A DNA stretch of 64,000 nt, taken from contig NW_024704757.1 of assembly GCF_018977255.1 (NCBI RefSeq), forward strand, positions 6,882,001 to 6,946,000, read 5' to 3'. Within the stretch, counting starts at the first letter, position 1, and each line of letters starts with the position of its first letter. The position numbers were made by a program, and so were the translations under genes. Positions 1 through 64,000 of this stretch are shown here, piece by piece. Under the pieces are notes generated by a model. The model searched no databases, had not been told where the DNA came from, and saw only the letters and a list, made by a program, of their open reading frames with translations. The stretch is from Callorhinchus milii. Lineage: Eukaryota.

Positions 1-3000
1 CGGAAAAGAACCTTAATATCATGGCTTCAGGGAGCACAGTTGGTGATGGCGATGGCAACAGAACAGCCAACGGAAATGGATCATCCAACCAGTTTGTGGT
101 TGGAAACGTCAGCAATAATGTAGGAAACGGAAGTATTAATGGGTCTTGGGGTGGATCCCGTGGCCCTTCATCAAGCACATGCCAGGCTTTTGCAGAAAAC
201 CTAGATGGCAAACTGGAAAATGGCCGTGGTAAACTGAATGCTTGGGGCAGCTTGGGCTCCACAGCTAGTGGGTCCCTGAATCCAAATGCCAACTTGGGTG
301 CCTGGCCGGTGTTGGAAAACGAAGTAAACCCTGTGCAAGGACCTGTGGCAGGTTGCAATTCAGGCACCAATATACAACGTAGCACTGTAGGTCAAATGCT
401 GAATAACGCGAGTGTTAACTTGGGACTATCTTCCCATGCCTCCTGGGGAGCAGTGCAGGAGAATTCTGATGCAGAAGTTAATGGTACAAGGAAGGTTTCA
501 TTCAGTGGACAACCTCAAAACCTTAACACTGAAATGAATGGACCAAATAACACTACTAACCCTTTGACCTCTAGCTTACCAAACTCTACTAGTTCAATGC
601 AGACAAGTGAACTGCCTAAAATGGCGGGGCCTGGAGCCTGGGGTGCACCCTTGGGAATGAGCACAGTAAATGCATCTCAGCTTCAGGCCTCTTCAGCTAC
701 GAATGGCACTTCCGTTTCTCAGCTTGGCAATGGCGGAATCAGTGAGGGAATGAACAGTGGGACTTATGATGCGACTTGGGGCACATCTGGCACTAACTAC
801 GCTGGAGATAAATGCCTGAGCAGTAACATGGGGCAAGCTAGTGGCGACACTGTGAATGCAACTCCAGCACAATCTTCTATTAATGGATCGGGGAGTACCG
901 CTTACAAAAGTAATGGGGGAAGCAATAGAGGAGGGGTCACCTGGGAATCCGGTGTGGTCAACTCCCACAATCTAGCATGGGGAGCAGGGAACAGTATGGG
1001 CTCTGGAGGGACTCGAAGAGTCTGGGGTGGAAACCTAGCAACTAATGTAAACACTGGCACTAATGTCTCAAACGGGGAATGGAACAAACTGCCTAACAAT
1101 CATTCCAATAATGGTCTAAATGGAAATGGTAATAGGAAGGGATCAAATGGATGGAAAAGTCTAGATGATACTCTTTGTGGTCAGAACTCTAGTACATCAC
1201 AGTTGAACGAACAGAACAATATATGGGCCAAAGGTACTGCCGATAGTGAAGGGAGCACAGAGAGTACTGGGAGTCGCCACGACCGGGCGAGCGTAGGCAG
1301 TGGGGATGCCAACAGCACGGGAGGCAGGCGTGGTGAGAAAAGGAAACCTGACCAACCAGGGTCAGCCCAAAGTATTCTGAGTAGAACTGACTTGGACCCA
1401 CGGGTCCTTTGCAACACAGGTTGGGGTCAGACTCCAATCAGACAGAACACTGCCTGGGACACTGAACCATCACCCAAGAGTGATCGTAAGACTGACATTG
1501 GAACAGAGGCCTGGGGGGGTCACGTTTCCCAGACTTCAAACTCAGGTGGGTGGGGGGATGGACCTGGCCCAAACAGTAATGATACCTCATCAGTATCTGG
1601 GTGGGCGGACCCAAAGCCTACTAAAGTCTCTTGTAACACAGGCTGGGGAGACACCAAAGGCTCGAGCAGTCAAGGGGGGTGTGAAGATAATTCTGCTGCT
1701 ACAGGAATGGTCAAGAGCAATCAAACGTGGGGAGGGAATAAGGAGGAGAAGGTCAAACAGGGATGGACTGACGGACAGAAATCTAACCAAGGTTGGAGCA
1801 TGTCTGGAGGTGATGGATGGGGAGAGAATTCAAGAACTAGCCACTGGGGGGAGCCACAGAAGGCGAACTCGGGTGCCTGGGAAAGGGATAGGGATAGTGA
1901 TGGTGATAGGTCTGTGGCTGGCTGGAGTGAGCCTGTCAGGCCAGGTTCTGGCTCGTGCACGTGGGCAGGTAGCAACAATTCAAACCCCAATCATACAAAT
2001 GGCTGGAGAGAGGCAGCCAAACCCACTCCATCCCCGGGGTGGGGGGAACCGGGTAAACCCACTCCATCCCCAGGGTGGGGGGAGCCGGGTAAACCCACTC
2101 CATCTCCAGGGTGGGGGGAACCGGGTAAACCCACTCCATCCCCAGGGTGGGGGGAGCCGGGTAAACCTACTCCGTCCCTGGGGTGGGGGGAGTCAGTCAA
2201 ACCCACTCCATCCCCAGGGTGGGGGGAGCAGAGCAAACCCACTCAGTCCCCAGGATGGGGGGAGCCTGGCAAACCCTCTCCGTCCCCAGGGTGGGGGGAG
2301 CCGGGCAAGCCCTCTCCATCTCCAGGGTGGGGGGAGCCGGGCAAACCCACTCAGTCCCCAGGGTGGGGGGAGCCGAGCAAACACACTCAGTCCCCAGGGT
2401 GGGGGGAGGCAGCCAAACCTACTCAATCCCCAGGGTGGGGGGAACCGGGTAAACCCACTCCATCCCCAGGGTGGGGGGAGCCGGGTAAACCCACTCCATC
2501 TCCAGGGTGGGGGGAGTCAGGCAAACCCACTCCGTCCCCAGGGTGGGGGGAGCCAGCTAAGCCAAACAACTCTCCGGATTGGAACAAGCAACATAACAGC
2601 AATGGTTCTTGGGGACCAGGTTCCACCACAGCTAAACCCGCTCCCGGCTGGCACAGCGGCCCGGCCCCAGCAAAGGAAGACGAGCCCACAGGCTGGGAGG
2701 AACCTTCTCCAGAGTCTATCCGTCGCAAAATAGAGATTGACGATGGGACTTCGGCTTGGGGAGACCCAAACAAGTACAACTACAGGGGTGTGAACATGTG
2801 GAACAAAAACGTGCAGAGCAGCAGCAACGCTTCAGACCAAGCGGCGCAGGCACAACCACTGCAGCAGCCACCACCACCACCAGTGCAGCAGTTGCCACCA
2901 CAGCAGATGCCAGCGCCGAGTACCATGCCAAGCAAGGAGAACGGTGGCAGTGGTGAGTTTTATTACCTATGGCCGGGTGGTTCACGTGGCATTTGACAGT

Positions 3001-6000
3001 GGGGAGGAAGGGGGCAAGGTGGAGGGATTGAGGGAGAGAGTTCCAGAATTTTAGGGGGTAGTGGCTGAAGGCATGGCTACCGATGGTGGAGGGGACGAAG
3101 GACAAACAGGAGGTCGGAGCCAGCCCAGCAGAGGCAGCAGGTGTTCAGTAATTGGGAGCCAGTGGAGCCTGGAAAGGTTTGGGATGATGGGGGGACGGAG
3201 TTTTCTTCGGATGAGAATCCGGGTGACAGAGTTGTTAATTAGTTGAACATTGTGTATGATGGAGCTGGGGAGACCAGCGAGGAGGGTATTGGAAAAGTCC
3301 AGCCGGGAAGTGACAAAGGCGAGGACGAGCTTTTCAGCAGCTTTTGTTGTGAGGTATGGATGGAGGAGGGCAATGTGGTGGAGGTGGGAGGATGCCAGTC
3401 CTGGTCAGGGAATAGATGTGGGGTAGAAAGAAAAGCTGGGGATGGAACCTGACGCCAACGTTGGCACTAGTTCAGAGAGTCTGAGGGACAGGCTGGGGAG
3501 TTTGAGGAGTTCAGACCCGCAGGAGAGAAGACGTTGATGGGAGCCAACGAGTATGAGCTTCCATCTTGCCGACATTCAACTGCAGGAAATTTGCGCTCAT
3601 TCAGGTCTTGATGTACGTTAAACAAGCTGACAGGACATCAGTGAACTTGGAGTCACATCTGGAGGAAGAGAATAGATCTGGGTGTCATCCACATACATGT
3701 GGAAGTTGCTTCCGTGTCTGGGGATGACATCCCCAATGATGGAGCCTTGGGGTTCCCTGCAGGTGACCAGGCGGGGGAGAAACCATTTGTGGAGATTTAC
3801 TGTTGCCGGTTAGTTAAGTAGGATTCAAGCGCTGCAATAGTATTATTATTACTTATGTAGCCCGCGGACATTTCTCAAATAGGGCTTCCGGCCTGCGACA
3901 GCCGAAAGGTTGGATCACCCTGACCGAACACGTGTGGGCTTTTAGCAGTTTAAAGAAACTCAAATGACCAGTCTGATCTCACTTTCTAGTGCTGCTGGAG
4001 AAATATTTCTAACTTTCTAACCCTCTAGAGATGACCAGAACCTGCTAAGTGTTCAGACAGTTCGCTCTGTGCATTTGTAGATGTTTGTGCTCAGAGTTTG
4101 AGACTCACTCCCAAGGTGCTTGCTGTTCACTGATGCTTGTATTATTAAAGGATGTTTATTCTGGGGCTCATGGGAGGGGACGCCTGTCCGGAAATGTCCA
4201 CTGTGACTGACCTTCAGCTTGCATGTGACCTGAAGCCAATGGTGAAAGTTTGACAGTTTGAAAAATGTTTGTTGTGTTAACTACTGGACTGTCAACCAAG
4301 GAAAGTCAGTCACCTTTAGTTGTAGACAAGACAGAGACAGATGAATGTCAATGCTCCCAATGCACTGTTTGGCCAAAGCTCTGAATGTTACAGTCTGTGT
4401 ATGGTTAGGTAGTTGAGGGTGAAGGCTATTCACTATCCGAGCAGGAGTTTCACAAGGGGAACTGGGGAAAGCCAGCAAGGCAATGCTTTGAACACTCAGC
4501 AGGTCAGGCAGAATCTATGGTGAGAGGAAAGTGAGTTAACGTTCAGCTCGGTGACCTTTTGGTCAATGTTGCAACGGTGCATTTTGTTTGCTCTGTAAAA
4601 CCTACAAATAAATAGATGGTAAAAATAGACGTGCGTGGATGAGATAGAGCTTACCTTAGAGGAAATTGAGGGAGATCTGATGCTGATTGTGCCTTGGTTA
4701 AAAAGTACTTTTGGATTCCTGTAGCATAGTGGTTAGAGCACTCACCTTGCAAGTGAGAAGAGCCGAGTTAGATTCCCGGGCAGGTTGGGCAAGTTTCCTT
4801 ACTCCACACGCCTCTGTTTACCTAGCAGTAAGTAGGAATCTGGTTGTTAGTTGATTGGCAGATTGCTTTTCTGGGGGTAATAATCCCTTCAAAAAAAAAT
4901 TCTTTAAAAAAGCAATAATAATGTGGTCACTAATCCATGACTGTTTGTGGGACACTGCTGTGTGCAATTGTTGCCACGTTCCGCCCACAAAATATACAGT
5001 CAATTTAGGCACTTTATAGTATATTCTGTGAAGCTTTCGAGACGTCTCAAAGACGTGACGAGGCACTATGTCAAATGCAAGGATTCTTATTACTGTTATC
5101 AGCACCGATCATTCCTTCCCTCAGTTTCTGGTTCCTATCGCGGGGCTGCCCAGCGCAGGATTCCGGTTACTGTTCCCATTCATTTATACATCAGATAAAC
5201 CTGACTGACGGTGCCTGGGTGTTCTTGCAACCTTTGGGCAATAACAAGACATTGAGCAGCGAAAAATCCTGTGAAGTGCTTTAAGACATCTTGCAAAGAT
5301 GTGATGAGGCTCCATGTCAAATGCAAGGATTGTTATTACAATGAGTAGGAATAGACTACAACAACAACAAGATTACATTTGTATAGTGCCTTTCACGTCC
5401 GGAGGATGTCCCAAGGCGTACAGCATTTCAGACCCAAGCTGGGGTTGGGGGGCGGGGGGGGAGAGAAGGGAGGGGAAGGGGGTGACCAATGGCATGGTCA
5501 AAGAGGAGGGTTTTGAGGCGGGACTTGAATGAGGCTAAGGAGGAGGCGAGGAGGAGTGATTGGGGGATGGAATTCCAGAGGTTGGGGGCAGAGTGGCTGA
5601 AGGCTCTCCTGCCAATGGTGGGGCGGGTGGGTTGGGGACGTGGAGCAGCCAGAGCCGGCTGAGCGGAGGTTGGTAGGTTGGTAGGGGGTTAGGAGGTCAC
5701 AGAGGCGGGATGGGGCGAGACCATGGGGGGCTTTGTAAGTGAGGATCAGAGTCTTGAACTGGATCCTCTGAAGGACAGGGAGCCAGTGGAGTCGGGGGAG
5801 ATGGGGTGACGGAGTTTGGTGCGGGAGAGGACACGGGCTGCAGAGTTCTGGATTATCTGCAGCCTGTGGAGAGAGAACGAGTGCCTTGTACAAAGCTATT
5901 ATTCAGGCAACACACTAAATGGCGTCATTGTGTGTCGCTGCCAAATGTTGCCGTTGTGACAAGGCTGAAGTCTTGGTACCAGTTCATTTTGCAAAGGAGC

Positions 6001-9000
6001 TTAATGCTTAGGTGATGATTAATATTTTAAGGGCTCTCTTGGAATTGATGAAAATTGGTAACTGATGTGCTGCGGAGACCGAGGGCATTGGTTTGCTTCA
6101 TTGATTGGAATAGCAGAGTCCCAGTGTGGGTGGCTTGAGAGTAGAGAGGTCAGTTTTGCTCTACCCGTGGGACAGTGGATGCCCGTGGCTTTGCTGGTAC
6201 TTGCACCGGGTTCCGAGATGCTGGAGTTCCAAGGTGCAGGAGAAATGATCCAAGAAATTATCTGAAGAGAAAGAAAGGTTTTCCAGAAGAATATGTCTGT
6301 AAAAGGTAATTGATCGTTTTCCACAGCCTGGGGACAAAATAGTGGCTGCTGTTGAGTGGCTATGATAGTCCTGGGTGGAGAAATGGTTTGCTTTGTGATG
6401 AGCTAATCACGTCTGTTACTGTGGTCGTAACTGATCGTGTTCATACAGGAAGGACTTGGACAATAGTGGCACCAAGTGGCTGCTATAGAGATTGCACTCA
6501 ATGCAACATTAAACGCAGGGAGGGGCATGTTGGAGAGGGGAAGGGGTTACATGGAGGGGGAACAGTGGGAGGGTCGAGACTGTGAATTGGTGGGGCTTGA
6601 CACTGGAAGACTAGAACAAGGATAAAAGCAAGAAGGTATCCATCTGACTCTTCAATTCCTACCAAAGCCCCTTCTGTTCCCAGACTAAAGCACTCTGAGA
6701 TGCCGTCTAGCGTGAAGAGCCCTATATAAATGCAAGTTATTTTTCTTGTTGACTGACCTTTCATCTACTGTTGGAGCTCTGGGATGTTACCCTGCATGAG
6801 CTGGGCACTATACGAATGCAAGTTGTTGTAGTTGTTATTGGTGCAATGCTCCAGTGCACAGCACAGTGTCGGAGGGGAGGGGGAAATGAAGCTGGAACCT
6901 CGATGAAGAGTAGATCCATTGTGGGGTTTGGGGGAAGCAACAGATGGAGTGTCACGTTTTAGTGAACAGGCCGTGGAAAATATTCTCTTTGTGGGTGACC
7001 TGCCTTTTCCCGCTTGTTGTGTTGAGTCGTGAGACATTTATGTCTAAAATACCGTCCATGATCCACTCACCACTCGGTCCATGAGTACCGAGTGTCTCGT
7101 CTTCAGAAGGATATCAACTGGGCTTTTTTTTGTTTTTCCTTTTATTTACTGAAGGTTGGGGAGAGTCTTACGGCGTTCAGACAAAGCCAGAGGCTTGGGG
7201 AGACTCGTCCGCACTAAGTGCGCCAATGGACAATGGAACCGCAGCCTGGGGACAGCCCATGGACACCGGATCATCCGGCTGGGGAGAGTCACTTAATGAC
7301 CGTGCTGGTACCTCTGGTTGGGGCAACACTCCCGCTGCCCCACCAACTACAAACAGAGCGGGTAAACCTCCTCCCTCTTACTAAATTTAACACCGGTACA
7401 ACTATTGGACTTTGGGCACAAGTCATTGTGGGCAGGGCCTCGGGGTTCAGTTTCCCCAAGGCCAGCACTGGTGTGACTTGCTATTAATCGAGACAAGCCA
7501 TTGTGTTCAACATCAGTTGGCACTCTGGTTGTAAGTGCTACTTGTTAATCCTCACTCTGCTCATTGCATGCAGCCTTTCTTCATGAACACTTGCTGTAAA
7601 CTCTATGCTGCCACATACATGACCTGAACAACTCTTTTGATTTCCCCCCTTGCTCCCGTTACCCTCTCTGATCCAGGGGTAAAGCAATTGGCCTGCACTC
7701 TGGCACTGGTGTCATTCCTCTCTGGAGGGAGAAACTGACTGCCCAACATCAACACCCACAAATTGAACTTGTTTCATCAATCTGATAGTAGGTGGCAGTC
7801 AGCACACACAGGCAGGCAATCTGTCCGTCTATACTGGGGTTTAATTGCAGCAAAACTGTTTTCTGTGTGCGTTGCATGCCATTAACCGATGTCCATGAAG
7901 TACTTATAGAGCCGTTGGTAGTTGTTCAGGCATCTGAGGTGAGTGACTTGGCTGAGGGCTGAGCTGCTGGGAAAGAAGCAAAGTCCAGATAGTGCAAGCC
8001 AACATTGATGCTGTCTAACATCAGCTCAGCTTGGCTTTAATGCTCTGTTCTTTCCAGGCCCCAAACCTATGCAAGATGGCTGGTGTGCCGAGGAGGCGTC
8101 TGTGCCAGGGACCCGGCACTCCAGCTGGGAGGAGGAGGAGGGAGATGTGATGTGGAACAACAATGGCTCACAGGACAACAACGCTACAAACTGGGCAGCA
8201 AAAAAGATGGCGCAAAAGGTAGGCCTCATGGGTCTTGGTGCCAACTTGATGAATTATGAACTGTATGTTTTCATCTTATGTCTGGAATGCACTGCCTGAA
8301 AGGGCGGTGGAAGCAGATTTGATAATACCTTTCAAAAGGGAATTGGATAGGTTCTTAAAAAGGAAAAATGTGCAGTTCTATGGGGTAAAAGCGGGGGAGA
8401 GGGGAATAGTTGGATAGCTCTTTCAAAGAGCCAACACAGGCACGGTGGGCCGAATGGCCTCCTCTGTGCTGTATGATTCTGTGATTCCGACATATTAACC
8501 GTGTTTTTGCAATGCACTTGTTCCACTACCATCACTGCCACATTAATTACGAGGATGTCCCAGCGCCTTGGGATGTCCTCCCGACGTGAAAGGTGCTGTG
8601 GAAATATAATTTGTTGTTGTCTCTGCCAGCGGGGCAGCAGTAATGCAGTGGGGGGATGTGTGCTCGGTGCCCCCTCACCTGCTGCTGATCTCTGAACTAG
8701 TTAATGTGTTGTGAGAGCAGAGGAAGCAGAAAGTGGATGTGTCTGAGTTAAGGCGGTTATGATAGTGTAGATCATGACCTGTGTGTAATGTGCAGGTTGT
8801 GTTCGTAATGTGTATGAGGTTTTAGCTGATGAAGTGTCTCTTTTTTTAAGCAGGGAACAATGAAGATGGGGAACAAAACAGAGGAAGTATGGATGAACCA
8901 ATTAATGAAACAATTCTCAAACATTGGATTTGCTGTGAGTACAAAGGGATACCTGGAGCCTTCTTACTCTCTCTCTCTCCCACACACACAAACATACTGG

Positions 9001-11156
9001 ACATTGCTGCAGTTTGAATCTTTTCCAGTTTGCTTCCAGATTAACAAAAGACAAATACTGCAGCTGCTGGAAATCTGAAATAAAAACAGAAAAGGCTGGG
9101 AACACTCAGCAGGTCAGGCAGCATCTGTGGAGAGAGAAAAGTGAATTAACGTTTCAAGTCGATGACCTTTCATCTCTGATCTGACGAAAGATCATCAACC
9201 TGAAACATTAACTCACTTTCCTCTCTCCATAGATACTGCCTGACCTGCTGAATATTCCCAGCCACTTCTGTTTTTGCTTCCAGATGAGCCAGATTCTAGT
9301 CGCGAGTTGGAGTGAAGGACTGAGTTGTATATAACTCTGATGACTGTTGCATCAAGTTCTGTATATAATGTGGGGTCAGGACGGACTCCAGGACACCGAT
9401 AACACTTAAGACTTCTGGTGCTGATTAACTGGTCCCAGTGACTCCTGCCTTCAGTGCAGCACAGCGTCCTGGCGATGCTGAGCAGCCAACAGCCACTCTA
9501 TACCGCTGAGGCTGATTTATGGGTTTACGGGCTGAATTCTATTCTGGGTTCAAACCTTACATCGTGGTTGAGGCTACGTCTAATAGCGGGGATTTGGATT
9601 TCATTGTGCTGTGGAAGCACACGTGTCTAGATATTTCCCGAGGCTTGTTATTGTTCCTCGATTATTTTTCTGTTAGTTTTATATTCTGAATGTTTTGTGT
9701 TATTGTTGCAGAGGGACCCTGTTGAAGAAGCAAAGAGCAATAAGATGGATCTTCCTGTGGGTAAGATGGCGTTGATAATAAATTCATCTTCCTTACTCTC
9801 GTTATCAGCTTTCAGACAAGTCAAACAAACGATGTGGGAAACAAATCCATGAGCTATCCCCCCTTTTTAGGTATGTTAAGAGACAAGAGACTGGAGCTGG
9901 ACAAGCACGGACTAAATGTTGGCGAATATACTGGCATTATCGGGAAAGGGCCGGGTTCTCGCCCCCAGATTTCCAAAGAGTCTTCCATGGATCGCAATCC
10001 TTACTATGATAAGGTCAGTTTTGCTCATTGTACAGAGAGGAATTGCTTAGCTTCTGTGCGAGTTTGAGAGACTAAGCTTGTGTATGAGGAGGCACAATGT
10101 GAGATTGAAGGCTTGTGAGACACTTGTGAGATGAGCGCGCTGATCACTACGCTACAAGGATTCTACTATAATGAGATTCGGGGTGGGGAGGGGGGGGTAC
10201 TATTATTGGCACTAATAATAATAACATTTGATATAGTGCCTTATCATGTCAAAACTTATAAGAGTTACTCTGGCAAATGAGGGGAAGAAGAGGGAAGGGG
10301 AGTAACATAACATGTAGGAGTAGGCTATTCGGCCCTTTGAGCCTGCTCCGCCATTCAATCATGGCTGATCTTCTAATCTAACTCCAGCTAAGAAGGGAGC
10401 GAGGGAGGGTGAGAGCAAGACTAGACCAGCTATCTGTAGAGCAGCCTGAAAATCACTTTGCTTCTATGTTTGTGAATGTGTTGTGCTATGATGTTTGCTG
10501 CTTGTTTTGTGTGCACTATGTGGTTTACATTCCTGGTTGCCACTGGGCTGTACACAATGCAGCTGTTTGTGTTGGCTGGTGAGTCTTGCCTATAACTGTG
10601 CCTGTCCTTGTCAGCTAGCTATTAACTAACCCCATGTTTTTTCTCTTGTTTCTGCCCTTGCCACCGCTGCCTCTGCTGTGGGCTCTGCTCTGCGTGTGTG
10701 CCTTTTCCAACCCTCTTGTGTCCCCACCACCGGTTCGTGTCTGGGTACTTGTTGAACTTACTACTGTCCAGCTGTCTTTGTCTCTGTCACATCAAGACGG
10801 CATGCTAGCTGAGGAGCCCCAAACCTTACCATACATGTCCACACCAAGCACGAAGCTGCTCCCCTCAAACAGTGCACTACCTAATCAGGCCATGGGCTCA
10901 ATGGGGCTGGGCATGCAAACCGGGAACCCTGGCCGACAGGTAAGCCTGGCAATCACCACTCCACAGCCTCCTCGCAGGCTCCCACTGCAACTGTGTTCAC
11001 TTACAGCAAATCCCAGCACAATTTCTTCTTTTCACCCCTTTTTAAAAAATCTTTTGTTTTTTCTTTGTTGTTTGCCCATGCACCCACACACCACACACGC
11101 ATCGCACACACCAGACACACATCGCACCACACACATAAACACACACATCGCACCAC

Positions 11157-11187
<31 letters not shown>

Positions 11188-14100
11188 CATCCCTAACCTA
11201 ACAAACATCTATCCACCTCACCCTTTGGGCAGCGTATGTGATCTGTGTGTTCCTCCCGTGTGTTGCTCTGTCTGCACATAGCCTGGTTGTGCTGAACTCT
11301 GTAGGCTGGTGGTCGCTGAGCCCAGCTAGCTGTGCCCACTAACTCTCTGCTTTCCTTTGCAGAATGGCAATCCGAACCTATATGGCGGCAGCAATGCAGC
11401 AGCACAAGCCAGGGGGATGCAACAGCCTCCAGCACAACCTCTTAACTCATCTCAGCCTAATCTCCGCACTCAAGTGCCTCCTCCATTATTATCCCCTCAG
11501 GTATTGGTGATTGGGCTGTGCCATGGGGTGGGGGGGGAGTGTTTGTGCTGTTACGTTTGGGATTTGTTTGCTGGATTTGATGGCGTTTTGGTGTGGGGGG
11601 CTTTGGGGGGTGGGGAGCAAGGGCAAGATGTAGGAGCTCTACCACCAGAGGGCAGCAACACCTCATTTTCCACAGCCATTTTCCCTACAAATAGGGAGTG
11701 GGAACAAGGATGACATTCAGCTCATCAGGCCTGCTCCTGCCACACCTTCCCCCCCACCCCTCACCCACCCCCACCACAGATAATCCAGCAAAACTCCCAA
11801 TTAACCATGTTCACCTCTCTGCAGCCCGTGCTGTGCTCTCAGGCTTGTAATTTATCCTGGTTATTAATCTGCAAGGATTTGAGTAGACTGCCCATTTAAT
11901 CCCACTGTCGTCGCTATCCCCATTACCCATTTACGTGTTCTTGTATCACAGCAGCAACAGGTTACATTTACACGGCGCCATTCACGTCGGGAGGACATGA
12001 CAAGGCACTAGGCAGTCGGAGACTTGGACCCGAGCTGGGGGTTGGGATCAGGAGGGAGTGGAAGGCAGGGAAGGTGGGGGTAGGAGGTTGACCGAAAGTG
12101 TGGTCAAAGAGGAGGGTTTTGAGACATGCCCTGAAGGAGGCAAAGGAGGGAGCGAGGTGAAGGGACTGTGGGATGGAGTTCCAAAGGGTGGGGGCAGAGA
12201 CTGAAGGCCTGACCTACATTGATAGGGTGGGGAAATGCCTATCTACTTCCCTCTTGAAACCCACAATGGATTATTAGCTCCTCGCCTGGTTTCTAACTCT
12301 GATCCTCTATCCCTTCTGACAGGTTCCAGCATCATTACTGAAGTACACAGCAGGCAACGGGGGCCTGAACCCTGCACTATTAAACTTTGCCCCCCAGCAG
12401 GTAGCCATGCTGAACCAGCTGTCACAGATCTCTCAGCTCCAGGTACGTCAGTCGCTACGCTGACTGCGAGCTCTGTGCCTCTCCGCAGCGGCTACAAGCG
12501 GCTTCATTTTTATTCTCTCTCTTTCCCCCAATGCCAGCGGCTGTTGCTGCAACAGCAAAAGGCTCAGAACGTACGGAACATGCCGGGCCCTCTCCGCCAG
12601 TCTCCAGAACAGGTACCAACTGCCCTCCTCCTTCAGGACCCACCTCAAGACGCTCCTCTTCGACCGTGCTTTCAATCTCCCTGCTTCCCCCCCACCCTTG
12701 CCCTCCCCCACCCTGATCCTCAGTTCGGATCCGTAACTCTGTCTGTCCAGCGCCTTGGGACATCCTCCCGACATGAAAGGCACTACATAAATGTAATTTT
12801 GTTGTTATTATTTGCTGGATCACTTCTCGCTATCTGGAGTCTTTGTAACTGTGGCTTAACATCTGCCCCGTGGCCTGGTTATAAACACTCAGGCACAGCG
12901 TGCGATGACGGTAGTTGGCAGGGTGTGCATTCCGTTCTTCAGTGCGTTGTCCTTGTAACCATTCCAACGCAGTGCTCTGGGGTGAGCTGTAATTGTCACA
13001 GGTGCCGACCTTCGGATGAGACCTTAAACATAGGGTCCCGTCTGCCTGTCCAGGTGGGCGTTAAAGATCCCATGGCACTATTTGAAAAGAGAAGGGAGTT
13101 TCTCTCCTGGTGTCCTGGCCAACAATCCCCCAAATAAAATTGGTCGCTCGCTCCATTGTGAGGCTGTTTGTGGATCACTGCCGTGCGCAAATTGGCTGCT
13201 GCATTTCGCCCACTAAATACACAGTCAATTCACTTTACAGTATATCTTGTGAAGCGCTTTGAGTCATCTGGAAGACATGATAAGGCGCGATACCAAATGC
13301 AAGGATTATTGTTGTATCCTGTGAAGCGCTTTGAGACTTCTCAACGACGTAAGGCGCAAGGATTATTCTTATGATGATATTCTCACTGTAAAAGACGGGA
13401 AAAATTGAGGGTTGTGGATGTGCTGTGATGTAATAACCCAGTGGAGTTGCCTCGCTGGTTCTGGCCGGCTCCTGTCACTGACATTGCTGTGTTATCTCAC
13501 ACGTTAAGGCGGCTCGTGTGTTCAACGTGCAACAGATGCTGCAACACCCGCGCCAGATGGACACCAGCCTCCTGATGAAGCAGCCACAGCCTCAGCCGAT
13601 GCATCAGCCCTCGGTGAAGTCCTTCCTGGAGAACCTCATGCCCCCCACCCCTCCCGAGCTGCAGACAAAAGAGCCGCCTTCGCTGCCTTCCTACAGCAGC
13701 TACCCTTTAGGTGGGTTTCCCCGACCCAGGCCAGGCCAGCCCGAGGCTGCTCATGCCCCCCACATGCCCTTAGACTATTCCATGGCCAAAATGTTTCCTA
13801 CCGACTGCAGCCCCGGCCTCCTTAGCCCGCCCCTGTGTAACCAAAACAGCCACCTGCCTGGCTCGCCCAGCCATCAGCGGTCGACGAGGAAGCCTGTCAA
13901 TCAAGATAGCAGGTCTATGTCAAGAGGTGAATACACATCCGTTTGTCTAAGCTTTACTCTGCCAGTGCGCCCCGGGGAACCCGCAAGGTTGAGTCCAGTC
14001 GGGGCCGTGAGTCTCTCTCTCTCTCTCTCTCTCTCTTTCTCACTCTGATGTTACATAGCACGGTGCAACTGTGTTCGAAGCTCCTGCTCTGCTAAGGCCT

Positions 14101-17100
14101 TCAGGGTGGTGGCTGTGGCTCAGCGGCTTTCAGCACAGGCCGGTGTGTAAGTACTGTGCGTGGTTGTTGGTCTGTTTGCTGGCGGACGTGTGAAGAAGCC
14201 CAGGCCTTGAGCTGTACGCACTGAGTCTTGTAGCATAGTGGTTAAGGCGCTCGCCTCGCAAGCTAGAGGACCCGGGTTCAATTCCCGGCTGGGGCGAAAC
14301 TTGTGTTTACCTGGCAGTAAGTAGGAAGCCAGTTGTTAGAGTGGATTGGCGGATCGCTTTCCAGGGGGTAATAAATAATCATTTGATGGGGGTTAAAAGA
14401 AAGACTGAAAGTCTGCCTTGGAACGCCAGAGTTCAGGTCTGCACTGCACCCGGCTGTGACAGTACTGAAGTCTAACCACTGTCATTCGTCTTCAGTAATA
14501 AGCCAGTCGCTGTCCGTGTTGCCTGCTGAAAGGGGGAGGGGACTCCCTGCTGGGTCCTGCTTTGTGCTACTTCTAACGAAGCTGCTTTCTGTTCTCAGGC
14601 TTGAATCCCAACTTGAATGTAAACAGCCTGGATTTCGGCAGTATTGTTAACCTGAAAGAGCCACAATCACAACAGTCCCGACTGAAACAGTGGACTGCCT
14701 TGGAGACCCTTCCTGTTAATACGTCTCTAGATCAAAACTCCAGCAAACATGGTAAGAACCCCAGCTCGATACAGATTCTTTAAATAATATTAATATAGTT
14801 CATTAATATTACCATTATTATTGGTGGTATTGATAACCCCAGCTCGGGTGCAAATCCTCGACTGTCCAGTGCCTTGGGACGTCCTCCTGATGTGAAAGCG
14901 CTGTGTAAATATCATTTGCTGCTGTTCTAAAATGACCTTGACATTTCCAATGTAACGCCACCAACACTGCATGTGATCATTGAACAACCTGTACAGATTT
15001 CCTGGGAGCACAGCAGGCTTGGAACCTGGTAGAAATTTGCACAAACGTTTTGAAGTGTAATTAATTTCCGTTTCTGCAATGTTTAATATAACTCTCACTC
15101 GCTCGCTCTGTCACACACCCCCGCACACACACGCACTTACTCTTATCACCCTCCCCTCACACCACATACACTCTCTTGTCTAACACTAAATATTACAGTC
15201 AATTCACTTTACGGTATATTCTGTGAAGTGCTTTTGAGACGTCTCGAAGATGTGATAATGTGCTGTGTCGAACGCAAGGATTATTATGATTTATTATTAT
15301 AGCAGTTTTGATTTTCCATCTCCAGGTGCTACTTCAAGTGGTCTTAGTATTTGTTCGTCGGGCAAGTTGCTTGAAGAATCTCCTTTTGGTCACTTTGACT
15401 TCTCCGGTAACTCCTTGGTCAGCCCTCCGGGATCCATTGGAGATGGCTGGCCCAGTGCCAAATCGCCCAATGATAAGCTCTCTAGCAATGTTAATTGGCC
15501 ACCAGGTAAGGTTATTCAGCTAATACTGCAAAACACCACAGATGCTGGCAATCTGACATTAAAAACAAAGGTCAGTGGGAACACGCAGCAGGTCAGGCAG
15601 CATCTATGGAGAGAGGAAAATGAGTTAAGGTTTCAGGTCGATGACCTTTCGTTAACTCATTTTCCTCTCTCCATAGATGATGCCTGGTCAGCGTTCTCAG
15701 TGACTTCTATTTTTATTTCAGGTTATTTAGCTGCTGTGTCTGTCTGTCTGTCCTAATCCTTCGTCAAACGTTTATTCCAATTTCTGTTGTTTTCTCAGCC
15801 TTGATAGTAAGTACAACAATTCGTACAACAATCAATTGTACTTTCAATTTGATTTTTCTTGCAAAATTCGTAAATAAATCATTATAATTTGGTCACTCAA
15901 TCCACAACCGTCTGTGGGACGGACACTGCTGTGTGCAATTGACTGCCGCGTTTTCACCCACAAAATATAGTCAATTCGCTTTACAGTGTATTCTGTGAAG
16001 CGCTTTGAGATGGTCTTGAAGACATGATAAGGTGCTGTATCAAATGCAAGGATTATGTAGATTACCTATTATTAATATAGTTTACCGACCCATTTGCCAG
16101 AGGAAAGAGCTTCTCCCTATTTACTCTTATCAAAACCCCTCATAATTTGAACATATCTATTAAATCTCCCCTCGCTGTTCTCTGCTCTAACAAGAATAAT
16201 CTCAGCCTTTCTAGTCTCTCTACATAGTTGAAGTCCCTCATCCCTTGTACTTGCCATTTGAATTTTTTTTTTGCAGTTCAGCTCAGGAACCTTGTATGTT
16301 ATTGTCAGTTAGAAACTGATGTGAGCCGTGTGGATGAGAGACTTGTTGGTTCAGGGTCAAGCGCTCCTGTCAGCTTGTCTGTACACAGCCGGCTGCTGTG
16401 TGTGTGAGTGGGAAGCCTACTGGCAGGCTGGCCTTTGCTGTTCTATATCCATCACTTGTTCTCTCCTAGCTTCACCGCTTTTGTGTGTGTGTTTTTTCCT
16501 GCTAGAATTTCGTCCTGGTGAACCTTGGAAAGGTTATCAAAACATTGACCCTGAAACTGACCCTTACGTCACTCCCGGCAGTGTGATGACTGGCCTGTCC
16601 ATCTCCACCGCCAGGGATCTCGACCTCCTCAGGGACAGGAACAACGGTAGGTGCTATCTCTGGTGGCTCTTTCTGCTTGTGTGTGTGTGTGTGTGAGTGA
16701 GAGAGAGAGAGAGAGAGAGACTGTGATGGTGGGTATTTTACTGTCTGATACCTCTAACTCTCTCTTGCCTTGTTTCCCAAAGGGTCATCGTCCTCTATGA
16801 ACACCACGCTGCCTTCAACTAGTGCCTGGTCCCTTGTTGGTGCCTCCAGCTACAATAGTTCCCTCAGCAGTACAGCACAAAGCACTCCAGGTCAGACACA
16901 GCCCCAAGTCTCGCCACCAGTGAGAGACTGTGCACTGTTTCATTTCCCATTGGATTGATGCACGCTCATTTTTTTCAAACTCATTTTGAGCACAAATATT
17001 GACTTTGGAAAACCTAATTCTAATCTTGTTGTTTTTAATGTAATCTTTTGTTGTGCAGTCCTGTAGCTCAGTGGTTAGAGCACTCGCATCGCAAGCGAAA

Positions 17101-19376
17101 GGACCTGGGTTCGATTCCCGGGCAGGGCAATACGTGAGGCAAGTTTCCTTACTCCAAACGCCTCTATTTACCTATCAGTAAGAAGGAACCCGGTTGTTAG
17201 TTGATTGGCAGATTGCTTTTCCGGGGGTAATAATCCCTTAAAAACAACAAAATTATATAAATATATATATCAATTCACTTTACAGTATATTATTTGTGAA
17301 GCGCTTTGAGACATCTCAAATGACATGATAAGGCGCTATATCAAATTATTATTATTATTTTATTATCATGTATTGACTTTCTTTTATTTGTGGTTTCACT
17401 TCACAGCCAGAATCGGTGACCCCAAATCCACATGGTCTCCTGGTCCAGTTACCAACACTTCCCTGGCTCACGAGCTGTGGAAAGTCCCGCTGCCTCCGAA
17501 AAACACTACAGCTCCGTCCCGCCCGCCCCCGGGGCTCACCAGTCACAAGCCTTCCCACTCCTGGGGGAACAGCTCGCTCCGCCTGGGGGTGGGATGGGGG
17601 AACTCCGAGTCCAGATACACCCCCGGTAAGTGCAGCCGCCAGGCTGGCAAAGTGACCCTCACACAGAGAGCCTTAGGAGCAGGTAGCCTGGCATTGCCTG
17701 AGAGCACTCCGATACGCTACCCCATATGAGGGTCACTATATGAATGCATGTTTTTAAGAGCATTGCGCATCAGTCTTTTAATGTGGGTGCGTGTGTATGT
17801 GTGTGTGCATATCAATCTATTATCTTTCAAAGATTTATTATAAACATCCTCGCATTTGGTCTTATCACGTCGGAAGGACGTCTCAAAGCGCTTCATGGGA
17901 TTTACTGTGAAATGGAGTGACTGCATATTTGTAGGCAAACGCGGCAGCACAATTATATGATAAATATACATATTTATAAAATACCTTTATGTGGATAAAT
18001 ACGTGGCTTCTAAAGTGAGACCGTTGTCTCCATGTTAACCTGATCGTTTTGTTTGTGTTACCCAGGTCCAAGCTGGGGTGACATCAGCTCAGGGAGAATA
18101 ACCAACTGGCTTGTTCTCAAAAACCTCACGCCTCAGGTAAGCTCAGCCAGTGGCCACTTACAGTTTATTGGTGGTCACATCAGCCAGGCGAGCTTTCACA
18201 CTGTGTCTGCCCTTCCCCTTGGAGGTGGGCTGACATCTGCTTCACACCTTGTGTGTGGGGTGGTGGGGTGTGCGTGTGAGATTCAGTCAGTGTTGAGCTT
18301 GCTCTCGTTCTCTGTAAGTTCTGACCATGTGGTTTGTCCCTGCAGATTGATGGCTCCACCCTGCGGACACTGTGTATGCAGCACGGCCCGCTGATAACAT
18401 TCCACCTGAACCTGCCCCATGGAAATGCTTTGGTCTGTTACAGCTCGAAAGAAGAGGCAGCCAAGGCACAGAAATCTCTGCACATGTAAGTCCTCATCGG
18501 TGGGGTGGGGGGGGAACTTTCCAGGGCATTGCCAGGTCCCATCTGCTTCCGTAGCATCCAAGGTTGCCCCGGCGTATAGAGTCCTGTAGTTCAGTGGTTA
18601 GAGCATTCATCTCGCAAACGAGAGGACCTTGGTTTGATTCCCGGCCGAAACCTTGCGCAAATTTTCTTGCTCCACACGCCTCTGTTTACCTAGCAGTAAG
18701 TAGGAACACGGTTTTTAATTGATTGGTGAGTGAATCGCTTTCCGGGGGTAATAATCCCTCAAAAAAAATATCTACGGCTGTTTGTGGGACACCCCTGTGT
18801 GCAATTGGCTGCCGTATTTCGCCCACAAAATACACAGTATATTCTGTGAAGCTCATTGGGACGTCTCAATGACCTGATAAGGCGCTACATCAAATACAAC
18901 GATTATTATCATTATTATTATTACTATGGGTCCGGTTTCTTGCGGGAAGGGGTGTTGAGTTTGCTGGTGATGGAACTACGCTGATCTCTCTCTCTCTCAC
19001 TGACAGGTGTGTTTTAGGGAACACTACCATTCTTGCCGAGTTTGCCAGTGAAGACGAGATTAATCGCTTCTTTGCACAAGGCCAGTCGCTGACCCCCTCT
19101 CCGGGCTGGCAATCCCTGGGATCCGGCCAGAGCCGCATGGGATCCATGGACAGCTCTCACCCCTTCTCCAACCGCAACGATCTCAGTCACTGGAACAGTG
19201 CTGGGCTGGCGGGGGGCGGGGGGGAGCTGCACGGCACTTCTCTCTGGGGGACCCCCAATTATTCCACTAGCCTGTGGGGGTCCCCGAGCATCAGCGAGAC
19301 CCGGGGCATCGGCAGCCCCTCCCCCATCAACGCTTTCCTCCCCGTCGACCACCTTGGTGGTGGAGAATCCATATGA
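1..19376 (+). CDS. TNRC6A: TNRC6A / GW182 (miRNA-silencing scaffold), 5'-truncated by the window edge
   Basis: Frame is already open upstream of ATG 21 (EKNLNIM). Phase-consistent GT-AG exons: <1-2952, 7155-7361, 8058-8218, 8854-8934, 9712-9760, 9871-10013, 10772-10939, 11363-11500, 12323-12442, 12538-12612, 13509-13710, 14599-14751, 15326-15505, 16506-16646, 16783-16890, 17407-17625, 18066-18136, 18346-18485, 19007-19376 (TGA). Motifs: GW repeats, [18 protein letters not shown], Ago-hook [11 protein letters not shown]2 ([14 protein letters not shown]), RRM ([33 protein letters not shown]), C-terminus [11 protein letters not shown]-terminal sequence recalls the A paralogue. Confidence 0.93.
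2001..2576 (+). repeat. Coding 36-bp tandem repeat, 16 units of [12 protein letters not shown], in the large TNRC6A exon
   Basis: Units counted in the translation from [12 protein letters not shown] to [12 protein letters not shown]; DNA unit about gggtggggggagccgggtaaacccactccatcccca. Confidence 0.97.
2985..3830 (-). mobile_element. L2-clade LINE fragment
   Basis: Minus strand encodes [10 protein letters not shown]. Related fragments at about 5355-5870(-), 11950-12230(-), 12620-12810(+), 37455-38400(+), 41175-41480(-), 56620-57075(+) and 63800-64000(-). Confidence 0.8.
4715..5100 (+). mobile_element. tRNA-derived SINE (older, longer subfamily)
   Basis: tRNA-like head plus a cctctgtttacctagcagtaagtaggaa segment. 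Related copies at about 14224-14390(+), 17058-17360(+), 18580-18925(+), 21300-21636(-), 26760-26958(-) and 60100-60328(-). Confidence 0.85.
8285..8490 (+). mobile_element. CR1-type LINE 3' end
   Basis: ttcaaaagggaattggat...gggccgaatggcctcctctgtgctgtatgattctgtgattc tail. Related CR1 tails at about 22640-22830(-), 23935-24380(-), 53660-53810(+) and 58470-58690(+). Confidence 0.7.
9073..9285. mobile_element. Palindromic non-autonomous repeat (Penelope-derived-like) with minimal hammerhead-like cores
   Basis: Imperfect inverted repeat with arms of about 105 bp, centred near 9178; related copies at 4490-4565 and 15530-15720. Confidence 0.7.
13000..13375 (+). mobile_element. Deu-domain-type SINE fragment
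   Basis: ttcggatgagaccttaaac...caggtgggcgttaaagatcccatggcactatttgaaaagag...gtgtcctggccaac resembles the central domain of DeuSINEs (LmeSINE1/SacSINE1 type, from memory). Other copies at about 24390-24775(+), 41580-41800(-), 49720-50070(+) and 62460-62760(+). Confidence 0.7.
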
Positions 19377-21245
19377 ACTTGTATACATACTCGTGACTTA
19401 AACTGTGACCTCAAAACGATCTTGAAAAGCAGCACTAAATGGGCTTTTCGTCTGCAGAGAGGGAGGGAAGGAGAGGAAGGAAGGGGTCGCGTGTGGAAAT
19501 GTTCCGTTCTGCACCTTTATTTCCACTTTGTTTTAGCCCAGGACATATCAGTTTTAATACTTGAATCATGCAGGCCAATATGGAAAGAAAATGTGAAAAA
19601 AAAGGTATATATTTATACTTCCAAATAGTGCTATCCATTACAAGAGAGAAACTGCTTAGAATGAGCTAGTTCGTGTGCACTCACTCACCAGGTTTGTTCC
19701 TTGAATTCCAAAAGTTTTTTTTTCTCTCTTCGGTATTGTTTGCTGATGATGTTGAGAGTACAGAGCTGTTATCTTTGCACTGAGAACCAACCACTCCCCC
19801 TCCGATTGGCAGTAGGAGGGGGGGAGAGATCACGGTTCAAGTGGAAATGTTTACTCAAGGATGCTCTGTTTAAAATCAAAATGGGCTGGGGAGGGAGGGG
19901 CGGGAGGGAGAGAGGGAGGGGAAAGTGTGCTCTTTTACTATGCCTTGATGTGTACCGAATTTATTGTGGTATTGTGGAGTAAGATCAAGTTCTCAGACTG
20001 ACTTACAAGTTATTAAAACCCCCAAGTATTGCACCGACCTGTTGTTCTTACCCAACTTGAAACTAAAGAGTTACCTGCAACGTGACACTGGTCAGTTAAG
20101 GTGTGACCTTGCTGGCCCGGCCGGCCAGTCAAAAGGGTACAAAGCACTTTCAATAGAGCTTTTTTTTTCAGTTTCGTTTGAATTTTCTCTCTGGGGGAGG
20201 TGCCCAGGTTTGCGTGCGCCCCTCTTGTTTACAGACATTTTGAGGGAAAAAAAATGTTTACTCTTCCATCGTTGATTAAAAAAGAAAAATTCAAAAAAAA
20301 TAAAGCAAAACACATAAAAAAAGCAAAAAAAAATTCAAAAAGGAAAAAATTGACCGAAAATAAACCCCCAATTATTGAGGATTGAAGATGTTTTCTATCT
20401 CTGGGAATATTGAACAGTGTTTAACCATGTTTCTTTTGTTTTCTATTCCTCTATATCCTGAAACAAGAAGAGCATGGTTCTCAGGAAATAGTTCCCCCAA
20501 GTAGAAACTTCTGCTAGTTATTGTAGGAAAACTCCCGACTTTTTAGCACTGAAAATAACTTACTGCTCTGTAAAGGTTCCTGATGTTCTTTTCCCCCCTT
20601 TTTGCCAAGTTAACTGCTTAAAGCCGCAACTCTACACATTGCTTTTGAAAATCGCTGTCTTTTTATTAGTGAGTGAAGCTGGTTTGCTGACATGCGTAGT
20701 GGTATATACATTTATTTTTTCCTTTATATTCCCATTTGAGTGGCTTAAATGTTTATGGCTAATAGTGTGAAACCCACCCCCTCAACCCCACCCCCGCCCG
20801 TCCCCATGTCCCAATTGTTGTCCCGTGAAGCTGAGATCTGTTAACTATGCATTTTTGCTGTAACCGGGTCCGTGGTTTACAGAAATCATCGTTCATTATC
20901 TGTAAGAAGTTTTAATGTAAAAGTTGTTGTGTATTAAGAGTTTTACAAAGAAGAAGAAAAAAGACGAGTTATTACATTTTTTTTTTGTTTCGTTCTTTGC
21001 CATAAAGGGTATTCCTATTTGTATCGCGCGCGCAAGAGAGAGACGCAAACACGGATACCATTTTAACAGTGCAAGCCGCCACCATTTCATTGCCTTCTCT
21101 ATAACTGTCTGTCCTAAGATGCAAAGCAAAGTCAGTGGCTTTTTTAACTGTTTACAAATAGAATGTGATTGTAAAATGTATAATTTGGTTGTTGAATTAT
21201 GAAGTTTCTCCAAATATTAATAAAAATCATGATGTTTTTGGCTGC
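19377..21245 (+). other. TNRC6A: TNRC6A 3'UTR with AATAAA poly(A) signal at 21219-21224
   Basis: TE-free, AT-rich stretch after the stop codon; AATAAA followed by a GT/T-rich tract, then SINE sequence resumes. Confidence 0.75.
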
Positions 21246-22003
21246 TCAGCATCGAGGTGTCCTCCCTTCTCTGTCTGTTGTACTGTCTCTTGATAATCAT
21301 ATATAATAATAATCCTTGCATTTGATAAAAGTGCCTTATTGTGTCTTTGAGGCGTGTTCAAAGCGCTTCACAGAATAGACTGTGAGGGTGAAACGCGGCA
21401 GCCGATTGTACACGCCAGTGTCCCACGGTTGTGGATTGAGCGACCAAATTGTTTTTGAAGAGATTATTATCCCTGGAAAAACGATCCACCAACCGACCAA
21501 CAGCCAGGTTCCTACTTACTGTTGGGTAAACAGAGTGTAGAGTAAGGAAACTTGCCCAAGGTTTCGCCCTGTTAGGGAATCAAACCCAGGTCTCTCGCTT
21601 GCGAGGCGAGTGCTCTAACCACTGAGCTACTGGACTCTCTAGGCTTTGCGGTATTGATTCCTCTGGCCACCTGCTGGCTTCTTGCCCGGCGTCTCTTCCT
21701 CCCACAGTAACCGCCCTCCCATTGGGGGAAGGGAAGGGGGTTGGTGGGCAGAGGTCAGGCAGCAGACGGCATCCAGTCCAAAGCCATCCCAGAGGAAATG
21801 CGTGGGACAGCTCACTGGAGGTCGAGCCTCGGAGAGAGTGCATCACTCATTGTTTCTGTGCAGCACAAAATAAACATGGAAATAAATCGTGTGGGTGGGT
21901 GTGGCGTTTCCACCTCAACCCAAACCTTGGAAAACACTGCAGCCAGGCTGGGGGGGGTGGGAGGGGAGAGGGGGGCAGTCAGCATCTCTCTCTCTCTCCG
22001 GGG

Positions 22004-39446: not shown

Positions 39447-42400
39447 CTAGGGTTGGAGGGACGTCCCGGTATCCGGCACTCCCGCGTATCTGTAGATGTA
39501 CACAGTCCCGTCGTTCTTCCCCGCCAGGAGGCAGGCGCCTGTCTCTGCCCATTGGAAGAGGGACCAGGAAACATCAGGGCAGTGCGACAACATGGCTGTA
39601 AGCCGGCCGGAGGCCATGTCCCATATCGCCAAGGATCCCGGAGTCACAACTGCCGCGATCAACCGGTCCTTAACATCCCCATTGAGGTACCTGCTTAACA
39701 AATAAACATTCTCGTTTCAGCAGACAAACCATTTCTCCTGTCTCTGTGGCAAAGTGACTCAGCCACAGCGAGTTCAAGGCCCTTCAAAACCCTCCACGGC
39801 CTTGCTCCTTCCTACCTGATATTTGTTAAGTCAGGGTATTAGGGGATACAGGGCGAGGGCAGATAAATGGACTTGAGGTACAGATCAGCCATGATCTTAT
39901 AGCATATATGTTTCTACCTCTGTGACCTGCTCTCTCCATATCAGCCTGTCCACTCCATCCGCCCAGCAGGCTCCGGCCTGCTCCACGTCCCCCAACCATC
40001 AGCAGTTGGGCCTTCAGCCTCTGCCTCCACTCTTTGGAATTCCACCCCCTTTACCTTGCTCCCCACTTGCCTCCTTCAAGACCCTCCTCTTCGAATTCGC
40101 CTTTGGTCACCTTACCCCACCCACCCAGCCCTCCAGCCCTTTTGATCCCAACCACCAGTTCGGGTCCAAATCCCTGACGCCTTGGGACTTCCTCCTGACC
40201 TGGAAAGCGCTGTGTAAATGTCATTTGTTGTTTTACCTTCCTCTGCACTCTGGCGGCAGACAGTAGGACATGACAGGGCGACTTTTACCACTGAGGGGAT
40301 TAATGGCAACCAGTGTCGACACTGAAAGCTGATCTTGGCCGGGGAGCTGGCAGGCCCTGGCGTAGCGGTGAATCAGCAGAACAAACAGCAATCCCTGATT
40401 ACACAGAAGGAAAATAAGGTTAGCGATCACACCCACTCCCAGCACAAACACACTGGCTAACAGGCCGCAGACATGCTGGGGACAGAGACGCTGAGGGTGG
40501 GGATTGAGCAGCATCTCTCACCCACACACTGGGGTCCCTAACTCTGGCTGGACGTACAGCGGGAGGTTTTAACACATGACATGATGCTATTAGGGACTGA
40601 GTTACTCCCAAACAAATTTACTACGGAGCGACTCAAAAATCATCCATTTCGAAAATTGCTTCCGTTCCTTTTGAAAGTGCAACACATTGCAATTGTTTGC
40701 GGGCCAGGGTTCGGTTTGGTCTCTAGCGGACAGTGAGGCAACACTGATTTCACGGTAGTTAGAGAACACAAGTCACAGCACCGGGAGACCAATAAGAGGG
40801 GCGAGTGAGCGCACGTTGCTTGAACCCTGGCTCAATTATAGAGTCTCCAGGTTTGTATGAAACAAGCTGAGAACAGGATAAATCTGATCCACCGTTCGAT
40901 AGTCCCTGTGACTGTTCTCCCGTACAGTCGCTCCCAACAGTGTCCATCCAGGAGATCAATCTTTAATCCCTGGAGACTCCGGGACAATCCTGGAAGGTTG
41001 GCAACCGCCCCCCACCCGCCCGCCCGCCCCCACCCTCATCAGAGGAAAGACACTGTGGACAGCCGGGGCTTACACATTGGGAATAGGCTTTGTGGCAGAC
41101 AGTGCCGGGGAAGCTGTCGCTCAGATGAATCCTCTTTAGAAGCTGCCGGGTCTTTACGTTCCTGAGGGAGGACAACAACAACTTGCATTTGTACTGCGCC
41201 CCTCGTTTAGTGCAGGGTCCCAGAGCACTTGGCAATGGCGGAGCACGACACCGAACCGGGGTGGGGGGGGCGGGAGGAACCGTAAGCACGGCCGAAGAGG
41301 AAGTTCTTCAGGCACGACCTGAAGTTGGACAAGGAAGGGGTAACTTGGAGGAATAAAGGGAGAGTGTTCTAGAGTTTTGGGGTGTAGTGGCTGAAAGCCT
41401 GACCGCCGATGGTGAAACGGAGGGGACGATTGAGTGGGTTGGGGAGTCAGCAGGTTGGCGATAGGGAGGTGCCAGGGCATGAAACACAACAGCACATCCC
41501 TTCTTCAGCCAAGAAATCTAGCGAGTGAGAGCAGGAGAGAGGGAAGGAAGCAGACAGATACCAAGAGAAAGAGGGAGCCATGGAGTGAGTGACCAATTTT
41601 ATTTGAGGGATTGTTGGCCTGGACACCGGGAGAGAGAAACTCCCTTCTCTTTTCCAACAGTGCCACAGGATCTTTAACCTCCAGCTGAACAGGCAGATGG
41701 GGTCTCGGTTTAACGTCTCATCTGAAGGACGGCACCTGCGACAATGAGGTTCACCCCCCCCCCCCCGGCACCTCACTGGAGCGTCAGCCTGGACTGTGAG
41801 CGTCAGAGGCAGAGCGGTGCTGAGGGTGTTGGCAGCCCCACACTCACCACAATACAACGTCACTCGTGTTGGTAGATCCCAGCAGCACCTCCTCCTCGCC
41901 CTCAACCTCGCTGAACGCCAGGATCTCCTCTCGCAGCGACTGCAACAGCACCCCAACCTCCCGCCTGCGGACAGAACAGACCCCCATTTCAGCACAGCGT
42001 CCCTGACCCCAACCCACACTGCACCTCGACCATGCCAGGCTTCTTAACTGAGTCTTCAGATGTGACTCTCCTGCACCCAACCCCCCCACACCCCGGGCTC
42101 TGACCTGCCTGCTGTGTTGATGGTGAGCAGCTCCACTCGCTGCTGCTGGAGGGGGCAACAGGAGCAGACAAGCCTGTGTTTCCGCAGGCCCAGCACTGCG
42201 GTTATCTCTCCCGCCTGTACCACGCTGGGCTCCAGGTAGCTCCCGTCAGCGCAGCACAGCACACTGAGAACACACACAGCCCACAAACAGCATCAGCCAT
42301 CGAGCCAGAGAGGCAGTATGTGTCAAACATCTCCCCCTACCCCCCACCACCCCCACAGGCTTAGCTCGCTCACACTCCTCCCCCAACCCCCCATCACAGT

Positions 42401-45400
42401 CTCTCAGTGCGCACTGGAGTCATTACCTGACTTCCCTGATCTCCAGGTCTCCGAACGCCACACACAGCACATTCTCTGCCCCTGGGAGTGGAACCAGCTG
42501 AATTACAGGAACCTGCAGAAAGGGCGAGAGGCTTCAGTACACAACCACCGTCACACACTGACATGCCACCTCACCGTCAGACATGCCTCCTCACCGTCAG
42601 ACATGCCTCCTCACCGTCAGACATGCCTCCTCACCGTCAGACATGCCTCCTCACTCTCAGACGAGCCTCAGGCTCAGGGCCGGAGCTGAAGGAACCGCTG
42701 GCCGATCACCACACAAGGGCGCTCTCACCTCCTTGAAGACCCAGGTGTGGATGTTGTCCCAGTGGCCGCGAGACTGTGGGGCCCAGAGGGACACGGTCAA
42801 CTCCAAGGCGATGGCGACACACACAGCGCTGCTCCCGCTCACCCCCCATAGCAAACTGCACACGTCCGTCACACAGGAGGATGGGTTCTGCAAGACACAC
42901 GCGTTTCATTAAGTCCCAGGCATTAAATGCCTCTGTTTACCCAGCAGTAAGTGGGAACTCGGTTGTTCGTTGATTGACGGTGATTCACGTGAGAGAAACA
43001 AGCAGCAGCTCTCCTCCCAGAGCTGGCTGGAGGCCGCTGACACTCACCGGAATGTCAGCCATAAACCGCAGTGGCTCCTCTGCTCCTCGCTGCCTCCCAG
43101 CCGCACAACTTGGGCCACAATCACTTTCCTGCAGCAAGAAAATCTGTGCTGAAATCACTTCAAAGGAGCTCGAAAAACATTACACAGGAACAGGAGACCA
43201 TCCAACCCATCCAGCCTGTTCCTCCAGTTTTTTGGATCTGATCTCACCATTTTTTTGTCAGCCGGGTATCTGACACATGCGGAAACTTATCACTATGCTT
43301 AAGAGTATCCCAAACAAGCTGAGAATTCCATTCATCCCACCTACACATGAAAATCCCAGAAATAAGGTTGTTGGAATGGAATGCGCTCTCTCTCTCTCTC
43401 TGGAGGGATGCATCCGGCTTTACCTAATTCCGGAAAGTATTACATCTCACTCTTAATACTCGTCACCCCAAATTTCCCAGCATCAGGTTCCACTCCCTGC
43501 CTGAGCTCCTACACCACGCACTCCCCTCTCCCAGCTCCGTTACCAGGAGCTACGACTCTCTCACATGCACACAGTAGCTTTTAGTGGAGTACTGTAGCTC
43601 AGTGGTTAGAGCACTGTTAGCGAGAGACCTGAGTTCAATTCCAGGCAGAGGGCGAAACCTTGGGCAAGTTTCCTTACTCCACACAGAGCCTAATAATAAT
43701 CCCTCCAAAACCAAAACCAATAATAAATTGGTCATTTTCAATCAACGACTGTTTGTGGGACATTGCTGTGCGCAATTGGCTGCCGCGTTCGCCCACAAAT
43801 ATACAGTCAATTCACTTTACAGTGTTCTGTGAGGCGCTTTGGGACGTCCTCCCGACCTGAAATGCAAGAATTATTATTATTTTTATTTTACCTCTTCAAT
43901 CACTGAGTCATCTTCAGGAAGCCCCACAACGGGGAGTCCCACGGCTGCTTTGTGGGAGCTCGTTACATCCTCAAAGCCAGCAGCCACCGTCTCCTCCCCA
44001 GCCTCCTCTCCGGCATATTCCTGCTCCTCTCCAGGCTGGTGAGGATGATCCTGGACAGACACTATGCATTGGATTCCCGTGTTGCTCACCAGACATGCGG
44101 CAGGACAGCCCTGGCCTCCGGCCTCTGGTCTCTGGGAACCCACCCCGGTGCTCTGTGGGGCCGTTGCCTCGCTCTGCGAGAAGCCACCGGAATACTGGGG
44201 AGAGCCGGGGGCTGGAGTGAGGCCAAGTGATGGGAACACTGTGCTGGTCACACTGCACACAGGCTGACTGGTGCTTTGTGAAGGTAGAATGTAGGGTGGT
44301 GTGGCCAGCAGCTCACAGGGGGACAGCTCATAGGCTGCTCTCTCTCCCTGCGTTTGCTGAACAGAAGGCGGGATGTTACATGTCGGCTCCTCTGGGGTCC
44401 CGAGGAAATGTTGGCATTCCCAGCTCTCTAGGAGAGAAGCATGGCGTCAGTACAGAGCACAATCAGTCATATTCACTGAGTCCACAATATGTTCAGTGCT
44501 CATCCCGGAACCTCAATGTAATGTGTTGCTCCACGAAGCATTGCATGTGCGTTTGTGCGCGCGTGTGTGAGGGGTGCATGTGAGGGGTGTCGTTGTGTGT
44601 GTGAGGGGTGTGGTTGGGTGTGAGGGGTGCGTGTGAGGGGTGTGGTTGTATGTGAGGGGTGTGTGTGAGGGGTGTGGTTGTGCGCGCATGCGGTGTGCCC
44701 GCACGCAGTGTGTGTGTGTGAGGGTTGTGTGTGTGCTTTGCGTAAGGGGTGTGCATGTGACCGAGTTTCTGTACCTGCTGTGCGGGGCTGCTCTACATCC
44801 TCTGAAGTTTGCCTCCCCACCGGCTCTTCCTGCGAACACGTCTTTTCCAAATGCTCAGGATCCCGCTGCTCGGGCTCGGCCTGGGGCTCCGGTGGACAGC
44901 CTGGCCCGGCCTCGCCGACCCCCGGTGCCCGGCCTCGCAGCTTCTCTTGTTTGAGCCGCCCGTACTCCTCGTCCGGCAGCTGAAAGTGCTGCACCTCCAG
45001 GCTACAGAACAGCCTTTTCACCAGGGGCCGACTGACGGGCAGTAAAGGCTGTGAGCAGGTCTGCTCCATGTCTGCGTTTCTCCTGCAGTCGCTGGGAGCT
45101 TTGTGGAGGCCATTACCTGTCGTGTGACACAAGTCCTCTCAGCAATGCTTTCACCAGCAACATCCGTCCGTCAGTGAGAGCCTCAGTCAGACAGTCAGCG
45201 AGAGCATCAGTCGGTCAGTCAGCGAGAGCCTCAGTAGGTAGGTCGGTCGGTCGGTCAGTCAGCGAGAGCCTCAGTCAGTCAGTCAGTCAGTCAGCGAGAG
45301 CCTCAGTCAGTCAGTCAGTCAGTCAGCGAGAGCCTCAGTCAGTCAGCGAAGAGCTGGAGACGAGATTTTCCACTGCTCAGGATGGACGGGAGGTTAGGTG

Positions 45401-48400
45401 ATTCAAATTACAGTAAACACGATTCAACAACAAATCACATTTATATAGCTTCTTTAACGTCGGAAGAACATCCCAAGGTGCTGATTTTTCACATATTCAG
45501 TTAAGCGAGCAAGGTACTTTCACAGCTGCTATTAATAATCATAATAACTCCGAATGCCTCAAAATATATTGAAAATAATAATAATCCTTGCATTTGATAC
45601 AGCGCCTTTTCATGTCGTCAGGACATCTCAAAGCGCTTCAGAATATACTGTATAGTAACTGTGTATTTTGTAGGGGAAATGTATTAAACGTAAATGGGAT
45701 TTCCTCGATATGAAGCTCACCTCTGGCCAGGCTGGCCCTGCGCCTGGGCTGTGACCGCCGCTGCCCCCCGGGTTCCCCTCCGGCCTGGGAGTGAGTGGGC
45801 ACAGGGAGAAGGAGCCTGTTCCCCAGCACCGAGCCAGCGAGGGCCACTTGCTGAGTCTCATGGATCATATCCCGGAAGTCAGTGTCGCTGCTCAATCCCA
45901 CATCAGGCTCCGGAGCAACGGCTCCAGGCTGCTCCCCGCAGGCCACTTTGGGGAAAGCCTCCTTCTTCCCAGCGTTCCCCAAAGGCTCCAGCACCGGCTT
46001 GTGTCTGCTCAGTCTGGAGCTCCCAGCACTGGGCACCAGAGGGTGCTTACAGCCCCCGCGTTTCCTGGGCAGATCTTTAGTGCTCGTCCCCAGCTGGTAA
46101 ACAACAACAATTTGCTTTTACACAGGGTCCTTCACGCCTGGCAGAGTCTCAGAGCGCTTAATAGTGATGGAGTCTGATCGGAAGCTGGGGGAGGGAGGAG
46201 GTGACCGTAAGTCCTCCCGACGTGAAATAGCGCTACACAATTGTAATTTGTTCTTGCTGGAAGCACAGTCAAAGAGGGGAAGGAAGGGGCAAGGTGGAGG
46301 GATTGGGGGAAGAGAGTTCCAAAGCTTCAGGGCGTAGTGGCTGAAAGCCCAGGCTACTGAAGAGAGAGAAGTAGGAGGCCGGAGCCAATCGAGCGGAGGC
46401 AGTGGTTGGTGGAGTGGGGAGTAAGCAGGTCGTAGAGATAGGGATGTGCCAGGGCGTGAAGGGATTTGTAGACCCACGAGAGGATCTTGAAATAAATCCG
46501 TTCTGTGATAGGGAGCCAGTGGAGCCTGGTGTAATGGGAGTACGGGGTTTAGTGTGGGTAAGTATGCAGCCGGCTGATGGTGGAGCTGGGGAGACCAGAG
46601 AGGAGGGCATTCGAATAGTCAAGGTGGGGGGTGACGACGGCGTAGACGAGGGTTTCAACTGGGTTGGGGATGAGGTACGGTCAGAGCCGGGCAATGTGAC
46701 AGAGATGGAGGAAAGTGGTCCTGGTCGGGGACCAGACGTGGGGAAAGAAGGACACCTGTGCGTCGAAACTGACCCTAGGTTACACACAGCTTCGGTGAGT
46801 CTGAGGGACAGGCCAAGGAGGTTGAGGAGATCAGAGCCGCAGGACAAAAGACGTTGACGGGAGCTGAGGAGTATGGCTTCCATCTTGCCAACGATCAGCT
46901 ATAGGTAGTTTGCGCTGGATGAAAGGCGACCTCTCCACTCACCTCGTTCTCCTTCTCGCTCAAGATATCACATGCCACAGAGTCTCCGGCAGAACATTCT
47001 GTCACACAGCCTCCCGCAGGCCTCCGCTCGGTCGCCTCTCCGTCTCTGGAAGCCGGAGTCTCAGGGAGCCCAGCTCTAGTGTTCCGCCCTCTCGCTCTCC
47101 TCCCAACTTGCCCTCCGGCTGACTGAATCACTTTTGTGGGCTGCGGAGTGTCACCCTGCTCCGGGGAGGCAGCCTCCTCCTGGCTGTTGAACAGTAACTG
47201 GGTGTCACTGAATTCCTCTCCGACCTTGGGGGAACCGGAGGCCCCAGTCATCACCTCACACCCCAGCCCCAGTCCCCCGCATCTCCCCCTGTGGCGGCTT
47301 CGGGACTTCCCTAGCTGGCTGTGGATCACGGCCTCCAGGTCCACCTGTCGCTGACGCTGTGACATGCGTCTGGTCGTCCTGACGTAATACTCCACTGGGA
47401 AGAGCAGCCCTTCGACCAGGGTGCAGGAGCTCAGGGGGCCTACAAAGGGCACCACACTGGCTCTGGTACCGGCTCCGACCTGGGACACAGCACTCTCTGA
47501 CCCGACGGCATCACCTCCATCGCTGCTCTTGATCTCTTCATTGCCTTCAGTGAGGCGACCGCAGTCACCCTGCTTGACTCTGTCGGGGGCTTCACTGTCC
47601 AGCGCCCCCTGAGTTCCCCCCGTACTGTCCCCCGCGAGTGGCAGAGGCCTGGCCTGGCTCCCGGTCCCATCGTCCCGCTCAGCCGCACACTCGATGTTCC
47701 CACCAACTGTTTCCCCAGGTCCATCACACCTGTGCACAACGCCTCCTGAAGCCGCCTGGTCTTCTTCGCCACCTGGGGGCACCAGCGGAGAGCTGTGTCT
47801 ATCGCCATCGGCTGCCCCCGTGGTGGCGAGCGGCTGACAGAGGTGGGTACTGTTGCAGGTGACGACGGGACACTGTAACTGGTTGACACCCGCAGACAGA
47901 GCTGCAGCCCCGGCACAGCCAGTTACGTGACCCCGTCTTCTCTTTAGCTTCAGGCGACTGGGAGCTTTGCCGGGGCCCCTGGCGCCCGGGTCTTGATTGG
48001 CTGAAGAGGGGTCGCTGGAACTCTCCTCAGCGCTTCCACTACAACTCCTCAGTGACGAGCTTAGGTCCAGGCTGATGGGGTCAATGACCTGTGGCTCCAG
48101 GTTAAATGTCACCAGTGTTTTTCTCTCTCTGCTGCTCTCCCCGGGGACTCGGGCCCCAGGAGGCGGGGCCTGACGTGTGTCCGGCACGGAGGTCTCCTCC
48201 TCACCTTCTATAAAAGATTCGCCCACAAAATACAGTCACTGCACTTTACAGTACAACCTGTGAAGCGCTTTGAAACGTCTTAAAGACACGATAAGGTGCT
48301 TTATCAAATGCAAGGATTATTATTATATTCACATGTAAATGCCGATGTAAATACTGGGAGGTGGATGTGAAACAAGCCAGGCAAACATTACAGTAAAAAA

Positions 48401-50220
48401 AATCACCTTCGCTCATGCCTTTCACCCACAAAATACAGTCACTCCAATTTACAGTATATCCTGTGAAACTTTGAGACGTCTTGATGACGTGATGATGCGC
48501 TATTATATCAGTGGCAAGGATTATTATTATTCAATGGGCAGTAATGAAGGAAGCTGCAGTGTACGTTCCCTGGATTTCACAGCGTGGTGACTGGCAGCCA
48601 TCTGTAAACCTACCTGTTGTGGGCTGGGGCGAGTCCTGCTCCACAAGCAACTGGTTCTGCTTCGCAATTGTTCTTTTAACATGACTCCGCACTCGCTCGG
48701 CTTTCTGTGCACGCTGGTGATAAAGAGACAGAAGTGATCAGACAGGTTAGCACACGGTGACTGGTGATCACTGGTGTGGAGTCCTGTAACTCAGTGGTTA
48801 GAGCACTGGCTTTGCAAGCGAGAGACCTGAGTTCAATTCCAGGCAGAGGGCGAAACCTTGGGCAAGTTTCCTTACTCCACACAGAGCCTAATAATAATCC
48901 CTCCAAAAAAAAAATAATAATAAATTGGTCATTTTCAATCTGTTTGTGGGACATTGCTGTGCGCAATTGGCTGCCGCTTTCGCCCACAAATATACAGTCA
49001 ATTCACTTTACAGTGTGTTCTGTGAAGCGTTTTGGGACGTTCTCTCGACGTGAAAAGCACTATATCAAATGCAAGGATTATTATTATTATCAGACGGGTT
49101 TGTTGTTCTTGACTCATGCGGAAACCTATTGTTGTGCTTCAGAGTCTCTGAATCAGACAAAATTCCACATTCGTGGAAATGTTCCTGTAATTGGAATGAA
49201 ATGTTCACTCTCTCTCTTCCTAGAGGGAAACTTACCTAATTCCAGAAAGTATTAGGGGCAGGATGGCAAGAGCCAAGCCTTAGGGGCCCAGAGTGTGCAG
49301 TGGTGCCATGGCTGGAGTCCAACCAGCTAAAACCGCACAGCTTGCCATTGATATTGCTGCCTGGCAAGCTTTCCTGCTGCTTGTCCAGCTAGGACCACCC
49401 GATCCGTTAGGGCTTTGGCTTGCAGGGTTAACAGGAGCTGAGCAGGAAGAATGGCTGTCCTGATGTGTGCTGACTAGGCTGATCTCTGCAGTCTCTCTGA
49501 GCACACGGGTGACTGTCTGGATATGAAAAGTTTTACCTGTAGCTTGTGCACCGTCCTGGCATATTCTTTTTTCAGCAAGGCCAGTCTTTGCTTCAGCTGT
49601 GGTTGAAAGTTTAAACGCAAAACAGTCAACAGCTGGTAATTACATATCACCCTTCACATAGGAAAGTATCAAAGTACTTCACTGAGCCAGAGCAAGGTGA
49701 GAACACAAATGATAAGACATTAAACTGGGGTCCCAACTGCCCGATGGATGTTAAAGATCCTGTGGCGCTATTCCAAAAGAGAAAGGGGTTTCTCTCTCAT
49801 TCCGTGTGTCTTGGCCAACAATCCCCCAAATAAAATTGGTCAATCCATGGCTGTTTGTGGGACACTGCTGTGCACATCCAGCGCCTTGGGACGTCCTTTC
49901 AACATGAAAGGTGCTGCACAAATGTCATTTTGTTGTTGTTGTTGTTGTTGTGCACAACTGGCTGTCACGTTTCACCCACGGGGTACACAGTCACTACACT
50001 TTACAGTATATTCTGTGACACGCTTTGAGACGTCGCTATACAGCGCTATATCAAATGCAAGGATGTATTTATTAATTATCTATATAAAATGCTAGGGTTA
50101 TTATTATTATTGTTATGAATGCGGTGCGGGCGGGAGAGGAGGTGAGTGACAGTCAGTGAGGAAAATTCTCACCTGCTCTTTCTCTTCGCAGCTGAAGCTC
50201 TTTCTCCCACCGTCCTCCAT
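39447..50220 (-). CDS. PALB2: Partner and localizer of BRCA2 (about 1271 aa)
   Basis: Exons 50220-50173 ([16 protein letters not shown]), 49596-49537 ([20 protein letters not shown], coiled coil), 48713-48614, 48207-46943 (ChAM motif [18 protein letters not shown]), 46093-45721, 45116-44775 (MRG15-binding [16 protein letters not shown]), 44427-43892, 43128-43048, 42887-42729, 42512-42427, 42263-42105, 41964-41848, 41161-41074, 40394-40237, 39690-39447 (WD40 end). Total 3816 nt, all phases consistent. AATAAA at 39288-39283. Confidence 0.93.
42561..42660. repeat. 20-bp tandem repeat x5
   Basis: acatgcctcctcaccgtcag units. Confidence 0.9.
43584..43885 (+). mobile_element. tRNA-derived SINE
   Basis: Same head, body and (ATT)n tail. 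Confidence 0.88.
46100..46895 (-). mobile_element. L2-clade LINE 3' fragment filling a PALB2 intron
   Basis: [13 protein letters not shown] peptide; similar to other L2 fragments in the window. Confidence 0.8.
48776..49090 (+). mobile_element. tRNA-derived SINE
   Basis: Same head, body and (ATT)n tail. Confidence 0.88.
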
Positions 50221-50785
50221 TTCACACAGTCTCTCTGACCCTCTCTCTCTCTCTCTGACCCTCTCTCTCTCTCTCTGACCCCCTCCCCCCAGTCTCTCTG
50301 ACCCTCTCTCTCTCTCTCTGACCCCCTCCCCCCAGTCTCTCTGACCCTCTCTCTCTCTCTGACCCTCCCTCCCTCACTCTCTGACCCTCTCTCTCTCTCT
50401 GACCCCCTCCCCCAGTCTCTCTGACCCTCTCTCTCTCTCTGACCCCCTCCCCCCAGTCTCTCTGACCCTCTCTCTCTCTCTCTGACCCCCTCCCCCTCTC
50501 TGACCCTCTCTCTCTCTCTCTCTGACCCCTCCCTCTCTCTGACCCTCTCTCTCTCTCTCTGACCCCCTCCCTCACTCTCTGACCCTCTCTCTCTCTCTCT
50601 GACCCCTCCCCCCAGTCTCTCTGACCCTCTCTCTCTCTCTGACCCCCTCCCCCCAGTCTCTCTGACCCTCTCTCTCTCTCTGACCCTCTCACTCTCTCTC
50701 ACAATCTGACTTTCCCGCCTTGGGTTTGGTGCCAGTGCGCAGGACCGGAAGTGCGCGTGAGTGTGTTTCCGGTCCGGGCTGCGGG
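50221..50785. promoter_or_regulatory. PALB2-DCTN5 bidirectional promoter
   Basis: Divergent ATGs 565 bp apart; ETS/GABP site ACCGGAAGTG 50744-50753; E2F-type TTTCCCGCC 50711-50719; CT-rich repeat 50230-50700. Confidence 0.75.
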
Positions 50786-58315
<7,530 letters not shown>

Positions 58316-61300
58316 TGGCTGGGGGCGAGGTCAGCAGGTACGGGGTGGGGCAGGGTCAGCGCTGCCCCAAAATCCTCTCCTGACCCCCTCAAGTGGAGCA
58401 TTAAACTCACTACCGCCCACTCCCCTCCTCCATCCCCGAGATTAGTTTCCAGTTTGTAACTGTAGGGCAGTGGGAATCTGGAACTCTCTCCCACAAAAGG
58501 CTGTGGATTACGGTTGATTCAATTCACATTTTCAAGACTGAGGTGGATTGATATTTGTTAGATCGGGATCAAGGGATACGGGGCAAAGGTGGGTAATTGG
58601 AGTTGAAATACAGATCAGCCATGATCTTATAGAATGGCGGAACAGGCTCGAGGGGCTGAATGGCCTCCTGTTTCTATGTTTCTATAACTCGCCTGGGGAT
58701 GGGGGGGGGAATATTCTCATTGTAGTAACTGTTTGAAACATTTTGTTGCAGAATCAAATTGCCCCTGAACCTGGAGGTGAGGCAGGGCCCGTGCCAAGCG
58801 TGGAGGGGGGTGGTGGGTGGGCGAGGCTGGAGCGGACATTGTCGACCCCCGCCCCCCCCACACCGAGCCACGATGGCGCCTCTCCCCAGCCTTTACAGCA
58901 CGAACAGCTCCTGACAGCAGAGAGAACGTCATCCACGTCTCAAGGCCCTCGCTCACTCTCGCTCCCCACTATCTCTATCACTCTTTCTCCCCACCCCTCA
59001 TTCTCAGTGCCCTCTCTAGTGTGAGTCTCTCTCTCGCTCACATGTGCAGTGTGTGTGTCTGTCTCTCTCTCTCTCTCTCTATGGGTCCTGGTGCGTTGCC
59101 TGTTGAACATTCCATATTAATCATTTCCTTGTCACTCCTGTGCTGTTCTGTACCAACCACAATGTTCTGACTTTATAAACTGCCATCATGGCTCCCGTTG
59201 GCTTCTGTAGCACTTACAGGGACACTTATTTATTAGTATAAAACATTGGTCTCTGCCTCCACTTCCCAGGGGCTCAGCTGTCTCAGGAGATCTGTGTCAG
59301 GTGGGTGGGGGGGCAGAGACACTGATCATGTAATGTAACATCAGCCATGTGACAGAATGAATTTTATGTGGTGAACACAATAAATATTCAGCACTTTCTG
59401 CCTCTTGTTTTCATGCTAAGTACATTTTGTGCTTAGAGAGAGGTGTGCAGTCAATGATCTCTCAAGGCTACAATTGCCCCCACAACACCATCCCAGAACC
59501 CCTCTGCCTCACCCCCTCCCTTGTCTACTTCAAGGCCCATCTCAAGATGTTTGACCAGCACCTTGGAATGTTCTGATGTGAAATGCGCAGTGTAAATGTG
59601 ATTTGTTAACCGGGATTTACAGTCAAGTGTAGTGACTGTTTTCGTGTGCAAATGCAGCAGCCAGCGTGTGCACAGCAAGGTCTCACACATGAGGAACGAT
59701 CAAAGGGTAGCTTCGCTCTCAATGTCCTCCCCCCACCCCCACAGGGTCAAAGGGAACATACACCCCTCATGCAGCCCAGAGCTGACCTCACACTCAAAAC
59801 TCCCCTTTCACTTCATTGGGATGGAAATCAGTCACTGGTGCTTGAATCTAATTAAGCAGCATCACATAACCAGCACGAATTACTGAGGCACTGAGCCGTC
59901 CCTGCCAACAGGATATTATTGTGCAGCAATAAACAAACTCGGCCTTGCAATCCATTAACCTCCATTAGTGTTACCCACAGCTGACATCTCACAAACAAAC
60001 CAGAGGTTTCATTAACAAACACCTGCTTTAATACTTGTCCAATAATAATAATCCTTTGATATAGCATTTGATATAGTGCTCCTTAAATGCAAGTTGTTGA
60101 TACAGTGGCTTATCACGTCTTTGAGATGTCTCAAAGGCTTCATGGAATATACTGTAAAGTGTAGTAACTGTATAAAGTGATCTGCCGATCAACTAACAAC
60201 CGGGTTCCTACTTACTGCTAAGTAAACCGAGGCGTGTGGAGTAAGGAAACTTGCCTAACATTTTGCCCTGCCCAGGAATTGAACCCGGGTCCTTGCTTGT
60301 GAGGCGAGTGCTCTAACCACTGAGCCACGTTTCACCCACGGAACACACAGTCAATCCACTTTCCAATATATTCTGTGAAGCTCTGAGACATTTCAACAAT
60401 GCACTTTATCAAAGGAAAGGATGATTATATTATTATGGAGTGGGATTCTGTGCATGTGTGTGAGTCCCAGCTCCTGTAAGTACAGGGCACACCAATAACA
60501 AGGAATGATTCACTCCCGGATACAGTGTGTGTGTTAGTACTGTTTCTCTGTGTGGACAGTGAGAACAAATAGATGATTATTGATGGCTGATTTCAGGACA
60601 GTACAGAAACAGCTCAGGACAGGAAGCCTTGGTGCCGAGTGAGTGTTCGTACAGAACAGAACGTACAATTACAGCCTCTCAGGAAGAGAACAACTGGGAG
60701 AGGGAGCAGCCACCTGGATCATCAATCTTCCCAGGATCATCAATCAGGGGGAAAAAATCAATCTGGAATCTTTGGCTGGGTGGAAAAACATGATTTTTTA
60801 ATCACAATGCACAGGATCAACCCAACTCTGTCCTCACCTGTACCCAAGGACAAATCCTTGTTTATAATAATAATCTTTGTATTTGACATGGCACCTTATC
60901 ATATCTTCAAGGTGTCTCAAAGCGCTTCACAGGATATACTGTAAAGGGTAGTGCCTGTACACTTTGAGGGCAAAACGTGGCAGCCAATTAGGCACAGCAC
61001 TGTCCTACAAACAGGCTTGTAGGTGAGGCTTTGTTCAGTGATTGAGGAGAAAAAATTAAATAGTAATTAGTAACTCAAATGTACCTGTTGTTCAGCCATC
61101 AGCCATTCAGTCACATTCAAGCCAGAGGTTTTATCCAGAGTCAGACAGGCTGGAGAGACACAAACACGGGTTCAGCAAAGAACACAGAAAAAGTGCAATG
61201 TGGAGACTGAATGAGAGACCCAGACAAGTTAACTTTGGAGTGCAGGCGGACAGTGTGGAGGGGCTTTACTGTGTCTGTAACCCTGACCTGGGAGTGTGGA

Positions 61301-61514
61301 CACACAGTGTAGAGGAGCTTTACTGTGTCTAACCCTGACCTGGGAGTGTGGACACACAGTGTAGAGGGAGCCTTACTGTGTCTCTAACTCACGCTGTAGC
61401 TGCTGAGCTCAGTGTCAGCGCTGAGGTCCTCACTGACAGACACATACACAGAAACAGACCGAAGGGCGAGTGTAGCGCAGAGACATTGTCACACTGTCCC
61501 TTTAACCCACGGCT

Positions 61515-61690
61515 GTCGCTGATTGGCCAGGCTGGGAGGGTGGGCGGGGAGAGTGGGAACGTGAGTGTGGATTGGCCAGACAGGGAGGGTGGGCGGGGAG
61601 AGAGTGGAAACGTGTGTGGATTGGCCAGGCTGGGGGGGTGGGCGGGGAGAGGGCGGGGCGGGGAGCTCGGTGAGGATATAAGGAGCAGGA
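61515..61690 (+). promoter_or_regulatory. Promoter of the Ras-dva-like gene: three 49-bp CCAAT+GC-box modules and a TATA-like box
   Basis: ATTGG at 61522, 61571 and 61620, each followed by GGGCGGG; GATATAAG at 61675-61682. Confidence 0.7.
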
Positions 61691-61733
61691 GCAGGGCGGC
61701 TGGAGCACAGACAGCAGCTGTCACTCACTGGCA

Positions 61734-62363
61734 ATGTCTATGGTGGTTGAGAAGCAGAGGGTGCGCCTGGTGTTCCTGGGATCCGCTGGTGTGGGCAAGA
61801 CGGCACTCGTGCAGCGCTTCCTGGGGAACACGTTCGACCCCAGACACAGGCGGACGGTGGAGGAGCTGCACTGCCTGCAGTGCCAGACTGACAGCTCCCA
61901 GGGCTGGGTGGAGATCATGGACACCAGCGGCAGTTACTCCTTCCCAGCCATGCGCCAACTCTGCATCCGCCATGGCGATGTCTTTGCCCTGGTATACTCT
62001 GCCGAGGAGCCCGAATCGTTCGAGGAGATCAAGCGACTACGGGAGCAGATCCTAGCGGTGAAGCAGGACCAGCCCAGCACACCGATGGTGGTAGTGGCTA
62101 ACAAGGCAGACTTGGCCCAGGACAGACTAGGCTCGGCACAGGACATGATAGCGGCCATGGTGCAGTTGGACTGGGGTTGTAGTTTCCTGGAGACTTCAGC
62201 CAAACACAACCACAATGTGTTGACCCTCTTCAAGGAGCTCCTACTGCAGGTCCAGCTGCCCAGCATGCTGAGGTCTACCCTAGACCGCAGGAGAGACACC
62301 TTCCCCAGGGAGAGCCAGCCCAGACCCATCGGCAGCAAGAGCCACAGTTGTGCCATCTCCTAG
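61734..62363 (+). CDS. Intronless Ras-dva-family (RASD-related) small GTPase, 209 aa
   Basis: G1 GSAGVGKT, G2 HRRTVEE, G3 DTSGS, G4 NKAD, G5 ETSAK, C-terminal CaaX CAIS. VRLVFLG...HRRTVEELH and DTSGSYSFPAMR recall Ras-dva proteins. AATAAA at 62872-62877 and 63044-63049. Confidence 0.88.
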   Translation: MSMVVEKQRVRLVFLGSAGVGKTALVQRFLGNTFDPRHRRTVEELHCLQCQTDSSQGWVEIMDTSGSYSFPAMRQLCIRHGDVFALVYSAEEPESFEEIKRLREQILAVKQDQPSTPMVVVANKADLAQDRLGSAQDMIAAMVQLDWGCSFLETSAKHNHNVLTLFKELLLQVQLPSMLRSTLDRRRDTFPRESQPRPIGSKSHSCAIS

Positions 62364-64000
62364 CCCCAAACCCAATGACCAAAGTCGGGACAGTTTGTTG
62401 AATGATTTTCTCCAGATTGGACAATGAAGGAATGTATGTAACTCGGTTTTATCTGAGAATGTTCGGATGAGCTGTTAAACCGAAGTCCCATCTCCCTGTT
62501 CAGGTGGACATTAAAGACCCCGCAGTGCAATTGGAAAAGAGAAGAGAGTTTCTCTCTCTCTCTCTCTTCCGGTGTCCTGGCCAACAATCCCTCAAATAAA
62601 ATTGGTTGTTCATTCCATGGCTGTTTGTGGGACACTGCTGTGTGCTGCTGCGTTTTGTCCACAAAGTACACAGACACTGCACTTTACAGTATATTCTGTG
62701 AAGCGCTTTGAGACATCTCAATGGTGTGGTAAGGTCCAAGGATTATTATTATTATTATTCACTTGTAAAGTAATGTTTACGTTTCCACTGAAAGTCCTTA
62801 AACCTGGCAAATGTGCTGTAGAATTTAAAAGAGGATTGTATTTTGACTTGTGGTATTGTGAGCTGTATTGCAATAAAATGGTCACGATACCTGACCGAAA
62901 ATACCTTTGAAACACTTTGAGAACTCTGGATGTGACGGGGCACTCTACAAGACCAAGATCTTTCTTTGTCATTCATATCAAAATGTTGCATTGACATGAA
63001 TGTCCATGCTTTCTCTTAAGCCAACAAAATATGTAGAGGCAGCAATAAACTGGCAGTTTAATGTGTATGTGATTTCTCAGTATCATTACTCTTGTGGGTT
63101 GGGTTTCAGTGCTGTGGTAGCCTGACTCAGTCACAGGGAGCTTGCCTCTAGGTTCAAAAGTAGAGTTAATCTCCACATCGGGAATTGAGGTCAGTTAATT
63201 GTAGATCTGAATTTTACCTTGTTTGAGATCAGCCACTCAGCACAGAGCGGGGCTGTGTGTGTGTGTGTCTCTCTGACCCAGCATATCATAAAATGTAGAT
63301 CTCAGACGGACTTTGAATATTGACTGAAGCTGTTCAGTGGGTTTGTTTGCCATCTGCATAGCAACGGGGCGAGGGGGGGTGCTGGAGTTTATAATTATTC
63401 CAAGACCAAATCTAGACAACAGAGACATGAAATTTCACCTTGTCTCAGCTGGTCACACCCATTTCTCATCAAACTGATGAAGAACTGAGCAAGATTTCAA
63501 ATGTCCAAGTTGAGTTCCGTAGCTTAGTGGTCAGTGATGAGATGTCTCAATGATGTGATAAGAGGCTATATCAAATGAAAGATTATTATTAAGTGTGTAT
63601 GTGGCTGTCAGCTCTCCGAGGCAAGTGCAGATGACAAGGCAGGCTCTCAGAGCTGCTGAGCTCCCAGTGCACACTAACTAACACCACAGACCCTCACTCA
63701 CACACACCACACTCACACACAACACAGACACTCTCACACACACTCAAACACACCACTGACAAACACACATATCCACACTCACTCACACCACAGACACAAA
63801 AACAACAAGATTACATTTGTATAGCGCCTTTCATATCGGGAGGACATCCCAAGGCGCTGGACAGAGTACAGCATTTCAGACCCGAGCTGGGGTCAGAGGG
63901 GGAGGAGGGAGGGGAGGGGAAGGGGGGTGGCTGATGGCATGGTCAAAGAGGAGGGTCTTCAAGCGGGACTTGAAGGAGGCTAAGGAGGGGGTGAGGCAGA

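Follow-up and report, generated by a model that had tools for sequence, protein, structure and literature searches.

TNRC6A and its tandem array

The window, i.e. the whole stretch of 64,000 nucleotides of Callorhinchus milii DNA that was analysed, opens inside a stop-free frame (3–2996) that contains the array under study and belongs to TNRC6A, for which nineteen coding exons were mapped between position 3 and approximately position 19376. The features referred to are listed below.

3–2952, plus strand: large GW-rich coding exon of TNRC6A, with a start that lies before the first position of the window; RNA contigs show its donor at 2952 spliced to 7155
1392–1460, plus strand: conserved tryptophan pair equivalent to human W470/W481, presumably motif I of the Argonaute-binding domain
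2004–2582, plus strand: run of 17 tryptophans with a spacing of 12 residues, degenerate first and last units included
2019–2558, plus strand: core of the array, 15 in-frame units of 36 nt, each of 12 residues with one G-W-G
2161–2469, plus strand: candidate exitron of 309 nt with GT..AG ends, which keeps the frame and is missing from gene model P0140
2682–2801, plus strand: conserved block just 3' of the array with tryptophans equivalent to human W734, W755 and W769, presumably motif II
7155–7361, plus strand: exon with the Ago hook, which matches the TNRC6A peptide in PDB 5W6V chain B
8058–19376, plus strand: the other 17 coding exons of TNRC6A (UBA-like, Q-rich, PAM2 and RRM regions)

Gene model P0001 predicts a protein of 2108 residues with Pfam matches to Ago_hook (1.6e-12), TNRC6-PABC (3.3e-108) and RRM, and with PDB matches to pieces of GW182 (2WBR, 2DKL, 3KTP and 5W6V); its GW-rich N-terminus, Ago hook, UBA-like, Q-rich, PAM2 and RRM regions place it in the GW182/TNRC6 family. 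The best named matches listed for it are TNRC6A proteins, and in a tree built from the last 800 residues of each of 23 proteins, just one of them a TNRC6B, it lies within the TNRC6A clade (support 100/99) as sister to two skate TNRC6A proteins (100/99). Its place in the tree is that of a cartilaginous fish, and the branch lengths suggest a chimaera. Named matches, Pfam domains and tree therefore agree on the identity proposed in an earlier, sequence-only reading of this DNA.

RNA contigs of runs X3, X4 and X5 contain the joint 2951>7154 with GT..AG ends, so the exon that hosts the array is present in spliced RNA; the next joint, 7360>8057, is found in contigs of X4 and X5. Spliced contigs over the host exon came from three of the four runs examined, in two studies, whereas contigs of run X1 cover introns and lack the 2951>7154 joint. 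One X5 contig extends 2402 letters beyond the mapped stretch. Part of the array region (1950–2620) was found in 12 of 24 sequencing runs, with half or more of it in three; observed shares of the 57 sampled words ran from 0.40 to 0.63, a range that includes the 0.44–0.48 expected for short forms and in which full, spliced and assembler-collapsed forms are not separable by word share. Further downstream, positions 13713–13926 are included in models P0138 and P0140, but the exon ends at 13712 in P0002 and P0003; this is likely to be an alternative donor in the region preceding the silencing domain.

Tandem Repeats Finder (TRF) placed a 36-nt array at 2018–2554 with 14.9 copies, 86% matches and 0% indels. 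In translation all 15 full units contain G-W-G, and the 17 tryptophans from codon 2004 to codon 2580 are exactly 12 residues apart, giving 16 W-to-W segments, the same number of units that had been claimed from the sequence alone; a degenerate half unit flanks the array at its start and a degenerate unit at its end. Eleven residues lie between neighbouring tryptophans, an acidic residue follows the tryptophan in 16/16 cases, and both the spacing (at least 10 residues) and the glycines on either side of the tryptophan in 15/15 core units are as in the GW/WG motif rule, in which glycines and small or charged residues flank the tryptophans. The sequence-only reading was right about the in-frame arrangement with one tryptophan per 12 residues but overstated the near-identity of the units, which differ by a mean of 5.05 of 36 bases and comprise 13 distinct sequences, only three of the 15 being identical; mean protein identity outside the tryptophans is 0.80.

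An artefact of assembly, by which the true allele would have far fewer units, might be suspected from the best run, with its share of 0.63 of the 57 words. There is no N in or near the array region, 13 of the 15 units are distinct, and in a 31-mer graph of the region positions 2200–2459 form a unique path of 260 nt, which over-expansion by an assembler could not have invented; the path and the lack of N nearby make such over-expansion unlikely. Comparable arrays also occur in four other named lineages, and we consider an artefact of this kind very improbable.

The array might alternatively be important as RNA, in the form of a G-quadruplex or hairpin, with the peptide incidental. GGG is present at both glycine codons in 14–15 of the 15 units, so that G runs recur in each unit, and quadruplex formation had been raised as a possibility from the sequence alone. 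Against this, a search for four close G3 tracts found no canonical motif, and the G4Hunter maximum of 1.44 lies below the threshold of 1.5 and below the 1.64 reached in the rest of the exon. Allowing quadruplexes gains just 1.7 kcal/mol, the predicted fold is no better than those of shuffled sequences (z +1.05; 86 of 100 shuffles as good), and the class of variants depleted among the units is the one that changes amino acids. The quadruplex suggestion was thus not borne out, and we regard an RNA element as extremely unlikely.

The array region has no Pfam and no PDB match, and a single-sequence AlphaFold model predicted no fold (mean pLDDT 50.5, pTM 0.11; weak evidence, coming from one sequence). 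A folded repeat domain was rejected given the lack of matches and of a confident model. Proteins outside the TNRC6 family with similar repeats were rejected as compositional likenesses: the best such matches listed in a representative search were to low-complexity proteins, mucin-like and TRIM proteins among them, a TNRC6 domain was found in none of the ten scanned, and the aligned stretches in the four inspected were almost without tryptophan.

Unit number and origin of the array across vertebrates

Units were counted as W-to-W segments between conserved anchors, with one protein per species. Among 51 named species, 30 have three units, nine have two, one has four and 11 have 7–14. The three-unit state is that of Amia, most teleosts, coelacanth, lungfish and amniotes, and was confirmed for primates in proteins of Callithrix, Cebus and Plecturocebus, as the sequence-only reading had put it for the human protein; human TNRC6A was absent among the matches listed, and a human peptide in the accessible part of PMC7917804 displays the last two units. 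Two units are found in eight frogs and Scleropages, and four in the eel. Higher numbers are found in three species of skate (7–8; Amblyraja 7, Leucoraja 8), four sturgeons (11–13), paddlefish (9), two bichirs (14) and the newt Pleurodeles (10), and a teleost-like protein, P0282, has nine. The 16 of the window is the highest count among the sequences compared. The last unit was kept in all jawed vertebrates examined.

These counts contradict the earlier claim that expansion is specific to this lineage, since 11/51 named species carry 7–14 units at the same interval; neither is the array a general property of orthologues, 39/51 of which have two or three units. The array is therefore less unique than the sequence-only reading held, yet the phenomenon is more general: a recurrently expanded site with 2 to 16 tryptophan units across vertebrates. 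The variation is centred on this interval, where the tryptophan count ranges from 6 to 21 (SD 3.3; 48 sequences), compared with 7–13 in the upstream interval (SD 1.1; 48 sequences) and 3–5 in the downstream interval (SD 0.5; 43 sequences); these figures exclude five sturgeon and paddlefish proteins in which the upstream anchor pattern was missed. Shark, other chimaera, gar, caecilian, turtle and jawless-fish TNRC6A proteins with the interval were not among the matches listed (120 in each of three protein searches), and sharks are accordingly absent from the unit counts, so that any estimate of the number of independent gains is a loose one.

Two groups differ from the remainder in other ways. 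In sturgeon and paddlefish TNRC6A (P0005 and four further proteins) the otherwise invariant motif I region fails the anchor patterns, with the changes seen directly in P0005; the combination of an altered motif I region with an expanded array could possibly reflect compensation. In frogs (P0028–P0033, P0035, P0038 and P0039) all eight species are without one tryptophan of the three-unit state, and a spacer of 30–35 residues takes its place.

At the equivalent place the paralogues are short, with two segments in TNRC6B (two proteins) and one in TNRC6C (10 proteins). Compared position by position, each of the three Amia units corresponds to its counterpart in lobe-finned vertebrates (diagonal scores 37, 26 and 38), here coelacanth, lungfish, bird and tuatara, although the correspondence of unit 2 weakened once teleosts were added. 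Taken together, the short paralogues and the positional match make a short ancestral state with repeated gains the better reading of the sequences; on the species tree alone, an ancestrally long array followed by losses needs a similar number of steps. The nearest neighbour of a unit lies in its own lineage in 52.5 of 61 cases, as against a mean of 10.5 and a maximum of 22.3 when shuffled, a pattern that independent gains and concerted evolution fit equally well. Skate units do not cluster by lineage in this way (1.5 of 6 nearest neighbours), which is why the chimaera-like and skate arrays may share a single origin. Unequal crossing-over or slippage among units of 36–39 nt would both create and homogenise copies.

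Constraint on the units and possible contacts with Argonaute

Variation among the 15 units of the window gave a pN/pS of 0.25, with 10 distinct synonymous variants over 9.7 sites and 10 nonsynonymous variants over 26.3 sites (p 0.023). Of the nonsynonymous variants, the S-P-G-W-G-E core (13.7 sites) has just one, and the 12.7 sites outside it have nine (p 0.008). Both p values are generous: the units have a common history and so are not independent, and CCG/CCA changes, a class that CpG decay could inflate, account for several of the synonymous variants; the constraint figures are also partly circular, the units having been delimited at tryptophan. Across six expanded arrays the tryptophan spacing is 11–13 residues in 67/68 cases, and the double spacing that loss of a tryptophan would give occurs once among the 68. 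In the bichir and newt arrays, where unit identity is 0.44–0.46 and the non-tryptophan columns are 35–39% off mode, the tryptophan column and one lysine column are fixed. From these alignments the units look to be under constraint, and they are also dispensable in part, given the missing tryptophan of the eight frogs and the two segments of Scleropages.

The cooperative binding of miRISC and its condensation are commonly attributed to tryptophan multivalency. In the human protein, motifs I and II presumably lie near W470 and W755 respectively, and the hook peptide (5W6V) maps to the exon that follows the array exon. The array coincides with none of these three human high-affinity sites (motif I, motif II and the hook, with the first two placed as above); it lies between the two motifs, and its human counterpart is W657–W693 by numbering taken from PMC7917804 and transferred through the marmoset protein. 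The portions consulted of PMC12388510, PMC5507773, PMC4551936 and PMC3018788 held no motif coordinates. Up to the hook there are 54 tryptophans in the window protein, compared with 43 in coelacanth (Latimeria) and 39 in marmoset (Callithrix), which upholds the earlier claim of more tryptophans in the Argonaute-binding domain.

According to the available part of PMC9262622, each of the three human AGO sites has at least two tryptophans at least 10 residues apart, AGO has three tryptophan pockets and one TNRC6 carries up to three RISCs; GW multivalency is described as driving phase separation of AGO2 with TNRC6B in the part seen of PMC9141834. When GW-I, -II and -III are removed, human TNRC6A retains little or no ability to bind Ago2 (PMC4787778, in part) and, the human units presumably lying outside those sites, three such units alone seem to bind Argonaute poorly. 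For these reasons we infer that the tryptophans of the array are weak candidate contacts that would matter by their number, rather than new high-affinity sites.

The reading that we favour, with a probability of about 0.55, is recurrent expansion of an ancestral three-unit tryptophan repeat, by which the protein probably gains further weak contacts with Argonaute, of the avidity type, in the interval separating the mapped motifs. Adjacent tryptophans 12 residues apart could fit two tryptophan pockets of one PIWI domain, and the array might thereby raise Argonaute occupancy, cooperativity or condensate formation. The unit of the window is 27% proline, compared with 5–19% in the other expanded arrays, and this proline-rich unit is unlike AGO-binding platforms, whose context is described as small and polar. 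There are 26 S/T-P pairs in the window array; the other expanded arrays have 0–7, which makes SP/TP richness peculiar to this genome. The Ser-Pro ahead of G-W in the unit occupies the position of human S690, in the last, conserved unit, and S690 is listed as phosphorylated in the accessible part of PMC7917804; the earlier proposal of proline-directed phosphosites is consistent with this alignment, and phosphorylation of the repeated Ser-Pro might, in this species only, tune the Argonaute contacts.

Neutral tolerance is the main rival to an avidity reading and a serious one. It holds that a slippage-prone three-unit repeat in a disordered linker undergoes near-neutral turnover, in which extra copies are tolerated and tryptophan is kept by homogenisation or weak constraint with no gain in Argonaute binding. 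The differing counts of close relatives (the two skates; sturgeons and paddlefish), the tryptophan lost in 8/8 frogs and the lack of a predicted fold would all fit turnover, as would the mapping of human binding to three other motifs (PMC4787778, in part), and the expanded lineages have no evident biology in common. It accounts less readily for the bichir and newt arrays, which are unhomogenised and yet retain tryptophan, lysine and spacing, or for a nonsynonymous deficit concentrated in the tryptophan core; exactly three units in 30/51 species further suggests that unit number matters. We regard neutral turnover as possible but not probable.

A candidate exitron, known analogues and neighbouring genes

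Within the array, 2161–2469 has the form of an exitron, being a GT..AG segment inside a coding exon with a length that is a multiple of three. Apart from its N-terminus, the protein of gene model P0140 is that of P0138 with 103 residues missing, and because the gap is off register with the units, simple deletion of units cannot explain P0140. This raises the idea of a splice-tunable module, in which the units, by bearing donor- and acceptor-like sites, would allow an in-frame exitron to remove more or fewer tryptophans and so set valency per transcript. The donor 9-mer, formed where two units adjoin, recurs at six places in the array and is also found once outside it, at the genuine donor at 7361 that contigs of X4 and X5 use, and any such intron would be 36n+21 nt long and so always keep the reading frame. 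On the other side, six of the seven proteins in the cluster of P0140 keep all units, the acceptor tract has three T where the gene's 17 annotated acceptors have 6–11, and in a further model, P0003, the array is bypassed from a non-GT donor; gene builders are apt to open GT..AG gaps where a repeat has to be fitted to shorter homologues, and the gap in P0140 may equally be an artefact of this sort. As inferred from their offsets, the X3 and X1 contigs both start 138 letters before 2600, at a branch point predicted from the unspliced array and eight letters short of the acceptor, which hints weakly that a spliced form is not dominant. We therefore think a splice-tunable module quite unlikely. In all, six donor-like and 13 acceptor-like repeat-borne sites were seen (2052–2484 and 2071–2539 respectively).

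Exitrons as described in the portion seen of PMC4484396 resemble the candidate in being in-frame GT..AG segments (here 309 nt) that encode disordered regions (in the candidate presumably so) with modification sites; the candidate differs in being known from one gene model alone. A broader proposal would make TNRC6A an Argonaute-valency dial, the unit having been amplified independently at least five times (2 to 16 copies) under selection on the gathering or condensation of RISC, with unit-encoded splice sites and phosphosites in this fish tuning valency per transcript or signal. We consider this doubtful.

As an orthologue, the window protein shares its anchors, its last unit and its tryptophan spacing with the three mammalian units of the vertebrate TNRC6A (GW182) Argonaute-binding domain, but has 16 segments where these have three between the mapped motifs. 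The vertebrate GW182 domain is described as stable in size in the text portions available of a survey of GW182 evolution (PMC4615383), which make no mention of an expanded TNRC6A site, and its supplement, as far as it was accessible, gave no match for 'tandem' or 'expansion'. Among the literature matches listed, with subscription papers outside their scope, there was no report of GW repeat expansion in vertebrate TNRC6A.

The closest analogue of the array is the WG/GW platform of plant NRPE1, the Pol V subunit, for which frequent and repeated tandem expansion (PMC4476159 and PMC2910046, each in part) and cycles of expansion and decay (PMC4476159, in part) are described. Both consist of recurrent, lineage-specific tandem units with retained tryptophans, in a region that in NRPE1 is disordered and binds Argonaute (PMC4476159, in part) and that in TNRC6A may be disordered; the likeness is one of analogy and not homology. 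In NRPE1 the platforms of different lineages have no sequence in common and work with AGO4 in nuclear RdDM, whereas in TNRC6A one homologous unit has been re-amplified at a fixed site of a cytoplasmic miRNA adaptor and the Argonaute contacts are putative. The expanding Argonaute platform known from plant Pol V would thus have a parallel in an animal protein. Moreover, a site with 2 to 16 evenly spaced tryptophan units constitutes a natural allelic series, with which it could be asked whether valency sets Argonaute occupancy, the threshold of condensation or the strength of silencing.

Other genes were also seen in the window. WD40 exons of PALB2 (Pfam PF16756, in three frames) lie on the minus strand at 39450–42292 and possibly extend to 48235; a frame of 446 codons at 46898–48235, for which there was no Pfam match, may be the large exon of PALB2. 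Exons of DCTN5 lie on the plus strand at 53457–57383. PALB2 and DCTN5 are near TNRC6A on human 16p12, and conserved synteny would fit this arrangement. At 61674–62360, on the plus strand, a single frame of 229 codons spans a whole Ras-family domain (E 6.7e-34) and is apparently intronless.
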